IMG/VR virus record: IMGVR_UViG_3300022226_000005
Location: 3,140 to 67,139 of that record
Length of the DNA stretch: 64,000 bases
Origin: a virus
Strand: one strand, 5' to 3'
Shown here piece by piece: positions 1 to 64,000 of the stretch. The position numbers were made by a program, and so were the translations under genes. The notes below the pieces were generated by a model. That model did no database searches. It was given only the letters and a program-made list of their open reading frames with translations, and was not told where the DNA came from. Numbering within the stretch: the stretch's first letter is position 1; each line of letters begins with the position of its first letter.

Positions 1-2
1 AA

Positions 3-1835
3 ACGGCTCAAGAGTTTACCTGGCGACATAACGCAGGCGCGGCAACAGGCGCGGCCCTGCTGATGACGCTGAATGATAGCGGCAACCTTTCAGTAACCGG
101 CGCAGTTACAGGCTCAAACCTCAACGTCTCTAACTGGGACACAGCGTTTGGGTGGGGCGATCACGCCGGTCTATATGCAGCTGCTTCTCATACGCACCTG
201 CTTGCAGCAGGCGCAACTGATGTGACGGCTACGGCAGCGGAAGTAAATCTGCTAGACTTGGCCGCGCTAACCGTTAACGATGTGCTGGTTGCATCCAGCG
301 CTTCTACTGCTGCTTGGCGACAACTCGTCGAGGCAGACATATCTGACTTCGGCAGTTATGCAGATGCTTCTCATACGCACTTACTTGCGGCGGGGGCAAC
401 TGATGTGACGGCTACGGCAGCGGAGCTGAACTTGCTCGACCTGGCGGGCTTGACTGCAGGGTGGGTATTGTCCGCCGACACAGCTACGACTGCCAGCTGG
501 AAAGCCCCGACAGCGGGCGTATCGGCCCTTGCCGATCTGACCGATGTAGTTAGCGCCACAAACACTGACAAGTTTGCCCTTATGGCAAACGGCACGACTG
601 GGTACGTAGGCAGAGCACTAGTTGAGGCAGACATATCTGACTTCGGCAGCTATGCAGCTGCTTCCCATACGCACCTGCTCGCGGCGGGGGCAACCGATGT
701 GACAGCTACGGCGGCAGAATTGAATCTGCTAGACTTGGCCGGTTTGACCGCAGGCTGGGTGTTGTCCGCTGACACAGCCACTACTGCGAGCTGGAAAGCG
801 CCAACAGGCGGTGGCGCATCAGCTCTTGCTGATTTGACCGACGTAGTCAGCGCCACAAACACCAACAGGTTTGCCCTTATGGCAAATGGCACGACTGGGT
901 ACGTAGGCAGGGCACTAGTTGAGGCCGACATCAGTGACCTCGGCAGCTATCTCCCACTTGGCGGTGGAACGGCAACCGGCAGGATCATAATTAATAATAC
1001 GGAAGACGTTGCCGTAGGCTCGTTATCCGGGCCACTGATTATAGGCGGCGACGGCACGGCTGCCCACATTGCCATTGACAACAACGAGATCATGGCGAAA
1101 GCTACAGCATCTACTGCGGCCACGCTGAACCTCAACGTTGAAGGCGGGTTAGTTAATATTGGATCAGGCGGCCTTACGGTGGCCGGGAACACAAATGTAA
1201 CCGGCGGTAACCTTTCAATTCCCACCGCTCTCAGACTGTACTTGGATGGCGGCGGCGACACGTATTTTATTGAATCAACGAGCAACACCGTGAGGCTTTT
1301 CACCGGTGGCGTACAAAGGCTGCAGGTCAGCACTACGTTCGCGATCAATACCGCAGCCTCCGTGAACGGGGCTCTTTCAATCCCGGCAGCTAGTAGGCTA
1401 TATTTAGACGGCGGGTCTAATACGTATATCCAAGAAGTCACCGCAGATGTACTGGGCCTCTTTGCTGCTAACGCTTCTCCGTTTCAAGTTACGTCAACTA
1501 CAGCGGAGTTTACAAAAGGAGTATCTGAACAGACACAGAGCTTTAGTACTTCGGGTACGCAAACCATGAACTTGGCGAACGCTAACTATTTCTATGTCAG
1601 CGGTGCTCTTGGAACAAACTCAATTACGTTCGCTTTTTCAAACGTGCCCGCCAGTACACGAGCTTGGTCCTGTACTTTGGAGTTGATTGACGCTGATGGC
1701 GCAACAATTACTTGGCCTACCGTTACCTGGGTTGGCGGTGCAGCACCTACGCTTAGTGCAAACAGAGACTTCATTGTTTTCTTTGGCCGCACGGGCACAA
1801 CTACGATTTACGCACAGCACGTCGGGAGCACGTAA
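3..1835 (+). CDS. Tail fibre protein, 5'-truncated by window edge
   Basis: Frame is open from base 3, upstream of the ATG at 63; Ala/Gly/Thr-rich with long internal repeats; directly followed by a gp38-like adhesin. Confidence 0.8.
   Translation, partial: TAQEFTWRHNAGAATGAALLMTLNDSGNLSVTGAVTGSNLNVSNWDTAFGWGDHAGLYAAASHTHLLAAGATDVTATAAEVNLLDLAALTVNDVLVASSASTAAWRQLVEADISDFGSYADASHTHLLAAGATDVTATAAELNLLDLAGLTAGWVLSADTATTASWKAPTAGVSALADLTDVVSATNTDKFALMANGTTGYVGRALVEADISDFGSYAAASHTHLLAAGATDVTATAAELNLLDLAGLTAGWVLSADTATTASWKAPTGGGASALADLTDVVSATNTNRFALMANGTTGYVGRALVEADISDLGSYLPLGGGTATGRIIINNTEDVAVGSLSGPLIIGGDGTAAHIAIDNNEIMAKATASTAATLNLNVEGGLVNIGSGGLTVAGNTNVTGGNLSIPTALRLYLDGGGDTYFIESTSNTVRLFTGGVQRLQVSTTFAINTAASVNGALSIPAASRLYLDGGSNTYIQEVTADVLGLFAANASPFQVTSTTAEFTKGVSEQTQSFSTSGTQTMNLANANYFYVSGALGTNSITFAFSNVPASTRAWSCTLELIDADGATITWPTVTWVGGAAPTLSANRDFIVFFGRTGTTTIYAQHVGST
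174..950 (+). repeat. In-frame tandem repeats in the tail fibre (units of 183, 294 and 297 nt)
   Basis: YA(A/D)ASHTHLLAAGATDVTATAAE(V/L)NLLDLA starts at 174, 357 and 651; LVEADISD(F/L)GSY closes each unit. Confidence 0.95.
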
Positions 1836-2650
1836 TGCGCGGGCGTACGGCAGGGCGGTTGCTTGTCGCATCTGGAAAAGTTTCACGACTGACGATCAGC
1901 GGCGGTACAAGCGTTGTGCTTACCAGCGTAACCGCCTTTACCAGCTTAGACAAGACTAAAAAAATAGTCGTCACGCTGACTGGCGCGTTTGGATCAAGTG
2001 CATCAGCCACACCAGCGTTTGATTGCGGCAACCTGTCGACCTGGAAAGACGTCGACATCATTATCGACTCTGGGTGCACAATATACGCTAGGGGCGGTAA
2101 CGGCGGTAGTGCTTCAGGCGGTAGCGGCGCACAAGGTGGGATCGGCCTGCAAGTTAACTCCAGCAATAGCTCCAGCGTCCTGTCAATAATAAACAACGGC
2201 ACCATCGCTGGCGGCGGAGGCGGCGGCGGCGCAGGCAGCCAGTCATCGGCCGCTGGGTATAACGGCCTCTCTAAATCCTGTAACTTTCTCGGAAACAGCA
2301 TAGCTGGCGGCGGAGGCGGCGGAGGCGGCCGTGGGCGAAACAACTCTGCGGGTGGCTCAGGCAGCTCAAACGTTTTGACGGCTTGTAGCGCTATACAGAC
2401 TGCGGGCTCTGGTGGCGCGGGCACTACAACTGCTGCTGGCGGCGGCGGCATAAGGGGCGAAGTATTTTACAGACCCGCAACTTGCCCGCCTTGTTCCTCC
2501 AACTCTCTTTTGGGTTGGGCAGGCGCGAGCGGCGGTTCGTGGTCAACCGCTGGTACCAACGCCACTGTAGGCGGTAGTGGAGGTGGTGCTGGCACTTCTG
2601 TCGCAAATCAGGCATCATGTGCGTGGACAGACAACGGAACGCTTCTTTGA
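1835..2650 (+). CDS. Glycine-rich receptor-binding adhesin, T-even gp38-like
   Basis: IYARGGNGG, GG.GLQVN, IINNGTIAGGGGGGG motifs match gp38 glycine-rich segments; follows the tail fibre. Confidence 0.75.
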   Translation: MRGRTAGRLLVASGKVSRLTISGGTSVVLTSVTAFTSLDKTKKIVVTLTGAFGSSASATPAFDCGNLSTWKDVDIIIDSGCTIYARGGNGGSASGGSGAQGGIGLQVNSSNSSSVLSIINNGTIAGGGGGGGAGSQSSAAGYNGLSKSCNFLGNSIAGGGGGGGGRGRNNSAGGSGSSNVLTACSAIQTAGSGGAGTTTAAGGGGIRGEVFYRPATCPPCSSNSLLGWAGASGGSWSTAGTNATVGGSGGGAGTSVANQASCAWTDNGTLL

Positions 2651-3075
2651 TAGTACTACCACACGACCGCCGCCCGACAGACCCACGCATCAATGTAGTG
2701 GCGTTCTGGCCATATCCGGAAACGACGCCAGCGAACAAACAGGCTTTTGCTTTAGACTATAACGCGCTGTCCGTCGTTTACGGGGTGGGCGTACAAATGG
2801 TCGACTTCCCGAGCGAAGAGCTGTTTTTCAACTCGTCGCCCCTAATCGCGGTCGAAGAATGGACTAATAACCCGACTGCGGTTGCGCTCAAAGATTTCGA
2901 GCACCCGATAAACGCTACATATATTATCGGCAACTCTCAGTATCGCTGGCCTAGCGGGCACTACGACGTCGCGCATAAGGTTTATTTTCGAACGCCGAAT
3001 CTTGTTCCCCTTTACGGGCACCAAGCAGCGGCAATAATTTTACAAGACAGGTGTGAAAAAAATGCAGGTATATAA
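2647..3075 (+). CDS. SPOUT (SpoU/TrmH-like) methyltransferase-like protein 1
   Basis: LKDFEHPINATYIIGNS...VYFRTP...LYGHQAAAIILQDR resembles the SpoU C-terminal knot; probable TTG start overlapping the upstream TGA. Confidence 0.6.
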   Translation: MIVLPHDRRPTDPRINVVAFWPYPETTPANKQAFALDYNALSVVYGVGVQMVDFPSEELFFNSSPLIAVEEWTNNPTAVALKDFEHPINATYIIGNSQYRWPSGHYDVAHKVYFRTPNLVPLYGHQAAAIILQDRCEKNAGI

Positions 3076-3352
3076 TAACTTTCGGGTCCTTAACTACGAC
3101 AAAGACATTGGGCACATGGAAACCGCGTGGTACAACGACCAGCTTCCTTTTGCTGGGCAGACCATACTACGTACTAACCTCAGGGTACCGCCCGAGTTCG
3201 AATCCGAGCTCTGGACGCGCGACCAACTTCGTCTTTATTGGCTTTCTACCGGCGCGGTCAACGACGTCCCCGCTATCCCACAGTGGGCGATAGATGAGGC
3301 CGAGGACACATACAGCGCATACGAATTCAAAGTCCGGATACGCACCCGCTAA
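3053..3352 (+). CDS. Hypothetical protein, possible tail-fibre assembly factor
   Basis: Tightly packed ORF in the tail operon; function inferred from position only. Confidence 0.5.
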   Translation: MKKMQVYNNFRVLNYDKDIGHMETAWYNDQLPFAGQTILRTNLRVPPEFESELWTRDQLRLYWLSTGAVNDVPAIPQWAIDEAEDTYSAYEFKVRIRTR

Positions 3353-4351
3353 ATGCTCAGTGACGCAGAGGTCGACGACCTGTTCGCCGGTACCACATTC
3401 GGCATCGAGTTCGATTGCGGTGAGTTCGACCGGCACGCACCGCTACCCGAAGGCCACACGTGGTGCACGGACGAGGTCGCGTCACACTCTTCGGCTGGGG
3501 TCGGCGCTGATCCATCGCTTCGATACAACATGTTCGGCGGCGAAGTCCAAACTGCGCCAGCAAACTCGGAAGAGCAGCTTTTCCAGTTTATAGACGACAT
3601 CCTGAGGGCAACACTTCCGCACGACAAGCTTCGTTTTTCTTCCACCATACACGTGCACGTGAGGATACCTAAGCTCCTTGAGCGCCCCGATTTGTTACGC
3701 CATCTTGTGCGGTGGTCCACGGAGTGGACTCCAGAACTTTCTAGCCACTGGTTTCGCTGGGAGGATACGGATTACAGCCACCTCCCGGAAGAAGCGCGTT
3801 GGTACTACAAGTGGTCCGAGGAGTGTAACCGCCGCGTCAAGACGGAAGTGTACGACAGCGCCGCTCTTGCACGCATGGACGCAGCACCTAGCACTCCGCG
3901 CGAAATAGCATGCGCTTTGCACGACAACCCGCGCGACTGGAAAAACGAGTGGACGTTTGACCTGAACAACAAAAACCGCGTCCACAGACCGGCGATAAAC
4001 TTTGGGCATCTTGCCTTGAATGAGACAATCGAGTTCCGGTGTTTCCAAGCTACCACCGACAGAGAGTGCCTGCGCAATATCATCGCGACTCCCCTCCGCG
4101 TGCTACGCGCTGCGTTAACCGGTGACCCCGATCCTGCGCGCGTAGTGCGAGGTGTCAGGTTCCAGGACAATTTTACGTTGATATGGGGCGACGATACGGA
4201 TAGCAAAATGATCGCTGCTGGCAAAACGAGTCTATACTTTAACACGCACGACGACTATCGGAACCGCATAGCGATAATGCTTATACAGAAACAGATCACT
4301 ATCGCCGACCTTAACTACCCCAAATACTGGATCGACAAAGGCTTTGAGTAG
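3353..4351 (+). CDS. Putative amidoligase (COOH-NH2 ligase fold)
   Basis: TFGIEFD, GGEVQT, STIHVHV, AINF, TIEFRCF motif order typical of the amidoligase family. Confidence 0.75.
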   Translation: MLSDAEVDDLFAGTTFGIEFDCGEFDRHAPLPEGHTWCTDEVASHSSAGVGADPSLRYNMFGGEVQTAPANSEEQLFQFIDDILRATLPHDKLRFSSTIHVHVRIPKLLERPDLLRHLVRWSTEWTPELSSHWFRWEDTDYSHLPEEARWYYKWSEECNRRVKTEVYDSAALARMDAAPSTPREIACALHDNPRDWKNEWTFDLNNKNRVHRPAINFGHLALNETIEFRCFQATTDRECLRNIIATPLRVLRAALTGDPDPARVVRGVRFQDNFTLIWGDDTDSKMIAAGKTSLYFNTHDDYRNRIAIMLIQKQITIADLNYPKYWIDKGFE

Positions 4352-5126
4352 GTTCGACCTGTCTTATTCCCGCAAAGAGCACTGCCGGGATTTTATAGCC
4401 GCGTTTCCCGACGCGCCAACCGGAACGTTTGTAACGAATAAGAACAGTATATGGATGGTAGCCAGGATCGACGGTTTTGTCGTGGGCGTTTGCTGCGCAG
4501 AGATCAAAGGCAAAGACACGTGGGAGTACCGCTCCGCGTACATACACCCTTTGTTCCGAGAGCAGGGGATATATGAAGCGTTGTCCTCATATCGAAAAAA
4601 CTACGTGGATAATTTCCATGTGAAAATAGGGAGCGAAGTTATGCAGTACCCTGAGACATGGCGCAAAGACGGCTTGTTCCCACCGCAGGATATACCGAAC
4701 AACTCAATAGTGGGGTTCTGGCCTATACCAGAAACGACTGATATGAACTTTACTGTGATGGAACAGCATTATCGGGCGCTTGCTTGTACTTACGGCATGG
4801 ACCTGCAGATGGTTGAGAAGCCCAGCCAAATTATCATTACTGACCACAGGCCGTGGATTTCAATCGAGGAATACAGAGAGGAGAAGCCTGGGGTAAGGTA
4901 CGACCAGTTTGAATATCCTGAGGAAGCGATCTACCTCGTTGGGAACTCAGCTTGGCGACACATGAGCGACATATTCGAAATCGACCACATTATCAATGTA
5001 CCTACCCCAGGAGGGTTCGCGCACCCGTTATACGGAAACCAGGTTGCCGCTATTGTGTTTCAGCAGCGGCATCTTCAGCATCCTTTTCTTTTGCCAGAAG
5101 AAAGTTGTGGAACGTTGCCAGCTTGA
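4344..5126 (+). CDS. GNAT acetyltransferase fused to SPOUT-like domain
   Basis: N-half has GNAT motif A (YIHPLFREQGIYEAL); C-half is a clear paralogue of 2647..3075. Confidence 0.65.
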   Translation: MSRFDLSYSRKEHCRDFIAAFPDAPTGTFVTNKNSIWMVARIDGFVVGVCCAEIKGKDTWEYRSAYIHPLFREQGIYEALSSYRKNYVDNFHVKIGSEVMQYPETWRKDGLFPPQDIPNNSIVGFWPIPETTDMNFTVMEQHYRALACTYGMDLQMVEKPSQIIITDHRPWISIEEYREEKPGVRYDQFEYPEEAIYLVGNSAWRHMSDIFEIDHIINVPTPGGFAHPLYGNQVAAIVFQQRHLQHPFLLPEESCGTLPA

Positions 5127-5280
5127 TCTTTAGCTGCACAGCAACTTCTGCTTGCTCGACCTTGATATCCGCGCCGTTTATCAACATAAGGACGTTTTTG
5201 ATATCTTGTGACTTTAACTGCGCCTTGTCTGCTTCTGTAGTAGGTGGCGCACTTTCTTTCGCTTTCGTTTTTGCTACCAT
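5050..5280 (-). CDS. Small helical hypothetical protein, antisense to the late operon
   Basis: AGGA 8 nt upstream of ATG; protein-like composition; fills a gap with no plausible plus-strand gene. Confidence 0.6.
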   Translation of the reverse strand: MVAKTKAKESAPPTTEADKAQLKSQDIKNVLMLINGADIKVEQAEVAVQLKIKLATFHNFLLAKEKDAEDAAAETQ

Positions 5281-5310
5281 GAACGGTGTCCTAGGGTTAG
5301 TTCAGGACGA

Positions 5311-5784
5311 ATGATACCACGGGGAAACAGCCCCGTACACCGATTTATACACTCCTTAGAGGCAGACTACGTGAAATACGATTTCTCCCAAGACCCAGAC
5401 TACTTGGACATAGCGGCTGATATCATTGGCGTACCATATTTTGATGCTAATACCACGTACACAATCGCCATCTTTGACGACGATTGTGAGTTTCAGGCGG
5501 TAGTTTTGTACAATAACTGGGAAGAAAGGAACGTGTCTATGCACATAGCGTCGGTGTCGCCCAAGTGGGCAACGCTAGGTTCGCTTCGAACTGTTTTCGC
5601 GTACCCGTTCCAAGAGCTAGGCGTACACCGAGTGACGGCTGCTACGCGGGAGAACAACGCAAAAGCGCGCTCCATGCTTGCCCGCCTTGGGTATAAGCAA
5701 GAAGGCGAGCTTCGCCAATATTACGAGACCGGAGAAAGTGATATCATCTACGGTATGACCAGAGACGAATGCAGGTGGATTTGA
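5311..5784 (+). CDS. RimJ/RimL-type GNAT acetyltransferase (start may be GTG 5371)
   Basis: VHRVTAATRENNAKARSMLARLGYKQEG motif; position before internal virion genes is usual for podoviruses. Confidence 0.85.
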   Translation: MIPRGNSPVHRFIHSLEADYVKYDFSQDPDYLDIAADIIGVPYFDANTTYTIAIFDDDCEFQAVVLYNNWEERNVSMHIASVSPKWATLGSLRTVFAYPFQELGVHRVTAATRENNAKARSMLARLGYKQEGELRQYYETGESDIIYGMTRDECRWI

Positions 5785-6462
5785 ATGGGTAAAAAAAGCG
5801 CCAAGACACCTCAAGCGTCTTCGCAAGAAGTGGCCCTGGCCGATGTCGCGAAAAAGAAATTCGAGACGTATAAGCGCCTATACCGGCCGCTTGGCAAAGA
5901 AATGCTCAAGCGCAGCTCCGCGACAGAAGGCAAAATTAAAGAAGTCCAAGGCTTGGTCAACGCCGATGTGCAGCAGGCTAGCGCGGGCAGGGATTCTGCT
6001 ATTGCCGCCGCCGGTTTACGCGGCGGGCTGAAAGCCTCTGATAGCCGCGTGCTTATGTCCCGTGGCGCAAACCAGGAAGCTATTGCTACTGCGCGCGGCG
6101 CAGGTAGCGCGGCTGCCCGTCAAGGAGTTATGGCGGCTGACAGGGCGGGGAAAGAAGGGTACGTAGCGCTTGGCCACGGTATTGCCCGCCAAAGCATAGC
6201 GTCGCAAACTGGCCTCGCGCAAGACGCCACTAGTTCAGCCATCCAAGCAGCACAGTTGAAACTGAAGAAGGCCGACCAAATTGCCACCGGGCTTGGCAGC
6301 TTTTTTGGTGCGGCAGCGGGGATGTCAGAAGCAGGTTTGGGAGGTGGCGGCACGGCGGCTCGGCCACAGTTCGGCATGTACCAACTTGGCAACGCTGGCA
6401 GCGGTGCTGACGGCGGCGCTTACAGTTACGGCGGTTTTACCGGCGGCAGGAGCATGCGCTAA
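5785..6462 (+). CDS. Probable internal virion/ejection protein
   Basis: MGKKS start, Ala/Gly/Gln-rich helical sequence, position after the GNAT. Confidence 0.6.
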   Translation: MGKKSAKTPQASSQEVALADVAKKKFETYKRLYRPLGKEMLKRSSATEGKIKEVQGLVNADVQQASAGRDSAIAAAGLRGGLKASDSRVLMSRGANQEAIATARGAGSAAARQGVMAADRAGKEGYVALGHGIARQSIASQTGLAQDATSSAIQAAQLKLKKADQIATGLGSFFGAAAGMSEAGLGGGGTAARPQFGMYQLGNAGSGADGGAYSYGGFTGGRSMR

Positions 6463-7133
6463 TGGCTATCGGAAAAAACAACGAGCAGTATACAGGCTCT
6501 AGTAAACCCCGATACTGGGAGCTTAAGGGCGGCAACCACATGGCGAACTACCAAGCCCCTACGCCCGCCGAAAGCCCCGGCGACATACTTGCGAACATAA
6601 CAAACGAAGACTTTGCAATCTACGAGCAGGACTTCCTGCCAGTAGAAGAACAACTGATCGCCGACGCAACTGACGCGGAATCTGGCAACAAGGCGGCGGA
6701 AGCTGCTCTGGCCGACACGCTGTCTGGGTATGACCGGCAACGCGCAGTCGGGGAACGCGGTCTCGGCCGCACAGGGGTTGCTATGACTGCGGGGCAACAA
6801 GCCAAAGTCGACCAACTATCCGGGCTAGGCCGCACGCAAGCTGGCGTAGGCTCCGCCAACTTAGCACGTCGCGGGCAAAATGCCCAAAATGACGCAACCA
6901 TAACGAACCTCGTGCAAGCGGGCCAGTCCCTTCGCGGCGTAGCCCTGCAGGGGCTCGGCGCTGCGTCTTCTATGGAAACTCAGCGTAACCAAGCTGGCGA
7001 AGCGATGAAGTCGCAAGCGTTTGGCCAAACGATGTCGAATATTGGTACGGGCGCAGGCATAGGATTCGCGGCCTTCGGCCCTGTCGGCGCTGTTGCCGGT
7101 GCTGGCATCGGGCTTCTAACATCACTGTTTTAG
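6462..7133 (+). CDS. Probable internal virion/DNA transfer protein
   Basis: Ala/Gln/Gly-rich with hydrophobic glycine-zipper C-terminus (GAGIGFAAFGPVGAVAGAGIGLL). Confidence 0.65.
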   Translation: MAIGKNNEQYTGSSKPRYWELKGGNHMANYQAPTPAESPGDILANITNEDFAIYEQDFLPVEEQLIADATDAESGNKAAEAALADTLSGYDRQRAVGERGLGRTGVAMTAGQQAKVDQLSGLGRTQAGVGSANLARRGQNAQNDATITNLVQAGQSLRGVALQGLGAASSMETQRNQAGEAMKSQAFGQTMSNIGTGAGIGFAAFGPVGAVAGAGIGLLTSLF

Positions 7134-7142
7134 GAACATAGA

Positions 7143-9149
7143 ATGGCTTTCGGAGAAGGTTTTTTAGCGGGTCTACAAGTGGGGCAGCAATACCGCCACA
7201 AAGAAGAGCTGATGCGCCAGCGCAAGGAAGACCGCGATATCGAAGCTTATGGGCGCGACTTGGAAAGCCTGATGAACGACTGGCAAAACACCAAGGGCGA
7301 CCGGACTGATGAAGAGTTTGTAAACTCCGAAGAGTTCGCTTCTCTGGCGAAGCGCCACCGCAACAGCAAGGTTTTGGAGAAAGCCATCCAGACAGGTTTG
7401 CCCGAAGGCAAAGTCGCTAAGCTGCGCGATATACGCAAGAGCCCCGACGGCCGCAACGTTCTTATCGTGGACACCTACGATAAGAACGGCCGACTGATAA
7501 GCAAAGGTCGCCCCGTCACCGAGGACAGATCATCCCGTGAAGACAATCCGAACGCTAAAGTTCTTCAACTTACCAACAAAGAGATGTACCAAGGTCTCGT
7601 GGGTGCTCTCCAACAGTCGCCCGACTACGTTGACCGTAGAGGTCTCGCGGATCGCTTTGAGGCAACCGTTTCTGCGGTTGATCCAGCAGGCAAAAGCGTT
7701 ACGAAGAATGGTAAGACCGCGCCAATATCAGACGACAATACCCCGCCCCCTAAACCGGAAGCGCCGCTCGACTCAATAACGAAGCCCACTTCTACGGTTG
7801 AGGCCACGCCCGTGCCTGAAGACCCGCAAGCTCCTGCTGAGCCTCTGCCTACACCAGCCGAGCAAGTCGCCGCGCAGAAACAACAGATCGCCGAGTTAGA
7901 GGCGCAGCACAACGCACTTCGCGCTGAGCTCGATGAACTCGAAGACGTGGACAACAAACGCAGTTCGCAAATGACTCACGAGCAGTACATCGCGCATCGT
8001 CGCGAGCTCGCGATGAAGGCCGATCAGTTGGGCCAGATTCAAGGGCAGCTCGACGAGTTGACCGGCGGCTCGATGGCGCGTAGAATGGGGGCTTCGCTCA
8101 GCGAAGTGCCAGGCGACTTTGTTCGTGGTGTAGGTGAATTTGGAGAAGCAATTGCTGATATCCCCGCCGTTAAAGGCGTTTCAAAAGTTGTCGGGGACTT
8201 CCTTAGCGGCCTCAGAACTGGCGAAGGCACGCCACCGCCTAAGGGCACGAAGCAGAGCGAACGGTTTGAGTATGGCGCTGACGCCCAGGTCTTGCCCAAG
8301 CTCAAAGACAAAAAAGGACCCCTCGACCCGAGTAACCTTAAGGATCGTTCACGAGCGCAACAAAACAAGATTGAGGATGTCGCAGGGAAAACTGCCTTAG
8401 CTGTAGCGAACAACGAAAAACTTAGCCGCAAGATGCTGAACGATTATCGGAAGGCTCTGCGGGCACAAGTGGTTTACGGGGATATTACTCCCGCGCAAGC
8501 CACGGCCAGTTACTACGCGGTGCTCGCGGCCACCAAGTCAAAGGACTCGTACAAGCTGCAGCTTGATAGCAAAAACGGCGTGGCGTTCCTCCTGAATGAG
8601 GCCGACGGCAGCGTTACCCGCAGCCAATATGCCAATCCTACGAGCGACGACAAGGGTCCAGGCAGCCAAAGCTACAGCCTCAAAGACTACAAGCAACTCG
8701 TTACAATGGGTGAGATTATAACTCGTGGTGACGAGCACAGGCTGGCCGACTTCATGGCAGTCGCCGACCAAACCCGCGACGCGCTGGGTTTGTTTAACCT
8801 TGCAGAACCTGGTACGCACTCCGTACTTTCTAAAGCTTTCGGCATGTGGGAGAGCAAAGTAAATAGTGCCGCTAATTGGAACCCCTTCCTAAGCGTCGCA
8901 GGCTCCAAGAGCAAAAACCCAAGTTTGTCGCCATTCATCGCGTCCCAAGTACTGAGCGTGCCTATGGACGACCGAGGCCAAGACATGCTGGATGATTTTG
9001 CTGGTAGCCTCGCTATTATCAACGGCGGCAACAAGCTGACTGAGGAACACTGGGCAGGCGTGATCGCGATGGCCCAAGCGTACGCTAAGCAAGGCGTAAC
9101 GGGTAAAGCAGCGCTAGACGCGATAGTCCGTGAACTTTCGGGTAAATAA
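7143..9149 (+). CDS. Probable internal virion/ejection protein, 668 aa
   Basis: MAFGEGFLAGLQ start, coiled-coil and Pro-rich linker, synteny. Confidence 0.55.
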   Translation: MAFGEGFLAGLQVGQQYRHKEELMRQRKEDRDIEAYGRDLESLMNDWQNTKGDRTDEEFVNSEEFASLAKRHRNSKVLEKAIQTGLPEGKVAKLRDIRKSPDGRNVLIVDTYDKNGRLISKGRPVTEDRSSREDNPNAKVLQLTNKEMYQGLVGALQQSPDYVDRRGLADRFEATVSAVDPAGKSVTKNGKTAPISDDNTPPPKPEAPLDSITKPTSTVEATPVPEDPQAPAEPLPTPAEQVAAQKQQIAELEAQHNALRAELDELEDVDNKRSSQMTHEQYIAHRRELAMKADQLGQIQGQLDELTGGSMARRMGASLSEVPGDFVRGVGEFGEAIADIPAVKGVSKVVGDFLSGLRTGEGTPPPKGTKQSERFEYGADAQVLPKLKDKKGPLDPSNLKDRSRAQQNKIEDVAGKTALAVANNEKLSRKMLNDYRKALRAQVVYGDITPAQATASYYAVLAATKSKDSYKLQLDSKNGVAFLLNEADGSVTRSQYANPTSDDKGPGSQSYSLKDYKQLVTMGEIITRGDEHRLADFMAVADQTRDALGLFNLAEPGTHSVLSKAFGMWESKVNSAANWNPFLSVAGSKSKNPSLSPFIASQVLSVPMDDRGQDMLDDFAGSLAIINGGNKLTEEHWAGVIAMAQAYAKQGVTGKAALDAIVRELSGK

Positions 9150-9151
9150 CC

Positions 9152-10741
9152 GTGGCCGAAGATGGTTTCACCAAATTTCTAGCCTCCAAAGTAAGGGACG
9201 CCGATACATTTGAGGGCCCTGGCGGGGAACCCAAACGTATACTCGGCATTGATGCTCCTGAGTCGGGCACACCTGCGGGCGAAGCTGCGACAGACTTCAC
9301 TAAGAAACTTTTAGCTGCAAAAGAAATTTCTGCAAAAGAGAGCGGCAAAAAAGGTTACTACGGCCGCGACCTCGTCGAAGTAAAAATTGATGACACTGAC
9401 CAGCCGCTGGGCGCGCACTTAGCGCGGCTTGGCTACGCTCGGCCAGTAGGGGGAAGCGAATTTGACGACGAAATCAACCGCGCGGAAACGGCGTCCACAG
9501 CTGCCCGCGTACTTGGTGTTCAGGAGCGAGGCGTACAGAATGCTTACGACATCGACCTGTCCGGAGCGACAGCGACTGATCTCGGATCTCGGGCAGGTAC
9601 GTTTGGCAAAGCGGTTGGTCGCGGCGTCGATCAAGTCCAGCAGCTAGGCTATTCTGCGCTCAACGTCGGAGCGATGGCTCTTGGGGATTTATTCGGGACC
9701 GAAGTATTAGATAGTTGGGGCGAGGAAGGCCTACGCCGCAATATGATCGAGGCCGCGATGAACCCCGCAGAGGTACAAACGTGGGACGACGTCGAAAACC
9801 TGTCGACCGGCTTCACGTACGTATTGGAAGCGCTCGGCGAGCAGCTCCCCAACATAGCTACTTTGGTCGGCACCGGTGGTGCTGGCGCGCTTGTTAAAGG
9901 CGGCGTGAGCAAGCTCGTTCAGGCCGGTATCCAGAAGAAGCTCGCCCAGCTCGCCCTCAAGCAGGGCAACAACCTCCAAGTAGCAAAGATCGTAAAAGGC
10001 GGCTCTGGCTTTACTCCCGGCATTGCGGCCGGGTCATACGTTATGGGCACCGGCGAGATCGGAAATGAATTGAGGGAGGCCGGTATCGACTCTCCCGGCA
10101 CAGCTTTGCTCGGCGCGGTTCCGTTTGCCGCGCTCGACACCCTGGGCTTCCAGACGACCATTGGAAGGTTATTCAAAGGCATAGACAAGGACATCGCCAC
10201 TCAGTCCGTAAAGGACATAGCACGCAGCACATTCAGGGCAGCTGGCATAGGCGCGGCTGCTGAGTCATCCACGGAGATGCTACAGGAGGTGATCACATTA
10301 TCTGCTCGCGCTTTCCACGACCCGACTTTTGAGATATTCAGCGACGAGAACTTGGCAAGGATCAAAGAAGCTGGTATAAAAGCAGGTATCGTAGGTGGCG
10401 TGTTCGGTGGCGGAGCTACTGCCATCAACAAGACTGTAGGGAAGCTTACACAACCGCCAGTAGCACCGGCGGAGACCGACGCGGTGACGACCCCGTCGGA
10501 AGCTACACCGCCTCCCCCACCGCCCGGTGGGGGAGTAACAACTTTTCCCCAGCGCGACACTGACTACGGATATATACCAGATGAAGCTACAGTGCCCGCC
10601 CAAGAACTCTTCGAGGATGCCCCGCCCAATGCTGTCGTCTCCATTCGCGGCATGCTTGAGCAGGAAATTGAACCCCAGCTTGCTAAAGCTGAAACGCAAA
10701 TCAATGCTTACGAAGCGTTGAGGAGTTGCTTAGCATCATGA
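9152..10741 (+). CDS. Probable ejection protein with N-terminal SNase (thermonuclease)-like domain
   Basis: VRDADT, RILGIDAPE, GYYGRDLV, LARLGYA motifs; remainder Gly/Ala-rich with hydrophobic helices. Confidence 0.7.
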   Translation: MAEDGFTKFLASKVRDADTFEGPGGEPKRILGIDAPESGTPAGEAATDFTKKLLAAKEISAKESGKKGYYGRDLVEVKIDDTDQPLGAHLARLGYARPVGGSEFDDEINRAETASTAARVLGVQERGVQNAYDIDLSGATATDLGSRAGTFGKAVGRGVDQVQQLGYSALNVGAMALGDLFGTEVLDSWGEEGLRRNMIEAAMNPAEVQTWDDVENLSTGFTYVLEALGEQLPNIATLVGTGGAGALVKGGVSKLVQAGIQKKLAQLALKQGNNLQVAKIVKGGSGFTPGIAAGSYVMGTGEIGNELREAGIDSPGTALLGAVPFAALDTLGFQTTIGRLFKGIDKDIATQSVKDIARSTFRAAGIGAAAESSTEMLQEVITLSARAFHDPTFEIFSDENLARIKEAGIKAGIVGGVFGGGATAINKTVGKLTQPPVAPAETDAVTTPSEATPPPPPPGGGVTTFPQRDTDYGYIPDEATVPAQELFEDAPPNAVVSIRGMLEQEIEPQLAKAETQINAYEALRSCLAS

Positions 10742-10944
10742 AACTTACCCGCAGAAAGCTGGCAGAACTCAAAAACAAAGGCGTTATTAGGCAAGAAATC
10801 GACGGTTCGATAACGATGCTTAAGGATACCTCTAAAGCAGCCCCCACGCCGATGATCGACAATAAAAAGCGGTCGTGGAAAGTTCACGATTTTGAACGTG
10901 ACTTTGAAGGATGGATCACCGCCGTCACGGTAACGGAAAACTAA
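10738..10944 (+). CDS. Hypothetical protein
   Basis: ATGA overlap with upstream stop. Confidence 0.6.
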   Translation: MKLTRRKLAELKNKGVIRQEIDGSITMLKDTSKAAPTPMIDNKKRSWKVHDFERDFEGWITAVTVTEN

Positions 10945-10945
10945 A

Positions 10946-11194
10946 ATGAGTACAGCCGTGACAAACGATGAAATTGCCAAGCAGTTGGAGAAGCACGACC
11001 AACACTTGACTCGCCTGACGGACACAGTCGACAGGATTGAGAAAGACATAGAGCCGATTACGCTTGTCTACATGGACATAGCTGCGGTCGGGCGCGTAGG
11101 CCGTAAGATAGGCAACTTCATTAAGTGGTTTGCCGCCGTATCACTAGCTTTTACAGGCGCGTGGGCTGCCGTTAAGGGGTTTCGACCGTGGTAA
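10946..11194 (+). CDS. Coiled-coil membrane protein, possibly holin-like
   Basis: N-terminal coiled coil plus one C-terminal hydrophobic helix. Confidence 0.5.
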   Translation: MSTAVTNDEIAKQLEKHDQHLTRLTDTVDRIEKDIEPITLVYMDIAAVGRVGRKIGNFIKWFAAVSLAFTGAWAAVKGFRPW

Positions 11195-11475
11195 AAGTAT
11201 TGTTTATAGCGCTGGCGTTGTTTGTAACTTCTGCGCATGCTGAATATAGCGTTAAATACCTCGAACACGCCATGTTTATGACGGTGACGGACGGGCAAAA
11301 ACTCGGCAGGCTTATTTGTTTAGATAACAAAACAGAAGATAAGTCCGCACTCCCCGTAGGGTGGCGAATTTTAACCTGCAACAACTTGCATACGCCTTTA
11401 AATTGGGCGATTTGTTACGTAAACATAGAAAAGAAATCTTTTTTGTGTGGTAAATACACCCCCGTTGGGAACTAG
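11188..11475 (+). CDS. Small secreted protein with four Cys
   Basis: Signal peptide ending AHA; AT-richer than flanks. Confidence 0.6.
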   Translation: MVKVLFIALALFVTSAHAEYSVKYLEHAMFMTVTDGQKLGRLICLDNKTEDKSALPVGWRILTCNNLHTPLNWAICYVNIEKKSFLCGKYTPVGN

Positions 11476-11488
11476 GAGAAACATTTAA

Positions 11489-13924
11489 ATGGCGCTTATT
11501 ACCGATCCCGATAGCCTGAGTCAAGGTACCCTATACGCGGTAACCAACCTCGTTATCACAACTCCCGGCACCGGGGCAGACTCCACGTTTGCCGGAACGG
11601 GTCTCGGCTCGTTGCTGGCAGGTGATTTTTTCGAGATTCGGGATCACTCTGATCCGCTGGCCAACGGCTTGTGGCGAGTAGTTACCGTTAACGGCGACAC
11701 CACCAGCTACGAGGTCGACAAAATTTCAAACGGCGCGGTACCGGCAACCGCTGGTTCCGAGGCAGTCAGTTGGCTCGGTGGCGACGCCACTGTCGCCGAT
11801 GAAAAATCCGTGTACTTCGACACGCTGGTCGAGGAAATCTGGCTCCTAGAGCAAGGCAACCTGTCAGTAGACGGCGTGACCATGCTGGCGCTCCACTCGT
11901 TCATCAAGAAGCGCTGGAAAGACGATCAGCTGCTCATCGACTCTGGTGCCTTCCCGATGGTTGGTATCTCGTTCGCCGCTGGTCAGTGGGAATTCGGCGA
12001 AGACCCGTCGGGTAACAACTCTGACTGGACACTCAAAGTTGACGTGGCCTCCAGCGTTGACTCTCAGCGGCTGATCCGTAACGCGGGCTGGAACCAAAAG
12101 AACAACGCTGGTGTTATCATCGCGAAGTTCTTCAACGTCTCGACTCTTGGTACGTTCGAAGATACAGCCGACCAAGCGAAGTATTTCTTCGGTAATGACT
12201 ACACCACCGACAACACGAACAACTTTGCGTTCACCGGCCCTGTAAACGAGCCGGTCCAATACTTCGACCTGATCGGCGACCTAGCTGGTGACACCCCGTC
12301 GTTCGCTTCCACTACCACGGTTACTCGTGCGACTGGCAGCTTCATCACCGACGGCTTCGTCGTTGGCGGTCAGATCACTGTATCTGGCTCTACCAGCAAC
12401 GACGGCACTTACGCGCTGTCCGCCGTGTCCGCCACCAGCATGACCATCACTACTACGTGGACAGCTGAAGCGTGGGGCACTACTCAGATCGCCGTAGACA
12501 ACGCCAACGCCGTAGCGGTGCAGCTCCGTATTCGTGACGCTGACCCCAAAGGTAAGACCTTCCAGACTTCTGGCCTGACGCAAGCTGGTGAAGACGCGAT
12601 TGCGTCCAAAGTTATCAAATTCCCGCTCGCCAACGGCGCTGACCAAAAGATCGACGTCACCGACGCCAACGTTGTTACCGCCCCCTGGACTGAAGTTCGT
12701 CCTCGGTACCTCGCCACTACGTACAACCGCGATGTTGATACCCTCGGCGTACCCCGTAACTTCGGCATCGTTATCGATGCTGGCACGTACTCCCAGAGCA
12801 ACGGCGCGGCGGCTACTACTTCCCGCTGGGACTCTGCGAACCTCAACCTTGGCACCGGCGAAGCACTTGCTGACTACACTGGCGGTACGCTGATCATCCA
12901 CGAAGGCACGAACAAGGGCAGCTATACCATCTCCGGTACCCCGGTAGATTCGGCTGGCACCTTGCAGGTGACCGTCGTAGGTACGCCTCTGACTGTTACC
13001 GGCTCGAACGAGTCGTTCACGGTACAACGTGCGACGCCTCTTGGCGTAAGTGCACAGAACATCTTTGAGCGCATCCAGTATTTGCTGCGCCAAGGCACCG
13101 ACATCAACGACAGCGCGGACGGCGCAGTTGTCGGCCAGATGACTGGCGAACTGGCGGCTTACGTTGGTGACAACATCACTTTTGGCGGTTTCGAGTCAGT
13201 CAACCCGAATGGTGGTGGCGCAGGCGTTATTGTCGAGGGCTTCGATGCCAATGACACCAACAACATGTTCTTCGTCGACAACCTCGGCGTTGCAACCGGT
13301 ACCCGCAACTTCCCGTTCGTCGCCGCAGGCACACTTAACTTTAACTCTAACCTGACGGGCGATACTGACCCGGAATACTGGCTGTATTACCAGTATACTC
13401 AGCGCGTTACTAACGCGACCATCGATTGTATTGGCAACTCCGGTAGCACGTACGACCTTGAGTCCGACGCTGCGGTTCTCCCTGTGTTTGGGGTCAACGA
13501 CTATGTGCGCATCTCTGGGTTCGCGCAAGCGGCGAACAACGGCTTGTTCCGCGTCACCGTGGTCAACGTCTCCCAGTCTGACTACACGGTTGTCCGCGTT
13601 GACGGCGAGCCGGTCGGCACTACTGAGTCCAACCAGACCGTTAGCGTTGACAAGAACCCCTACAACTCGCCCGACGCGATTATCGTTAATGACAACAGCG
13701 GCTCGCCGATTACTGGCGCTATTGGCGCGGCTTCTATTGCTTTTGACTACGATTACGATAATAATGCACAAGGCGGAAGAGCGACTGAGACAGCCGTGTG
13801 CGTGCTAAAAGCTAGCGGCCTGGAGCTCGGCCAGTACGTCGAGGTTTTAAACCAGCAAATCACTCGCAACACCGGTTTGTCATTCACAGCTACCTCGCCG
13901 TTGGAACGTAACTTTACTCCGTAA
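11489..13924 (+). CDS. Large beta-rich structural protein with repeated small beta modules
   Basis: 811 aa, Thr/Gly/Asn/Asp-rich, four G-D/G-x-I/V-x-I..NG.Y/W/F.V modules. Confidence 0.6.
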   Translation: MALITDPDSLSQGTLYAVTNLVITTPGTGADSTFAGTGLGSLLAGDFFEIRDHSDPLANGLWRVVTVNGDTTSYEVDKISNGAVPATAGSEAVSWLGGDATVADEKSVYFDTLVEEIWLLEQGNLSVDGVTMLALHSFIKKRWKDDQLLIDSGAFPMVGISFAAGQWEFGEDPSGNNSDWTLKVDVASSVDSQRLIRNAGWNQKNNAGVIIAKFFNVSTLGTFEDTADQAKYFFGNDYTTDNTNNFAFTGPVNEPVQYFDLIGDLAGDTPSFASTTTVTRATGSFITDGFVVGGQITVSGSTSNDGTYALSAVSATSMTITTTWTAEAWGTTQIAVDNANAVAVQLRIRDADPKGKTFQTSGLTQAGEDAIASKVIKFPLANGADQKIDVTDANVVTAPWTEVRPRYLATTYNRDVDTLGVPRNFGIVIDAGTYSQSNGAAATTSRWDSANLNLGTGEALADYTGGTLIIHEGTNKGSYTISGTPVDSAGTLQVTVVGTPLTVTGSNESFTVQRATPLGVSAQNIFERIQYLLRQGTDINDSADGAVVGQMTGELAAYVGDNITFGGFESVNPNGGGAGVIVEGFDANDTNNMFFVDNLGVATGTRNFPFVAAGTLNFNSNLTGDTDPEYWLYYQYTQRVTNATIDCIGNSGSTYDLESDAAVLPVFGVNDYVRISGFAQAANNGLFRVTVVNVSQSDYTVVRVDGEPVGTTESNQTVSVDKNPYNSPDAIIVNDNSGSPITGAIGAASIAFDYDYDNNAQGGRATETAVCVLKASGLELGQYVEVLNQQITRNTGLSFTATSPLERNFTP

Positions 13925-13933
13925 TGAGGTACT

Positions 13934-14167
13934 ATGATCGACATCATTGTGAAAACTCCGGAGGGTTACACTCTCCGGAATCCCATCTGGAAGGTCCGTT
14001 CCGACAGTGACTTTGCGTTCGTTGATCTTCTTCGTGAGGTCTGCCAAAAGATAGAGGTAGACCCCCGCGAGTTCAAGGTGCAGCTCGATGGTGCCGACAT
14101 GCAGAATGGGGCACTTTGTCTTAACTTTCTTGACCAAGGCGATACCGTGGAGCTGGTAGAGCGGTAA
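13934..14167 (+). CDS. Ubiquitin-like (beta-grasp) protein without C-terminal GG
   Basis: 77 aa; MIDIIVKTPEG...GDTVELVER follows the ubiquitin secondary-structure pattern; GAGG SD present. Confidence 0.55.
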   Translation: MIDIIVKTPEGYTLRNPIWKVRSDSDFAFVDLLREVCQKIEVDPREFKVQLDGADMQNGALCLNFLDQGDTVELVER

Positions 14168-15726
14168 TGGCTGCTGCAACTTATACATCTGATCTAACAG
14201 ACATCACCCTGTTCGAAAGCACTACAGGCGTCTCCAACTATGGTGGTGGCGGCGGCGCGGCTGCGGCGGGCATTGACTATGCTATAGAAGGCACGAACTG
14301 TGTCGATAAGCAGGTCAACGCGACAGAGCGCGGGTTCCTGTTCCAAGCGGGGGCCAGCTTCACGATAGGAGCAGACGACCACTTCTACGAGTGGGTGTGT
14401 GTCGGAACCTATGGCCTTGCGGCTACTCGTAACAACCGTGGCATCTGCGTGGCTATTGGCGACGACGTCAGCAACTTCGTGCAGTTCCACGTCAACGGGG
14501 TTGACACGCTCCCGCTCGGCGGTATGATCCCCTACGCTGTCAGGTTCAACAACACTTCGGCGACTAACCTTCGCACGCTTGTCGGCTCTCCTGGTACCTC
14601 TCCGGACAGCATTGGTTGTACGGCTAATATAACGGGCTCAGCAAAATTCGCTAACTTGGCCGCTGATGCTTGCCGCATAGGAACTGGATACGACATACTA
14701 AACGGTACTGGCGCAGACCCCGAGGCGGACTTCGCTGGGATAGCTGCGGATGACCTCTCGACTAGAGAAGGCGTGTTGGTCGCGGTCGGCGGCGGCTATA
14801 ACCTACAGGGCAAACTGCGGATAGGTAGCGCGACCACCGCCTGTGAATTCCTGGATAGCAACACCAACATCAACATAGTTGATACCATACACTCTCTGAC
14901 GGACTTCACGGAAATACTGGTGGAGAACGCGTCGAGTATTCTCACCCTTACCAACATCAACTTCCAAGCACTGGGAACAAATAACCCCGGCCGCATCGAG
15001 ATGATTACGGCCACCGCCACCGCTACTCTCACAAACGTGGGTTTCATCGGCTTCGGCGTTTCTGTTTTTGGTTCAGGCACTACTGCTGCGAACTGTCGCT
15101 GGATCGGAGCAAACCAGGTAACGGTGGGCAACGGCACCTACACTGGTTGTGCTTTTGATTCAAGCATAGCGGCCTCAGCCGTACTCGCAGCAAGCCCCGC
15201 CGAAGCCGCTAAGATATCTGGAAGTACTTTCACCAGTGCTGGCACAGGCAACGGCTTGGAGATTACCGGTACTGCTGCTGACTTCACTCTCACAGATGTG
15301 GACTTCAGCGGGTACTCCACCACTGTCGACGCTAACAAGGCGATCTACGTGAACATAGCTTCTGGTACCGTAAACATCACTATCAGCGGAGGCAGCGGCG
15401 TCACCGCCGCCTCGCATGTAAGGACCGCTGGCGCTACTATAGTGGTCAACTCAGACGTGACCGTCACGTTTACAAACATGAAAGATAATACAGAAGTAAG
15501 GATATACACAGCTGGCACGAAAACGGAGTTGGCGGGCATAGAGAACGCCACGGCGGGTACCGCCAACGCGCGCACTTTTGCTGCCGCTATACCGGGCGGA
15601 ACAAACGTGGATTACACGATGGTTAACGAGCAATACGAGATCGTGCGAGTAGAGTCCTTCACGTGGCCTACTGCCGACCAAAGTATCCTTATTAGTCAAC
15701 GCTTCGACCGCAACTTTGTACCTTAA
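14167..15726 (+). CDS. Structural protein with probable beta-helix
   Basis: Short-period beta repeats rich in Thr/Asn/Gly/Ile; in the late operon. Confidence 0.55.
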   Translation: MAAATYTSDLTDITLFESTTGVSNYGGGGGAAAAGIDYAIEGTNCVDKQVNATERGFLFQAGASFTIGADDHFYEWVCVGTYGLAATRNNRGICVAIGDDVSNFVQFHVNGVDTLPLGGMIPYAVRFNNTSATNLRTLVGSPGTSPDSIGCTANITGSAKFANLAADACRIGTGYDILNGTGADPEADFAGIAADDLSTREGVLVAVGGGYNLQGKLRIGSATTACEFLDSNTNINIVDTIHSLTDFTEILVENASSILTLTNINFQALGTNNPGRIEMITATATATLTNVGFIGFGVSVFGSGTTAANCRWIGANQVTVGNGTYTGCAFDSSIAASAVLAASPAEAAKISGSTFTSAGTGNGLEITGTAADFTLTDVDFSGYSTTVDANKAIYVNIASGTVNITISGGSGVTAASHVRTAGATIVVNSDVTVTFTNMKDNTEVRIYTAGTKTELAGIENATAGTANARTFAAAIPGGTNVDYTMVNEQYEIVRVESFTWPTADQSILISQRFDRNFVP

Positions 15727-15737
15727 GGGGCCTGACG

Positions 15738-16979
15738 ATGGCAGTCACTTTCGATGGCCCTAACTTAATAATCACGCTTGAAACAGGCGTAACCTCTCTC
15801 GACTGGGGCGACGTCTACTCGGATTGGAAGCGGTGGGTTAACGATGGCGGTGGCGACCCATACGCTCCCGCGTTTCGCGTAGTAGGCGGCGACCCTTTGT
15901 CGGCGGTAATCAACGCCGGTACTTACTACTTCCTACGTAACGACCTCGGCTGGCGCATCAAACCGCCTGAGGAAGACATCACTGTCTTTGTGACAGGTAA
16001 CCTTGCACTTCAAGACTTGAACGTGCCATCGATCCTGCCAACAACCGGCGCGTTTACTGCTGCGGTACTCGGCCTCCAGCCTGTAACGCAGGGCGTTATA
16101 CCAGAGATGCGCGACAACCTGCGTTTTGCGATTTATCAGAACGCAGTGTGGGTTGACCAAAGCAGCCCGTACTCCGGAACGGCGTTCCCCGTTGGCTCGC
16201 CGAGAGCCCGTGTTAACAACGTCGCTGATGCCAAACTTATTGCTGCTGCTAACGGGTTTACTACACTCGACTTCCTAGGCACATACAACTTCTCTGGTAG
16301 CGACAACGTCGACGACTTCACGCTGAGAGGCGAGGGTGGGGGAGCCTCTACGCTGGTTTTTTCAGCTGGGGATTCGACGGACGGGGCCCGTTTTTACGAT
16401 GCCGAGCTCCAAGGGGATATGTCCGGGGCAATCGAAGCGACGAACTGCCACGTTGCAGGGGTATCTGATGTTGGCGGGAGCGTGCATGAAACGGAGTTTA
16501 AGGGGTGCCTTCTCGGGCCCGGCTCATCTGTCGCCCTTTCCGCAGCGGCGACCGAAGACGTCCACTTCCGTCGTTGCGACAGCGGTTCGCCGGGAGACAC
16601 CGCGGTTATTTATGACTGGAACGGGGCGGCTGCGGGCGGCACCTTCCGTAACTACGGTGGCGGAATCAGGCTGGAAAACCTGACTAATGCTAATGAAATT
16701 TCAATCGACGGCGACTGCCACGTAACAATCGCGGCGAGCTGCACCAGTTGTAACATAGCAATACGGGGGGACGTGAAGGTTACGAACCTTGCTAGCGCGA
16801 ATCCAGGTGTGGTGGTGATCGACCAAGCGATGTACACCAGGATGTTCGAAGTGTGGCAGCGCCTTGGCCTTGACCCGAATAACCCCCTCACTAACCAGAA
16901 CGACGGCGGGTACACTGTTGGCGACATAGACGTCAACGCGACTGCCGTCGGCGACGACATTATACAGACAAGACAATGA
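15738..16979 (+). CDS. Structural protein with probable beta-helical C-terminal part
   Basis: 413 aa, beta-rich repeats, in the late operon. Confidence 0.55.
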   Translation: MAVTFDGPNLIITLETGVTSLDWGDVYSDWKRWVNDGGGDPYAPAFRVVGGDPLSAVINAGTYYFLRNDLGWRIKPPEEDITVFVTGNLALQDLNVPSILPTTGAFTAAVLGLQPVTQGVIPEMRDNLRFAIYQNAVWVDQSSPYSGTAFPVGSPRARVNNVADAKLIAAANGFTTLDFLGTYNFSGSDNVDDFTLRGEGGGASTLVFSAGDSTDGARFYDAELQGDMSGAIEATNCHVAGVSDVGGSVHETEFKGCLLGPGSSVALSAAATEDVHFRRCDSGSPGDTAVIYDWNGAAAGGTFRNYGGGIRLENLTNANEISIDGDCHVTIAASCTSCNIAIRGDVKVTNLASANPGVVVIDQAMYTRMFEVWQRLGLDPNNPLTNQNDGGYTVGDIDVNATAVGDDIIQTRQ

Positions 16980-17197
16980 GCGCTCTCAGCCTCGCGTCTT
17001 TAGGTGTAATATGTAACGCAAGATCGTTTTCTATGGCGAGCTTGGGCGTGTTCTGCCTCGCTGATGAAGCGGCAGTTGTTGTGCCGATACTTAGCGCGGG
17101 CGGGGCAGGCTACACACACGAGATAGATGAAAGGGACGTTTTGGATATTGTATCACTTTTAATTGCATCAGGAGTACTTGACGATGGCAAGCCTTAA
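16976..17197 (+). CDS. Small hypothetical protein
   Basis: ATGA overlap; internal repeat SLASLGV / SMASLGV. Confidence 0.55.
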   Translation: MSALSLASLGVICNARSFSMASLGVFCLADEAAVVVPILSAGGAGYTHEIDERDVLDIVSLLIASGVLDDGKP

Positions 17198-20100
17198 GTC
17201 TTGTTTAGCAAAGGTCAAGAAAGCTGGCTATGACACCAGCGCGTTGCCCCTGCGCGAGTTAGAGGCGTCGAGCGACCCTGTATACGTCATAGAGTCTGAG
17301 CTCAAAGCACTGCGCACTTCGCACGCAGAACTTTTCACTACGCGCGAACGACTGATGGAACAGCTGCGTCAGTTCTCTCCCGAGATGAACGAAGCTATTC
17401 AGGAGCACATCGATGAAGAAATCGCGATTAACGCGCCGAGGCCCGCCGATCCCTCCGTTGGGCCCGAAGCTCCATCAGCTGGACTTCGCAGCGGGCTGGC
17501 CGCAACGGCTCCTTCTGGCCTCCCTACACAGCGCCAGAAGCAGGCTCCTAAGCCCCTCAAAAACCTTGAAGCAGCCGCTGAGAAAAAGAAAGCCACGGTT
17601 GGAGAAGAAGAGGCGGCTAAAGTTAGCAAAGTTATGGCGGTCCTACGTAGAGCTCAGCGGGATGGCAAGGAGTACCACGAACTAAGTGCTTCGTACGCAG
17701 TGCGAAAGGCTACGGCTGCGGGCAAGATGAAAGAGATTCGGGCTATGTTTCCCGAAGAGACCTCGAACATTGCGGCTATGAAGAAATTTCAGCAGGTCGC
17801 TAAAAACCAAGTATCTACGGAGTCAAAAGATGAGGCACCAGTATTTAACAAGCGCCAGCAGAAACAGCTCGGTGCATACAACGAAGAGCTTATCGCACAA
17901 AGAAGCGATGAAGTGGCACCTCGTGGAGAAAAGCCGTCGAGCGATACTTCGCAGCTTGAGGGGGTCACCGAGCAGGAGCCAAAGGCAGTCGAGGTTAAAA
18001 TCGAGCCTTACGTTACTCAGAAAGGCAGCCGTGCAGAGCTGCCTGGTGTCGTGGGCCTTGCCCGACGCATCAAAAACCTCATCCCCGGAGCAACAATGTT
18101 CCGAGAGAGCGCAGGCGGAGGGCTAAGTACCTATGTTATCAAAGTCGATAATGCGGAGCAGGGCGCTTACGACGGGACACCGCAAGAACTTGCCTCGGCG
18201 TTGCTCAAAGTCTTCGAGGACGGCCGTAGGCTTAATCCAAATAAGCCTGAGAACAAGGGTAAGATCCTTGTACTGTATGACAAAAGCGGAGAAAAAGTAC
18301 CTGTTGGGACTATAAGCGTCACGAAACTAGGTGCGGTCGTTGACCAGACGACGAACGACGCCAACATGGCCCCCATCGAGAGGTCAGGTAAACAGTTCAA
18401 TGCGGGGCTTGCGTACCTGATGGCCGAGGGTGGGCTGACTCTACAGAAGACGGAGCCGAAAGTACCCAGCCCGCTCGACAACAAGTTCGTGAAAAAAGCG
18501 TGGGGTAAAATCCACCCGTGGGTCCGTAAGGTTATCGGCAGTCCTGCTTATATGTCGCCGGGTGAGATCGAGACGGCGATAAAAGATCACGGCCTCGTGC
18601 CCCTGGGTTTGGCGCGTTTCACCACGAACCAAATACTGCTTAATGCGGAGAGGATGAAGGCCGCTACGGAGCAGAAGCAAGAGGTAGTCATTTACCACGA
18701 AGCTGGACATATCGCGGACGGCGAGCTAAGCTATCGCCCACAGCAAGAGTGGTTGACCAACGATATGTTGGTGCGGTACTACAACGCCGGGAGAAACCCG
18801 AAAGACCCGTTGTTCGGGTTGTTTGAAATGATATTCTCGGACAAGAGCAAGTACCCCGAGACCGCGTGGCGTAAAGAGGTTATAGCCCAGCTTCACGTGG
18901 GTTATCATCTTATCCCTAATCAACTGAAAGCGTCCAGCCCTGAGGGCTACGCGCTGGTGGAGAGAATCAATGACGAGCTACAGCTCAAATCAGAATTTAT
19001 CGAAAGGGCAGAAGCGGAGCGCCGCGAAACAAGTGTTCCTGGAGGACGTCGAAGTGCTGGGCAAAGCGAAGGCGTTGCGGTATCGCAAGAAAAAGCAAAA
19101 GGAAGCACAGGCGCTCTTAGCAATGAAGCGGTAATAGACACCCGTGGAACGACAGTTGCTCAAGCCTCGCAGTACATCTCAACGCGGACGAAAGCCACTT
19201 CGGACTTTGACCCGACGGACATTGAGGAAGTTGCAAGCGAGCAAGAAGGCGAGGCCGACGTTAGGCAGTTCGAAACCGACGAGGCGCAGATTGCGCGCTC
19301 GACAGGCCGCGCTACGACTTCTCCGGAACTCGTTGGAGCGTCCATTCAACCGAAATCTCGGAACCCCTCAAATGAGGAAGCGAAGCGTATATTCGATACG
19401 ACAACCCAGCGTAAGGCATTCGGGAAGATTCCGAGCGCCTTTATTGCTGTTACCAATAAACTATTCAGTCAGCTGGGTATCAAGACTAAAGTTCTCGTGG
19501 TTGATCAAGCCGGTGCCAAACAGCTCCTCGCGGAAACTGGCTTGCCCTCGCAGTGGAAGACGAACCTTGAGCAGGTTCTAGCTGACCAGCCTGTAGGGCG
19601 GCTCATGCTCTCCGATAGCAGCAACGCCAACGAGCGTTTTGCCGTCATATACATCGACACCACGAAGTCAGACGCCAAACAGCAGCGTGCGCTACTGCAC
19701 GAGCTCGGTCACGTGGTGCAGCTGGCGAAGTTGGATCAAGCGTCGCCTGAAATTCAGAAGGCGCTACGGGACGCACACGAGCTCTCACGGTCACATCAGG
19801 AATTTGAGGAGTGGTTCGCTGACCAGCTGCTGCATTGGGCGAACTCGAAAAGTGTACCAAAATCGGTACTAGACAGGTTTTTCAAAGACCTGGCGCGTGT
19901 TTTGCGTCGGATTTACGCTAAATTCCGGGGGGCACACCCGACTTATGAGCAATATATGGATAGCCTTGTTGCTGCACAGCAACTCAAAGGCGGCATGCAG
20001 AAGCCCGCGTCCGGGAAATTCCGCAGGGATTGGATTGAGGACATGGCTAATAGCGTGGATTCGCCGTTTCTTGCGCGGCAAGAGCGCTCTTTTTACAACT

Positions 20101-22103
20101 TCGGCGGCGAACCGGCCTCAAGCAGCGCTGGGATATCCCGTAAAGGTCAGAAAATTCTCGACTGGGGTAAAGAAAAGGCCGTAGGAACCCGAGAAGCGAT
20201 AGGGGAAATTCTAAAGCCCGCGCACCAAATCGTCACGCAAACCTCGGACGCGTATTTGCGCGCGAACGGCTTGGCTTGGCTGGCCGATCACTTCCACAAA
20301 CGCGCTGACGTACGCACTTCTCGCGTAGGCCCGACAATAGAAACGGAAATCCGCGTAGAGCTGGGCACATTCGAGCCTGATATGGACAAAGTTATGGCGA
20401 AAATGCCGAAAGGCTCGCGGTTTGGTATGTACGTGGACCGAAATACCCCGGAATACGCGCGGGCAATCGAGGACTTACTCGGCCAGGTTGACAACCCCAA
20501 CCCGCTGGCCAAAGAAATGCGCTCATATTTTGAAAAAATGGAGGCTTGGCTGAAGAAAAACGGGGTGGAGTTCAACAAACGGAAGAACTACTTTCCAATA
20601 ATGCTGGATAAACATCTGTGGATGGCGAACCACGACAAGGTTGTGGCTATCGCTATGGACAAGCTCGGAAAAACCCGCGAGCAGGCGGAGAACCTGTATA
20701 TTTCCGTGGCTAGTGACCCGCAAACTTTGTTCGATATGACGGCGGATTACGACCCGAAGACTACCGCGACGTTTGGTCACGCGAAATCCAGAGAGTTTGG
20801 GCCCAAAGAGCACAAGGCTTTCGCTGAGTTTATTGATACGGACCTCGTCTCGGTTATGAAAAACTACACGCATGCGGCGGTAAAACACGTTGTTGTGCAG
20901 CGCCACTTTGGAAGAATCGGGACTAAGGCGGGGCAGAGCGATCCGCTCATTCACCTGAAAGAGTTGCTTACGCGCGCGTTACTTAACAACGAAATCACTC
21001 CCGAGGTGTATGACCGCGTGTGGAATACAATTATTCCCGGTATGTTTGGGCAGTTGGGGGCAAATATGAACCCAACCCTTCGCAAAATGCAGTCAGGTCT
21101 GGTATTCTTCCAGAATGTCAGACTCCTTGGAACAGCCGTCTTGTCTTCGCTCGTCGATCCCGTACACGTTCTGTACCGATCTGGCACGCTTCGGGGGCAG
21201 TGGACGGCTCTTCGTAAGGCCGTGGGAGACCTTAACGATAGGGAAGCGCAACTGTTCTACCGGACAATTGGCATCATACGGGATGATCTCACGGAGGCAA
21301 TTGTCAATGACCCTACGCATACACAATTTTACTCGCCCGGTATTAGGCGGCTGAATGAAACCTTTTTTCGACTGAACGGGATGCACGCGCTGACTAACCT
21401 CAGCCGTATGTACTCGTTCAGCGTTGGCAAGCAGTACATCCTAGAGATGGCCAAAACGAACAACACCGCGCGGCTTACCGAAATGGGACTTACCCGACAA
21501 GAAGTACTCAACTGGGACAAGCGGGGCCAAACGCTCAGCCTCGACAATGTTGAAGACGCGAATGTGCTGTATGCGCTGCATCAGTTTGTAGACGAGTCAA
21601 TCCTCCGCCCGAGCGCAGCGATGCGACCGGCGTGGATGTCCGATCAGCGATGGTTGCTCGTTGCAAACCTCAAATCATTTATCTTCACGTACCACGAGAC
21701 GATCCTACGTCGTATTTGGAGCCAAGTGCGGACCGGTGAGCTGAAAGACCCGGCTGTGTTGCTTCCGTTCATAGGATTCGCGGCCATAGCCCTGTCTGTC
21801 TCGATGTTCGGCTATGAGACGCGTCGGCAGATCATGAACGCTGGGGATGTCCCTGCGTACGCGAGGGCAGACGCGTGGGACTATCTGTGGGAAGGCTTCC
21901 AGCGCACCGGCGCACTTGGCACGATGCAGTTCCTGGTTGACTCGATTGAGGCCGAGAACCGTGGTAAGATGGCGCTTATGTCCATGCTAGGCCCGACAGC
22001 GTCGCAGTTCGAAATGCTCATGACCAAAGACCTCAGCTATTCGTTGCCGCGATCCTTGCCGATATTCGCCCAGTCGCCTGCCCTCCGTGAATGGATCAGG
22101 TAG
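17184..22103 (+). CDS. Giant internal virion (polyvalent-type) protein with two zincin HExxH motifs
   Basis: 1639 aa from ATG 17184 with CAGGAG SD; IYHEAGH (~18696) and LLHELGH (~19698) followed by EEWFAD. Confidence 0.7.
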   Translation: MASLKSCLAKVKKAGYDTSALPLRELEASSDPVYVIESELKALRTSHAELFTTRERLMEQLRQFSPEMNEAIQEHIDEEIAINAPRPADPSVGPEAPSAGLRSGLAATAPSGLPTQRQKQAPKPLKNLEAAAEKKKATVGEEEAAKVSKVMAVLRRAQRDGKEYHELSASYAVRKATAAGKMKEIRAMFPEETSNIAAMKKFQQVAKNQVSTESKDEAPVFNKRQQKQLGAYNEELIAQRSDEVAPRGEKPSSDTSQLEGVTEQEPKAVEVKIEPYVTQKGSRAELPGVVGLARRIKNLIPGATMFRESAGGGLSTYVIKVDNAEQGAYDGTPQELASALLKVFEDGRRLNPNKPENKGKILVLYDKSGEKVPVGTISVTKLGAVVDQTTNDANMAPIERSGKQFNAGLAYLMAEGGLTLQKTEPKVPSPLDNKFVKKAWGKIHPWVRKVIGSPAYMSPGEIETAIKDHGLVPLGLARFTTNQILLNAERMKAATEQKQEVVIYHEAGHIADGELSYRPQQEWLTNDMLVRYYNAGRNPKDPLFGLFEMIFSDKSKYPETAWRKEVIAQLHVGYHLIPNQLKASSPEGYALVERINDELQLKSEFIERAEAERRETSVPGGRRSAGQSEGVAVSQEKAKGSTGALSNEAVIDTRGTTVAQASQYISTRTKATSDFDPTDIEEVASEQEGEADVRQFETDEAQIARSTGRATTSPELVGASIQPKSRNPSNEEAKRIFDTTTQRKAFGKIPSAFIAVTNKLFSQLGIKTKVLVVDQAGAKQLLAETGLPSQWKTNLEQVLADQPVGRLMLSDSSNANERFAVIYIDTTKSDAKQQRALLHELGHVVQLAKLDQASPEIQKALRDAHELSRSHQEFEEWFADQLLHWANSKSVPKSVLDRFFKDLARVLRRIYAKFRGAHPTYEQYMDSLVAAQQLKGGMQKPASGKFRRDWIEDMANSVDSPFLARQERSFYNFGGEPASSSAGISRKGQKILDWGKEKAVGTREAIGEILKPAHQIVTQTSDAYLRANGLAWLADHFHKRADVRTSRVGPTIETEIRVELGTFEPDMDKVMAKMPKGSRFGMYVDRNTPEYARAIEDLLGQVDNPNPLAKEMRSYFEKMEAWLKKNGVEFNKRKNYFPIMLDKHLWMANHDKVVAIAMDKLGKTREQAENLYISVASDPQTLFDMTADYDPKTTATFGHAKSREFGPKEHKAFAEFIDTDLVSVMKNYTHAAVKHVVVQRHFGRIGTKAGQSDPLIHLKELLTRALLNNEITPEVYDRVWNTIIPGMFGQLGANMNPTLRKMQSGLVFFQNVRLLGTAVLSSLVDPVHVLYRSGTLRGQWTALRKAVGDLNDREAQLFYRTIGIIRDDLTEAIVNDPTHTQFYSPGIRRLNETFFRLNGMHALTNLSRMYSFSVGKQYILEMAKTNNTARLTEMGLTRQEVLNWDKRGQTLSLDNVEDANVLYALHQFVDESILRPSAAMRPAWMSDQRWLLVANLKSFIFTYHETILRRIWSQVRTGELKDPAVLLPFIGFAAIALSVSMFGYETRRQIMNAGDVPAYARADAWDYLWEGFQRTGALGTMQFLVDSIEAENRGKMALMSMLGPTASQFEMLMTKDLSYSLPRSLPIFAQSPALREWIR

Positions 22104-22591
22104 TACTCTGTACTAAGTGCGGCGTGCCGTTGGTCCCAGGCGAGAACTGGGCTCCTAGCAGGATTACAAGAAACCACAAAATTTGCGCCTCGTGCAGTTA
22201 TAAAAACAATTTATTCAACCGCGAGGCTCGGTTTACATTAGACCCCGTGAAAGAGCGCTGTATTTTTATGCGGCGAAACGCTCGGGCCAGCGCTGGCAAA
22301 CGAAAGCTAGCGTTCAACATATCTGTGCAACATCTTATGGACATAGCGCCGCAAATATGCCCTGTTTTCGGGGAGCCTTTAGAGTACGGTAACGACAAGG
22401 GGAACCCGCACGTCGCGTCTTTGGATCGGATCGTGCCCGAGCTGGGGTATGTAAAAGGAAACGTCCAGATAATTTCCTTTTTGGCGAACAGAATGAAGTC
22501 GGACGCTTCTCAGGAACAACTTGAGAAGTTCGCCGACTGGGTCAAAAAGCCCCCCGTTACACGCCTTAAAATGACAGATTCAGGGAAGTAA
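22091..22591 (+). CDS. HNH-type endonuclease
   Basis: CxxC pairs, CPVFG, SLDRIVPELGYVKGNV..ISFLANRMK. Confidence 0.8.
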   Translation: MDQVVLCTKCGVPLVPGENWAPSRITRNHKICASCSYKNNLFNREARFTLDPVKERCIFMRRNARASAGKRKLAFNISVQHLMDIAPQICPVFGEPLEYGNDKGNPHVASLDRIVPELGYVKGNVQIISFLANRMKSDASQEQLEKFADWVKKPPVTRLKMTDSGK

Positions 22592-22628
22592 CCGGACAGG
22601 GACGTCACTTTCATACTGAGAGCTATCT

Positions 22629-22988
22629 ATGACACAGAAACTATCTGAACACTTCTCGCGGGAAGAATTCGCTTGTAAATGCGGTTGCGGCTTCGACGTG
22701 GTCGACGCCCAGCTTTTGGAGATGCTCGAAGACATCCGCACGCGGTTCAATAAACCCGTGAAAATAAACAGCGCGGCCCGCTGCCCAACCCACAACAAAG
22801 CGGTTGGCGGGGGCGAGCGCAGCCAGCATTTACTCGGCAAGGCCGCTGATATTGTCATCGAGGGTGAGCAGCCCGGTTACGTAGGCAGCTACGTCGAGGC
22901 AAAGAAGCCGACTTCCTTCGGCATCGGGGTCTACGAAACTTTTACCCACGTTGATTCGCGGTCTGAGAGGGCCAGATGGCGGGGGTAA
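22629..22988 (+). CDS. Endolysin, peptidase M15A family
   Basis: HFSREEFACKCGCG, INSAARC..HNKAVGG..SQHLLGKAADI, FTHVD. Confidence 0.9.
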   Translation: MTQKLSEHFSREEFACKCGCGFDVVDAQLLEMLEDIRTRFNKPVKINSAARCPTHNKAVGGGERSQHLLGKAADIVIEGEQPGYVGSYVEAKKPTSFGIGVYETFTHVDSRSERARWRG

Positions 22989-23176
22989 ATTGGCGTAGTA
23001 CCAAGTTTTTACAGACAACGTTCGTGCTGGTGGCGGCAACGTGGTTGATGGCGCTTTTGAAGATCGACGCGACCACGTACATGCTGCTCACCGGTGCCGC
23101 GCTAGGGAATTATGCGCATTTCGACGTTAAACAAAAGGGACTTTCTCATGTGGGGACTAGTAACAGGACTGATTAG
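22976..23176 (+). CDS. Putative holin
   Basis: Two hydrophobic segments, adjacent to the endolysin. Confidence 0.6.
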   Translation: MAGVNWRSTKFLQTTFVLVAATWLMALLKIDATTYMLLTGAALGNYAHFDVKQKGLSHVGTSNRTD

Positions 23177-23495
23177 CAAAGTTGTTGGTGGTTACCAGGA
23201 ACGCAAAGCTAAGGAAGCTGACGCGAAACAAGCGTGGGAAACCGCGATGGGGCGCAGCATGGAGCACAGCTGGAAGGACGAGTACGTGACAATTGTCATT
23301 ACGTTCCCTCTCTGGCAGATTTTTATCGGAAACCTGGTGTATGCCTTTTCCGAACACGGGGACGAACGGTTGCTCTTGGCTAACCAAAAGTCTCTGGAAG
23401 ACATAGGTGCGCTCATGGGGACTCCCTACGGCGATGTAATGATGATCGTTGTGCTTGCTGCTGTAGGCATAAAAGGACTGAAAGCTCTAAGATGA
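23148..23495 (+). CDS. Membrane protein of the lysis cassette (holin-like)
   Basis: SWKDEYVTIVITFPL motif, 2-3 hydrophobic segments. Confidence 0.6.
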   Translation: MWGLVTGLISKVVGGYQERKAKEADAKQAWETAMGRSMEHSWKDEYVTIVITFPLWQIFIGNLVYAFSEHGDERLLLANQKSLEDIGALMGTPYGDVMMIVVLAAVGIKGLKALR

Positions 23496-23767
23496 TAAAC
23501 GAAAAAGACAAAGACCTGGCGAAGCTGCGCGATGAACTCGTGGAAAGCTACCGGAGCGAACGCAAGGACAAAGCGGTGAAGGCTGCCATCCAGAAGCGCA
23601 TCGACGCTCGTTCTGGGGCAGCCCCACTACATAAAGTTGCGGGAGAAGCGGGGAAGGAGTTTGACAAGAAGAAAAAGAAGAAAAAGAATGTGGGGGATAA
23701 GATTAATGAGAGTAGAGAGGGCTTGGGTGCGGTGATGACGGAGTTGCGGAGGCAGAACGGTGGCTGA
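23492..23767 (+). CDS. Lys/Glu-rich small protein (paralogue A)
   Basis: Strong purine-rich coding bias; aligns with the next gene. Confidence 0.7.
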   Translation: MINEKDKDLAKLRDELVESYRSERKDKAVKAAIQKRIDARSGAAPLHKVAGEAGKEFDKKKKKKKNVGDKINESREGLGAVMTELRRQNGG

Positions 23768-24116
23768 AGATGTGAAAAAGTTGCGTGATGTTTTGATCCA
23801 AAGCTATCGTAATAAGGCTAAGGATAAAATCGTCAAGAAGGCAATTGCTAAGCGGGTTGCGGATAAGAAGTCGCAAAAAGAAGGCATGAAGCTGGATAAA
23901 GTGCGGGAGCATAATTTGAAGCAGCCGTTGTATACGGAAGCTGAGGGCGCACTAAAAAGCGCAAAAGAAAAGAGTGGTGCTGACGATAGGGTGAACGATG
24001 CGCGGAAGAAAGCTGAGGAGAAGCCGGTCAAAAAGAAAGAGAAGAAAAATGTTTTCGGCTTGGGGCAGGCGATGTCGAATATTCGGAAGGTTAAGAACGC
24101 TCCTGGAAAACAATGA
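23760..24116 (+). CDS. Lys-rich small protein (paralogue B)
   Basis: KLRDVLIQSYR..KDKIVK.AI.KR aligns with the previous gene. Confidence 0.7.
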   Translation: MAEDVKKLRDVLIQSYRNKAKDKIVKKAIAKRVADKKSQKEGMKLDKVREHNLKQPLYTEAEGALKSAKEKSGADDRVNDARKKAEEKPVKKKEKKNVFGLGQAMSNIRKVKNAPGKQ

Positions 24117-24445
24117 TCCCGTCAGTGAAAGTAGCTGGCCATCGGTATAAGATTAGGTTAGTGGGCGGGGAGCATACGCCGAATCATGGGCAGTGTGATA
24201 CGGGTGCTTTGCTGATTAGTCTAACGAGGGGGGAAGCGAGTCGGATGCGCGAGACGTTGATTCATGAGATAGGCCACGCGATCTATTATGAATATGACGT
24301 TGAGTCGTGTGCTGATGAGGAATGTCGGGTTAGCAGGCTTAGTACGGGGTGGCATCAAGTTCTAGTTGATAATCCTAAGTTGATTTTGCATATTATTGAC
24401 CCGAAGACGCTTGTGAAGGTTGTGACCGCGTTCGTACGTGAATGA
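24113..24445 (+). CDS. Small zincin-like metalloprotein
   Basis: ETLIHEIGHAIY HExxH followed by EE. Confidence 0.7.
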   Translation: MIPSVKVAGHRYKIRLVGGEHTPNHGQCDTGALLISLTRGEASRMRETLIHEIGHAIYYEYDVESCADEECRVSRLSTGWHQVLVDNPKLILHIIDPKTLVKVVTAFVRE

Positions 24446-24493
24446 ACGGCACCTACGCCCCTGCGAGTTTAATTCCAGGAGCGTAGAGGCCGT
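24446..24493. terminator. Imperfect hairpin where the two transcription arms converge
   Basis: ACGGC/GCCGT, CTACGC/GCGTAG and CCTG/CAGG stems; no clear U-tract. Confidence 0.5.
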
Positions 24494-24520
24494 ATTTCGA
24501 CATTAAAATCTTCTTATAAA

Positions 24521-24847
24521 TCAATCACCTACGTAATTTGGTCCTCCGGGGACCAAACCGTATCTGTGGGCTAAAAGGTGTAATCTTGGGTCTTTTAGGT
24601 AGATTCCACCTGCATAAAGGTAAGAAAGTTTCTCATCGTCAGGACTTTTGATTGTTACGAGGCCGAGTTTGATCATGTTGAGGGCGGTGTGGATGTTGTG
24701 ACGTTTGGAAGCAAGTTCTGTATATGTGATTTGCTCTCCTTTTATTATGGTTCTTTGTTTAGCGATGGCTTTGTTTTTTTCTCGCTGCCCTTTGTCTAGC
24801 GCCCAGAAAATAACTAGGGCTAGTATTACGAGTACTAGCCAATTCAT
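24521..24847 (-). CDS. Hypothetical membrane-anchored protein
   Basis: N-terminal hydrophobic helix. Confidence 0.65.
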   Translation of the reverse strand: MNWLVLVILALVIFWALDKGQREKNKAIAKQRTIIKGEQITYTELASKRHNIHTALNMIKLGLVTIKSPDDEKLSYLYAGGIYLKDPRLHLLAHRYGLVPGGPNYVGD

Positions 24848-25021
24848 TTATTTAAATACCAGGTCGTGTTTTTCTTGGAGCTGCATAACAGCTTCTGCTG
24901 GGGTGTATTTTTCTTCGGGGTATTCTTCACAGAATTGTTTTTCGCTGGTGGGGAGGGCTTCCTCGAAATTACTTTCGAACAGGTTTTTCGCTCGGTCGTA
25001 GTGGGAAGGGCGTTTAATCAT
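24848..25021 (-). CDS. Hypothetical protein
   Basis: GGAG SD before ATG 25021. Confidence 0.55.
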   Translation of the reverse strand: MIKRPSHYDRAKNLFESNFEEALPTSEKQFCEEYPEEKYTPAEAVMQLQEKHDLVFK

Positions 25022-25105
25022 GGCGATCTCCAAATTTAGGCCGCAGTGATCTACAGCCGGGGTGGTAAGGGAATGGGTAAGTTTACGCTGGTCAGCGCAG
25101 GGCTG

Positions 25106-25429
25106 TTAGACGTCGCCGGGGTCGATACCGAGCATAACGTAGTTTACGATTTTGTCGTGGTCTTTGAGTGCTTCTTCGGGGTCGCTATAGCGCCATTGGA
25201 ATTGATCGTAGGCACCGCCGAAAATCATAGTTTCGAATAAAACTGGGGGTGATTCTCCGGAGGTATCAAAGCTGTGGTCGATGCCAAGGAACACTGTTGA
25301 GATTCGGGCTTGGCGGACTTGGGTTTGTTTCATTAGTCGGTTGTTGGAGTGCTCGAACCAGTCGGCCCATTCTTCGATGGTATCTGCTTTACGGACGCTT
25401 TTGCCGTCTTCATCTAGTATGTAGTGCAT
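25106..25429 (-). CDS. Conserved phage hypothetical protein
   Basis: ISTVFLGIDH...LFETMIFGG motif recurrent in phage proteins. Confidence 0.75.
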   Translation of the reverse strand: MHYILDEDGKSVRKADTIEEWADWFEHSNNRLMKQTQVRQARISTVFLGIDHSFDTSGESPPVLFETMIFGGAYDQFQWRYSDPEEALKDHDKIVNYVMLGIDPGDV

Positions 25430-25671
25430 TATTTGTCTATGCTCCGACGCCAGGCGGCGTAATCAAAAAGTGGGATTTGTTGCTTTTTCTTTGTTTCTAC
25501 CATGTCCGTATATGTTATTGTAAGGTAAGCGCCTGAAAACTCCAAGTGGTCTAGTCGAAACCAGTCGTATACGTTTATCCACGCAAAAAACTGCTGTTGG
25601 TGTTCGTGTATGAATAGATGGTGTTCTTCGATGAGGTGTACTGCACGTAGTATGCTTTTTGCGTTGTTCAT
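25429..25671 (-). CDS. Hypothetical protein
   Basis: Packed ORF in the minus-strand operon. Confidence 0.6.
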   Translation of the reverse strand: MNNAKSILRAVHLIEEHHLFIHEHQQQFFAWINVYDWFRLDHLEFSGAYLTITYTDMVETKKKQQIPLFDYAAWRRSIDK

Positions 25672-25988
25672 AGTTTGCTCAAAGTTGTGATCAGTTCGTC
25701 GGTGTTGCTTGTTTTTAGTTCAAGTTCTTCTAGTTTTTTGGATGTAGCATTTCGTTGAATATTTTTGGCCGTTTTCCATTCTGATACTGCGGCAGTAAAG
25801 TTTTTGTAATAACCCAGGAACACAACAGTTCCTGCTTTGTATAGGCGGACACGCCACCTTTTTTTGGCTGTCTCATAGTAGATGCCTTTGGGGATTTCAC
25901 GCTTGTAGTGGTGGTAAACTACTTCAGCGGGACTTGTCAACGAGGCGTTTAAAATCTCGCCAAGCGTCGTCGTTTGGTGCGAGCGCAT
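25668..25988 (-). CDS. AP2-domain DNA-binding protein
   Basis: PKGIYY...KRWRVRL......FLGYY....AA motif. Confidence 0.7.
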   Translation of the reverse strand: MRSHQTTTLGEILNASLTSPAEVVYHHYKREIPKGIYYETAKKRWRVRLYKAGTVVFLGYYKNFTAAVSEWKTAKNIQRNATSKKLEELELKTSNTDELITTLSKL

Positions 25989-26343
25989 ATAAGAATATAT
26001 CCAGAATCGAAGGTGTTTCCCCGGAGAAAAATCCCTTGTGTGGGATTTGTTCGCTGTAGAATGTAATTTTGTTTGGTTGAGCTATTAGTTCGTTGACCAT
26101 CATTCTTATGACCGCGCGTTTTTCGGGTTCAATTGGAAAGAACGGCGGGTGTGGGTATTTATCGTCTAGGTATTGAATACACGTTGATAGTCCGTGAATT
26201 TCTAGGTTTTTATCCTGTATTACAATTTGGTGGCTGTTGCTCGTTATTCCGCCTTCTGTTATCAGCAAGGCTTTTTTAGCTAGGCACGCTTTGATTACCG
26301 GGTACATTCGGTGGTCGGGATTGAATATTTTTATCGGTCGCAT
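25924..26343 (-). CDS. Truncated SspA-like (GST-fold) protein
   Basis: IQYLDDKYPHPPFFPIEPEKRA and FFSGETPSILDIFL match SspA segments EYLDERFPHPPLMPVYPVARG and YFLSDEFSLVDCYL as recalled. Confidence 0.7.
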   Translation of the reverse strand: MRPIKIFNPDHRMYPVIKACLAKKALLITEGGITSNSHQIVIQDKNLEIHGLSTCIQYLDDKYPHPPFFPIEPEKRAVIRMMVNELIAQPNKITFYSEQIPHKGFFSGETPSILDIFLYALAPNDDAWRDFKRLVDKSR

Positions 26344-26711
26344 GTGAATGCAGATATCCAGTCAGCTATTTCTTTGCACGAGATTGCGGCCCCGAGGTCG
26401 ATGGGGTTAAACATTTCTTCGCCAGTAAGAATAACTCCATTTTTAGTTCCGAGTCCCACAATAACTGCCACGTTGCGGCCTTCTTCCATTCGACCACGGA
26501 GCCATTTTTCTTGTAGGTCAGACAATGCAGCACTTTGTTTCGTAGTTTGCGGCGGCTTTGAGATAAGCTTGTATTCGACCCAAATGTCTGCCACTGGACC
26601 GCTATAATACGCATCAGGAATCCCAGCGGTGAAACGGTCGCTGATTTTCCAAGTGTATACATCACTCCTGAGGAGGTTTCCAATTTTTCTTGTGTATCCT
26701 GATTCGTTCAA
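26331..26711 (-). CDS. PD-(D/E)XK nuclease (VRR-NUC/resolvase-like)
   Basis: GIPD...IWVEYK motif. Confidence 0.8.
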   Translation of the reverse strand: MNESGYTRKIGNLLRSDVYTWKISDRFTAGIPDAYYSGPVADIWVEYKLISKPPQTTKQSAALSDLQEKWLRGRMEEGRNVAVIVGLGTKNGVILTGEEMFNPIDLGAAISCKEIADWISAFTCDR

Positions 26712-26784
26712 AAGTTGTGCGCCCCGCCTTTACCGACTTGTTATCCCGAGATATCAGAGGTTTTCAGATTGGGGCGCACTGCGC

Positions 26785-27420
26785 TTAGAGGACGCCTTGG
26801 GCCCGCTCTCGCAGGTGCCAGTGGCTTTCCATCAGTTCGTTTTCGCCTACAGCTTTGAGGCGGCAGGTGGGGAACGAAGCAGATGGGTCGAATGTAATCT
26901 CCGTCACCAAGTTGATGGGGAGTTTGCTGTTTTTGTTACATGCGTCCATGTAGGCACCGAAAGATTTCAAAGCGGTCGGCGTTAAGTCCAGGGTGTAGAT
27001 TGGAGCATTTGATTCCGCGTCGGGGGTGACAAGCGCAAGCCGTACTTTGTTTTGGCATGCTTTGCCGCCGCGACCGTTTGCTGCGGAGCCCCATTCGTTC
27101 ATTGGGCACTCTTCGCAAGACGGGGCGATTGGGGTTTCGATATCGCCTGCGGGTTTGAGCTCTTCCTGGTTGGAGCCGGTTGCGGAACAGTCTGGTCGAT
27201 TACTCGACTGGCCGTCCCACATTGCTTTGTAGTACGTGTTGTTGAACCGGTAATCCAGGATTACCGCCGTAAGGGTGTTGTTTTTCACTTTTTCCCCGTC
27301 GGGAAGGGTGAACTCTTTGCCCTTGGTATTGATGCGGCCACCGGAAGCAGGGATGTTTTGCTTTTGCTTTTCGATTTCTGCAGCAATTTGTTTTTGGAGC
27401 GTTGCTAGTTGTTGTGACAT
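26785..27420 (-). CDS. Probable ssDNA-binding/annealing protein
   Basis: PDC..., C..CP.NEWGS, KAC motifs; sits in the replication module; GAGGA SD before ATG 27420. Confidence 0.55.
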   Translation of the reverse strand: MSQQLATLQKQIAAEIEKQKQNIPASGGRINTKGKEFTLPDGEKVKNNTLTAVILDYRFNNTYYKAMWDGQSSNRPDCSATGSNQEELKPAGDIETPIAPSCEECPMNEWGSAANGRGGKACQNKVRLALVTPDAESNAPIYTLDLTPTALKSFGAYMDACNKNSKLPINLVTEITFDPSASFPTCRLKAVGENELMESHWHLRERAQGVL

Positions 27421-27427
27421 AGATTCC

Positions 27428-27793
27428 TCAGTTCGAACGTAGAGATAGTGTGCGTTTTGTAAATGGTCGTAATCCGGGCACGTCTTCGCCCGACTCACGT
27501 AGTTCTCGATACGATCTTACACTTGGGCGACGTTCAAGTAAATGAATATCTCCTGTGCGCATGATGTGTTCGAAAAATACTTCGTCGTTTTCAATCACCG
27601 GGACTACAGATTCCGTGATAGAAACTGTCGCCGTGTGTCCACGAGCCCCTGGCAGGTCCTGCTCTTCGAGCATCGCAAAAATATTTAATTCCTCTTCTTC
27701 CATGACTTTTCGGATTTTTGCTATTTCTGCTTCGAGCTCGCGCTTTTTTTCGCGCAGTGTGTGGAGTTTGTCGATGGCCGCGCCTAAATTCAT
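27428..27793 (-). CDS. Conserved replication-module protein with N-terminal coiled coil
   Basis: Coiled coil, LLERRPS and VPGL motifs; synteny between helicase and SSB. Confidence 0.6.
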   Translation of the reverse strand: MNLGAAIDKLHTLREKKRELEAEIAKIRKVMEEEELNIFAMLEEQDLPGARGHTATVSITESVVPVIENDEVFFEHIMRTGDIHLLERRPSVRSYRELRESGEDVPGLRPFTKRTLSLRSN

Positions 27794-27794
27794 T

Positions 27795-29171
27795 TTATAG
27801 TCCTAATATGTTGAGGAGAGTTGCTTGCTGGTCAATTTTCCCTTGCAGCTTATTGTACACATGTTCTTCGAGTGTTGCATTAGCTGTTATGTGGATAGTT
27901 TCAGTTTTTCGGGTTTGCCCAGCTCTATAAATTCTTTTGTTGAACTGGGAATATTGTTCCGAGGACCATGTGGGAGAAGCCCATATCGTGGTAGTGCCTC
28001 GGGTCAAGGTAAGTCCATGTGCTGCTGATTTCGGGTGGGCGAAAATAACTTTGATCAGGCCGTCTTGAAAATCTTCGACTGCTTTTTGTCGTTGTTTGTC
28101 GTTTGCTTTGCCGTTGATTATCCCGTATGTGATTTTTTCTTTGTCTGCTATTTTGCATAATTCTTCTAGTTGGTGTCCCCAGTTGTAGGCCACAACACAG
28201 GATTCGCGTTCTTTAATTAGTTGAATTATCAGTTCGTATCTTTCGGTATCGAATAGTTCCGCTGTGCTGTCGTTTTTGTACACTGAGCCAGAAGCCAACT
28301 GTAGTAGTTTTCCCGTTAATACTGCGGCATTCGACGCAGTAATGTCCTCTTGAGCGAGTTGGATCAAAGCATGCTCGGCTAATATGTCGTATTGCTTTCG
28401 TAAGCGAAATGGTAGGTCGAACGTGATTTCCGTTGTAAAATTGTCTGGTATGTCTATGCATTCTTCGAATACGTTCCTGATTGTGATGTCTGCTAGTAGA
28501 TCGGCGACGGCTTCGATTGATCCTTCTTTGTCGCGCCATTGCACCATGTTTGCGGCGGGGCCTACTCTAATGGGTTCGCATACGGAGTTGCGAAATCTCC
28601 AGTACGAAGTGCCAAGTCGCTCGCCGTTGTCGAGGATGAATGCTTGGTTCCATATGTCGGTGACTGTATTTGGGGCGGGTGTACCCGTCATTACTACTTT
28701 ATGATCAAAATGCCCCGAGATCGATTTAGCCGCCTTAGACCGTTGGGCGCTTGGATTCTTGAACGCAGTGGACTCGTCAATAACAAGATCCGTAAGGCCC
28801 AGATAGGCCCACGGATTATCTTTAAGCCATTTAACAGCGTCGTGGTTTGTAATGTAGATTTGCGCGTCTTCACTAAATGCTTTTCTTCTGTTGGTGGCGG
28901 TGGCGATCTTGTATTTTATTTGCGGCTGGAAGCGGATGATGTCATGTGCCCAGGCTGGTTCGAGAATAGACTTTGGTGCGATGACAAGAGCCTTGCGTGT
29001 CGGATCTTGCTCCAGTCGTTTAGCGAACCCGTCAAGGTACGCACGCGTTTTGCCTGTGCCTGGATCGGACATATCGAAGGTGATGGGGTTGTCTGTTTGG
29101 AACGCTGTGCTTTTGGCTTGGTGCTCATAGGCTTTTGGGATTTGATCTTTAGGCAGAGTGAAGTTTGGCAT
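27795..29171 (-). CDS. SNF2-family (SF2) helicase
   Basis: DPGTGKT, VIDES, MTGTP, AHGLTL, QFNKRIYRAGQ. Confidence 0.92.
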   Translation of the reverse strand: MPNFTLPKDQIPKAYEHQAKSTAFQTDNPITFDMSDPGTGKTRAYLDGFAKRLEQDPTRKALVIAPKSILEPAWAHDIIRFQPQIKYKIATATNRRKAFSEDAQIYITNHDAVKWLKDNPWAYLGLTDLVIDESTAFKNPSAQRSKAAKSISGHFDHKVVMTGTPAPNTVTDIWNQAFILDNGERLGTSYWRFRNSVCEPIRVGPAANMVQWRDKEGSIEAVADLLADITIRNVFEECIDIPDNFTTEITFDLPFRLRKQYDILAEHALIQLAQEDITASNAAVLTGKLLQLASGSVYKNDSTAELFDTERYELIIQLIKERESCVVAYNWGHQLEELCKIADKEKITYGIINGKANDKQRQKAVEDFQDGLIKVIFAHPKSAAHGLTLTRGTTTIWASPTWSSEQYSQFNKRIYRAGQTRKTETIHITANATLEEHVYNKLQGKIDQQATLLNILGL

Positions 29172-29895
29172 TCAGCGTTTTCCCATTAGCGGTATATACC
29201 GCTTTAGCGAATCCGCGCGGCGTAGCAGAACGGATATTTTTTGTTTTGAGGCTTTTGCCTCCCAGTTTCGTATATTGCAGAGAGTTCCCGGACTGGGCTC
29301 GAATAGGCTTTTTCTCTGGCATCTTATAGCCGCCACCCGTCCACAGGCAAGTTTTCTTCGTGTAGCCGTCGCGAGGCGTAATGTTTTCGGGGTATAGTGG
29401 GTGGATGTCATTTTCGGGTAGGTAGCCTCCGTATTCAAATGGGTCGAACATGTAGTCGGGTTTGCCGCAGTAGGTTGAGAACGTACTGACTGGGTTCTCG
29501 ATAAAATAAGGACACCCGAGCCACTCTCCTAATTCGCGACAAGTTGCGAATAAATCTAAAGAGAGCGCTAGTGCTCGGGGTCCTTTTTTCTGAAACCACA
29601 ACGCGCCACTGACGGCGACGTTGGTACATTCCGGAAAGCTACCCATGAAAGCTACCCGGTCAACGATCTCGCGTGGTGGTATCCAGCCGTGTCGAATATC
29701 CGCACCTACTTTGTAGAGCCCAGGTCGGGCGGGGTCTGCGTATATTCCTGTTTTGTGTTGTATGTCAACGATGTAACATTCATACCCAGCTTCGAGCCAG
29801 GGCTCTGCCATAATTCCTGTTAGGTCAAAGAGGAAGATTGCTACGTCTTTTTGTTTAATGGTTCTTTCTCCTTTTTTTTGAATATTGCGTCCCAT
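29149..29895 (-). CDS. DNA cytosine-C5 methyltransferase-like protein
   Basis: IFLFDLTG, SFPEC (catalytic Cys position), FIENPV, YTKKTCLW, RSATP.GFA. Confidence 0.7.
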   Translation of the reverse strand: MGRNIQKKGERTIKQKDVAIFLFDLTGIMAEPWLEAGYECYIVDIQHKTGIYADPARPGLYKVGADIRHGWIPPREIVDRVAFMGSFPECTNVAVSGALWFQKKGPRALALSLDLFATCRELGEWLGCPYFIENPVSTFSTYCGKPDYMFDPFEYGGYLPENDIHPLYPENITPRDGYTKKTCLWTGGGYKMPEKKPIRAQSGNSLQYTKLGGKSLKTKNIRSATPRGFAKAVYTANGKTLNAKLHSA

Positions 29896-29989
29896 TTTTC
29901 TTGGGGGATATCAGGCGCGTTATGGCGACGGCGACTGCCTTTGCCGCCGTCTTTGGATGTATGTATGCCTCCATTGTACGGTCTTTTGC

Positions 29990-30295
29990 TCATAGAATTC
30001 TCAGTGGTGTCATGCGTTCAGCGAGGTACCACTGCCCACCTTGGGACGAGGGCCTGTGTTCGATTGACCAGTCGTGGATTTCAACTTCGACCCATACGCG
30101 GTCTTTTCGATCGTCTTTCAGGTGGGGAGTGGTTGGTGTCGGGCAGCAGTGCCACCCAGGACGATGTGTGTAGCCCTTTGTACGATGGTCTTCCGCTTCG
30201 TACGTAGTACCAAGTGCTATGCGCTGCGGCCGGTTGATGAATAGCGGGCCGAGCGTACCGTCTCTTCGAATTGTCATTAGTTTGTATGCGATCAT
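29990..30295 (-). CDS. Conserved phage hypothetical protein
   Basis: RPGWHCC, RVWVEVE, QGG.WYLA motifs. Confidence 0.7.
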   Translation of the reverse strand: MIAYKLMTIRRDGTLGPLFINRPQRIALGTTYEAEDHRTKGYTHRPGWHCCPTPTTPHLKDDRKDRVWVEVEIHDWSIEHRPSSQGGQWYLAERMTPLRIL

Positions 30296-31014
30296 AAATC
30301 AGGGTCTACTGCGTATTGACATTTGCCGTTACCGTTTGCGACGCCGTAGTCGCAGTAAAGGCAGTTCATTTTGTTAGGTTTTGGTGGAAATTCAGTTGCT
30401 GACGTCATTTGGACGGCTCTTTTGTTGAAGTTTGCCATTTGAGCAGTGAGTTGGGAGCGGTTGTATGTACGTCTTTTTGTTTTCCCTTCGTCCAGGTACC
30501 AGAATTCGACAGTAATGCTCTGGGCCTGTGGAAATAAACACATCAAAGCCACACCATAAAGTGCACCCTGCTGAGAATGGGGCACCTCGTTCCCCCACGA
30601 TTTTCCCGTTTTGTAGTCGATTATGGTAAAAGTAGTCTCGTCGTGCTTGATTACTGCGTCCATCTTTGACTGATGCCATACGCTCCCCCAGTCAGTGAAG
30701 CCACACGGTTCCCAATCAGATGTAAAGCCCATTCCTTCTTCAAGGATGACTTGGCCTTCTTTGTACAAGTCCTGTAGTGATTCGAATTGGGAAGTGAACC
30801 GTTTAATGGAGCGTGGCATGTCAGGCACTTCACCTTTGACGTATTCTTCTGCTTCTCTATGAATTCGATTTCCTCGGACAAGGGGGTGAGTTTCATCGGT
30901 GTTTTCTTCCGTAGCGATGCGCTGTATACGCTTGAGGTATTGGGAGTACGGGCACCTCTCGTACTGCTTAAGGGAACTAAAGCTCCAGGTTTGGAGGTTT
31001 CTTGTGTTTGGCAT
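30292..31014 (-). CDS. PD-(D/E)XK exonuclease (Cas4/RecB-like)
   Basis: WSFSSL..YE.CP, RG..IH, KMDAV, IIDYKTGK, PN..NC.YC.Y. Confidence 0.9.
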   Translation of the reverse strand: MPNTRNLQTWSFSSLKQYERCPYSQYLKRIQRIATEENTDETHPLVRGNRIHREAEEYVKGEVPDMPRSIKRFTSQFESLQDLYKEGQVILEEGMGFTSDWEPCGFTDWGSVWHQSKMDAVIKHDETTFTIIDYKTGKSWGNEVPHSQQGALYGVALMCLFPQAQSITVEFWYLDEGKTKRRTYNRSQLTAQMANFNKRAVQMTSATEFPPKPNKMNCLYCDYGVANGNGKCQYAVDPDL

Positions 31015-31213
31015 TAAAGTACCTTCGTAAAAGAATACTGAGTGATAGTGAGCTCACTGTGAAAATTAGCGTCATAACAAAGGCGTCGCCTTGTTGGATG
31101 TACCCGCTGGCTATTAGTGGCCATATTATCCAACGAGTTATAGCTAGTGCGACGATGAATTTAATCGCTGTTTTTACTACTTCTTCAATTATTGATTCAG
31201 CTTTTGTTTGCAT
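30977..31213 (-). CDS. Small membrane protein
   Basis: Two hydrophobic helices, MQTK.ES..E start. Confidence 0.7.
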   Translation of the reverse strand: MQTKAESIIEEVVKTAIKFIVALAITRWIIWPLIASGYIQQGDAFVMTLIFTVSSLSLSILLRRYFNAKHKKPPNLEL

Positions 31214-31883
31214 AATTTTGCTCGAAGAGGTTTATTTTACTCTTACTGCCGTGAACATCAATAGCTATGTTTGGGGCTTTGATGGAGGTTCCGCTGCATA
31301 GTTTGCAGTCGGCGCATTGTACGCCTTTGTAAGAAGGGCAATAGATTTCGCCGTTAAGTAGCGGCTCGTTCGCTGTTTTGACCCGGTACGTTCGCCATCC
31401 CTGTTTAGTTGCCGAAAAATACTCCTGTTCATTGTCGACCGAAGCCATGCAGAGTGTTCTGAATTGTTTGTCACAAGTACTCCATTGATGCGTGTAGCCA
31501 GTATGATTCGGCCGGTGCAATTTCGCAAGAAGCTGTTGCCATGCCCCAAAGGGTATGGCAGTAGGGTCTCCGTATGCACCTAGTCGTAGGGGCACGCCTT
31601 TCGATTGCTGCGATAAGGTGTTTGGAGGGAATTTCTGAATTGCGGTTGGTGCTTGGTGGACTAATACGTAACAAGTGGCTCCGTTGCTTGGTCTGTGTAT
31701 GCAGTTTCCGCATATTGATTTGTCTGCTCCTGTTTTACACGCTTCGGTTGGCGACATTCCGTCAACTACGATCCAAGTTTGGAGCATATTACCGGTTTTT
31801 CGGTTAGATGAGTTTTCGGTGATGTAGCCTTTGATTGGGTTGCCGTCTATTTCGGACGGCCCACTGAAAAATAGTTCTGCCAT
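31197..31883 (-). CDS. Cys-rich GP88-like (radical-SAM-related) protein
   Basis: SICGNC, LRLGAYGDP, HTGYTHQW, MASVD, CP...CADCKLC. Confidence 0.6.
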   Translation of the reverse strand: MAELFFSGPSEIDGNPIKGYITENSSNRKTGNMLQTWIVVDGMSPTEACKTGADKSICGNCIHRPSNGATCYVLVHQAPTAIQKFPPNTLSQQSKGVPLRLGAYGDPTAIPFGAWQQLLAKLHRPNHTGYTHQWSTCDKQFRTLCMASVDNEQEYFSATKQGWRTYRVKTANEPLLNGEIYCPSYKGVQCADCKLCSGTSIKAPNIAIDVHGSKSKINLFEQNYANKS

Positions 31884-31886
31884 GTT

Positions 31887-34202
31887 TCACTTTATTTTTA
31901 CGACTTTATCCGTAGCCTTTTGGGTGGTGAAATAATCATCCATTTTTATTTTTGGGAACGCTGTGTCGTAGCCTTTTGTTACAAGGTTGGCTACGCGTTT
32001 GCGGCTGCTGCTCAGATTATGATAGGTGCACATTCTTGCGAATTTAGTTGCGGACATGTTGCGCGAGTTTTGTAGGATTTCGAACACACGTTGCAGTTCG
32101 TCGCGTGGTATAAAGTCTACGCCGGTTTCGGCCCACTCTTTGATTATGTTTTTATATTCTTCTGCAGTTATGTCGAATGCTGTGTTGCCGCTTCGGTCTA
32201 CGAATTCTAGGAAGAAATCGATGTTTCCTGTTTTGATTGCGTTAAAAAATAAGTCAACTGAATTGTATGATTTGTCTATTAAATCCTTACGCGCCTGGTT
32301 GTCAAGTACAGTTCTTGCGAGTCGCGCATTGGCGGCATAGGAATGTAGGAAATCTGCAAACTCTTTGAGTTCTGCTTCGATATCTGCCACTTGTTGAGCT
32401 GTGATTTCCAACCGCGTATTTTGCGGCGGCGCGATATTAAACCGGCGGTCGGTAGGGGATAGTGGAACAGCCGTGCCAGCGTTTGTGGCCAGAATAATAT
32501 TAAGAAAGGAATGAACCTCGTAAGCATTAGTTCGCATTCTGCGTATGGTAATTCGCTCTTCTGTGATGATATTTTTAATTTTGTTGTGTAGCCTTTCCAG
32601 TTGGTGGGCATCATGGATGTTGAATTCGTCAACAAATACAAAGATAGCTTCTTCGAGTTGGGCATTGAAAAGTTCTTCAAGGTTTTGTCCAGTAATTTGC
32701 GCGACGTATCTTTCTCCGAAGAGTGGCGCTAAAATTTTAGAGACTAGCAGGCCCTTGCCTGTTCCCTCTATCCCTGAGAACAGCCACGCTGTTTGGCTTT
32801 TTTGTCTTGTTTGAAAAATGAATGCTAGCCAGTTTAAAAAGTGCTCGTATGTTTGCTGGTCGGCTGTAATACTCTTTAGGATTAAGTCGATATTTTTTGG
32901 CACCGTGGCAGTGGGGGACGTAGAAGCGTTGCGGAGATACGGGGTGGGTGTAAATTTGTTTGCCCATTGGTCTGTGAAATCAATTACTTTGAGGGTTGTG
33001 GGGTTAAATTCATATGTCCAGTCCGGAATTGCTTCTGGCATGGGTATGTCGTGGTTGATTAGGAAGTCTTCTATTTTGGATTTGCTGGCTGTAGCTCTAA
33101 TATCGACTGTGTTTCCCACTGAATCGTAGAGTCCGTTGTAGTATTCGTCAGTGTTGAAATCTCTAAACACAACAGGAACGACTGTACGAGTCGTGGTTGC
33201 TTTTGCTCTTGCGATTCCTTGGTAGAATGTTGGGTCGATATCGCGGATTTTAACGAGCGGATGCCCTTTAAAGTTGCGCAGTACGTCGGGCCGGTTTTTT
33301 TCATAGTAATATCCCCATGATGGGTTGTCACCCACTATATTACAGCGTACGTATTCGCCTTGGTCCATGGTGTCGGCTATGATCATGGGGTCTGGGTTGG
33401 TTAGAATTTCATCGTCGCCATATGGTTTGTATTTAGCTTTTGATACTTTGAGCCCCATTTGTTTACGAAGCTCGTCGATTTTGTTTTGGAGGTCTGCTTT
33501 ATTTTTGCTTGGGTTTGGTGATGGCGTGAACGATGAAGTATCTTTGCCCCGCACCACTAAATCGAAGTATTGTGTTACCTGCGCGGACAAATTTATAAGA
33601 GTCGGGGGTGAAATGTATATTAACTTGTCGTTCTGGCAAGTAGAAATGTCGAGGGGCCATATAAGTGAGTGGCCATTCTTTGCGAGGATCAACTGATTGG
33701 CCAGTCCGCGCGTTGTAAAATTTAGTTCTTTCAGCCATTCTTTTAGTGCTCCTGGACTTGAGCGTGAAGCCAGCATGAAGTAAATGTGCCCCCGTAGGCC
33801 AGCCGTCCCTTTGAAGCCAGCGCTATTAGAGTGTTGGAATATATACGAGACATCTTGGAAATCCGGGCCGAGGCAGCGGATGAAGTCTTCGACGTCTGTG
33901 AACCCAGTGTCAAAGTCGAGGTCAAGGCATATCCATTCTGTTGGCTCTGTGGGGTTAGTTTTACCGCGTCTTTCTGATGCCACGAGTTCTTCTGATAAGA
34001 CGCCTTTGAGTGCGCAGTGGCCTTGGGCTGCGTGTTTGGTGAGGACTTGGTAGAGTTCATGGATTGTGGTGGGTTCTTCGCGGTGGCTGTTGAACGACTT
34101 TACTAGTGGGTATGGGTGGGTAGTAATTTTACCGTTGGCGTTTGCTTCGTGAGTTTTGCAGAGCGCAGCGCCATTGGCTGCTTCGAGGAAATCGATGCGC
34201 AT
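31887..34202 (-). CDS. DNA primase-helicase (primase N-terminus plus SF3/D5-like NTPase)
   Basis: WICLDLD, HIYF; Walker A GIEGTGKG, FVDE, DRRF. Confidence 0.85.
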   Translation of the reverse strand: MRIDFLEAANGAALCKTHEANANGKITTHPYPLVKSFNSHREEPTTIHELYQVLTKHAAQGHCALKGVLSEELVASERRGKTNPTEPTEWICLDLDFDTGFTDVEDFIRCLGPDFQDVSYIFQHSNSAGFKGTAGLRGHIYFMLASRSSPGALKEWLKELNFTTRGLANQLILAKNGHSLIWPLDISTCQNDKLIYISPPTLINLSAQVTQYFDLVVRGKDTSSFTPSPNPSKNKADLQNKIDELRKQMGLKVSKAKYKPYGDDEILTNPDPMIIADTMDQGEYVRCNIVGDNPSWGYYYEKNRPDVLRNFKGHPLVKIRDIDPTFYQGIARAKATTTRTVVPVVFRDFNTDEYYNGLYDSVGNTVDIRATASKSKIEDFLINHDIPMPEAIPDWTYEFNPTTLKVIDFTDQWANKFTPTPYLRNASTSPTATVPKNIDLILKSITADQQTYEHFLNWLAFIFQTRQKSQTAWLFSGIEGTGKGLLVSKILAPLFGERYVAQITGQNLEELFNAQLEEAIFVFVDEFNIHDAHQLERLHNKIKNIITEERITIRRMRTNAYEVHSFLNIILATNAGTAVPLSPTDRRFNIAPPQNTRLEITAQQVADIEAELKEFADFLHSYAANARLARTVLDNQARKDLIDKSYNSVDLFFNAIKTGNIDFFLEFVDRSGNTAFDITAEEYKNIIKEWAETGVDFIPRDELQRVFEILQNSRNMSATKFARMCTYHNLSSSRKRVANLVTKGYDTAFPKIKMDDYFTTQKATDKVVKIK

Positions 34203-34216
34203 TTATTGCTTCCGTA

Positions 34217-34384
34217 TCAGTCGGATAAGTAATCGGGCGACTCATCGTCATTATCTATTGTTAGCTCAAGGTCGATAAGAATATTTAATTGATTCAGTTT
34301 TTCGACTGCTTGTTCCATCGTAGATAACTTTTCAGTGGTGTCCCGATCTACGATGTGCCCATTCTCGTATTGGAATCTTAGCAC
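34217..34384 (-). CDS. Small hypothetical protein
   Basis: AGGAG SD before GTG 34384. Confidence 0.5.
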   Translation of the reverse strand: MLRFQYENGHIVDRDTTEKLSTMEQAVEKLNQLNILIDLELTIDNDDESPDYLSD

Positions 34385-34449
34385 GTTATTGCTCCTGTTG
34401 TGAAGCTTCATATTATTCCACTGTGGTGTGGACTGCCTGAAAAAGAGGG

Positions 34450-34551
34450 CACCGTTGTGGGGGTTGCACCCACACCATTTGCCCGCTTATACTAGTATCG
34501 GCGGGGTGGTTCTCATCTTGCCGTTGTGTTCTACGGCCTAGAGAAACGGTG
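34450..34551 (-). ncRNA. tRNA-like structured RNA (7-bp closing stem plus T arm, non-tRNA core)
   Basis: CACCGTT/AACGGTG stem; GTGGG-TGCAACC-CCCAC directly 5' of the 3' strand; two further multi-stem arms. Confidence 0.5.
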
Positions 34552-34628
34552 AATTTGGTTGGGCCAGCGTTGCAGAACCCGGCTGACCCGGAGCGGGTAG
34601 GAAAGGCATATGAGGGCCTATCTGCGGA

Positions 34629-35831
34629 TTAGGCGTCCGATATTTCAAGGAATACGGATTCGCCAAACTCGGGTTCTGGTGAATCTCTACACGTTCTTAT
34701 CCATAAGGTTGGATATTCGGGTGGCTGGAAGTCTGTGTTTGCGTAGCCGTCTGTTAGGTAAACAATACATTCCGGTTGTATGTTTTGTTTTTGAATCCAG
34801 TCGAATACTGGTTTGAAGTCGGTGCCTCCGCTACCACGTACTTTGAGTTTGAGTGGGAGGTCTTCAGGTTCATATTCTGTGTGGTTGTGTACTCGTGTGT
34901 TGCACATGACTACGGTCATTTTGCTTGGCGGGCAGTCTTCCAGGATGGCGTTGAGTTCGCCTTGGAATTGTTTGATTTCGTTGTTGGATACTGAGCAGGA
35001 GTCATCGATGGCGATTACGATTTCGCCCATCGATTCTGACCATTGGGATGGTAGGTAAAGGCCTTGGCTGATGTATCGGCGGTTGCCTTTTGCCCAAGAA
35101 TAGTCGGATTTGTCTGATTGTGTTAGGAAGCGGCGGAGGATTTCTTTCCATTGGACTTTTGGAGCCAGGATATCCATCATGATGTCTTCGATGCCGCCGG
35201 GGAGGTTTCCTTGCATTTTGGCGGCTTTTGCCGCTTGCGCAGTTGAGATTTTCCAGTCGTCGTCAAGTTCTTTATCCGACTGTGTAGTCGTTTTGCCTTG
35301 ACCCTTAGATGGATCGTCTTTACCAGTTCCTCCAGTTGGGGCGTCGTTAATTCCGGAAAAATTCGGCGGGCCTTCTCCATCGCCGTCTCCATCATCATCA
35401 TTGTCCTCTAGCTTGTTGTAAATGACTTCTGCGGTCATGCCTTTGTATTGCATGTCGCATGGGGATTCAGGCGGGAGTTCGAGGTCTTTGCAGTCGCTGA
35501 GGATGATATTTACTGCGTGGTCGCATGCACGATCCCACTTACCTTTATCTCGGTCTCCGCGACGTACGACGTGGCCAAGTGCGCAGTGCATCACGTTTTG
35601 TGCGATGCCGCCGACGAGCTGTCGTTCGTTTAGTTCACCGATATTTTCTGGGTTATAGAATAGATTTACCCCGTCTACGTGCATGTGTTTGACGTTGGTT
35701 GTCGGGACGTAGTTGAGTTTTAAGGCTAGAGACCCGAAGAACGGGTGGTCTAGGACCAGGTTGGCTTTTGCTTTACGCAGCCCTTCTTGTACGATCTTTG
35801 GATCGATTGGTGGATCTTTTTCGCTCATCAT
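34629..35831 (-). CDS. Metallopeptidase-like plus VWA domain protein (DUF2201-like)
   Basis: HPFFGSL, DGVNLFYNP, DDSCS (MIDAS), GGTDF, YLTDG. Confidence 0.85.
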   Translation of the reverse strand: MMSEKDPPIDPKIVQEGLRKAKANLVLDHPFFGSLALKLNYVPTTNVKHMHVDGVNLFYNPENIGELNERQLVGGIAQNVMHCALGHVVRRGDRDKGKWDRACDHAVNIILSDCKDLELPPESPCDMQYKGMTAEVIYNKLEDNDDDGDGDGEGPPNFSGINDAPTGGTGKDDPSKGQGKTTTQSDKELDDDWKISTAQAAKAAKMQGNLPGGIEDIMMDILAPKVQWKEILRRFLTQSDKSDYSWAKGNRRYISQGLYLPSQWSESMGEIVIAIDDSCSVSNNEIKQFQGELNAILEDCPPSKMTVVMCNTRVHNHTEYEPEDLPLKLKVRGSGGTDFKPVFDWIQKQNIQPECIVYLTDGYANTDFQPPEYPTLWIRTCRDSPEPEFGESVFLEISDA

Positions 35832-36528
35832 ATTTCTCCAGTATAGCTAGTTTGTTGGTTCCTACTCTTCGTAAAATCCTGTCGACTATTTTTCGGGGAT
35901 TGAATTCGCTGGTTGAGTTTCGGTTCCAGCGAGTTCCACAACCAAATTCCCAGTACATGTCGCCGATGTCGCGCATAAGCTTCAGGTTTTTTACAACGTT
36001 GACGCCGTCGAGTAGGTTTATTAAGGCTTCGATTTCTGCTTCTTTGTTGCCGTAGTGGTATTGTTTTTGGTTGGGGTCGAGGTGGAACGCTTTGTCGCCA
36101 AGTAGGCGTAGTTGGGGCTGAACTATTTTGCGGAAGCGGCGCGTGAGTTTGTGTAGTTCTTTGGTTTTTTCTTTTAGGTCGTCTACATAGATTACGCCTT
36201 CTAGGATGTGCCAGTCGCCGTTTGGTTGGAATTCGATTACTGTGTTATCAGTTAAGAAGTTTTTGTTGAGCTGGAAGGTTCTGGTTTTTGTTTTTTTGAG
36301 GACGAAGTGTTCGTTTGTTAGGACGTTTAGTATGTCGACTGCCGCTTGGTTTAGGTTGTTGCAGGACATAGTTAGATTCCAGCTTCCGTCTGGGCGGGAA
36401 ACGATATCGGCTCCGTAATAGATTTTTACGATAATGTTTTCTGTGCCTTGTTGCTCGTGTACGTGCATGAGCTTGCCGTCACGTTTTTGGTTGCTGAGGA
36501 TTAAGGCTTTGAGGTTAGCGTGGTTCAT
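35773..36528 (-). CDS. Hypothetical protein
   Basis: Long ORF with A-rich coding bias of this arm. Confidence 0.65.
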   Translation of the reverse strand: MNHANLKALILSNQKRDGKLMHVHEQQGTENIIVKIYYGADIVSRPDGSWNLTMSCNNLNQAAVDILNVLTNEHFVLKKTKTRTFQLNKNFLTDNTVIEFQPNGDWHILEGVIYVDDLKEKTKELHKLTRRFRKIVQPQLRLLGDKAFHLDPNQKQYHYGNKEAEIEALINLLDGVNVVKNLKLMRDIGDMYWEFGCGTRWNRNSTSEFNPRKIVDRILRRVGTNKLAILEKYDERKRSTNRSKDRTRRAA

Positions 36529-36779
36529 TCGAGATACTCCTTGACGGCGCTGAATTCTGATAGTCGTTGCATAATGACGCTGGGCGCTAGCGGGTCAGTG
36601 GTTAATTTTAAGACTTTTGCAATCGGAAAGTATGACTTAAACCGGTGAACTTCTTTTTGGTTTTCGTCGTAAATGACAAAATAGTCTCCGCGAGGGGGCG
36701 GGTATAAAAAAAGTGAAAAATAGCGGCCACCTTTGATTCTTCCTTTTGCGAGTTCGGCTGTAATGTTAATTCCGCTCAT
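36525..36779 (-). CDS. Hypothetical protein
   Basis: Packed ORF, GAGGA SD. Confidence 0.55.
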   Translation of the reverse strand: MSGINITAELAKGRIKGGRYFSLFLYPPPRGDYFVIYDENQKEVHRFKSYFPIAKVLKLTTDPLAPSVIMQRLSEFSAVKEYLE

Positions 36780-37008
36780 ATCTTTTCCTCAGATCGGCGA
36801 TTGGTTTTCTGTTTTTGTCGTCGTAGTTTAGGTTGAGGTTTTGGTGTGCTATCCATGCTTTTAGGCGTGGTCTGGCTACCATCTTTAGTTTGTTGTTTTT
36901 ATCTAAGAACCATAGTGAGTTGTTGTGTACACGAAAATACTGGGTGCATTCTAGTAATCGAGCTTTTCCCAGTACCGCTTTTATTTCTTTTTCGGTCCAG
37001 TCAGGCAT
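36766..37008 (-). CDS. Hypothetical protein
   Basis: Packed ORF. Confidence 0.55.
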   Translation of the reverse strand: MPDWTEKEIKAVLGKARLLECTQYFRVHNNSLWFLDKNNKLKMVARPRLKAWIAHQNLNLNYDDKNRKPIADLRKRYERN

Positions 37009-37852
37009 GGTTGGTTGGTAACTGTCTGATTATGGCGTCGGTTTTTTGTATTGCGATTTTTCGTATGACGTCGTCTGTTTTGATGGCTTCGGGGCTTAGA
37101 TTGAACAGGTTGTTTTCAATTTGTTTGGCAATTGCCATGAGTTTTACGTCATCTTCGAAGTTCATTTCTTTGATTTGGTTTACCAGGGTGACGAGGTTTT
37201 CGTGAACCGTAGAACGGTATACGCGACGGCTTGGATTTGCAAGTGTCGTGTAGAGCGAATCGAGGCAGGCAGATGTGCGATTCCATAGGTCGTTCGTTGC
37301 GTGTTTGGTAGCTGTTGAAAGCCGTTTTTCAAGGTCGTCCTGTAGGTCTTTGAGTTGTTGTTCGGGGATGTCAATTCTGAAGTCTCCCTGGTCGGGTACT
37401 GGCGTGATGCGATGTTCGAAGCGGAATCTGCTGCGTACTACGTCGGCGGGTGGGAAGTCTGCGATATCAAACATGTCACCAAGTCGACTCCTGGCATATT
37501 CGATGTAGGTTGGATATCCCACAAGAAACGACTGCAGGGCTTCGTCAAAGTCTTGACGGACTTTACGCATTCGAGCAGTGTATTCGGGGATTTTACGGAT
37601 CGGTAGAATTCGAGTACCTGAGGTTTCGTTCCAGTCGAGTGTGTTGGCGTAGTGGTAGCTTCGGGCTTCATTGATAACCCCTTGAATTTTCTTGAGCGCG
37701 TCTTTATGGAGAAGGTGTTTGTTGAACCGGCCTGCGTCTTTGGCGGCACCGTGTTGTTCGTTGGCTTTGGCGCTGACTTTGCTGTCGAATTTTTGGAATG
37801 TGCATTGTGAGACATTCAGTGTTACTAGGACTGTTTTGGTGTTGAGGCTCAT
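37001..37852 (-). CDS. DUF3150-like protein
   Basis: VLVTLNVSQ, GRFNKHLL, TLDW...RILP, YPT, FPP...RF pattern; next to AAA/VWA genes. Confidence 0.6.
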   Translation of the reverse strand: MSLNTKTVLVTLNVSQCTFQKFDSKVSAKANEQHGAAKDAGRFNKHLLHKDALKKIQGVINEARSYHYANTLDWNETSGTRILPIRKIPEYTARMRKVRQDFDEALQSFLVGYPTYIEYARSRLGDMFDIADFPPADVVRSRFRFEHRITPVPDQGDFRIDIPEQQLKDLQDDLEKRLSTATKHATNDLWNRTSACLDSLYTTLANPSRRVYRSTVHENLVTLVNQIKEMNFEDDVKLMAIAKQIENNLFNLSPEAIKTDDVIRKIAIQKTDAIIRQLPTNHA

Positions 37853-37862
37853 AGTTTATCTC

Positions 37863-38474
37863 CTACGATAAAAATTTTGCTCCGAGTAGTCGGGCTTTGG
37901 CAATTGCAGTGGTTGTGTCTACTTTGGTTTTTATTGGTGTCAGCACTTCGTTTTTGCGGCGAAGGGCTGCTTCTCGCCGTAAGTTTTTCTGGTGTTCGAT
38001 TTCCGCTTTTACGGTATTGAGTTCTAGTGTTTCGGGGTATGCTGTTGTTAGTTGTTTGAGTGTGGGTGTTTCGTTATATTTTGTCCAGAGGTCTCGGCGA
38101 AGTTGGCGTTGTAGTTCTTTTGCTTCGTTCGTGTATTTTTTGTAGCGTGAGTCGGCTCTGGGTTGAACGGTCATTTCTTCGGTGTCGCCATGAAGTTCCA
38201 GGTCTGCAGATATGCGGGTTATACCTTGTTTCATTAGTGGTACTTCACGTGGTAAGTTATAGCTGTTTCCGACGAAGACGTCGAATATTTTTATTGTTTT
38301 TTCCAGTTTGTTTTTCTTACTGGTTGAGGTGTTTAGATACGGTGTGGAGTTTAAAATTAGCGCTGCCATTTCTTCTGGGCTTGGGTGCTTTGGTAGGTCG
38401 CATTCCTGGTTTAATTCTGTTTTTTCTACTTGTTCTTTAATAATTCGTTCAAGTAAGCTGATTGATAATCGCAT
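37863..38474 (-). CDS. Hypothetical protein, Nmad5-like
   Basis: TLKQLTTAYPE motif; AGGAG SD. Confidence 0.45.
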   Translation of the reverse strand: MRLSISLLERIIKEQVEKTELNQECDLPKHPSPEEMAALILNSTPYLNTSTSKKNKLEKTIKIFDVFVGNSYNLPREVPLMKQGITRISADLELHGDTEEMTVQPRADSRYKKYTNEAKELQRQLRRDLWTKYNETPTLKQLTTAYPETLELNTVKAEIEHQKNLRREAALRRKNEVLTPIKTKVDTTTAIAKARLLGAKFLS

Positions 38475-38949
38475 TTGGGAGGAACCTTTTTAGTTCGGGA
38501 AAACGTATGAGTGCTTTTTCGATTGTTGTTTCTCGTAAAGCTTCGCTTGCTGCTTCGAGCAGGGCTTCTCTAGCTGTGGCGAGTTCGCGAACCCGCTCGT
38601 GATATTTTTGTATTGCGGGCGGGATACTGTTGGTTTTTACATAGAGTCTTGTATAGTAGCCGCCGCCGCTGATGGTGTCGTCGTTGTATTCTTTTGCGTT
38701 GAGTGCGCCGTATTTATTGGGTGGTAGGTTTACGTTCCATAGATTGACGTTGTGGTCTGTGCTGAACATTACGCGCCGCCAGATATCTTCATAGAAATGG
38801 GGGTGAATTTCTTTGTCTATTTTGTATTTTTCTAGTAGCGGTAAAGATTCCTGGTAGTAGTCAGGCTCTTTGATTTTTTCTTTGGCTTGGTTGAAAAAAT
38901 TATTGATGCTGAGCCTGACTAAGGAGCGTATTTCGTTGTTTGTTCTCAC
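38449..38949 (-). CDS. Hypothetical protein, Nmad5-like
   Basis: C-terminal TIEKALIRFPELKRFLP; GTGA overlap with the AAA gene stop. Confidence 0.45.
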   Translation of the reverse strand: MRTNNEIRSLVRLSINNFFNQAKEKIKEPDYYQESLPLLEKYKIDKEIHPHFYEDIWRRVMFSTDHNVNLWNVNLPPNKYGALNAKEYNDDTISGGGYYTRLYVKTNSIPPAIQKYHERVRELATAREALLEAASEALRETTIEKALIRFPELKRFLPNAIINQLT

Positions 38950-39932
38950 AGAAGAATGTCCGTGTTGTCCGCGATCCATTCGGCCATTTCCTTGGTTTCG
39001 AGAAGATCGGGTGAGCGTTGGATAGTCATCTTGACTGTCGGGACTTGGAACTCATCTGGCATGCGGCGCAGGTATTCGTTGACTTTTGGGATGTTCTTTT
39101 CGGTCATGTGTTCTGAGAGCATGCCTGCGGTGGCGTATAGCGATGCTGGTTCTGAGGGCATTGGTGTGCCTTGGGGATCTTTTTCGATTGATTCGATGTC
39201 CGGTAGGTCACGGTAAATTCGGATATAGGACATGAATTCGCCAGCTGCAGCTTCGCCGACGGCGGCAATCAGCATTTCGTATTCCAGGTCTGGTGTTGCG
39301 TTATCCAGGATGCGAGATGCGTAAGCCCATGTACGCGGTGTTGCGAAAGAGCGGTGATCTTTGCCGGGATCGTGGTCGTGTAGCATTTCCGGGCGGAACC
39401 GCATGAAAGATACGATTTCGGGGCGGATATTGTTGTTGTTCGCCCAGTTGACCCAGTCGTTCAGCTGCGGTTCGAAATCCACGTGAATCAGCCTGTTGTT
39501 CAGCGCTGAGGACATTTTGTTTGCGAGAGCCCGATCTTGTGCGCGGTTACCGGCACAGATGATTCTCCATCCTTCGGGGAGTTCGTAGTCGCCTACTTTG
39601 CGGTCCAGGATCAGTTGGTATGCTGCGGCTTGGACAGAGTGCGAGGCTTGGTTGATCTCGTCGAAGAACATGATTCCTTCGGGCTCAACATCGGGGTTTG
39701 GCAGGAAGTGTGGTACGTTCCAGATGGTGTAGCCGTCTAGGCAGGAAGGAATACCTCGGATGTCGACGGGGTCCATTTGTGAGAGGCGTATGTCTCTTAC
39801 GGGGATGCCGAGGGAGGCTCCGATTTGGAAAACAGTTTCGGATTTACCTACTCCGGGTGCACCCCATATCATGACGGGGATGTCAGCGTTGAGGCCTACT
39901 TGGATTGCGCTTGCAGCTTTGGACGGGTTCAT
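38946..39932 (-). CDS. MoxR-type AAA+ ATPase
   Basis: GAPGVGKS, DIRGIP, FFDEINQA, AGN, ALNNRL, TPRTW. Confidence 0.92.
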   Translation of the reverse strand: MNPSKAASAIQVGLNADIPVMIWGAPGVGKSETVFQIGASLGIPVRDIRLSQMDPVDIRGIPSCLDGYTIWNVPHFLPNPDVEPEGIMFFDEINQASHSVQAAAYQLILDRKVGDYELPEGWRIICAGNRAQDRALANKMSSALNNRLIHVDFEPQLNDWVNWANNNNIRPEIVSFMRFRPEMLHDHDPGKDHRSFATPRTWAYASRILDNATPDLEYEMLIAAVGEAAAGEFMSYIRIYRDLPDIESIEKDPQGTPMPSEPASLYATAGMLSEHMTEKNIPKVNEYLRRMPDEFQVPTVKMTIQRSPDLLETKEMAEWIADNTDILL

Positions 39933-39941
39933 ATTTTGCTC

Positions 39942-40289
39942 CTAGTGAAGTTTGCTTGGGTCGGGTTTGCCCTTTAGTTCTCCGGTGTCGCCGTCAACTT
40001 GTTTGACGCCTTCTACGTCACCAGCTTCGATGGCTTTCTTGAGAACTTCGGGGAGTTGTTCAAGGGTTTTCTGGATGATTCGCGGTATTTGATCAACCGC
40101 GTCCAGGGTGGTTGTGATAACAATCACTTGCTCGGCCGGTTGGGTCAAGACCATTGCATTTCTCTGGTCTGTTTCTTTGTAAAGCTGGCAGATGACTGAG
40201 GATAGGATTGCGATGCCTTTTTCCGGACCCATTGCTTTGAGGCAGGATTCGGTTAGGGCTTCGATGGTTTGTACATCACTTTTGCTCAT
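39942..40289 (-). CDS. Hypothetical protein
   Basis: GGAG SD before ATG 40289. Confidence 0.65.
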   Translation of the reverse strand: MSKSDVQTIEALTESCLKAMGPEKGIAILSSVICQLYKETDQRNAMVLTQPAEQVIVITTTLDAVDQIPRIIQKTLEQLPEVLKKAIEAGDVEGVKQVDGDTGELKGKPDPSKLH

Positions 40290-40309
40290 AATTTTTCTCC
40301 GGTTAGAAT

Positions 40310-40344
40310 AAAAAACGCCCACGGCAGTCGTAGCTGCGTGGGCG
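40310..40344 (-). terminator. Intrinsic terminator
   Basis: CGCCCAC..GCAG / CTGC.GTGGGCG hairpin followed by a T-run on the minus strand. Confidence 0.7.
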
Positions 40345-40375
40345 AAGAAAAGCTAGGTTAGAGGAGGTAGGTTAC

Positions 40376-40729
40376 CTAGCTTTTGTGCTCGTCAATAATT
40401 TTTGTTAGATCTTTGACTATGGTTTTGGCTACTTCTTCGTCTATTTTTAAGACTGATGGTTTTGTTTCGCCTTTGAGGCCGTCAACCAGTTTCTCTATGA
40501 TAGACGATGCTGCTTCCTCTTGTTTTTTCATAGCCGTGTATATCATGTAGCCATGTTTGTACCATTTGAATGTCGTATATGCATGTATGCCACTCAGAAA
40601 CCCCATCATGATGAATGCGGCGTCCGCACGATTTATCGGGTCTCCGGAGTTGATGCTCATGAAATACATTGTTGATATAGCTGCAATAAGGATTGCCGGG
40701 ACTAGTAAAAGCTTTATTGTGGGGTTCAT
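40376..40729 (-). CDS. Membrane protein with two TM helices
   Basis: Two hydrophobic segments then a charged tail. Confidence 0.7.
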   Translation of the reverse strand: MNPTIKLLLVPAILIAAISTMYFMSINSGDPINRADAAFIMMGFLSGIHAYTTFKWYKHGYMIYTAMKKQEEAASSIIEKLVDGLKGETKPSVLKIDEEVAKTIVKDLTKIIDEHKS

Positions 40730-40749
40730 ATTTTTCTCCGGGCACGGTT

Positions 40750-41304
40750 TTATCCGTGTAGTTGGTGGTAACAGTGTTGGACCATTATGGCCTGTTTGAT
40801 TGCATCATCTCGTGCATCGTGCGCGGTGCCCGATTCCACGTTGGGCATGGGGTCATCTGGGTATGCGAGTTCGATAGTTGTTCTGAGAGACCGGTGCTGA
40901 TGGTATGCAAAAGGTGAATTATCATTAATTGACTTAAAAGCATGATTGAGAATGACGATATCAAAATCAGGGTCGTTTGCATAGTATCTGTCTGCTGTTT
41001 TGCTTTCTAACCACATTCTGTATTTTAGAAGGGCTGTGTTAAGGGGCATCAGAGGATCACGGAAGAGTGATTTCTGGGCGTCTTTTGATTGTTTGAGCCA
41101 CCACTCAATTGTGCTGGCGCTCATGGTTCGCCCGAATTTTTCGTTTGATTCGAGCGAAATGTTTACGTTGAACGAGTGTTTTGCTAGAGATTCGTGCGAA
41201 TCTTTTCCCGCTACATCGAAGTGGACGGCACCGATGGATACGATGGCGGCGGTTGGTATGACGTCCATCGTTTCGATGTCGACCATTATTGCGGGTCTTT
41301 TCAA
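40750..41304 (-). CDS. DEDDh 3'-5' exo(ribo)nuclease
   Basis: MVDIET, IVSIGAV, TIEWW, FDIVIL, HDARDDA; GGAG SD and TTGA overlap. Confidence 0.88.
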   Translation of the reverse strand: MKRPAIMVDIETMDVIPTAAIVSIGAVHFDVAGKDSHESLAKHSFNVNISLESNEKFGRTMSASTIEWWLKQSKDAQKSLFRDPLMPLNTALLKYRMWLESKTADRYYANDPDFDIVILNHAFKSINDNSPFAYHQHRSLRTTIELAYPDDPMPNVESGTAHDARDDAIKQAIMVQHCYHQLHG

Positions 41305-42029
41305 GTTAGAACTCCGGTTACGGTTATTGATATGCGGAGTTTGATTCCCGCATTTGCTGTAAGGTGCCAAACACATGGTGGGGAATCCCAGACGTCGCCT
41401 GATTTCCAATTAGTGACGAATGTTTCTTTCATTTGTATGATGTGCCCAATGTGCCAGTCTGATACGGCAATGATGCGGCGGCCGATAAGACCTAGATCGC
41501 ATTTTGAGTTTGCGCGAGCTTCGGCGGCTGTCATATTTTTTTCAGTGAATTCAGACGCCATTACTAGGTGTGGGTTGATGTGTGCGTTTCTGTCGCGCCA
41601 GCCTTGCATCGTGTCTGAGTGCCAGGGGATTATTGATCCGGGTGGCATTACGAGTAGGCGGCATAGGCAGTTGTCCCATTGCATTCCTATTTTTTCGAAG
41701 GCTTCTTTTCCTCCTATTAGGGCTTTTATGTCGTTGTTGCTTGTGCCGAGTACGCCCCAGTTTGCGTGGTATGTGTTGTTTTCGTCGTAGCCTACTGTGG
41801 CTGGTAGCCCGCTACCTTTGATGGTTTCTCCATAGTGGTAGTCTTGGAGTTTTACGCAGTGTTCCTGGCATATGTCTCGGTTATCTAGCATATATTCGTA
41901 AACTGTGGGGTATAGGTTTCCCAAATTTGTTATGTGTTCGATTTGGTGGTGCCCGGTAGATAGTCCGTTTTGGGTATAGTCTAGCCATTTTTGCCCACTT
42001 CCGTTTTCAATGTAGTCCCAGAGATTCAT
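41301..42029 (-). CDS. Cupin / Fe(II)-2OG oxygenase-like protein
   Basis: RLLVMPPGSIIPWHSD (HxD), W..GDVW, WHLTANAG, distal R in RISITVTG. Confidence 0.75.
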   Translation of the reverse strand: MNLWDYIENGSGQKWLDYTQNGLSTGHHQIEHITNLGNLYPTVYEYMLDNRDICQEHCVKLQDYHYGETIKGSGLPATVGYDENNTYHANWGVLGTSNNDIKALIGGKEAFEKIGMQWDNCLCRLLVMPPGSIIPWHSDTMQGWRDRNAHINPHLVMASEFTEKNMTAAEARANSKCDLGLIGRRIIAVSDWHIGHIIQMKETFVTNWKSGDVWDSPPCVWHLTANAGIKLRISITVTGVLT

Positions 42030-42241
42030 TGTGCCCTCTTGATTTCTTGTAGAGATTCGGCGATTGTGGACATTTGGTGAGCTATCATAGCTAGCGCTGT
42101 TGTCATTTCGGTTAGGTTTGTGTTTATTATTGCAAGTTCACATTGGGTTGCTGTGAGCTTGCTCGTTAATCCGTTCGTTAGTCCGTAAATAGCATCTGCG
42201 GTTTCTGATGCGTAGCTTGATCCGCCGTGGTTTGTCATCAT
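42026..42241 (-). CDS. Small coiled-coil protein
   Basis: Packed ORF. Confidence 0.55.
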   Translation of the reverse strand: MMTNHGGSSYASETADAIYGLTNGLTSKLTATQCELAIINTNLTEMTTALAMIAHQMSTIAESLQEIKRAQ

Positions 42242-42588
42242 AGTTTAGGCCTTAGTATATCGTGTTTTTCCTCGCTTATATAGGTTATTCTTGCTGATTC
42301 TACGTTGGGGCAGTTATTTAATATGCCTATTGCTGCCCATAGTGGTGTTTGGAAGTGTATCCATGGTGGTAGTATTAGCAGGTTTTTTACAAACCAAGCG
42401 CCTGTTATTTCTCCTTTGAGCATTGTTTGTTGTACTGTGTCGTTTTTACTTTTTATTTCTATGTGTGCCGTATAATCTGTTGTTATTTCGCCTTCTTTTG
42501 GAGAGTAGTATTCGATGTATTTTTTAACTCCTAGCAGGCGGTAGTGTGCTTGGTATTCTTTTTGGATTTTTCGGCGGTCAGCGATCAT
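42238..42588 (-). CDS. Hypothetical protein
   Basis: Packed ORF. Confidence 0.6.
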   Translation of the reverse strand: MIADRRKIQKEYQAHYRLLGVKKYIEYYSPKEGEITTDYTAHIEIKSKNDTVQQTMLKGEITGAWFVKNLLILPPWIHFQTPLWAAIGILNNCPNVESARITYISEEKHDILRPKL

Positions 42589-42827
42589 TTTAGTGCACTT
42601 TCAAGTAGGCGGCGTTTTCCGAGTAGTTCATCAGCTTGTTTTTTGAAAAACTCCCAGTCGCTTGCTAAGATTTGTACTTTTGTTGAGCCTTGGGTAATTT
42701 CCAGGCGAAGCTTGCTGTGCGCCATGCTTGCGCCCAAATGGGTGCGTTTTAGTGAGCCGTCGCATGCGCTGTGTTCTATGCTGTGGCCTATTACGCGTGG
42801 CGATATTGGTGTTTTAGCTGTTGGCAT
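42585..42827 (-). CDS. Hypothetical protein (paralogue of 43039..43293)
   Basis: DWEFFKKQADELLGKRRLL. Confidence 0.65.
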   Translation of the reverse strand: MPTAKTPISPRVIGHSIEHSACDGSLKRTHLGASMAHSKLRLEITQGSTKVQILASDWEFFKKQADELLGKRRLLESALK

Positions 42828-43042
42828 TATGGGTGTGTTATGGCTGGGTGTTTTTGGTCTTCGAAGTCGATGTGAATGAGGTTACAGTCGTGGCGACGGC
42901 ACCATACTTGTAAACCTTTTTCTGTAAAGCCGAATTCAAGATCGGCCCATACAGCAGGTGAAACTCCGTCAGGGATTTCTTGGAGGCACATGCCGCAGTG
43001 GAAGTAGGAGATGATTTCATTTGGTACCTTCGCGTTTGTCAT
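42827..43042 (-). CDS. Small Cys/His protein, possible Zn finger
   Basis: HCGMC...WCRRH. Confidence 0.65.
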   Translation of the reverse strand: MTNAKVPNEIISYFHCGMCLQEIPDGVSPAVWADLEFGFTEKGLQVWCRRHDCNLIHIDFEDQKHPAITHP

Positions 43043-43293
43043 TTTAGTAATCTCTTTTTTGCTATGAGTTCCTCAACTTGTTTTTTCAGGAACTCCCAGT
43101 CTTCGGTGAAGATGACAATTTTGCTTTTGTCATCGCGGCTTTGCGCAAGGGATAAATACTGCCGCCCATCCTGATTGATAAGGATGTTGACAAGCGTACG
43201 TGTCTGTGTGGGGTTAGGCGTGTCTTTGTGGGCGATGACAACTCCTGATATATGTGTGGGGGTAGCATCTGAGCTACCGTTGTTGCTGGTCAT
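43039..43293 (-). CDS. Hypothetical protein (paralogue of 42585..42827)
   Basis: DWEFLKKQVEELIAKKRLL; AGGA SD. Confidence 0.65.
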   Translation of the reverse strand: MTSNNGSSDATPTHISGVVIAHKDTPNPTQTRTLVNILINQDGRQYLSLAQSRDDKSKIVIFTEDWEFLKKQVEELIAKKRLLK

Positions 43294-43669
43294 GGTTTTT
43301 TCCTGTGTGGTAGTCATTGATTCCGAGCATTTCCCATTCGAAATGAATTTCGCGATGGCAGTTTGAACATAAGAGGTCACACTTTTGGAGTTCCGCGATA
43401 AGTGAAGCGTATGATTTTCCAAGCGATGTTCCAATACTGAATGTTTTCTCCGAGGGGACGCGGTGGTGAAATTCTAGAGCAGATATGCACTGGTTGTATC
43501 CGCAGATTTTGCACGATCCACCCAAAGTTTTTATGCACCAAAGTTTTTTCTTTTTGCGGTGTTTGGTGACAGCTTCTTGATTGCATTTGCGGCATCTCCA
43601 GCGCTTGTCATTCCACATGTGTTCGGTGTCGCCGTGGATGGCACATTTGTGTGTTTGGCTTGGGTTCAA
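43274..43669 (-). CDS. HNH endonuclease
   Basis: C..CG, ALEFHH, CDLLCSNCHREIH. Confidence 0.88.
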   Translation of the reverse strand: MNPSQTHKCAIHGDTEHMWNDKRWRCRKCNQEAVTKHRKKKKLWCIKTLGGSCKICGYNQCISALEFHHRVPSEKTFSIGTSLGKSYASLIAELQKCDLLCSNCHREIHFEWEMLGINDYHTGKNHDQQQR

Positions 43670-43680
43670 ATTATTGCCTT

Positions 43681-44196
43681 TTAGTTATCGAACCAATATA
43701 CGAGCCGAATGTGGTCCATGTTTTGTTTTTCGATAACATGGGGCCATTTGAGTTTGCGCTTGATGTGTGCTTCTACGCGTTCGTGCATTGGGCCTAGTGG
43801 TGAGTCCGCCCCGCGAAGTACGCGGTACTGTGCCACGAGGAGTCGAAACTCTGTTATGGTTATGTGGTTGGCGGAGTGTGCGTCGGCACCCCAGCGTTTG
43901 TATAAGGTGTCGTTTTTTGAGCATGCGTCGTCAGGCCACCCGCGTTTTTTGGCGGTGGGGCCTTCTGGTTCGTAGCGAACTCCAGGCGAGAGGATACCGA
44001 ATTTTTGGTACCAGCGGTGGTCGTCGATTTCGGACACGACCCACGGGCCTTCCCATGATATGTCTTCGATTTCTTCATCGGTGGCGTCGGGGCTAGGCTC
44101 GCGGTAGTATTCGTTCCGTTCCCATAGATCGAAGGTTTCCCATTTTTTGGTGGTTTCGCTGTAAATTTCGCTGTAAAGATGTATATCGCATCCCAT
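43681..44196 (-). CDS. Conserved phage hypothetical protein
   Basis: MGCDIH start, RG.P.D, RLVYWFDN end. Confidence 0.8.
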   Translation of the reverse strand: MGCDIHLYSEIYSETTKKWETFDLWERNEYYREPSPDATDEEIEDISWEGPWVVSEIDDHRWYQKFGILSPGVRYEPEGPTAKKRGWPDDACSKNDTLYKRWGADAHSANHITITEFRLLVAQYRVLRGADSPLGPMHERVEAHIKRKLKWPHVIEKQNMDHIRLVYWFDN

Positions 44197-44219
44197 GGTT
44201 TTTTCCTTATTGAATATAA

Positions 44220-44311
44220 TAGAACCGATCGGATTCGAACCGATGTCTGCTCAATCCGCCCTTATTACCAGGCTTCAAGCGAGCCGTGTTTCCTTATTAC
44301 ACCACGGTTGT
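44220..44311 (-). tRNA. tRNA-like element with 19-nt anticodon-loop insertion (nominal Ser-UGA)
   Basis: D stem GTGT/ACAC, anticodon stem GCTCG/TGAGC enclosing 26 nt, T arm ATCGG-TTCGAAT-CCGAT; C-C mismatch at 2:71; no CCA. Confidence 0.55.
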
Positions 44312-44362
44312 TTGGGCTACGAGCCCACCTCCGTACACGCTTCTCATAAGCGCTTTGAGGGT

Positions 44363-44593
44363 TCATTTGGTAGGGTGTTTCGCTAGTTGGCTTTTCAGGT
44401 TGCGTACCTGATAGGCGCGTTTGGCGAGCGCTTTGTTGGCGCGTTGGACTTCACCCAGGTAAATAAGTGATTGTAGGCGGTAACGATCGGCGAGGCGAGC
44501 GTTTTCTGTGGCCAGGTTTTTGTAGTAGCCGAGATGGCCTTCGAAGTTGGGTTGTTCGGGTTTTTCGATGAGTTTCAGGTGTTGTTGGGACAT
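44363..44593 (-). CDS. Small coiled-coil protein
   Basis: GAGGA SD before ATG 44593. Confidence 0.6.
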   Translation of the reverse strand: MSQQHLKLIEKPEQPNFEGHLGYYKNLATENARLADRYRLQSLIYLGEVQRANKALAKRAYQVRNLKSQLAKHPTK

Positions 44594-44628
44594 GTTGTTT
44601 CCTCTTGGTATGTGCGAAGTGCGAAGTG

Positions 44629-44698
44629 CGTAGCGCCACGGGATCGAACCGCGCCGTTTTAGTTTTGGAAACTTAACCGCCCCTTGGCTGAGCGCTAC
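44629..44698 (-). tRNA. tRNA-Trp(CCA)-like with reduced D arm
   Basis: Perfect acceptor GTAGCGC/GCGCTAC, T arm CGCGG-TTCGATC-CCGTG, loop TTCCAAA; 3-bp D stem with 4-nt loop; no CCA. Confidence 0.6.
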
Positions 44699-44704
44699 AT
44701 TGGT

Positions 44705-44776
44705 TGGTTGCGGGGGGTGGATTTGAACCACCGAGGTCCGGGTTATGAGCCCAGATTGAGACCGACCTCCCCCGCC
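44705..44776 (-). tRNA. Initiator-type tRNA-Met(CAT) with reduced D arm
   Basis: CTGGG-CTCATAA-CCCGG (three G-C pairs), 1:72 mismatch, T arm, encoded ACCA. Confidence 0.8.
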
Positions 44777-44863
44777 AGAATTTGCTCCGTGTTTGTTCGG
44801 CTGTCCTACAGCCACTCACCATCCGAGCAAGAAAATGAGAGGATCACGGCGTCCTTCGTGCTC

Positions 44864-44940
44864 TGGCTCCAAGAGCTGGGATCGAACCAGCGACCATCGC
44901 TTTAACAGAGCGGCGCTCTACCTGTCTGAGCTATCTTGGA
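44864..44940 (-). tRNA. tRNA-Asn(GTT)
   Basis: Canonical 77-nt cloverleaf with encoded CCA. Confidence 0.95.
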
Positions 44941-45162
44941 TTAATCTAGTTTACCGTACATGTACGATACCGGTTCGTCAAGCGAGAGGTCGAAATCGAC
45001 GTCGATGTCTTTGATTACTTCGGTGAGGATCTGTTTGATTTCGCTGTTTTTGTATCCGTCGACGGCGAGTCGTTCCTGGAGTTGTCGTTTTGCTTCGGTG
45101 TGCGTGGTTGCGTCGAGCATGTATTCGACATCAGTCAGTATTTTTGCTTTGACTTTCATCAT
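44941..45162 (-). CDS. Hypothetical protein
   Basis: GGAG SD; acidic C-terminus. Confidence 0.55.
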   Translation of the reverse strand: MMKVKAKILTDVEYMLDATTHTEAKRQLQERLAVDGYKNSEIKQILTEVIKDIDVDFDLSLDEPVSYMYGKLD

Positions 45163-45409
45163 TTTTGTGTTTCTCCAGTTCTTTACGAGCGAATTCTTCC
45201 TGAATTTCCAGGACGTGGCGGGCTTTGCCGATGTCTTCGATGTGCTTTTCGAGCCCGCCTTTGTTGCGGCGAAGGTATTTGTCAACTTTGCAGTATACAG
45301 CAGCTTGCAGGCCTTCGTAACCAAAGTTGTTGTATGTTGCTTCTAGCGGCTGCACTTTCATTGTTTTGTAGTGGTCGCCGCCGATTTGTTGGTCGAGAGG
45401 TGAGCTCAT
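45131..45409 (-). CDS. DUF3310-family protein
   Basis: QIGGDHY, QP, KY..R.K, EDIGKA. Confidence 0.85.
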   Translation of the reverse strand: MSSPLDQQIGGDHYKTMKVQPLEATYNNFGYEGLQAAVYCKVDKYLRRNKGGLEKHIEDIGKARHVLEIQEEFARKELEKHKNDESQSKNTD

Positions 45410-45648
45410 AGTGCTTTTTTCCGGTTGCCGAGGATTTGTATCGCTCGGGTGATTGTGTGTGCTACATGCTCACGCTTGAACACTTCTGCTCGCCCCACGG
45501 TGTTGATGTGACTGTCCAGGAAGTGCTGGAGCTCATCTTCGACAGTTTCGATTTCTTCGGCTGGCACAACAAATTCGAGCTGAATGGCGTAGCTGGTTTG
45601 GGTGCAGAGGGTTGCTGGAGTGTATTCCGTAATTGGCTTGGTAGGCAT
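45406..45648 (-). CDS. Hypothetical protein
   Basis: Packed ORF. Confidence 0.55.
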   Translation of the reverse strand: MPTKPITEYTPATLCTQTSYAIQLEFVVPAEEIETVEDELQHFLDSHINTVGRAEVFKREHVAHTITRAIQILGNRKKAL

Positions 45649-45799
45649 AGTGCGTAGACCTTTAGGTTGTGTTCAAGTTTGTAGCGACTGATTTCGCGTC
45701 GCCCTTCGTAGCGGCATTCTTCGAAGTACGAGGTGCTAGGTGCTTCGTGCAACGTCACTTCGGGGTTGCTGGCGAGAATTATGATGAGGGCGTAGTATA

Positions 45800-46231
45800 T
45801 CATGATTTCAGCCATTGACGAGTTTTCCAGCGGACGTTTGATTTTTTACTTTTCTCTCTTAGTTCAGTGGTATACCCGTCTGTTTCTTCTAGTATAGTGG
45901 TGGCTTTGCGCGCGGCGGATTCCAGTTCCGCGATGCGCTTGTCTTTTGTTTCACAGCTTTCCCATAAAAGAACTTTGTATTTCTCTGCCGCTTCCATTGC
46001 GGTGATGATTTCGTCCAACAAATTAGGCCAGCCCGCCTGTCCTTCTGCACGCATTTCTTTCTGGGCTGTAATAATTTGCGCTTTCAAGTCTTTATCTGTT
46101 GGCGTTTTTTGCTCTTGCTTTCTTTTATCCAGATCGATGAAAAAAGTTTCTCCCCGATTATCCATTGTTTTTTGCTCTCGCTCCATTCGCTTTATAGCTT
46201 CCTGCTCTGCTTGTTTTATTTGCCTACTCAT
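45800..46231 (-). CDS. Coiled-coil hypothetical protein
   Basis: Packed ORF, heptad pattern. Confidence 0.6.
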   Translation of the reverse strand: MSRQIKQAEQEAIKRMEREQKTMDNRGETFFIDLDKRKQEQKTPTDKDLKAQIITAQKEMRAEGQAGWPNLLDEIITAMEAAEKYKVLLWESCETKDKRIAELESAARKATTILEETDGYTTELREKSKKSNVRWKTRQWLKS

Positions 46232-46542
46232 TTCCTTGTCCTCGTTTTTCTGGCTATCTCGCCCAGTACATACGCCATTCCGCCAGCATCCCGATGCTTT
46301 TCAATCCTAGCTAAAGCCGCATCGAGACGTTTGTTCTCTTTTTCGGCACGAACAGCTCTGGTGTAATAGGCAGAGTTGTAGTTCATATTATTAGATAATG
46401 CTGCTTTTAGATTTGCGATGCGCTGCTTTGCCGCTTCCAGTGCGTCGGCTGCCGCATCAAAATCACCTGTTTGCAACCCGTGAGTAGACCAAGTTTTTTC
46501 AGCTTTTCGCAGCCGTTCAATCAATTCCTTATCCGTCGTCAT
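46228..46542 (-). CDS. Coiled-coil hypothetical protein
   Basis: ELIERLR...AADALEA pattern; GGGAG SD. Confidence 0.65.
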   Translation of the reverse strand: MTTDKELIERLRKAEKTWSTHGLQTGDFDAAADALEAAKQRIANLKAALSNNMNYNSAYYTRAVRAEKENKRLDAALARIEKHRDAGGMAYVLGEIARKTRTRK

Positions 46543-46559
46543 CTCCCGCCCTCGTTTTT

Positions 46560-46877
46560 TTAGCAGTTGGGCCAGGCGGTACACCATTCGTCTGAAGAAC
46601 CCTTCGAGGACGAAGTTCCATTACCCACAGATCCCCCCGAAGACGTGCCCGAGTTCCCGGAGTTTGTGCCTGTGGACGAGTCATCACCAGAATCTTCAGA
46701 CCCTGATCCCGAATCGCCGTCACTATCGTTGTCGTTTTTGCCATTGCCTTTTCCACCGCCGTGATTATCGTGGTCGTGTCCGTGGTTACTGTGACCTTTC
46801 GCACCAGCGAAAGCGGGCGGGAGTGTCGCGATACTGAGGCCGAGGGTGATGAGTAGCGTGATGAGTACATTTTTCAT
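46560..46877 (-). CDS. Secreted low-complexity His/Gly/Ser/Asp protein ending WCTAWPNC
   Basis: Signal peptide ending AFA; AGGA SD. Confidence 0.7.
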   Translation of the reverse strand: MKNVLITLLITLGLSIATLPPAFAGAKGHSNHGHDHDNHGGGKGNGKNDNDSDGDSGSGSEDSGDDSSTGTNSGNSGTSSGGSVGNGTSSSKGSSDEWCTAWPNC

Positions 46878-46909
46878 GGTGGTTCCTGTTTTGAGTGTGA
46901 GTGGGGAGA

Positions 46910-47227
46910 TTAGCAGTTTTCTTCTAGCTCTTCTACTAGTTTTCGGAGACCCACTACAAAGCGGGAGCCGGGGTCGTTTGATTCGCCGGTGAATATATCA
47001 GCTGGGTACTTTTCCAGGAATTTTTCGCTTATGCTTACGAATTCTTTGAAGTTGAACTCACGATTGCGCAGTTGTTTGATGTGTCTGATCTGTGCGTTAC
47101 GTACGTATTCGCTGTATTCTTCTTTCCAGATGATGACTTCGTCTTCTTGGAGCGGGCATGTGCCACGCAGGTTTTCACGCGACAGTGTGACCAGGTCTTT
47201 CCATTCTTTGTCGTAGTGGTGTTTCAT
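46910..47227 (-). CDS. Hypothetical protein
   Basis: ATGA overlap with upstream stop. Confidence 0.6.
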   Translation of the reverse strand: MKHHYDKEWKDLVTLSRENLRGTCPLQEDEVIIWKEEYSEYVRNAQIRHIKQLRNREFNFKEFVSISEKFLEKYPADIFTGESNDPGSRFVVGLRKLVEELEENC

Positions 47228-47415
47228 TTTTGTGGAGGCTCGACGTTGTCTGCTATACCTGTAAAAGCGATGGCTGAACACAGGGCTGCTATTAGTGTTA
47301 ATGTCCAGTAGCCTGGGTGGTCAGCATCTTGTGTCCATGCGTTAATGGCGAGGACCGATACTGATATCGATGTGAATATCGACAGGAAGAATGCTGTTGG
47401 GCCTGCGTTTTTCAT
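47224..47415 (-). CDS. Small membrane protein
   Basis: Two hydrophobic helices; ATGA overlaps. Confidence 0.6.
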   Translation of the reverse strand: MKNAGPTAFFLSIFTSISVSVLAINAWTQDADHPGYWTLTLIAALCSAIAFTGIADNVEPPQK

Positions 47416-47570
47416 AAGAAGAATTCTCTGATGTAAGGGTAAGCGGCCAGGAAGACCATGATACCGCCAGCAGTCCAGGCTAGCCATGGGATGTCCCATA
47501 CCATAGCTGCGATGTACGCCCCTATGATTGATAGCAGGACAATGTCGATGATGTCGATTTCGATAGTCAT
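47412..47570 (-). CDS. Small membrane protein
   Basis: Hydrophobic; ATGA overlaps. Confidence 0.55.
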   Translation of the reverse strand: MTIEIDIIDIVLLSIIGAYIAAMVWDIPWLAWTAGGIMVFLAAYPYIREFFL

Positions 47571-47719
47571 GACGCGTAGATTGCGTAGCCGTGGGCTATG
47601 CCACTGAGGATGAATGACCAGCCCCAGAGCTTCACTGACCAGTTGGGCAGGTTGTCTGGCTCCAGGATTATTAGGCAAATTGCCACGGATGCGAAGAGTA
47701 AGAAGGTGAATGTTAGCAT
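47567..47719 (-). CDS. Small membrane protein
   Basis: Two hydrophobic helices; GGAG SD. Confidence 0.55.
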   Translation of the reverse strand: MLTFTFLLFASVAICLIILEPDNLPNWSVKLWGWSFILSGIAHGYAIYAS

Positions 47720-47805
47720 ATTATTTAGTCTCCATGCTGTGTCACTTTCAAAGTGGCACAGCACCTCGTACGACGTGCAAAGTGCGTCGCGGGGGTTAGT
47801 CTAAA

Positions 47806-47820
47806 TGAGAATGATTCTCA
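47806..47820. promoter_or_regulatory. Fur-box-like 7-1-7 palindrome
   Basis: TGAGAAT-G-ATTCTCA. Confidence 0.4.
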
Positions 47821-47980
47821 ATAAAGCCGTTTTTGTGTCACTTTGAGGGGGTACTGTGCCACTTTGAACGAACCAAAGTGGCACAGTTTTGTTCTCACTT
47901 TGTTCTCACTTTTGGGGTGAACGCGAGTTTAAATAGGGAGTATAAGGTACTGTTTATATTGTATTTTATATTATACATAG

Positions 47981-48022
47981 AAGTACTAAGTACGAAGTAC
48001 GAAGTGCTAAGTGCGAAGTGCT
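47981..48022 (+). repeat. Six tandem heptamers AAGT(A/G)C(G/T)
   Basis: aagtact aagtacg aagtacg aagtgct aagtgcg aagtgct. Confidence 0.9.
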
Positions 48023-48144
48023 GTGCCACTTGTGCCACTTTGAAACGGGTTCTCGCCATGGAAATTATTTTTTATCTTTTTGTTGCTGTGGCTGGAAGTC
48101 GAACCAAAGTGGCACAGCTAGTACTTTACTTTAACTGTTAGCTG

Positions 48145-48157
48145 TAAGTTGTTGATT
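48145..48157 (-). promoter_or_regulatory. IHF consensus site
   Basis: Minus strand AATCAA-CAAC-TTA matches WATCAANNNNTTR exactly. Confidence 0.6.
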
Positions 48158-48158
48158 G

Positions 48159-48821
48159 TTACAAATCGTCTATTTCCCAGATTTCGGCGGTGTCTCCTTC
48201 GATAACCAAGACTTCGGAGGTGCGCCCCAGGCAATCAATCTGGAATGAGTTTCCTTTAGTAACGATGCCAGCTTTGGCGTTGTCAGGCCTATAATTTGAA
48301 TGACCCACAATTTGTCTTGTCTCAATTGGCTCAAACTCCTTCCACCAGTCGCACCAGTATAAACCACCGATTGAGTCCCGTCCGCCTCTTGCACGCCCAA
48401 TCTGATTGAAGCTTCCTTTAGCGAGGTATTCTTCGAGGGTTTCATTTCGGTCCTCTAGTAGTTTTGCGGATACACCAGCGTGAGAGATGAGCCAGTTATC
48501 TATCCATATGTAGTCCATGAGCGGGGTCATATCAACGCTCCAGTTGACCCGGTTTTGTAGTTCATATGAGTACCCGGAGCATTGCATTGTGGGGTCGAGG
48601 TAGCTCATTTCGTGGTTGCCGCGTAGGGCCCATACACGGTCGGGGTGTAGGCGCGCAGCGTTAGTGACGAGGTTGATTGTGTGCAGCTGTTCGAGCATCG
48701 AGCGATCGAAGCTATCGAGATAATCGCCGATAAACACTACCATGTAGCCTTTTTTGTCGAGGATAGTTTCGACGATTTCGTATTGGCCGTGGAGGTCACC
48801 TACTACGACTAGTTTTTTCAT
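48159..48821 (-). CDS. Calcineurin-like metallophosphoesterase
   Basis: GDLHG, GDYLD, GNHE, SHAG, VGHS. Confidence 0.92.
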   Translation of the reverse strand: MKKLVVVGDLHGQYEIVETILDKKGYMVVFIGDYLDSFDRSMLEQLHTINLVTNAARLHPDRVWALRGNHEMSYLDPTMQCSGYSYELQNRVNWSVDMTPLMDYIWIDNWLISHAGVSAKLLEDRNETLEEYLAKGSFNQIGRARGGRDSIGGLYWCDWWKEFEPIETRQIVGHSNYRPDNAKAGIVTKGNSFQIDCLGRTSEVLVIEGDTAEIWEIDDL

Positions 48822-49182
48822 GTGTTTTTCCTTTTATTTGGCGCAAGCGCCAAGCTTCATAAGCGCTTTGCTGTAGAATACAGAAGAAAGCGTATAGAGC
48901 AGCTAATATGTACCAGCCAGGCCATAATAGTATGCCGACTAGTATTGCGTCATATGTGATATCAACCCAACGCGGCAGGACTGTGAATGATGCTGAGTCT
49001 GTGTCGAACGTTTTGTCTGCCGCTCCTTCGTGCAGGAGTGCAAGGCTTGTTAAGGCGTAGAAACACACTAGGAAAGTGATGATGTGTTCGGCTGGTTCGA
49101 AGTTGTAGAATACAGCCATAATAGCTATAAATAGTACCGAGCCGTTAATGGCAGTCCAGCGGGCTATGAGTATAAGTTTCAT
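48796..49182 (-). CDS. Polytopic membrane protein
   Basis: Three to four hydrophobic helices. Confidence 0.65.
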   Translation of the reverse strand: MKLILIARWTAINGSVLFIAIMAVFYNFEPAEHIITFLVCFYALTSLALLHEGAADKTFDTDSASFTVLPRWVDITYDAILVGILLWPGWYILAALYAFFCILQQSAYEAWRLRQIKGKTHEKTSRSR

Positions 49183-49298
49183 GTGTTTTTCACCACGTGG
49201 TAGGTTATGAAGCTGATCATGATTACGACTGCGATGAGTGCAATGCAAGATGTGATGTCAGTTACCATTTTGTCTGTTAAGCATTCCATGGTGAGGTC

Positions 49299-51146
49299 CT
49301 ATTTTGAGTAGTTCTTTGCCCACCCACCTTCAGCTGCCAACGGTAAGTCGGGAGCCCAAGCAGGAGGCGTCGACATAACCTTATTGATGTAGGCGTAGAC
49401 GCCAGAGGCGTATTCTGTTTTGCAGATTGCGATAATCTCATCATGCGTGCTCGAGACCACCCTGATTTTGGCTTTCTGGTCGACCGTATAGATCTGCTCA
49501 GCGATGACGATGCGCGCCAGGGCCTGGATGATGTTCTCAAGGATTATTCCTCCGTAGAGTTTTTTACCTCCGTCGTAAACCCAAGATGCATCTTCTTCGT
49601 CCCACCGGAGGTTGTTGTAGTGTAAGACCATGCCGTTTGGGAGCGTGATCCCGCCGTGGCCAAATATGAGACCGTTGAATTCGTAAGGTTTACTATCTTT
49701 AATACGTGGTATAAGCGAGTTGAGCTTTTCCCACATCGCTTTTGTTTTTTCATTGACGGACCGCCATTTATTGACAGCGTTTTGTGCTTCTAGCTGGCTG
49801 AGGTGTACAGGAGGTGTGCCCATAAAGCCAAGTGCGGCATTAACGCGGAGCTTACGCCAACCCATGTTGTATCCAAGAGCCAGTTCGAGCATCTTCCCGA
49901 AGAATCTTTCGTGGATATGATCTTCTTTGTTACACTCATAACCGTAATGGTTACTAGCAGCATAAAGATATACATCCCCCCCGTTGCGAAGAATATCAAG
50001 CTTGTTGAGTTCCCCGCAAAACCAAGCGTTGAGGCGTAGCTCAATTTGAGCACTGTCAACCACAACCACACTGAACCCGTCAGGAGCGTAAATAGAACGG
50101 CGTAGTACACCACTAGCAGGGTTGTTAGGGTTGTATCTTGGGAGATTTTGAACATTTAAACCGTCCGCACCTGACCATCGGCCAGTGTGCGCTCCGTAGT
50201 AATTGAGGGGCATTGGCATAGCGCCTTTGAGCCCGATTTCATAAAAAGCGCGGGCCCTGGTCAGTTCAATGGTTGATTTGACCAAGGCCCTTGCTTCCCA
50301 AACTATCGCAAATTGCGGGTTGTCTACCTGCAGTTCTCTGTAGGCAAGGTCGGTTTGAGCGAAGGCGTAGGTAAGTTTCCCGGTTGGTTTACCAGTTACT
50401 TTATCCTTGCTTTTGCCCACCTTCATTGGCACTTTGAGGCCTTGAGACTCTATCCATCGTGCAAATTGCGGGTTTGATGACAATACCTTTTGGGACACTG
50501 GACATCGAGATAGTACGTCGTTGCGGTGATCTTCGAGGCGTTGTATTTCATCCGCCAGTAGATCTGTATCTAACTGGAGGACAGGCTCTGCTGCCATTCG
50601 TGCTGTGAGTGACATCAGATAGCGCTCCTGTTCGGGGAGCACGTCTTTTAGTAAGTCGTAAAGTTTGTATGTGAGTTCTACATCTTGTATGCAGTATTTC
50701 TTTAGGATTTCATTTTCTTCCTCCGTAAGTGTTCTCTTACCTTTTGTTTTATCGAGGCCGGTAAGTTTACCTTGTTTGACCCCGAGTATACGTATCGCAG
50801 AGTTCTCCAGAGTTTTTCGTTCTGAAGATGGAAGAAGCACGTTAGCAATTGATTTTGTGTCGAAGTACTGCGCAGGGCGATGGCCATAAACATCGTTGAG
50901 AATGAGCCCGTCGAATGTAAGGTTGTGGCCCACGAGGATGGAAGAACTCCATGAAACATTGCTGAGCGCGCTTCGTATGGATTCCGCAGTCTTGTAGTAG
51001 TGGGTTCGAGCCCTACCCACTTTGATTCCAACGCCTTGCACCTTGAACCTATCATCTCGTATGTAAAGCGCTGTTTTGATTTTTCTGAGTGAGTAGTCTT
51101 GGTCATAGTAGGTTTCAAAGTCAACAGTGACTGGTTGTAGTTGCAT
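49299..51146 (-). CDS. polA: DNA polymerase family A with 3'-5' exonuclease
   Basis: VDFET, HNLTFDG, YCIQD; TGRWS, QNLP, DSAQIELR, R...K...L...Y, HDE. Confidence 0.95.
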   Translation of the reverse strand: MQLQPVTVDFETYYDQDYSLRKIKTALYIRDDRFKVQGVGIKVGRARTHYYKTAESIRSALSNVSWSSSILVGHNLTFDGLILNDVYGHRPAQYFDTKSIANVLLPSSERKTLENSAIRILGVKQGKLTGLDKTKGKRTLTEEENEILKKYCIQDVELTYKLYDLLKDVLPEQERYLMSLTARMAAEPVLQLDTDLLADEIQRLEDHRNDVLSRCPVSQKVLSSNPQFARWIESQGLKVPMKVGKSKDKVTGKPTGKLTYAFAQTDLAYRELQVDNPQFAIVWEARALVKSTIELTRARAFYEIGLKGAMPMPLNYYGAHTGRWSGADGLNVQNLPRYNPNNPASGVLRRSIYAPDGFSVVVVDSAQIELRLNAWFCGELNKLDILRNGGDVYLYAASNHYGYECNKEDHIHERFFGKMLELALGYNMGWRKLRVNAALGFMGTPPVHLSQLEAQNAVNKWRSVNEKTKAMWEKLNSLIPRIKDSKPYEFNGLIFGHGGITLPNGMVLHYNNLRWDEEDASWVYDGGKKLYGGIILENIIQALARIVIAEQIYTVDQKAKIRVVSSTHDEIIAICKTEYASGVYAYINKVMSTPPAWAPDLPLAAEGGWAKNYSK

Positions 51147-51395
51147 TTAATCTGCCCATATGTAATGGATCTGGTAATCCTCTCCATCTAGTTGTTTTTC
51201 GTGGTTGAATTTGTAGTCAAACACGAAGCAAGATGCCACTGAGACACAGTTTAGATCTGTGTATTCTTTATTATTATACACAAGCCGCGCAGGTATTAAA
51301 CCTGTTGCTTGCTCACCATCATCATCGTACTTTTCGCCGAATTTGACATCACCTAGTAGTCGCCAATCGGCTAGTATTTGTTGTCGTGTTTTCAT
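51147..51395 (-). CDS. Hypothetical protein
   Basis: Packed ORF. Confidence 0.6.
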   Translation of the reverse strand: MKTRQQILADWRLLGDVKFGEKYDDDGEQATGLIPARLVYNNKEYTDLNCVSVASCFVFDYKFNHEKQLDGEDYQIHYIWAD

Positions 51396-51634
51396 TACGT
51401 ATTACTTACGCAGGTAGTTAGAGCTAAGATGGCTAACCATAACGCGCACCAACCCACCATATCAACTAGGCGTTTCATGGTTCTGTTGAAGTCTTGCAGC
51501 TCTCTGACTACAGCTGCTTTGGCTTTTATTTCTTCGGGTGTCATGGTATATCTCCCTGCGAGACCCACTTGGTCTCGGGGTTTTTGGGCAAAAAAATAGG
51601 CGCTACCCGTGTGGGTAGCACCAAAGGCGGGGAC

Positions 51635-51832
51635 TCAGTGGTAGCCCCAGGCAGTGTAGCAGCGGTCTTTTTCCTCATCTTCGGGTGACCGGTATACGGT
51701 GTCCGCGCCGTTTTCGGCGGGGTCGAAAGTGTCGAACTCGTGGTCGTTGAGCGCCATCATGAGTTCTGAGGCAACGGCCTCGTCTGTGGTTCGTATGACT
51801 TGGCCGGTAGGGCCGATGAATTCATAGATCAT
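51635..51832 (-). CDS. Small acidic hypothetical protein
   Basis: GGAG SD. Confidence 0.6.
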   Translation of the reverse strand: MIYEFIGPTGQVIRTTDEAVASELMMALNDHEFDTFDPAENGADTVYRSPEDEEKDRCYTAWGYH

Positions 51833-51855
51833 CGATTATCTCCAATGTACGATGG

Positions 51856-51889
51856 AAATGAAACTGCCCTCGACCGAAGCCGAGGGCAG
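51856..51889 (-). terminator. Intrinsic terminator with cUUCGg tetraloop
   Basis: Minus strand CTGCCCTCGGC-TTCG-GTCGAGGGCAG-TTTCATTT. Confidence 0.8.
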
Positions 51890-51896
51890 GGAGTGC

Positions 51897-52709
51897 CTAG
51901 TCTTCCTCGTTTTCGGGGAATACCTGACGTTCGATCAATGAGAGCTCTTCATGAGCTTCGAGGATCAGTTTGACTTGTCCAGCTTCCTTTGCTCGGACGG
52001 CGTCGTAAAAGGCACCATACTGGTTGACGGTTGCGCCTGGATCGCCCAGAGCCCATACCATCGGTCGGATGAGATCCTTGATGGTGAGTATGTCGCCGGG
52101 GCTGACCTTTGCCATTTCCGAGGCGGGGCAGTCGATCATGCTGATGACTGCTTTTTCCATTTCGGCTTGGTTCAGCCAGTCAGTTTTGTAACTGACGAAG
52201 GTTTCGGCGATGACTTTCTTGACGCCGGGATCATCAGTTGCAGCTGTGAGTGCTGCTAAGGCCTGACTATCCGAACGGTTGGTGACTCCGTTGCAGAGGC
52301 GTTTGCAGGCGTTCATGATCGCTTCCTGCATGTAGGTGGGCGAGCTCGGGACGAACTCGTAGTCGAGGGCCAGCGAGATCAAGGCCAGTGCAACAGCACC
52401 GCCATCACGTTCATCGCGGTCGTATTTCGGAGCAGTCAGGATAGACGACTCGGAGGCTTTGGACATCCAGCCGTTTTCGGACTGGGGTAGTTCGCCTGCA
52501 GCATCGCGACGAGCGGCGAAGAAGGCTTCACCTTGGTCGTTGCGTGCTTTCCATGCTGCTGCGTTGATGCCAGCACGAAACAGCTGAAAGCTGAGGCTGC
52601 GCTTGGCGAGCGGCGAATCATGGAATACAGGGTGGATCAGGTCGCTGCCCAGCTGTGTGAAATGCACGTTGTTGGGCATGTGTGCGTTGGTGTTGACTTT
52701 GTCGTTCAT
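51897..52709 (-). CDS. Early hypothetical protein, 270 aa
   Basis: GGAG SD; GC-rich third positions unlike neighbours; own terminator. Confidence 0.8.
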   Translation of the reverse strand: MNDKVNTNAHMPNNVHFTQLGSDLIHPVFHDSPLAKRSLSFQLFRAGINAAAWKARNDQGEAFFAARRDAAGELPQSENGWMSKASESSILTAPKYDRDERDGGAVALALISLALDYEFVPSSPTYMQEAIMNACKRLCNGVTNRSDSQALAALTAATDDPGVKKVIAETFVSYKTDWLNQAEMEKAVISMIDCPASEMAKVSPGDILTIKDLIRPMVWALGDPGATVNQYGAFYDAVRAKEAGQVKLILEAHEELSLIERQVFPENEED

Positions 52710-52813
52710 GGGTATCTCCATTGTTGACGATTAATGATCAGCAGTCAGTCTACTGATTTCACGAGTTTAACCAGTGGCTGAGCCCCGCGAGGCCCGGCCA
52801 CCGGTCGGTCGGT

Positions 52814-53038
52814 TTATTCTGCTTCTTCCATTATTAATTGGAGTTTATGATATGCAGCTACGAGTTTATCGACTGATATCAAAGTTGCCAGATTATCGAC
52901 TTCGACGAAGATGTTACTCGGCATTAAGAGTTTTTTGCCATTACATCCGTGGTCGATGGTCGTGCCGTATGTTCCGATGGTGATTTCGGGGTACGTATCT
53001 TTGCTTAGTTGGTATGGGCCTGAATGTATTTTAGCCAT
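52814..53038 (-). CDS. Hypothetical protein
   Basis: GGAG SD. Confidence 0.6.
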   Translation of the reverse strand: MAKIHSGPYQLSKDTYPEITIGTYGTTIDHGCNGKKLLMPSNIFVEVDNLATLISVDKLVAAYHKLQLIMEEAE

Positions 53039-53040
53039 GG

Positions 53041-53529
53041 TTAGAACTCCACGAATGCTTGGAAGGCGATACCAACGAGAAAATAGCTGGCACGCACTTT
53101 GAAGTGTTTGTGTAGCGGTAGCGATACGGTTGGCATTGCGTATGGCATTATGTCAAGGCTGTATCCGGATACAATTCCGTAAGCTAGACCGAAGTCCATG
53201 CCAGCAGCGTTGGTGAAGAAGCGGTCGTTCAGTCCGTAGATGGTCCAGCTTTCTTCGTCGACGCTGTTTTGGTATTGCATAACACCAAGCCAGTCGCCGT
53301 CATCAGTGATTCTGAGCTCTATGACACGCCCTTTGTGGGTTTCATTCCACGGTGTTCCATCGCTACGTTCTCTATCGAAGTGGTAGCTGGTCGGCATCAC
53401 ACCGATGCGCAGATGTTGGGCCTGGGCTTGGCTGAAGAAGCCTATTGTGCCAAGTATAAATAGTATGACTAGAGCCGTTACTCCGATGCCTTGAGCTACT
53501 CTGAGCCAGAAGAATGTATAGCGATTCAT
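53041..53529 (-). CDS. Small outer-membrane beta-barrel, PagP-like
   Basis: Long signal segment ending AQA; SYH..WNE..G, YQNS, GLAYGIVSGY, alternating beta pattern; C-terminal Phe. Confidence 0.6.
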   Translation of the reverse strand: MNRYTFFWLRVAQGIGVTALVILFILGTIGFFSQAQAQHLRIGVMPTSYHFDRERSDGTPWNETHKGRVIELRITDDGDWLGVMQYQNSVDEESWTIYGLNDRFFTNAAGMDFGLAYGIVSGYSLDIMPYAMPTVSLPLHKHFKVRASYFLVGIAFQAFVEF

Positions 53530-53595
53530 GATTTTACTCCTTAGTGCAGGTGAACGGTGGTGAACGGTGTTTCCTGCGGTGAAACATCAGTTGTG

Positions 53596-53625
53596 TCAGA
53601 CTGTTGCATAAATACAACAGTCTGA
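53596..53625. promoter_or_regulatory. Perfect 11-bp inverted repeat in early leader
   Basis: TCAGACTGTTG-CATAAATA-CAACAGTCTGA. Confidence 0.7.
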
Positions 53626-53637
53626 GTAGGTATGTGA

Positions 53638-53826
53638 TTAGTATGCTCCTAGCACCGCCAGCACGAACGTCGCACTGCGCACGAGGAACAACGCACCTAG
53701 CACGAGGCACACTGTAATGAGCACACGGTTGATAGTGATGAGTGGCTTAGTACTTGGTACTGAGTGCGTGATACCACGTAGCTCGTGCTGTGTGGGTTGT
53801 ATGTTACGCCATTGCTTGATAGTCAT
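53638..53826 (-). CDS. First early-arm ORF, small membrane protein
   Basis: AGGAG SD; C-terminal hydrophobic helix. Confidence 0.55.
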   Translation of the reverse strand: MTIKQWRNIQPTQHELRGITHSVPSTKPLITINRVLITVCLVLGALFLVRSATFVLAVLGAY

Positions 53827-53829
53827 AGT

Positions 53830-54263
53830 GTGTATCTCCTGTTGAGTTCATAGTAATGACCAGTGCGTCGCGCAGTGACGCTGTACTTCGTACTATGTAC
53901 ACAGCACGTTGTCAGGAATCTTTGGGGCCCCATATTGGCGTTGCACTTTGTACGTCGTGCTGTGTGACTTCGAACCGGTCGGGGAGTGCAAAGTTGGCGA
54001 CGGGGGTATGTGGAATGGAGACGACCATAATGCTAATTTTCGCCGAAAAAATTTTTTTCAGAAATTGCTTGCTAAATTTATTTTTTCTGTGCGCATGCGG
54101 AGAGTAGTGTATACTCCCCGCATGCAGCACCGCGCACCTCGCACTTCGCACCACCCAAAACGCCCGTGGACAGCCTACTACCGCCTGTATCGCGCGAGGA
54201 TGTTTCTGGGAGGTGCGAAGTACAAAGTGGCAGCCCCGCAGCCCATCAGGCAATAATGCGACT
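53830..54263. other. Divergent non-coding region, candidate genome end or pac region
   Basis: Lies between early arm and terS; A/T tracts 54045-54087; hairpin 54093-54125; heptamer repeats. Confidence 0.5.
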
Positions 54264-54764
54264 ATGAAAGAGCTGGTAGTCAAAAAAGATTTAGAGAGCA
54301 TGCTATCGGAACTTACCCCGATGCAGAAACTTTACACAGAGGCGCGGCTTCACGGTCTTTCGCCCCTTGATTCCGCTAAGGCGGCAGGATTTAAGCACCC
54401 ATCGATACAATGCCACGCATACGAGAAGCATCCCCGGATTGCTCCGATAGTTTCTATGGCGAGTGCGAGGTCTATGGAGCGCTATCAGCTCTCACGAGAT
54501 CATGTGATCGAGGGGTTCATGGATGCAGTAGCAGCTGCTGGTTCGAGCACAGAACTTACAGCCGCCTGGCGCGAAATTGGGAAGATGTTAGGGCATTACG
54601 CTCCGGAGCTCCACGAGCACAGAGTAAGTGTCGAGAATATGACACTGAACAAGCTGGAGACAATGTCGGACAGGGACTTGGCGGAGCTCGCCGAAATGGA
54701 CGAATTTACATTACCCCGCGACCACGAGCTAGTCGCGAACTACAAGGTACTTGACGAGGAATGA
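54264..54764 (+). CDS. terS: Terminase small subunit
   Basis: LTPMQKLY, AKAAGF HTH-like start, AWREIGKMLGHY; upstream of terL. Confidence 0.85.
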   Translation: MKELVVKKDLESMLSELTPMQKLYTEARLHGLSPLDSAKAAGFKHPSIQCHAYEKHPRIAPIVSMASARSMERYQLSRDHVIEGFMDAVAAAGSSTELTAAWREIGKMLGHYAPELHEHRVSVENMTLNKLETMSDRDLAELAEMDEFTLPRDHELVANYKVLDEE

Positions 54765-55021
54765 CGCTACAAGACATAGCGCTGGTCATTGGCATAACGC
54801 TGCCCATTATGGGTGGCGCTGGCACCGGTGCGAAGCTCTATGGGGACAGGTACATCTGGGTGGCCAGCGACACGTACAACCAGACAGAACTACGAAAACT
54901 GCAGCGCGAGAAGCGGCTGCTTGAGTTTGATAAGGAAAATGGTACAATCACGCCACGTGGCGAGTTGGAGCTGCGGGAACTCAAGGACCTGGAGAAGCAA
55001 CTTTTACTACAGATGCAGTGA
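54761..55021 (+). CDS. Membrane-anchored coiled-coil protein
   Basis: N-terminal hydrophobic helix, ATGA overlap. Confidence 0.6.
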   Translation: MTLQDIALVIGITLPIMGGAGTGAKLYGDRYIWVASDTYNQTELRKLQREKRLLEFDKENGTITPRGELELRELKDLEKQLLLQMQ

Positions 55022-55194
55022 ACATGCACATAACTATTGTACCGCCTTCGAACAAACCTGCAGTCGTCGAGGTCGAGGATATTGAATACTGGCACGTTGA
55101 GGAAGGGGCCCTCCGCGTCCTGCTGAAAAACGGCCACGAAAGGTATTACCCGCTGTCGAACATAGGGTACGTCGAAGTACATGATGACACCTAA
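55018..55194 (+). CDS. Small hypothetical protein (below ORF-track cut-off)
   Basis: My translation: (V)NMHITIVPPSNKPAVVEVEDIEYWHVEEGALRVLLKNGHERYYPLSNIGYVEVHDDT; GTGA overlap. Confidence 0.55.
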   Translation: MNMHITIVPPSNKPAVVEVEDIEYWHVEEGALRVLLKNGHERYYPLSNIGYVEVHDDT

Positions 55195-55423
55195 GCAGTA
55201 CCATGAAGAACACCAAGCACCAGTCCCGGATGGACCGCCACGCGTCCCGTCAACTTCGCGCTCGCGGCCTAAACCATATAAGATACGCACGCGGTGGACA
55301 TTATTTGATAAACATGCCCCTTGGGTCACCTACAAAAGGTACTTCACTAAAGCAGCCCGCGACCGGGCTCTTGCACTTTTGCAGCGCAAAGAATCGTACC
55401 GGCGGACCATTGAGTACAAATGA
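55181..55423 (+). CDS. Small basic hypothetical protein
   Basis: Overlaps both neighbours in operon fashion. Confidence 0.55.
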   Translation: MMTPKQYHEEHQAPVPDGPPRVPSTSRSRPKPYKIRTRWTLFDKHAPWVTYKRYFTKAARDRALALLQRKESYRRTIEYK

Positions 55424-57228
55424 GTGAACTCGTCTGTTCGGATTGTGGGTATACTACTGCGGATAAAAGTCGCTTTGGTTTTGCTACTGGCGTTTGCATT
55501 CCGTGCAAAGCAAAGCGTGATTCTTTGGCACTCAAGGAAAAAGCAAAGAAGCGCAAGGCTGAGAAAGATGATCGAGATGCACGAAAGGCAGTCCGCGTTC
55601 AGGAGGCCGCAGCCAAACGTGCACGCCGGGTGGCCAAGCGTAAAGCAGAGAAGCAAGCCGCCATCGATGCTGCAAAGGCTGAGCGTGCCGCCCAGCGCCA
55701 GGTCAAAGCGTCTAACCACCGAATTAATGTTGCTAAAAGAGAGCTGGCAATCCGCCACCTCTCTCGACATCATCTACTACCATTCGTGCTTAGAATGGAA
55801 CCGGCGGACTATCTTCCGGGATGGGTGCATAAAGATATATGTCAACGTCTGGAGCAGTTTGAGCGGGATATCCTTGACAAAAAGTCTCCACGCCTTATGC
55901 TGCAGATGCCACCTCGCCACGGGAAATCTCAGCTCGCGTCTGTCAACTTTCCTGCTTGGTACCTCGGACGAAACCCTAAGCACGAAGTAATAAGTGCGAC
56001 GTACGCGGGGTCTCTCGCCAAGGACTTTTCCAAGAAGGTAAGGGGGCTAATGCGCGAACCGAGGTATAAACATGTATTCCCGAAGTGCACTCTTAATAAG
56101 GACTCACAAAACATTGACGGATGGAACACCACTGTCGGCGGCAGCTATGTACCTGCGGGCGTTGATGGTGGCATCACTGGTAAGGGAGCCCATTGTCTCA
56201 TCATCGACGACCCTGTCAAAAACGCTGAGGAAGCTGAGTCAGCCACACAACGCGCGAGCGTACAAGCGTGGTATAGCTCTACGGCGTATACACGGCTTGC
56301 TCCCGGCGGAGGAGTCCTCATCATTCAAACCCGCTGGCACGACGACGACCTGAGTGGCTGGCTTGAAAACAAAATGCACGCCGGGGACGGCGAAGAATGG
56401 GAGATCGTCCGGTACCCCGCTGTCGCACTTAAAGACGAGAAATACAGGAAGACGGGCGAGGCGCTCCATCCTGAGCGTTATGACATTGCCGCACTTGCCC
56501 GCATTGAACGTGCCGTTGGTCCGAGGGTATGGGATGCTCTCTACCAGCAGCATCCGGTTGCTGAGGACGGAACGTACTTCACTAAGGACATGATGCACTA
56601 CTATACGGGCAGCCCACCGGCCCGTATGCATTACTATGCAGCTTGGGACTTTGCGATAGGAAAACTCGACCGTAACGACTATACTGTCGGTATCACGGTT
56701 GGCGTTGACATGGAAGACAACATTTGGGTTGTCGATTGCCGCAGAGGCCGATGGGACGCGTTCGAGATCGCAGAGGAAGTGGTCTCTATGCATAAAGAAC
56801 ACTCAGCTATGGTGACCGGCGTCGAGCGCGGCCAGCTGAGTATGGCTATTGGCCCATATCTTGACAAGCGCATTTCAGAAGAGCGCGCGTGGGATTTAGC
56901 GCTAAAGGATTTGCCGCCGGGGAAAAGAGATAAAGAGTCACGTGCCCGCGTAATACAGGGGCGCATGAGACAAGGCAGAGTGTTCTTTCCTAAGAACGCG
57001 CTCTGGATGACTGAAATGAAAGAGGAGCTGATGAAGTTTCCTCTGGGGCAACACGACGACATGGTCGACGCGCTTGCCTATATAGGATTGCTCTTACAAG
57101 ACATGACGCCTCCACAGGAGTTGAAAGACCCAGACCCGTACGCTAAGGGTTGGAGGAAGCGCCTTAAGACACAACTGACTGTACCGCGTGGCGGGATCGC
57201 GCACGGTGGAGCCTGGATGAGACGATAA
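55420..57228 (+). CDS. terL: Terminase large subunit
   Basis: MPPRHGKS, LIIDDPVK, QTRWHDDDL, AWDFA, DYTV, HDDMVDALAY. Confidence 0.97.
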   Translation: MSELVCSDCGYTTADKSRFGFATGVCIPCKAKRDSLALKEKAKKRKAEKDDRDARKAVRVQEAAAKRARRVAKRKAEKQAAIDAAKAERAAQRQVKASNHRINVAKRELAIRHLSRHHLLPFVLRMEPADYLPGWVHKDICQRLEQFERDILDKKSPRLMLQMPPRHGKSQLASVNFPAWYLGRNPKHEVISATYAGSLAKDFSKKVRGLMREPRYKHVFPKCTLNKDSQNIDGWNTTVGGSYVPAGVDGGITGKGAHCLIIDDPVKNAEEAESATQRASVQAWYSSTAYTRLAPGGGVLIIQTRWHDDDLSGWLENKMHAGDGEEWEIVRYPAVALKDEKYRKTGEALHPERYDIAALARIERAVGPRVWDALYQQHPVAEDGTYFTKDMMHYYTGSPPARMHYYAAWDFAIGKLDRNDYTVGITVGVDMEDNIWVVDCRRGRWDAFEIAEEVVSMHKEHSAMVTGVERGQLSMAIGPYLDKRISEERAWDLALKDLPPGKRDKESRARVIQGRMRQGRVFFPKNALWMTEMKEELMKFPLGQHDDMVDALAYIGLLLQDMTPPQELKDPDPYAKGWRKRLKTQLTVPRGGIAHGGAWMRR

Positions 57229-57560
57229 TGAAAGTTAAAAGCGTAACAATTGAGACAGACAAAGGCGACGAGATCACTATGGGCCTTGACGAAGTTGAAG
57301 ACTTCATGAAAGCTATGCGTAGGTTGAAGAAGTCGTGTGAACCAGAACGTCCCGCGCCCGAGCCCGAGCCTGACCCAAACATGAGCTTGCTTCTTGAAGC
57401 GCTTCGAAAGGAAGCCCAGCGCTCGATGCTGCTGGAAGACCAAGTGAAGCAGATGCCCCCTTACCCCCCAAACACAACCCCGTTTTGGAACGGCAGCGGC
57501 ACGCACATACTTGACACTACTTATAGTCGGCCACCAGTAATTTCGAGCTCCGGGAAATGA
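57228..57560 (+). CDS. Hypothetical protein
   Basis: Packed ORF with Pro/Glu linker. Confidence 0.55.
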   Translation: MKVKSVTIETDKGDEITMGLDEVEDFMKAMRRLKKSCEPERPAPEPEPDPNMSLLLEALRKEAQRSMLLEDQVKQMPPYPPNTTPFWNGSGTHILDTTYSRPPVISSSGK

Positions 57561-57808
57561 GCCTGCAGCAACGCAGAGGCCGGTTTAAAATGCACGAGGA
57601 CGTTGTGTTTAGCAACGACCCGATAGTCGACGCGTTTTTTCGCCAAGTGCGGATTTACAGCGCCGACAAAAAAGACGATGTTGTCTACTACAAAGGAGTG
57701 TCCATAGTCTTCGAAGAGATCTTGGACGATGAAGTAGAGCCGTCCTACGATTTATACGTGGAATCTGGCATGCTGTATGCCGAGCGTAACGACTTTCAGG
57801 AAACATAA
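57557..57808 (+). CDS. Hypothetical protein
   Basis: Packed ORF. Confidence 0.5.
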   Translation: MSLQQRRGRFKMHEDVVFSNDPIVDAFFRQVRIYSADKKDDVVYYKGVSIVFEEILDDEVEPSYDLYVESGMLYAERNDFQET

Positions 57809-59970
57809 TGCCGGGTCAAGATTTGGGTGTTGCGGATAAAGCCGCAAAAGAAAACTGGAATTCATACCAACGGGCCAAGGATGCAGGCCACGATGTGTAC
57901 GTCACCCAGGCAAAAAAGTGTGATCGATTCTACCAAGGCGGGGGCCAGCAGTGGGAAGCTGCTGACCGATCTTACCTTGAGTCCCTAGGAAAACCGGTCC
58001 TCGAAATCAACTTAATCCTCAGCACCGTGAACGCGCTGCTAGGCGAGCAGTCGTCTCAGCGCGTGGACATCGTGTACAAACCGAAGAAGAAGGCAGCCAA
58101 TGAAACAGCAGAGGCCCTCACTGCAGTGGCGATGTCGATACAGGACGACAATCGGTTCGACTGGGTCGAAAGTCAAGTATTCGCCGACGGCGTCATTCAA
58201 GATCGCGGATTCTATGACATACGGATTGATTTCGAGAAGGATATCACGGGAGAAGTTCGTATCACCGCAGAAGATCCTATTAACATCATGCTCGATCCTG
58301 ACGCGAAGGAGTACAACCCAGCGACGTGGAACGAAGTAATTAAAACCAAGTGGATGACGCTTGATGAAGTCGAGGAGCAGTATGGCCCGGATAAGCGCAA
58401 GAGAGTCGAATCGTTTGTTAATACCAGCAATACCTTCGGATCGGACTCGGTACTCCTTGAGGAAGAAACTTTTGGCCAGTCGCAACAGTGGTTCGGCGAA
58501 TGGCAGCAACACGACGACTCGCGGGACATCCGCAAAGTCCGTATTATCGAAAGACAATACAAGCGCTTGGGCACTCAGCGCGTATGGATCGACAACGAAA
58601 CGGGTGATATCTCAGAAATCCCCGAAATGGTCACAGATCTCCGTGCAGCCGAGATCGCTGAGGAACAAAATCTCAGTGTATCGACCCGACGGAAAAGACG
58701 AATTCGCTGGTGCGTCAGCTGCGATGGCGTTGCTATCCTTGACGAGTGGTCGATCTATCGTTCTTTTACAATCGTCCCGTACTTTCCGTACTGGAGACGG
58801 GGCAAGCCGTTCGGAGTGGTTCGAAATCTCCTGTCCCCGCAGGAACAGCTGAACAAGATCGAGAGCCAAGAGCTCCACATAGTTAACACTACCAGCAACA
58901 GCGGCTATACGCTAGAAGCTGGAACACTCGTCAACATGACGGAGGAAGATCTTGAAGCTAGAGGCGCAGAGACAGGGCTTGTACTCGTTCACGCGAGAGG
59001 GTCGAACCCGCCCCAGAAAATTAAGCCGAATCCGGTTCCGTCAGGAATTGATCGCATGTCTGCGAAATCGGCCGCCGCTATCCGCGAGATATCTGGCGTA
59101 CGTGAAGAAATGCTCGGGGCTACCAACCCCGAAATAAGCGGTGTCGCTATGCGCGAAGGCCGCAAAGGCGGCTTGGTTCAGATGCAAGTACCGTTCGACA
59201 ACTTGGCCCGTTCGCGCCACCTCGTCGCTCAAAAGATGTTGGAGCTGGTCCAGGACTTCTACACCGAGACTCGCGTGTTCAAAGTGGTTGACTATCACGA
59301 CCCCGACATGAAAGAGAAGGAAGTAGGCATAAACGTCCCGATGGATGACGGCAGCTTTCTGAACGACATAACGCTGGGCGAATACAGCATTACCATCAGC
59401 ACTGCCCCGGCTCGCGACTCGATGGAAGAGACACAGTTCGCCGAAGCCATATCGCTGCGCGAAGCAGGTGTGGCAATACCAGACGACATCGTCATTGAGA
59501 ACAGCAGCCTCCAGCGCAAGCACGAAATTGCGAAACGCGTCCGAGAGATGCAGGGTATGGGCGAACTTACCGAAGAGCAGATTGCAATGCAGCAGCTCCA
59601 AGTCCAGATGTCCATCAGAAATGCGGAGTTGCAACTATCCGAACTTGAGGCTAGAATTGGCAAGCTGCACGCCGAAGCGGCCCTTGCGCAACAGAAAGCA
59701 CACAGCGAAGGACGCACAGGCGAAGAGTTCCAGATGGAATACCAGCTTAAGATCGCCGAGCTTAAGGGGCAACTGGCCTCGAAAGCTGCGGACCTGCAGA
59801 CTAGTTTGGAGTTGGCCGGTATACACACTAAGGCCAACCTGCAGCAAACCATGTTCCAATCCCTCACTAAACGTACTGAGGGCGAACTCGCAAACAGGAC
59901 CGCGCTGCAAGTAGCCGGTTTGAACGCACGGGCTAAATCGCTGCCCGCCCCTAAAGCGAAAACCAAGTAA
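57808..59970 (+). CDS. Portal protein (P22-like)
   Basis: FYQG..QW, P.LEINLI, G...NL.SPQ..LNK, ISG...EMLG..SG.A, C-terminal coiled coil. Confidence 0.93.
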   Translation: MPGQDLGVADKAAKENWNSYQRAKDAGHDVYVTQAKKCDRFYQGGGQQWEAADRSYLESLGKPVLEINLILSTVNALLGEQSSQRVDIVYKPKKKAANETAEALTAVAMSIQDDNRFDWVESQVFADGVIQDRGFYDIRIDFEKDITGEVRITAEDPINIMLDPDAKEYNPATWNEVIKTKWMTLDEVEEQYGPDKRKRVESFVNTSNTFGSDSVLLEEETFGQSQQWFGEWQQHDDSRDIRKVRIIERQYKRLGTQRVWIDNETGDISEIPEMVTDLRAAEIAEEQNLSVSTRRKRRIRWCVSCDGVAILDEWSIYRSFTIVPYFPYWRRGKPFGVVRNLLSPQEQLNKIESQELHIVNTTSNSGYTLEAGTLVNMTEEDLEARGAETGLVLVHARGSNPPQKIKPNPVPSGIDRMSAKSAAAIREISGVREEMLGATNPEISGVAMREGRKGGLVQMQVPFDNLARSRHLVAQKMLELVQDFYTETRVFKVVDYHDPDMKEKEVGINVPMDDGSFLNDITLGEYSITISTAPARDSMEETQFAEAISLREAGVAIPDDIVIENSSLQRKHEIAKRVREMQGMGELTEEQIAMQQLQVQMSIRNAELQLSELEARIGKLHAEAALAQQKAHSEGRTGEEFQMEYQLKIAELKGQLASKAADLQTSLELAGIHTKANLQQTMFQSLTKRTEGELANRTALQVAGLNARAKSLPAPKAKTK

Positions 59971-59982
59971 CGAGGCCCACAA

Positions 59983-61008
59983 ATGGCAAAGAAAGGTGCA
60001 CTAGATGCAGCGCCCGAAGACGACAAGGAAGTTGTTGGCGAAGACACTATATTCGCAGGAGCGGATACATTCGAGCATGACGACGACGAAGACCTGTCCA
60101 CCGCCGATCGTGGCGACGACCCCTCCCTTGATGGACGAATCGCCGTCGAAGAAGACGACGCCATGGAAGAAGAAGAAGTTGTCGTGGCGAAGGCAGCTGA
60201 CGCTGAGCCTGAGGGTGAGGACGACGATCCCGCCGAACTTGATGCTGTCACGGCAGATGATGACGCCGAACCCGACGACACCGCCGTCTCAAACTATGTG
60301 TCCAAAGACAGGTTCAACGCCGTCAACGAGCGGATGAAGTTGGCCGAGCAGGCGCTGAAAGAAAAAGAAGCCGCCCTCGCCCAAGAAGCACCCGAACCTG
60401 AGCCCGCGTTTGACTTCGACGCGAAAGAAGTCGAGTACATGGAGCTGGTCACCGACGGCGAGTTTGACAAGGCGAAAGCAGTACGCAAAGAGATCCGCGC
60501 AGCAGAACGCGCTGAGCTCGAAGCCGACGTAGCCGCCAAAGCTGACAACACCACCGCCCGCGTTAACGAGCAGATTGCCTTTAACAACAAGATCCAGGAG
60601 CTAAACGAGGAATTCGATGCTTTCAATCCTAAAAACGAAGCGTACGACCAAGTGCTGGTCGACGAAGCTGTGGATCGCCGCGATTTGTTTGTTGCTCGCG
60701 GTATGTCCTTGGCGGACGCACTCGACCGCGCCGCCCGAGAAGTCGCAAAGCTTTACGACTTATCGAGCAATTTCGAAGCAGCCGCCGACGCGGAACTCGC
60801 CAGGATTCAAGCCGAAGAAAAGGGCAAGCCGCTGCCGAAAAAGAAAATCGACGTGAAGAAGAAGGTGGCCCTAGCGAAAGCGCAACCGCCCATTATGGAC
60901 GAAGGCAGCCCGCAAGAAGAGTCGAAAACCGCCCTCACCATGACCGAAGCGGAGTTCGACGCCTTACCGGAAGCCACGAAAGCCCGCATGCGCGGCGACA
61001 TTGTTTAG
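59983..61008 (+). CDS. Scaffolding protein
   Basis: Very acidic, VSKDRFNAVN, ends EFDALPEATKARMRG; between portal and capsid genes. Confidence 0.85.
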   Translation: MAKKGALDAAPEDDKEVVGEDTIFAGADTFEHDDDEDLSTADRGDDPSLDGRIAVEEDDAMEEEEVVVAKAADAEPEGEDDDPAELDAVTADDDAEPDDTAVSNYVSKDRFNAVNERMKLAEQALKEKEAALAQEAPEPEPAFDFDAKEVEYMELVTDGEFDKAKAVRKEIRAAERAELEADVAAKADNTTARVNEQIAFNNKIQELNEEFDAFNPKNEAYDQVLVDEAVDRRDLFVARGMSLADALDRAAREVAKLYDLSSNFEAAADAELARIQAEEKGKPLPKKKIDVKKKVALAKAQPPIMDEGSPQEESKTALTMTEAEFDALPEATKARMRGDIV

Positions 61009-61031
61009 CCTGAAACGGGCTTATTTAAAAC

Positions 61032-61056
61032 AGCCCCCTTCATGGGGGCTTTATAC
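61032..61056 (+). terminator. Hairpin after scaffold gene
   Basis: AGCCCCC-TTCAT-GGGGGCT then TTATACTTT. Confidence 0.5.
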
Positions 61057-61162
61057 TTTGTACACTTCGTCAGCATTGGAAGGTTGACGGTAATAAATTC
61101 AATTCCCGCATAATGGCAGCGAAAGCCTCTTACTTTTTTTATAAACTAGGAGTATACGAAGA

Positions 61163-62263
61163 ATGGCTACAACCAATTTTTCGCTGCTGACTGATGAGCA
61201 AAAGACCGTATGGTCCCGCGACATTTGGAAGGCGGCTCGTAACTACTCGTTCATGAACAACTTCACTGGTTCTGGCCCCAACGCCATGATCCAGCGTATC
61301 ACGGAGTTGACCAAGACCGAGAAAGGTGACCGTGCGGTCATCACTCTCGTGGCCGATCTGGAATCAGACGGTATCGCGGGAGATAACCAACTGGAAGGCA
61401 ACGAAGAGAGCATCAAGGCATACGACGAGGTCATCACCATTGACCAGCTGCGTAACGCCAACCGCTCGAAAGGTCGCATGTCTGACCAGCGCTCAATCGT
61501 GAAATTTCGCGAAAACTCTCGCGACGTACTGGCCTACTGGCTGGCCGACCGCTTGGACCAAATGGCTTTCCTGACCATGTCAGGCGTATCCTACGCGTTC
61601 AAGAACAACGGCGGTGCCGCACGTCCTGCAGGATCACAACTGCAGAACCTGGCCTTCGCAGCTTCCGTTACCGCGCCAAGCGCCAACCGCCACTACCAGT
61701 GGGACGAAGGTACCAAGACTTTGGTCGCCTCCGCTCCTGGTTCGCTGGTCGCTGGTGCAATCGGTACCGGCGACTACGCGTCGTACGCGATGCTGGTCGA
61801 AGCCAAAGCCATTGCCAAAGAAAGCTACATTCGTGGCATTCGCGGCCCAGGTGGCGACGAGATGTATCACGTGTTTATGACGCCGACCGGGATGGCCAAG
61901 CTCAAGCTTGACACTGACTTCCTGGCCAACGTACGTAACGCAGGCCCGCGCTCCAAGAGCAACGTCCTGTTCAGCGGATCTATCCCGACCATCGACGGTT
62001 TGGTGATCCACGAGTATCGTCACGTTTACCGTAACGATGCCGACTGGAACGTACCTGGACAACGCATCATCTTTGCGGGTGCACAAGCGCTGGGCATGGC
62101 TGACCTCGGCATGCCTTACTGGGACGAGATCGACAAGGACTACAAAAACCAACAAGGCATCGCCGTTGGCAAAATTTGCGGTCTTTTGAAGCCTCAATTC
62201 CCGTCACAAGTGTCTGCGACCACCGAGGACTTCGGTCTGATGGTCATCGACACGGCTATCTAA
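61163..62263 (+). CDS. Major capsid protein (N4-gp56/DUF4043-like)
   Basis: ITELTKTEKGDRAVITL, GDNQLEGNEE, IDQLR, AQAL; strongly biased codons; AGGAG SD. Confidence 0.93.
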   Translation: MATTNFSLLTDEQKTVWSRDIWKAARNYSFMNNFTGSGPNAMIQRITELTKTEKGDRAVITLVADLESDGIAGDNQLEGNEESIKAYDEVITIDQLRNANRSKGRMSDQRSIVKFRENSRDVLAYWLADRLDQMAFLTMSGVSYAFKNNGGAARPAGSQLQNLAFAASVTAPSANRHYQWDEGTKTLVASAPGSLVAGAIGTGDYASYAMLVEAKAIAKESYIRGIRGPGGDEMYHVFMTPTGMAKLKLDTDFLANVRNAGPRSKSNVLFSGSIPTIDGLVIHEYRHVYRNDADWNVPGQRIIFAGAQALGMADLGMPYWDEIDKDYKNQQGIAVGKICGLLKPQFPSQVSATTEDFGLMVIDTAI

Positions 62264-62275
62264 GGAGAACTGAAA

Positions 62276-62668
62276 ATGGCTATTACACTCAAAAGCAATC
62301 GTCAGTACCCCCTGGTAGCAGTTGCCGACTTCGCCTTTGTCGGCTCGGCCCTTGTCTCTGGCATCGCACAGAACGCAGTTGAAGTACCGGCTGGCAGCAC
62401 CATCACCGCTGTCGCCGTCGTCATCGACACTGTATTCGACAGCGTTACCTCTGACGTTATCGACGTAACCGGCGGCGGTACTACCGCTGCTGCCGTCAAC
62501 GCTCAAGCGACGGGTTACACCGCAGGTACCGTCGACGGCTCTGTTAACGCAGCTACTACCTACGTTACCGTAGAGTGGACCGGCGTTGGCGGGTCTACTT
62601 CGGCGGGCGCAGGCCGACTGATCGTCGAGTACGTTATCGACGAGCGCGACAACGAAAACCAGGGCTAA
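62276..62668 (+). CDS. Probable capsid decoration/minor head protein
   Basis: Beta-rich, directly after MCP, AAGGAG SD, same codon bias. Confidence 0.65.
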   Translation: MAITLKSNRQYPLVAVADFAFVGSALVSGIAQNAVEVPAGSTITAVAVVIDTVFDSVTSDVIDVTGGGTTAAAVNAQATGYTAGTVDGSVNAATTYVTVEWTGVGGSTSAGAGRLIVEYVIDERDNENQG

Positions 62669-62684
62669 CGGCCCCTTGTAGTAC

Positions 62685-62723
62685 AGGCCCCCATGCTGTA
62701 AAGTGTGGGGGCCTATTTCTTTT
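62685..62723 (+). terminator. Intrinsic terminator after head genes
   Basis: AGGCCCCCAT...GTGGGGGCCT followed by ATTTCTTTT. Confidence 0.8.
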
Positions 62724-62739
62724 AACCGGAGTACCTTAA

Positions 62740-63357
62740 ATGGCAAAGTACGTATCAATCATTGAACGGCGAGTCGCCACCACTAAGGGAACTACGCTCC
62801 TCTTCAAGCCGATGGAACCTCTCGAAGTACCCGAGATCATCGTGCCCGAGGTGCTTGCGGCAGGGATTGTCCGCGAAGACTTGTTCAAAGCCGCGATGAG
62901 CGGTCAACTCAAAGCAAACGACGAAGCCCTCGTGGCCGCGTCGCTCAGAGCGCAGGCTGTCGAGGGCGGTATAACCGCTGACGAAGAGCCCGTAATTAGC
63001 GAAGAAGATGCCTTCGACACTATTGCTGCTGAGCTCGCCCTGCATAAACAGGAAGAGCAAGAAAAAGACGAAGCTGTTCGTCTGGCAGAACTGGAGGCCG
63101 CAGCCGACGCCGAAGCAGAGGCTTCGCGCGAAGCACGTGGCACTTCGAAGGAAGAGGACGCCGCTTTCCTGGAGTCGGAAAAAAGCCCCGTATTCGATCA
63201 GGCAGTATTTGAAGCAGGCGTGCGGGAACTCATCGCGAAAAACGACCCCGCAACACTTACACCCAAGGGAGCACCGAAGGCGAAAGTATTGTCTGATCTC
63301 GTAGGCTTCGAGGTTCACGCAATACAAATCACGAACTTCCTTAAAAACCTGGAATAG
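62740..63357 (+). CDS. Hypothetical virion-associated protein
   Basis: GGAG SD; Glu/Ala-rich middle, TPKGAPK motif. Confidence 0.7.
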   Translation: MAKYVSIIERRVATTKGTTLLFKPMEPLEVPEIIVPEVLAAGIVREDLFKAAMSGQLKANDEALVAASLRAQAVEGGITADEEPVISEEDAFDTIAAELALHKQEEQEKDEAVRLAELEAAADAEAEASREARGTSKEEDAAFLESEKSPVFDQAVFEAGVRELIAKNDPATLTPKGAPKAKVLSDLVGFEVHAIQITNFLKNLE

Positions 63358-63360
63358 TAA

Positions 63361-64000
63361 ATGCAAGGCAGCGTAGTTATCGATAGAGCGCAAAGGATTC
63401 TCAACGACACCACCGCTGTTCGATGGCCCGCTGCCGATCTTCTGGACTGGCTTAACGAGGGGCAAAAGGCGGCAGTTCGCATTGCCCCCGAAGCCTACAC
63501 GGTTACCGCGAACGTACAGCTGGCTACTGGTGCCCGACAGAACTTGGTTACCATAGCCGCTGCAGCAGCTGTTGAGGTGCCGCTTCGCCTCATTGAAATT
63601 ACCCGCAACGTCACCGACGCCACCGGTTTCCCCGCTTTGCGGGCGATCCGCATGGTAAACCGCAGGGCACTCGACCAAGCGAATCCGGACTGGCCGACTG
63701 ACGCTACCAACGCACTCGTCGAGAACTACATGTTCGATTCGCGCAACCCAAAAGAATTCTTTGTTTATCCGCCGCAACCCGCAGCGGGCCAAGGCTTCGT
63801 GGAGGTTATATATTCGGCGGAGCCGACTGACCTCACGGCCGATACCGACCCGATTGCTCTGGACGATGCGTTCGCCCCCGCGCTTGTAGACTATATCGTG
63901 CATCGCGCCCTTAGCACTGACGCTGAGTACGGCTCTAACCCGGCCCGAGTCGCGCAGCACTTTAACCAGTTTATGGGCGCTATGACGCAAAAGACGCAGA
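63361..64000 (+). CDS. Head-tail adaptor-like protein (DUF6682-like), 3'-truncated
   Basis: Open to window end: AQRILND..VRWP..LLDWLNEGQ, LDQANPDW, YMFD.RNP..FFVYP, ALVDYIVHRAL. Confidence 0.8.
   Translation, partial: MQGSVVIDRAQRILNDTTAVRWPAADLLDWLNEGQKAAVRIAPEAYTVTANVQLATGARQNLVTIAAAAAVEVPLRLIEITRNVTDATGFPALRAIRMVNRRALDQANPDWPTDATNALVENYMFDSRNPKEFFVYPPQPAAGQGFVEVIYSAEPTDLTADTDPIALDDAFAPALVDYIVHRALSTDAEYGSNPARVAQHFNQFMGAMTQKTQ

What the first reader, a model, noticed from the sequence alone, without database searches (positions are those of the whole stretch)
44220..44311. tRNA with a 19-nt insert at the canonical intron position
All arms are tRNA-like but the anticodon loop has 26 nt: CTTGAA-GCCTGGTAATAAGGGCGGA-T. 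The insert forms a hairpin (GCCT/GGGC) whose loop repeats the D-loop sequence GTAATAAGG. It is too short for group I splicing, and bacteria lack the archaeal/eukaryal endonuclease. The short variable loop does not fit Ser identity. Could be a non-coding decoy for anticodon nucleases or uncharged-tRNA sensors, or a substrate for an unknown splicing route.
Basis: partly seen in the sequence, partly recalled or inferred. Interest (0 to 1): 0.65.

Follow-up and report, generated by a model that had tools for sequence, protein, structure and literature searches.

The report
Phage tRNA-shaped RNA with kinked arm
The odd "tRNA with a 19-base insert" is a real, conserved gene of a small group of uncultured phages, but it is probably not a split tRNA: it looks like a tRNA-shaped RNA whose anticodon loop has been replaced by a kink-turn and a small hairpin, so it most likely binds a partner rather than reading codons.

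Summary
On the minus strand at 44311-44220, ARAGORN and Rfam find a tRNA-like gene with about 20 extra bases in the anticodon loop.

It is not a decaying pseudogene. I found the same element at the same place in five other phage lineages (L001, L085/L086, L083, L269/L270). It lies between a conserved 76-aa gene and a conserved 171-aa gene. Every stem covaries, including the insert hairpin: 95% of cells are paired, 18 of 27 pairs change on both sides, and 0 of 500 shuffles reach this.

The intron reading fails on comparison:
- Only the window copy has U33.
- No excision frame gives a shared anticodon.
- The top two or three acceptor pairs are mismatched in every member.
- The phage has no RNA ligase or splicing endonuclease.

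What stays invariant is a 3-4-nt bulge, then GAA opposite GGA, then a covarying 4-bp stem. That is the sequence signature of a Kt-7-type kink-turn. The body is closest to phage tRNA-Gln(UUG).

Best reading: a non-decoding tRNA mimic, probably derived from tRNA-Gln, with a kinked arm and an unknown partner. The D-loop repeat is real (p about 0.008) but is not conserved. No expression data could be obtained. I found no description of this family in Rfam 15 or in the open-access papers searched.

The parts
44220..44311 (-). tRNA-shaped RNA gene (body as called by ARAGORN and Rfam)
   Evidence: The family model R1 scores 120.6 bits over 44328-44212.
44314..44326 (-). 5' leader hairpin B, GGGC-TCGTA-GCCC, two bases before the body. 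Its sequence is almost invariant across the family.
   Evidence: RNAalifold predicts it on the MAFFT alignment that was not fitted to any structure.
44337..44353 (-). Leader hairpin A (GCGCTT-ATGAG-AAGCGT). The same GCGCC/GGCGT stem is seen in L001 and L269.
   Evidence: Read by hand. Weak evidence; not in the model.
44280..44284 (-). Anticodon-stem 5' strand (GCTCG), the C helix of the proposed kink-turn. It pairs with 44253-44249 (TGAGC).
   Evidence: All 5 pairs covary.
44277..44279 (-). 3-nt bulge CTT (L1-L3 of the proposed kink-turn)
   Evidence: Relatives have bulges of 3-4 nt here: CGT, (C)AGT, GAT, TCTC.
44274..44276 (-). Invariant GAA (positions 1b, 2b, 3b)
   Evidence: Invariant in all 6 family sequences.
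44258..44273 (-). Insert hairpin GCCT-GGTAATAA-GGGC (the NC helix and its loop)
   Evidence: The stem covaries: GCCT/GGGC, GGGT/GCCT, GCGT/GCGT, GGGT/GCCC.
44255..44257 (-). Invariant GGA (positions 3n, 2n, 1n), followed by one extra U (44254)
   Evidence: Invariant in all 6 family sequences.
44228..44244 (-). T arm ATCGG-TTCGAAT-CCGAT with a canonical T loop
   Evidence: Three of its 5 pairs covary.
44286..44302 (-). D arm GTGT-AATAAGGAA-ACAC with A14, G18, G19 and A21. This arm type is commonest in phage tRNA-Gln.
44363..44593 (-). Upstream 76-aa gene (P0002), 75-82% identical in relatives and always next to the element
43681..44196 (-). Downstream 171-aa gene (P0001, MGCDIH...YWFDN). It starts 23 nt after the RNA and served as the synteny anchor.
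   Evidence: The AF2 model has pLDDT 87 and no PDB match.

Best explanation
This is a gene for a non-decoding, tRNA-shaped RNA, most likely derived from a phage tRNA-Gln(UUG) gene.

Shown by comparison:
- The tRNA elbow is kept intact: D arm with A14, G18, G19; a canonical T loop; a 4-nt variable loop AGAC.
- The acceptor stem is reduced to 4-5 pairs with a permanently open top.
- The anticodon loop no longer exists. In its place are a 3-4-nt bulge, an invariant GAA facing an invariant GGA, a covarying 4-bp stem and a small loop.

Inferred from the sequence pattern: GAA/GGA next to a 3-nt bulge is the signature of a Kt-7-type kink-turn (G.A, A.G, A.G, then Watson-Crick pairs). A kink-turn would bend the distal hairpin sharply back.

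Inferred from context: the RNA is made as part of the leftward early or middle polycistronic transcript, together with the tRNA-Asn, tRNA-Met and Trp-like genes and the flanking ORFs. It could then be cut out by the host's tRNA-end enzymes, since its elbow is the feature RNase P reads.

Proposed and untested: it works as a tRNA mimic. The elbow would engage a factor that reads tRNA shape, while the kinked arm and the conserved 5' hairpin give specificity for a host or phage protein. It neither carries an amino acid nor reads a codon.
For: 1. Conservation in synteny. The element sits between P0002 and P0001 homologues in L001 (DNA polymerase 80% identical), L085/L086, L083 and L269/L270. The flanking P0001 homologues are only 54-78% identical.

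2. Covariation. On the model-fitted alignment A6, 95% of cells are paired against 73% in shuffles; 18 of 27 pairs change on both sides; 0 of 500 shuffles reach this; partners slid by 1-3 columns give 26-51% paired. RNAalifold on the unfitted MAFFT alignment A5 returns the same six helices, with 12 of 24 pairs compensatory. The hand table shows insert-stem pairs 2 and 3 flipped from C-G to G-C.

3. Not a decoding tRNA. U33 is present only in the window copy. Loop starts are CUUGAA, CGUGAA, CAGUGAA, GAUGAA and UCUCGAA. Pair 2:71 is a pyrimidine-pyrimidine mismatch in four lineages and C.A in L269/L270. Pair 1:72 is unpaired in every relative; only the window copy pairs (A-U). Only the window copy passes Rfam's tRNA threshold: L085 scores 27 bits, and L001 and L083 are not reported. 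ARAGORN calls none of the relatives.

4. Kink-turn pattern. UGAAG and GGA are invariant while both flanking stems vary. L269/L270 read UCCG-GAU-GAA-GCGU[loop]GCGU-GGA-CGGA. L001 reads ...CG-C-AGU-GAA-GGGU[loop]GCCU-GGA-G-UG.... Both match the Kt-7 layout (C stem, 3-nt bulge, GAA, against GGA and C stem). The layout itself is from my knowledge of the H. marismortui Kt-7 consensus.

5. Ancestry. The D arm GTGGTGTAA...AACAC belongs mostly to phage tRNA-Gln (67 of about 113 hits). Thirteen of the 20 best ordinary tRNAs under model R1 are tRNA-Gln (12 UUG, 1 CUG). Their loops read CU-UUG-AA, so the invariant GAA could be G36-A37-A38.

6. No sigma-70-like promoter and no convincing terminator lie around the element.
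Against: The kink-turn is inferred from sequence alone.

The window and L085 copies carry one extra U on the non-bulged strand, or else a C.U pair with a 2-nt bulge. L083 has a 31-nt insertion between GAA and the stem. The possible distant cousin L084:23-139 has an extended arm without the GA motif.

No L7Ae-type kink-turn binding protein is encoded, and the likely hosts (unknown) may have none.

The family is small: six sequences from five lineages, so some invariance may simply be shared ancestry. A6 was fitted to the model's structure, which inflates pair counts. A purely cis-acting role in the mRNA is not excluded.
Confidence: 0.55

Rival explanations
1. It is a cis-acting part of the mRNA. 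A tRNA-like 'punctuation' or leader element would draw RNase P to its 5' side and RNase E to the A/U-rich 3' tail. That would separate the P0002 and P0001 cistrons and so set the stability or translation of the downstream gene. The kinked arm would be a protein or ribosome contact.
For: The element always lies about 20-25 nt upstream of a ribosome-binding site. It precedes P0001 in five lineages and another small ORF in L084. No promoter or terminator flanks it. The 3' tail is A/U-rich in all members. Relatives L088-L091 carry a different structured-looking stretch of about 240 nt in the same slot, sharing the 12-mer GGTGGGCTCGTA.
Against: A processing signal needs only the acceptor and T helix. 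That does not explain the strict conservation of GAA/GGA, of the covarying distal hairpin and of the 5' hairpin sequence. P0001 homologues do without the element in L092, and in L084 it lies three genes upstream instead. No alternative pairing with the ribosome-binding site is conserved.
Confidence: 0.2
2. It is a real pre-tRNA with a short intron, removed by an unknown bacterial or phage route (cleavage plus ligation). In the window copy this would give tRNA(UGA) if cut at 37/38, or tRNA-Pro(CGG/UGG) if cut so that ...GGAU closes the loop.
For: In the window copy, removing 19 nt leaves a perfect 7-nt loop, CUUGAAU or CUCGGAU (read by hand). A73 is shared by all members. Phage tRNAs with unexplained inserts are on record in Lak megaphages (PMC6784885). 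Other phage tRNA genes with 13-17-nt hairpins at the 3' side of the anticodon loop turned up here (L093, L158, L207, L211; L138, L206, L208).
Against: No relative yields U33 in any frame: G33 in L085, A33 in L001, none in L269. The anticodons that would result differ between members. The acceptor stem lacks pairs 1:72 and 2:71 in nearly all members, and 3:70 as well in L085 and L269. No bulge-helix-bulge motif can be drawn. No RtcB, RNA ligase or splicing endonuclease is in the 68.7-kb genome or among the roughly 60 ORFs scanned against Pfam. An intron that is only removed would not need invariant GAA/GGA.
Confidence: 0.1
3. It is a decoy for a host anticodon nuclease or another tRNA-targeting defence. 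The RNA would soak up the enzyme and so protect host or phage tRNAs.
For: Phage tRNAs are known to counter tRNA-cleaving defences, for example T5 tRNA-Tyr against retrons (bioRxiv 10.1101/2023.03.15.532788, listed). The element lies in a tRNA cluster that includes other odd tRNAs.
Against: Anticodon nucleases read the anticodon loop, which is absent here. The letters at the anticodon position are the least conserved of the arm. A decoy for an enzyme that reads the elbow or the 3' end remains possible, but that merges with the best explanation.
Confidence: 0.06
4. It is a decaying tRNA pseudogene that picked up a chance insertion.
For: The MFE of the single sequence is no better than that of shuffles (z = -0.61). 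The acceptor stem is imperfect.
Against: The element is conserved in five lineages with compensatory changes in every helix, including the insert.
Confidence: 0.02

Closest known systems
Canonical bacterial and phage tRNA, especially phage tRNA-Gln(UUG) (Rfam RF00005)
   Same: D arm, T arm, variable loop and the tertiary-pair nucleotides (U8, A14, G18, G19, T54-A58). The D-arm sequence is typical of phage tRNA-Gln. It lies in a tRNA cluster.
   Different: There is no 7-nt anticodon loop and U33 is not conserved. Only 4-5 acceptor pairs form, and the top is open. There are 19-51 extra nt in the arm. A conserved 5' hairpin precedes the body. Relatives fail the Rfam threshold.
Kink-turn motifs (H. 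marismortui Kt-7; the kink-turns of T-box stem I and the SAM-I riboswitch)
   Same: C helix, 3-nt bulge, GAA on the bulged strand facing GGA on the other, then a Watson-Crick helix. A.G at position 3b.3n is as in Kt-7.
   Different: I know of no kink-turn embedded in a bacterial tRNA-like body. The window and L085 copies have one extra U on the non-bulged strand. No L7Ae-family protein is encoded. The 3D fold is untested.
Archaeal pre-tRNA-Trp intron carrying a box C/D (kink-turn) guide RNA
   Same: A kink-turn-forming element sits inside the anticodon-loop region of a tRNA gene.
   Different: There are no C box (RUGAUGA) or D box (CUGA) sequences and no bulge-helix-bulge motif. The insert is about 20 nt, not about 100. 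The source is a phage of bacteria, with no fibrillarin, Nop5 or splicing endonuclease.
'Enigmatic' introns of Lak megaphage tRNAs (Devoto et al. 2019, PMC6784885)
   Same: Unexplained non-group-I inserts in the anticodon loops of phage tRNA genes.
   Different: One Lak insert is reported to be able to encode a tRNA itself, and it sits in an otherwise recognisable tRNA gene (a putative tRNA-Thr) for which copies without the intron exist. Here the insert is a 4-bp hairpin, the host 'tRNA' has lost its anticodon and acceptor top, and no insert-free allele was found.
tRNA-like stable RNAs of phages and bacteria: T4 species 1 and 2 RNAs (rnaC, rnaD); YrlA Y-RNA-like RNAs
   Same: Small non-decoding RNAs with tRNA-like modules; the T4 ones are encoded in or beside a phage tRNA cluster. 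Their function is unknown or is protein tethering.
   Different: There is no sequence or Rfam match. YrlA has the opposite topology: its ends lie at the anticodon side and its acceptor is closed by a loop. It also has a Ro-binding helix, which is absent here.

Membership tests
Canonical tRNA (RF00005) | Score above the curated Rfam threshold | tested here: met
   The window copy scores 44 bits against 29. Relatives do not pass: L085 scores 27.1 bits, and L001, L083 and L084 are not reported.
Canonical tRNA (RF00005) | 7-bp acceptor stem | tested here: not met
   2:71 is C.C, U.C, C.U, C.C or C.A. 1:72 pairs only in the window copy. 3:70 is also broken in L085 and L269. Only 4-5 pairs are kept, with covariation at 4:69, 5:68 and 6:67.
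Canonical tRNA (RF00005) | 7-nt anticodon loop with U33 and a purine at 37 | tested here: not met
   There are 24-51 nt between the stem halves. U33 is present only in the window copy.
Canonical tRNA (RF00005) | D and T arms with the elbow nucleotides (U8, A14, G18, G19, T54, Psi55, C56, A58) | tested here: met
   Present in all members.
Group I intron in a tRNA anticodon loop | Catalytic core P3-P9, more than about 200 nt, with a U.G pair at the 5' splice site | tested here: not met
   The insert is 19-20 nt (51 nt in L083). There is no Rfam intron hit at E <= 1.
Archaeal/eukaryal protein-spliced tRNA intron | Bulge-helix-bulge motif (two 3-nt bulges 4 bp apart) at the exon-intron junctions | tested here: not met
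   Drawn by hand. The junction is a 6x4 internal loop with no anticodon-intron helix and only one bulged strand.
Archaeal/eukaryal protein-spliced tRNA intron | Splicing endonuclease and ligase available | tested here: not met
   PF01974, PF01139 and PF09414 are absent from the 68.7-kb genome, and controls rang. The host enzymes are unknown.
Kink-turn (Kt-7 type) | C helix, 3-nt bulge, tandem G.A/A.G, then the NC helix, seen as a sequence pattern | tested here: met
   Exact in L269/L270 and L001. The window and L085 copies have one extra U. L083 has an insertion after GAA. GAA and GGA are invariant while both helices covary.
Kink-turn (Kt-7 type) | Tight kink in three dimensions, with the A-minor contacts of the G.A pairs | not testable with these tools
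   No RNA 3D prediction or probing was available.
Box C/D guide RNA | C box RUGAUGA and D box CUGA | tested here: not met
   The sequences are UGAAG and GGA.
YrlA / bacterial Y RNA | 5' and 3' ends form the Ro-binding helix at the anticodon side; the acceptor-like stem is closed | tested here: not met
   The topology is the opposite (ends at the acceptor side). There is no Rfam hit.
Lak-type tRNA-shaped introns | The insert itself folds like a small tRNA (feature as summarised in this scan's earlier notes; Devoto 2019 reports it for one insert only) | tested here: not met
   The insert is a single 4-bp hairpin of 16 nt plus the GAA/GGA flanks.

The most novel reading that the evidence does not exclude
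A previously undescribed class of phage RNA: a tRNA-Gln-derived mimic that keeps the tRNA elbow but has turned its anticodon loop into a kink-turn-borne hairpin. Phages would use it in trans to capture or redirect a host factor that recognises tRNA shape, such as a processing or modification enzyme, a ribosome-associated factor or a tRNA-directed defence protein. It might act as a small ribonucleoprotein with the strongly conserved neighbouring 76-aa protein.
Probability: 0.25. Interest if true: 0.75.

Novelty: new variant of a known kind. Interest (0 to 1): 0.6.

Why it matters
Phage tRNA genes are usually read as codon-usage helpers or, more recently, as counter-measures to tRNA-cleaving defences. 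This element shows a tRNA gene turned into something else while staying under clear structural selection: the decoding parts (anticodon loop, acceptor end) are gone, the shape-defining elbow is kept, and a recognisable RNA building block (a kink-turn) has been added. If the reading holds, it gives a compact natural example of tRNA mimicry in phages, with a defined handle for pull-downs. It is also a caution for annotation: gene finders that report 'tRNA with intron' or 'tRNA-???' in phages can be hiding non-decoding RNAs. Finally, it is a candidate new RNA family for Rfam, with a seed alignment of six sequences.

Tried and rejected
- Close relatives by DNA in the phage collection: only the neighbouring tRNA-Asn matched.
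- Exact-pattern scans: the T arm gave nothing. The D-arm pattern gave L001 plus one chance hit, L081.
- The single metagenome scan was wasted: my pattern CGTAGCCCAA...GTGGTGTAA matches the rplD gene and other chance sites.
- Arm-specific patterns found only L001 in IMG/VR and one chance hit in GTDB genomes.
- A protein-alignment scan of IMG/VR found only L001 again.
- Five contigs with P0001 homologues had no retrievable DNA. The four that extend far enough upstream show gaps of about 155-170 nt there; the fifth, begins 241 nt upstream of the gene with nothing called before it. These are probably further members.
- P0001: the AF2 model is good (pLDDT 87), but there is no match in PDB by Foldseek (best E 0.89) or VIA-align (best Z 3.9). 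It has no Pfam family and only a PHROG of unknown function. It gives no clue to the RNA's role.
- Considered and dropped, all by hand: a kissing interaction between the 5' hairpin loop and the arm loop (no covariation: L083 and L269 share the arm loop but differ in the 5' loop); reading the 5' hairpin as a tRNA-Thr(CGU) anticodon-arm mimic (U33 is not conserved and the stem is only 3-4 bp); an alternative cloverleaf using the insert as a D arm; pairing of the open acceptor top with leader or trailer.
- Model R1 also hits ordinary tRNAs at 23-47 bits, so the 37-bit hit in L084 counts only as a possible cousin.
- Literature searches for phage tRNA inserts, tRNA-like plus kink-turn, and extended anticodon arms found no description of this element.

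Full report
WHAT IS THERE

The window is 64 kb of a 68.7-kb uncultured phage record that CheckV rates complete. ARAGORN reports 'tRNA-??? anticodon (tgaa)' on the minus strand at 44311-44220. Rfam's tRNA model scores it 44 bits (threshold 29), with 21 nt inserted where two loop positions are expected.

Read by hand, the pieces are, in order:
- acceptor 5' strand ACAACCG, pairing with the 3' strand CGGTTCT (2:71 is C.C)
- U8 G9
- D arm GTGT-AATAAGGAA-ACAC
- G26
- anticodon stem GCTCG/TGAGC enclosing 26 nt, CTTGAAGCCTGGTAATAAGGGCGGAT
- variable loop AGAC
- T arm ATCGG-TTCGAAT-CCGAT
- A73

A repeat of that length arises in 40 of 5000 shuffles.

CONTEXT

The gene is the last of a leftward cluster: tRNA-Asn (44940-44864), a tRNA-Met with a reduced D arm (44779-44705), and a Trp-like gene (44700-44629). 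A 76-aa ORF follows (P0002, 44593-44363), then this element, and 23 nt later a 171-aa ORF (P0001, 44196-43681). No sigma-70-like promoter and no convincing terminator lie in 43500-45500, so the element is probably part of a polycistronic transcript.

RELATIVES

The DNA polymerase (49299-51146) found one close relative, L001 (80% identity), and many distant ones without tRNAs. blastn showed that window 44583-43681 aligns with L001 16991-17881 straight across the element. L001 has a homologous tRNA-like gene with an insert of similar size.

Homologues of P0001 gave further contigs:
- L083, L085/L086 and L269/L270 carry the element in the same slot.
- L092 lacks it.
- L084 has a possible distant cousin three genes upstream.
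- L088-L091 carry a different structured-looking region of about 240 nt.
- Five more contigs gave no retrievable DNA; the four that extend far enough upstream show gaps of the right size.

In all there are six sequences from five lineages, whose flanking P0001 proteins are 54-78% identical.

IS IT UNDER SELECTION?

Yes. A hand table shows compensatory changes in every variable helix:
- All five anticodon-stem pairs vary.
- Three of five T-stem pairs vary.
- Acceptor pair 6:67 occurs as C-G, G-C and U-A.
- The insert stem occurs as GCCU/GGGC, GGGU/GCCU, GCGU/GCGU and GGGU/GCCC, so two pairs flip between C-G and G-C.

RNAalifold on the plain MAFFT alignment A5 predicts the same six helices, with 12 of 24 pairs compensatory. 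On the model-fitted alignment A6, 95% of cells pair against 73% in shuffles, 18 of 27 pairs change on both sides, 0 of 500 shuffles reach this, and slid partners give 26-51%. The fitted alignment leans towards the structure, so I give more weight to and the hand table. A pseudogene is excluded.

IS THE INSERT AN INTRON?

The comparison says no, for five reasons:
1. The neat 'CTTGAA | insert | T' is peculiar to the window copy. The others begin CGTGAA (L085), CAGTGAA (L001), GATGAA (L269/L270) and TCTCGAA (L083). No relative has U33 in any frame that removes a contiguous block to leave 7 nt, and the resulting anticodons would differ.
2. The acceptor stem keeps only its lower 4-5 pairs. 2:71 is a mismatch in all members, 1:72 pairs only in the window copy, and 3:70 is also open in L085 and L269. 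The top of the stem is what aminoacyl-tRNA synthetases, EF-Tu and the CCA enzyme use (established knowledge).
3. No bulge-helix-bulge motif can be drawn, and the insert is far too small for a group I core.
4. The genome has no RtcB, no RNA ligase and no splicing endonuclease. These six-frame searches had ringing controls. Pfam scans of about 60 ORFs found nothing related.
5. The letters that are invariant are not those an intron would need.

WHAT IS INVARIANT

Across the family, UGAAG on the 5' side (CGAAA in L083) and GGA on the 3' side never change, while the helices on both sides covary. The layout is:
anticodon stem - 3-4 unpaired nt - GAA - 4-bp stem - 5-8-nt loop - 4-bp stem - GGA - (0-1 nt) - anticodon stem.

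L269/L270 read UCCG GAU GAA GCGU [GUCACA] GCGU GGA CGGA. L001 reads CG-C AGU GAA GGGU [..] GCCU GGA G-UG. From my knowledge of the motif, this is exactly the arrangement of H. marismortui Kt-7: C helix, 3-nt bulge, G.A, A.G, A.G at 3b.3n, then Watson-Crick pairs.

The window and L085 copies deviate by one extra U on the non-bulged strand. L083 has the same terminal hairpin as L269 (GGGU-GUCACA-GCCC next to GGA) but carries 31 extra nt after GAA. I therefore read the 'insert' as a kink-turn plus its distal helix. This rests on sequence pattern only.

No L7Ae-family gene is present. Kink-turns with A.G at 3b.3n are known to fold in Mg2+ without protein (established knowledge), so a protein is not required.

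ORIGIN

The D-arm sequence GTGGTGTAA..AACAC is found in IMG/VR mostly in tRNA-Gln: 67 of about 113 ARAGORN-typed hits. Among ordinary tRNAs scored by the family model R1, 13 of the top 20 are tRNA-Gln (12 UUG, 1 CUG). Those loci were fished with the D-arm pattern, so this is suggestive rather than proof. Their anticodon loops read C-U-U-U-G-A-A. The invariant GAA may therefore be the old G36-A37-A38, with the hairpin added 3' of it.

OTHER FEATURES

A hairpin, GGGC-YCGUA-GCCC (UCGAC in L269), sits 2-3 nt upstream of the body in all members. Its sequence is almost invariant. It is unique in the window, so it is not a repeated promoter or terminator. Its role is unknown: it could be a processing determinant or a protein site.

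The D-loop repeat is not conserved. The relatives' D loops read AAGCGGGAA, AATTAAGGCA, AACTGGAA and AATAATGGCA, so I treat the repeat as specific to this copy. Notably, the 10-mer AATAAGGAAA of the D loop recurs at the ribosome-binding site of P0001 (44211-44202).

MECHANISM AND ODDS

- Shown: a conserved, structured, tRNA-shaped RNA gene that cannot decode as it stands.
- Inferred (about 0.55): the arm contains a kink-turn.
- Inferred (about 0.75): it is never converted to a decoding tRNA.
- Proposed (about 0.25-0.3): it acts in trans as a tRNA mimic, with the elbow for a tRNA-shape reader and the kinked arm and 5' hairpin for a specific partner.

The main rival is a cis role as a processing or stability element for the downstream gene (0.2). 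Splicing by an unknown route stands at about 0.1, an anticodon-nuclease decoy at about 0.06, and a pseudogene at about 0.02.

COMPARISON WITH THE KNOWN

The element is not in Rfam 15 except as a weak tRNA. Full-text searches found no description of it.

The nearest published oddity is the 'enigmatic' tRNA introns of Lak megaphages (PMC6784885). One of them may itself encode a tRNA, and it sits in an otherwise recognisable tRNA gene of which copies without the intron exist. Archaeal pre-tRNA-Trp carries a kink-turn (box C/D) in its intron, but the boxes, size, splicing motif and enzymes are all different. YrlA and the T4 species 1 and 2 RNAs are functional analogies only.

Earlier notes of this scan describe other phage tRNAs with inserts (tRNA-shaped mini-introns; a two-anticodon-arm tRNA-Ile). 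None matched this sequence.

VERDICT

This is a new variant within the known kind 'phage tRNA-like RNAs'. It is moderately to highly interesting because of the clean covariation and the recognisable motif. It is limited by a small family and by the complete lack of expression data.

Noticed in passing
L001:7136-7290 (minus strand): The closest relative phage carries a fully canonical tRNA with anticodon CUA (an amber suppressor; ARAGORN calls it 'Pyl'; Rfam 62 bits). Next to it is a 69-nt tRNA whose anticodon arm is truncated (Rfam 48.5 bits, 5 positions deleted). This may point to TAG recoding or suppression in that phage. The window has no counterpart.
   Followed up: no
L088:376-605; L089:965-1205; L090:430-670; L091:86-326: In these relatives the slot upstream of the P0001 homologue holds a different GC-rich region of about 240 nt with many hairpins, including CGTCGC-TTCG-GCGACG. 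It shares the 12-mer GGTGGGCTCGTA with the window's leader. There is no Rfam hit at E <= 0.1. It may be another structured RNA.
   Followed up: no
L093:2479-2542; L158; L207; L211; and L138:4145-4210; L206; L208: Two other families of phage tRNA genes have intact 7-bp acceptor stems and hairpin inserts in the 3' half of the anticodon loop. One has a 13-nt insert with the stem TGGT/ACCA. The other is Ile(UAU)-like, with a 17-nt hairpin carrying GTAA in its loop. Short hairpin inserts at this place seem to recur in phages.
   Followed up: partly
L084:23-139: A tRNA-like element with its own 5' hairpin (AGGGAG-AGCAAAA-CTCCCT), a nearly complete acceptor stem, and a 19-nt extension of the anticodon arm (GGGGC-AGAGA-GCCCT with a 1x3 internal loop) but no GAA/GGA motif. 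It scores 37 bits with the family model, within the range of ordinary tRNAs. It is a possible distant cousin.
   Followed up: partly
window 44202-44211, 44289-44298 and 44260-44268 (minus strand): The motif AATAAGG(AAA) occurs three times in this copy only: in the D loop, in the insert loop, and at the ribosome-binding site of the downstream gene.
   Followed up: partly
window 44629-44700 (minus strand): A Trp-like (CCA) tRNA gene that neither ARAGORN nor Rfam calls in the window. ARAGORN does call its homologue in L001 (15760-15832) tRNA-Trp, and L269 has a version with a normal D arm (about 488-560). Another first-stage note already covers it.
   Followed up: no
window 43681-44196 (P0001) and 44363-44593 (P0002): P0001 gives a confident AF2 model (pLDDT 87) with no PDB match (best Z 3.9) and has invariant MGCDIH, DAHS-N and YWFDN motifs. 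P0002 is a 76-aa protein, 75-82% identical across lineages and so more conserved than P0001. In L089-L091 its homologue lies downstream of P0001 instead of upstream.
   Followed up: partly
window 43277-43669 (minus strand): An HNH endonuclease gene (PHROG 2255, E 6e-26) lies just downstream of P0001, beside the tRNA cluster. L001 has one at 18253-18726.
   Followed up: no
L001:12855-12951: A near-perfect hairpin of about 90 nt that matches plant microRNA precursor models by chance (43 bits, below threshold). It lies in the stretch that aligns with the window's origin-like region at 47724-48036.
   Followed up: no
Whether they act on the phage's unusual tRNA-like RNAs was not examined.
   Followed up: no

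Follow-up and report, generated by a model that had tools for sequence, protein, structure and literature searches.

The virus record from which the sequence derives is 68.7 kb long and complete according to CheckV, and the window analysed here, a stretch of 64,000 nucleotides, represents most of it. The record has genes for terminase, portal protein, DNA polymerase, primase and helicase. Genes on the minus strand occupy approximately 23.5–54.3 kb, and a cluster of RNA genes lies inside this block. The order on that strand is a tRNA-Asn gene; a spacer of 87 nt; a gene with the anticodon CAU; 6 nt; a gene with the anticodon CCA; a 76-aa ORF; a 92-nt RNA; and a 171-aa ORF. Within the RNA cluster no sigma-70 promoter and no convincing terminator were found, and the neighbouring ORFs gave no functional clue. 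The features, in window positions, are:

44864..44940, minus strand: canonical tRNA-Asn(GUU) with encoded CCA, first in the cluster (ARAGORN; Rfam, 63.1 bits)
44777..44863, minus strand: spacer or leader from Asn to Met, 87 nt, similar in part to the leader of the first tRNA in contigs L087, L088 and L002, and ending in ...CAAATT
44705..44776, minus strand: compact initiator-type tRNA-Met(CAU), 72 nt, with encoded CCA (base-by-base check; 25.0 bits; ARAGORN)
44699..44704, minus strand: spacer ACCAAU, 6 nt, between the CCA of Met and the first base of Trp (base-by-base check)
44629..44698, minus strand: compact tRNA-Trp(CCA), 70 nt, with G73 and CCA not encoded (base-by-base check; fold; L002 orthologue)
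44363..44593, minus strand: 76-aa ORF directly 3′ of the Trp gene, a synteny marker kept in L002, L087 and L088
44220..44311, minus strand: tRNA-shaped RNA of 92 nt, the last RNA gene of the cluster (ARAGORN; passes Rfam)

A further tRNA-shaped element is present in the window at 34412–34628.

The genes were compared with the Rfam tRNA model RF00005, whose gathering score is 29 bits. The tRNA-Asn gene, described as fully canonical in the initial annotation, is so, with 63.1 bits; the Met gene reached 25.0 bits, below the threshold; and the Trp gene gave no match at E<=10. ARAGORN called the Asn, Met and 92-nt RNA genes and did not call the Trp gene, but it does call the Trp orthologue of L002 as tRNA-Trp. 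The Met-like genes of L002 and L087 have no Rfam tRNA match. Both compact genes of the window form a cloverleaf with all four arms; the acceptor stem has 7 bp, the anticodon loop 7 nt, and the T loop fits UUCRANY. The canonical core consists of a U8/N9 connector and a D loop of 7–11 nt with A14, R15, G18, G19 and A21; the Met gene has no connector, and the D loops of both genes are of 4 nt with GG only. A scan of both window strands for a 7-bp acceptor stem plus T arm returned the three cluster tRNAs, one spurious AT-rich site and nothing else, which argues that the compact tRNAs are not chance arrangements.

In the Met gene, the acceptor stem GGCGGGG/CCCCGCA leaves G1·A72 unpaired and has six perfect pairs at 2–7. 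Nucleotides 8–9 are absent, leaving no connector. The D arm (44769–44758) has the 4-bp stem GAGG/UCUC and the 4-nt loop UCGG, with a linker AA; the anticodon stem UCUGGG/CCCGGA (6 bp, including three G-C pairs) carries the loop CUCAUAA, with CAU at 44747–44745; the variable region is CCUC; the T arm is GGUGG-UUCAAAU-CCACC; and A73 is followed by an encoded CCA. The shrunken D arm reported in the initial annotation is thus confirmed on the minus strand. Its description as a 3-bp stem with a loop of 4–6 nt suits the Trp gene (3 bp and 4 nt), and the Met arm is better read as 4 bp and 4 nt. The reported loss of U8 is correct and extends to position 9, and the initiator marks listed for this gene (three G-C pairs, 1:72 mismatch, CCA) were all found base by base.

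Bases 24–72 of the Met gene, its 3′ two-thirds, have 85–87% identity to tRNA-Met genes in all 5,426 complete E. coli genomes, with matches at a median of four places per genome. The initiator gene of E. coli is present in four copies. Over the arms, the identity to E. coli tRNA-fMet (metZWV/metY type) is 87%, and the two share the CUCAUAA loop, the three closing G-C pairs, an unpaired 1:72, the acceptor pairs 2–7 (G2-C71 and C3-G70 among them), the UUCAAAU T loop, A73-CCA and the ...CCCCGCAACCA end. The D-stem pairs equivalent to 10:25, 11:24 and 12:23 are still G-C, A-U and G-C, the A-U at 11:24 being another likeness to tRNA-fMet. On the other hand, the phage gene has G1·A72 and not C1·A72, a D loop of 4 nt against 9, a 6-bp anticodon stem, a length of 72 nt against 77, and a score under the Rfam threshold. 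Compared with the E. coli initiator it lacks U8, G9 and five bases of the nine-base D loop, and it has two additional bases after the D stem, ahead of the anticodon stem; of these two, a U pairs with A as the sixth anticodon-stem pair. All the initiator features (CAU, unpaired 1:72, A73 and three consecutive G-C pairs at 29–31:39–41) are present, and the Met gene is, judging from its sequence, an initiator derivative.

Thermodynamic folding of the Met gene prefers a GAGGUC:GACCUC helix over the D hairpin (cloverleaf at −29.1 and minimum at −31.3 kcal/mol) and gives the D stem a pair probability of 0.04, so that in the modelled RNA this helix would rival the D hairpin as the actual fold of the region. 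The ARAGORN call for this gene (44779–44705) has the 5′ acceptor strand shifted by 3 nt, which makes room for a connector, and contains two C·C mismatches. The register adopted here is that of the Infernal alignment, and its six perfect pairs are identical to those of E. coli tRNA-fMet.

The Trp gene has the acceptor stem GUAGCGC/GCGCUAC and the connector U8 C9, which counts two bases, or one if C9 pairs with G26. Its D arm (44689–44678) is formed by A·G plus GCC/GGC (3 bp) and the 4-nt loop AAGG, of the form xxGG. An A·A mismatch interrupts the 6-bp anticodon stem, whose loop is UUCCAAA, with CCA at 44668–44666; the variable region is ACGG; the T arm is CGCGG-UUCGAUC-CCGUG; and G73 is present with no encoded CCA. 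The minimum-free-energy fold of this gene is the cloverleaf. The acceptor, T and anticodon arms had been described as intact in both tRNAs, which is right except for this interrupted anticodon stem of Trp.

The comparison with relatives involves three independent lineages: the window, L002, and L087/L088, which are nearly identical to each other. A search of IMG/VR with the DNA polymerase gave 80 loci, of which only L002 is a close relative (80% amino-acid identity); the DNA polymerase relatives at 35–38% have no tRNAs. A search with the 171-aa neighbour gave 13 relatives, Logan and ENA entries among them; a pattern search for the same protein gave no IMG/VR relatives; and a metagenome scan with an alignment of the 171-aa relatives gave five usable contigs (L085–L089). 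L087 and L088 carry the cluster, and in L085, L086 and L089 the same flanking genes enclose no tRNA, so the cluster is an insertion present in some members of the group. The L002 cluster runs Met-like gene, Trp, Gly-rich ORF and Asn; that of L087/L088 runs leader, Met-like gene, Trp, homologue of the 76-aa ORF and homologue of the 92-nt RNA. Exact-pattern scans of IMG/VR (Trp T arm plus acceptor; Met anticodon plus T arm) gave no match, a degenerate pattern of the Trp anticodon arm found only the L002 contig and two chance coding matches, and cultured phages offered nothing closely related to either the Trp gene or the locus.

The Trp genes of the window and L002 have the same 70-nt layout and differ at 18 of 70 positions, 13 of them in stems. 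Six pairs are doubly changed with pairing kept (2:71, 7:66, D-stem 12:23, 29:41, 49:65 and 51:63) and none is broken; the thirteenth stem difference is a purine-to-purine change inside the conserved mismatch 28:42. Under random substitution, 0.07% of trials preserve this many pairs (P ~0.0007). The double changes span all four stems, with six in register and 0–1 in slid registers. The anticodon loop and its closing pair, the D-loop GG, C9 and G73 are invariant between these two genes, and the CCA anticodon and G73 are invariant in the Trp genes of the window, L002 and L087. At the same position, L087 and L088 have a canonical Trp gene with 51.4 bits and a full D arm (4-bp stem, 7-nt loop), whose sequence is too different to tell whether it is an orthologue or a replacement. 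This canonical gene (L087:485–557; L088:1141–1213) has an A27·C43 mismatch that leaves a 4-bp anticodon stem.

The Met-like genes of L002 and L087 have C1·U72, acceptor pairs 2–7 as in the window, no connector and A73-CCA. Their D arm has a stem of 2–3 bp (2 bp only in L002) and a 4-nt RGGC loop, and their anticodon loop is UUCAUAU, changed at 32 and 38, above A29-U41 and two G-C pairs. The anticodon stem is lengthened to 8 bp, its 3′ strand having a single bulged U. Between L087 and L002 a double change occurs in the D stem at 9:16 (G-C to A-U), and in the extended stem at 18:41 (A-U to C-G) and 20:39 (G-C to C-G); the shuffle statistics for the pairwise comparisons, of the Trp genes and of the Met-like genes, are weak (7/500 and 50/500). 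In all three lineages the reduced Met gene retains the 1:72 mismatch, G2-C71, C3-G70, A73 and CCA, and the mismatch is kept despite different bases, G·A in the window and C·U in L002 and L087. The window gene is 87% identical to E. coli over the arms, against ~70% to the Met-like genes of L002 and L087. Common descent of the three is the simpler reading, since they share unusual derived traits and the position beside Trp.

These data bear on whether the genes might be tRNA pseudogenes in decay, or else an attP-type remnant of an initiator tRNA gene from a host. The low scores with the tRNA model would agree with such an origin, as would the canonical Trp at the same site in L087 and L088 and the short-D initiator-like copies of Solirubrobacterales, which repeat the 3′ two-thirds of a nearby canonical gene. 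However, the Trp changes are compensatory with no broken pairs, the 5′ acceptor strands are intact, and the reduced Met gene persists in phages that share only 54% identity in the neighbouring protein. The tRNA-fragment reading was rejected with the full 5′ acceptor strands and with the genome itself, in which there is no PF00589 or PF00239 match; without an integrase or resolvase the attP reading fails. The decay reading is, on these alignments, largely refuted, and together with its attP variant we regard it as extremely improbable. Selection and not random decay, as first suggested for this pair, is borne out by the six compensatory Trp changes and by the reduced Met gene in three lineages. 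Relatives with full D arms, which would have pointed the other way, exist for one half of the pair, the canonical Trp of L087 and L088, but the shrunken copies do not resemble mutated derivatives of that gene. Thus, both are selected, non-canonical tRNA genes, and most likely a working compact initiator and a working compact tRNA-Trp.

Reduced D arms are known from other tRNAs. The tRNA-Pyl of M. alvus works without a connector base, with four bases in the D loop and an interrupted anticodon stem of 6 bp. In mitochondrial tRNA-Ser(UCN) the connector is a single base, the D loop is small, the anticodon stem has 6 bp, and G18/G19 and the T-loop sequence are kept; tRNA-Pyl and the type I mitochondrial tRNAs, tRNA-Ser(UCN) included, retain the L shape (PMC7609411). 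Both phage tRNAs resemble this compact-core type (0–1 connector base, D loop of 4–5 nt, 6-bp anticodon stem) in their 4-nt D loop, 6-bp anticodon stem and short variable region. The Met connector is of 0 nt; Trp deviates with its two connector bases (one if C9-G26 pairs) and with the mismatch in its anticodon stem. The D-loop GG and the normal T loop are likenesses to tRNA-Ser(UCN). Unlike tRNA-Pyl, the phage tRNAs have variable regions of 4 nt (CCUC, ACGG) and not 3, the anticodons CAU and CCA and not CUA, and a retained GG and UUC T loop. In addition, their identity elements are those of Met initiator and Trp, and their carrier is a phage of bacteria, in which they differ from both tRNA-Pyl and tRNA-Ser(UCN). 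By these features, the phage tRNAs follow the compact-core design and are members of neither the tRNA-Pyl nor the mitochondrial family. A 4-nt D loop is also found in selenocysteine tRNA, and the best Rfam match of the L002 Trp gene is tRNA-Sec (25.4 bits, under the threshold), but the 6-bp D stem, the 8/5 acceptor/T arrangement, the long variable arm and the UCA anticodon of that tRNA are all absent.

Similar initiators were sought with a pattern in which the initiator acceptor strand is followed too soon (8–18 nt) by the initiator anticodon arm. Matches occur in 31 IMG/VR contigs and 83 genome contigs, and for 45 distinct sequences the acceptor 3′ strand could also be placed. At least a dozen form a clear subset, including L099, L101, L103, L111, L116, L118, L119 and L128 and, from metagenome bins, L155, L158 and L165. 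These have 0–1 nt after the acceptor, a D stem of 3–4 bp, a loop of 3–4 nt usually with GG, an anticodon stem of 6–8 bp and a short variable region. Their D stems differ from each other (GAGG/UCUC, GGGA/UCCC, CAUU/AAUG, AGGA/UCCU, CCUC/GAGG and CGAU/AUCG), and 1:72 is unpaired in almost all, the viral members having U·U, C·C, C·A and G·A. Mostly the mini-D initiator has no other tRNA at its locus, and about half of these initiators are overlooked by ARAGORN. Over all pattern matches, a hairpin at the 5′ end of the D region is found in 33% against 23% in shuffles, which is not significant because the set is mixed; the class is defined here from the clear subset. A literature search turned up no publication that describes D-arm reduction in phage tRNAs.

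Two other groups of short initiator-like genes were noted. The “D-armless” copies of Solirubrobacterales were not counted in the class, as their 3′ two-thirds are identical to a canonical initiator 3.3 kb away. These copies, of 63–65 nt, are composed of AGCGGGG, 9–10 nt, the initiator anticodon arm, the T arm and CCCCGCU, and occur in L146/L215 and L214 (chromosome OY970329.1), with similar ones in L151, L177, L188, L190, L192 and L201–L203. They are probably att-type duplicates; the one 3.3 kb from the canonical gene was probably left by a small integrated element, and oddly it has a matching 5′ acceptor strand too. The second group comprises initiator-type tRNAs of archaea (DPANN and other uncultured lineages) with only 18 nt from GCGGGG to the anticodon-stem GGG, 3–4 fewer than usual; they occur in L132, L135, L136, L143, L175, L176, L178, L185, L187, L194 and L195, and one sequence recurs in many bins.

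From these comparisons of sequence, we propose with a probability of about 0.6 that both genes of the window are working compact-core tRNAs. They would probably share a transcript with the rest of the long early/middle block of the minus strand, from which the host's RNase P and 3′-end processing would release them. MetRS would charge the CAU tRNA via the anticodon, A73, G2-C71 and C3-G70; with the retained 1:72 mismatch, the charged tRNA would be formylated, kept from elongation and used by the ribosome as an initiator. TrpRS would charge the other tRNA via CCA and G73, and UGG would be read. In both, the 4-base D loop is expected to keep GG in contact with the T loop, and the 6-bp anticodon stem with the 4-nt variable region would offset the small D arm, in Met without the 8–9 connector. 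By analogy, this may be the same kind of trade-off as in pyrrolysine tRNA and mitochondrial tRNA-Ser(UCN), with the L shape preserved. A specialised initiator role, which the initial annotation had also raised, is possible for the compact Met tRNA.

The same phage group has other tRNA-shaped RNAs that are probably non-decoding, and a non-decoding role is for this reason a live, though unlikely, alternative. The two genes could be tRNA mimics that act as decoys or sponges for nucleases, modification enzymes, IF2/IF3 or synthetases, or as RNase P/Z punctuation of a polycistronic transcript. That both fall under the thresholds of the tRNA model is consistent with this role, as are the structural inconsistency of the Met-like D region across lineages and the aberrant tRNA-shaped RNAs of the group, namely those at 44311–44220 and 34412–34628 and the two L002 tRNAs with a 6-nt loop and with CUA/A33. 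A processing signal or generic decoy, however, requires the acceptor and T arms only, whereas the phage genes have also retained anticodon loops of 7 nt in which U33, the purine at 37 and the anticodon CAU or CCA are unchanged. The kept A73 or G73, G2-C71, C3-G70 and 1:72 mismatch likewise form a pattern that fits recognition by synthetase and formylase.

The two L002 tRNAs just mentioned lie next to each other at L002:7136–7290 (minus strand of the locus). One, 78 nt long and scoring 62 bits, has the amber-reading anticodon CUA and A33 in place of U33; the other, of 72 nt and 48.5 bits, has an anticodon loop of 6 nt. Neither has a counterpart in the window.

Enteric VapC cuts the anticodon stem-loop of initiator tRNA, and no nuclease is known to us to recognise the D arm in initiator or Trp tRNA. 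Reduction of the D arm was also proposed, in the initial annotation, as an escape from host tRNA-targeting nucleases or toxins, with the tRNAs still usable in translation. Phage tRNAs do counter tRNA-cleaving defences (PMC10264068, PMC11464382, PMC11555353), and the mini-D initiator is often the single tRNA of a phage, a hint that initiator tRNA in particular has to be supplied. Moreover, in L002 and L087 the loop is altered at positions 32 and 38 (UUCAUAU). However, the documented cases act via the anticodon loop and not the D arm (PMC10264068), and L087 and L088 manage with a canonical Trp. In the window, the Met anticodon stem-loop GGGCUCAUAACCC is identical to that of the E. coli initiator; since this host-type stem-loop is retained, VapC-type escape is unlikely in this phage, and escape from enteric VapC is not favoured. 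As a general explanation for the reduced D arms, escape appears quite unlikely.

Within the preferred reading of two working tRNAs, the Trp gene may be compared with tRNA-Trp forms that read UGA. In E. coli, tRNA-Trp(CCA) reads UGA with A9C, with the Hirsh G24A change or with the loss of the top anticodon-stem pair, which leaves a 4-bp stem (PMC13092985). Like these, the Trp tRNAs of the window and L002 have C9, a remodelled hinge and a broken anticodon stem, and the canonical Trp of L087/L088 has the unpaired A27·C43 and a 4-bp stem; a related hinge or stem lesion is thus present in all three phage Trp genes. The break in the window and L002 is nevertheless at 28:42 and not 27:43, and these are not the exact lesions assayed in that work. 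The stop codons of the phage are TAA (40), TGA (35) and TAG (19), so UGA use is not reduced, and in-frame continuations in the phage genome are not commoner after TGA. Global UGA recoding or read-through was rejected, having no genomic support, with equal in-frame junctions after TAA and TAG.

Two in-frame TGA junctions are conserved in L002, TGA included. One, at 31883–31890 on the minus strand, reads primase, TGA, AAC, ATG; the other, at 5782–5787 on the plus strand, reads ...TGG ATT TGA ATG... (from 5311–5784 to the next gene). They may be ordinary tight junctions, and would give fusion proteins if UGA is read through.

An extended protein is made by Q-beta through UGA reading with the host tRNA-Trp. 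A broader and speculative proposal, to which we give little weight, is that phages repeatedly evolve a private compact initiator, here together with a compact Trp, whose pared-down elbow and hinge would alter its reading by IF3 proofreading, modification enzymes and tRNA-directed defences and so would give the phage its own initiation channel; the Trp tRNA, with its C9 and interrupted anticodon stem, might also read UGA at low frequency and yield extended proteins.

If the compact tRNAs are functional, bacterial translation would naturally accept initiator and elongator tRNAs without most of the D loop, or without the 8–9 connector, a reduced-core design previously thought to be confined to pyrrolysine and organellar systems. 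The genes also reveal an annotation gap, as a recurrent phage gene class escapes the standard tRNA finders, and many phages carry exactly one tRNA, an initiator in this reduced form. Compact tRNAs of this kind would be natural starting points for the engineering of orthogonal initiators or compact tRNAs.

Other observations concern the surroundings of the cluster. The leader before the first tRNA of the cluster carries a common hairpin-like motif GAGAGGTnnAAGTCCTC and a tail ...ACAAATT(C/T), at 44777–44863 of the window (minus strand), L087:299–402, L088:958–1058 and L002:16322–16394; in L002 it stands before the Asn gene and not before the Met-like gene. A role as phage promoter or as processing signal is conceivable. 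Upstream of tRNA-Asn, in the region 44941–45409 (minus strand), there is an extra 73-aa ORF (45162–44941), which has only the last residues ...MYGKLD in common with a single 96-aa protein of L002; this protein has homologues in L087 and L088, and the comparison of the two ORFs suggests an insertion or rearrangement beside the tRNA cluster. Directly 3′ of the Trp gene (window 44594–44631, minus strand), the tandem heptamers CGCACTT CGCACTT CGCAC sit just ahead of the ribosome-binding site of the 76-aa ORF, and motifs related to GCACTT are found in the equivalent place in L086 and L089, both without tRNAs.
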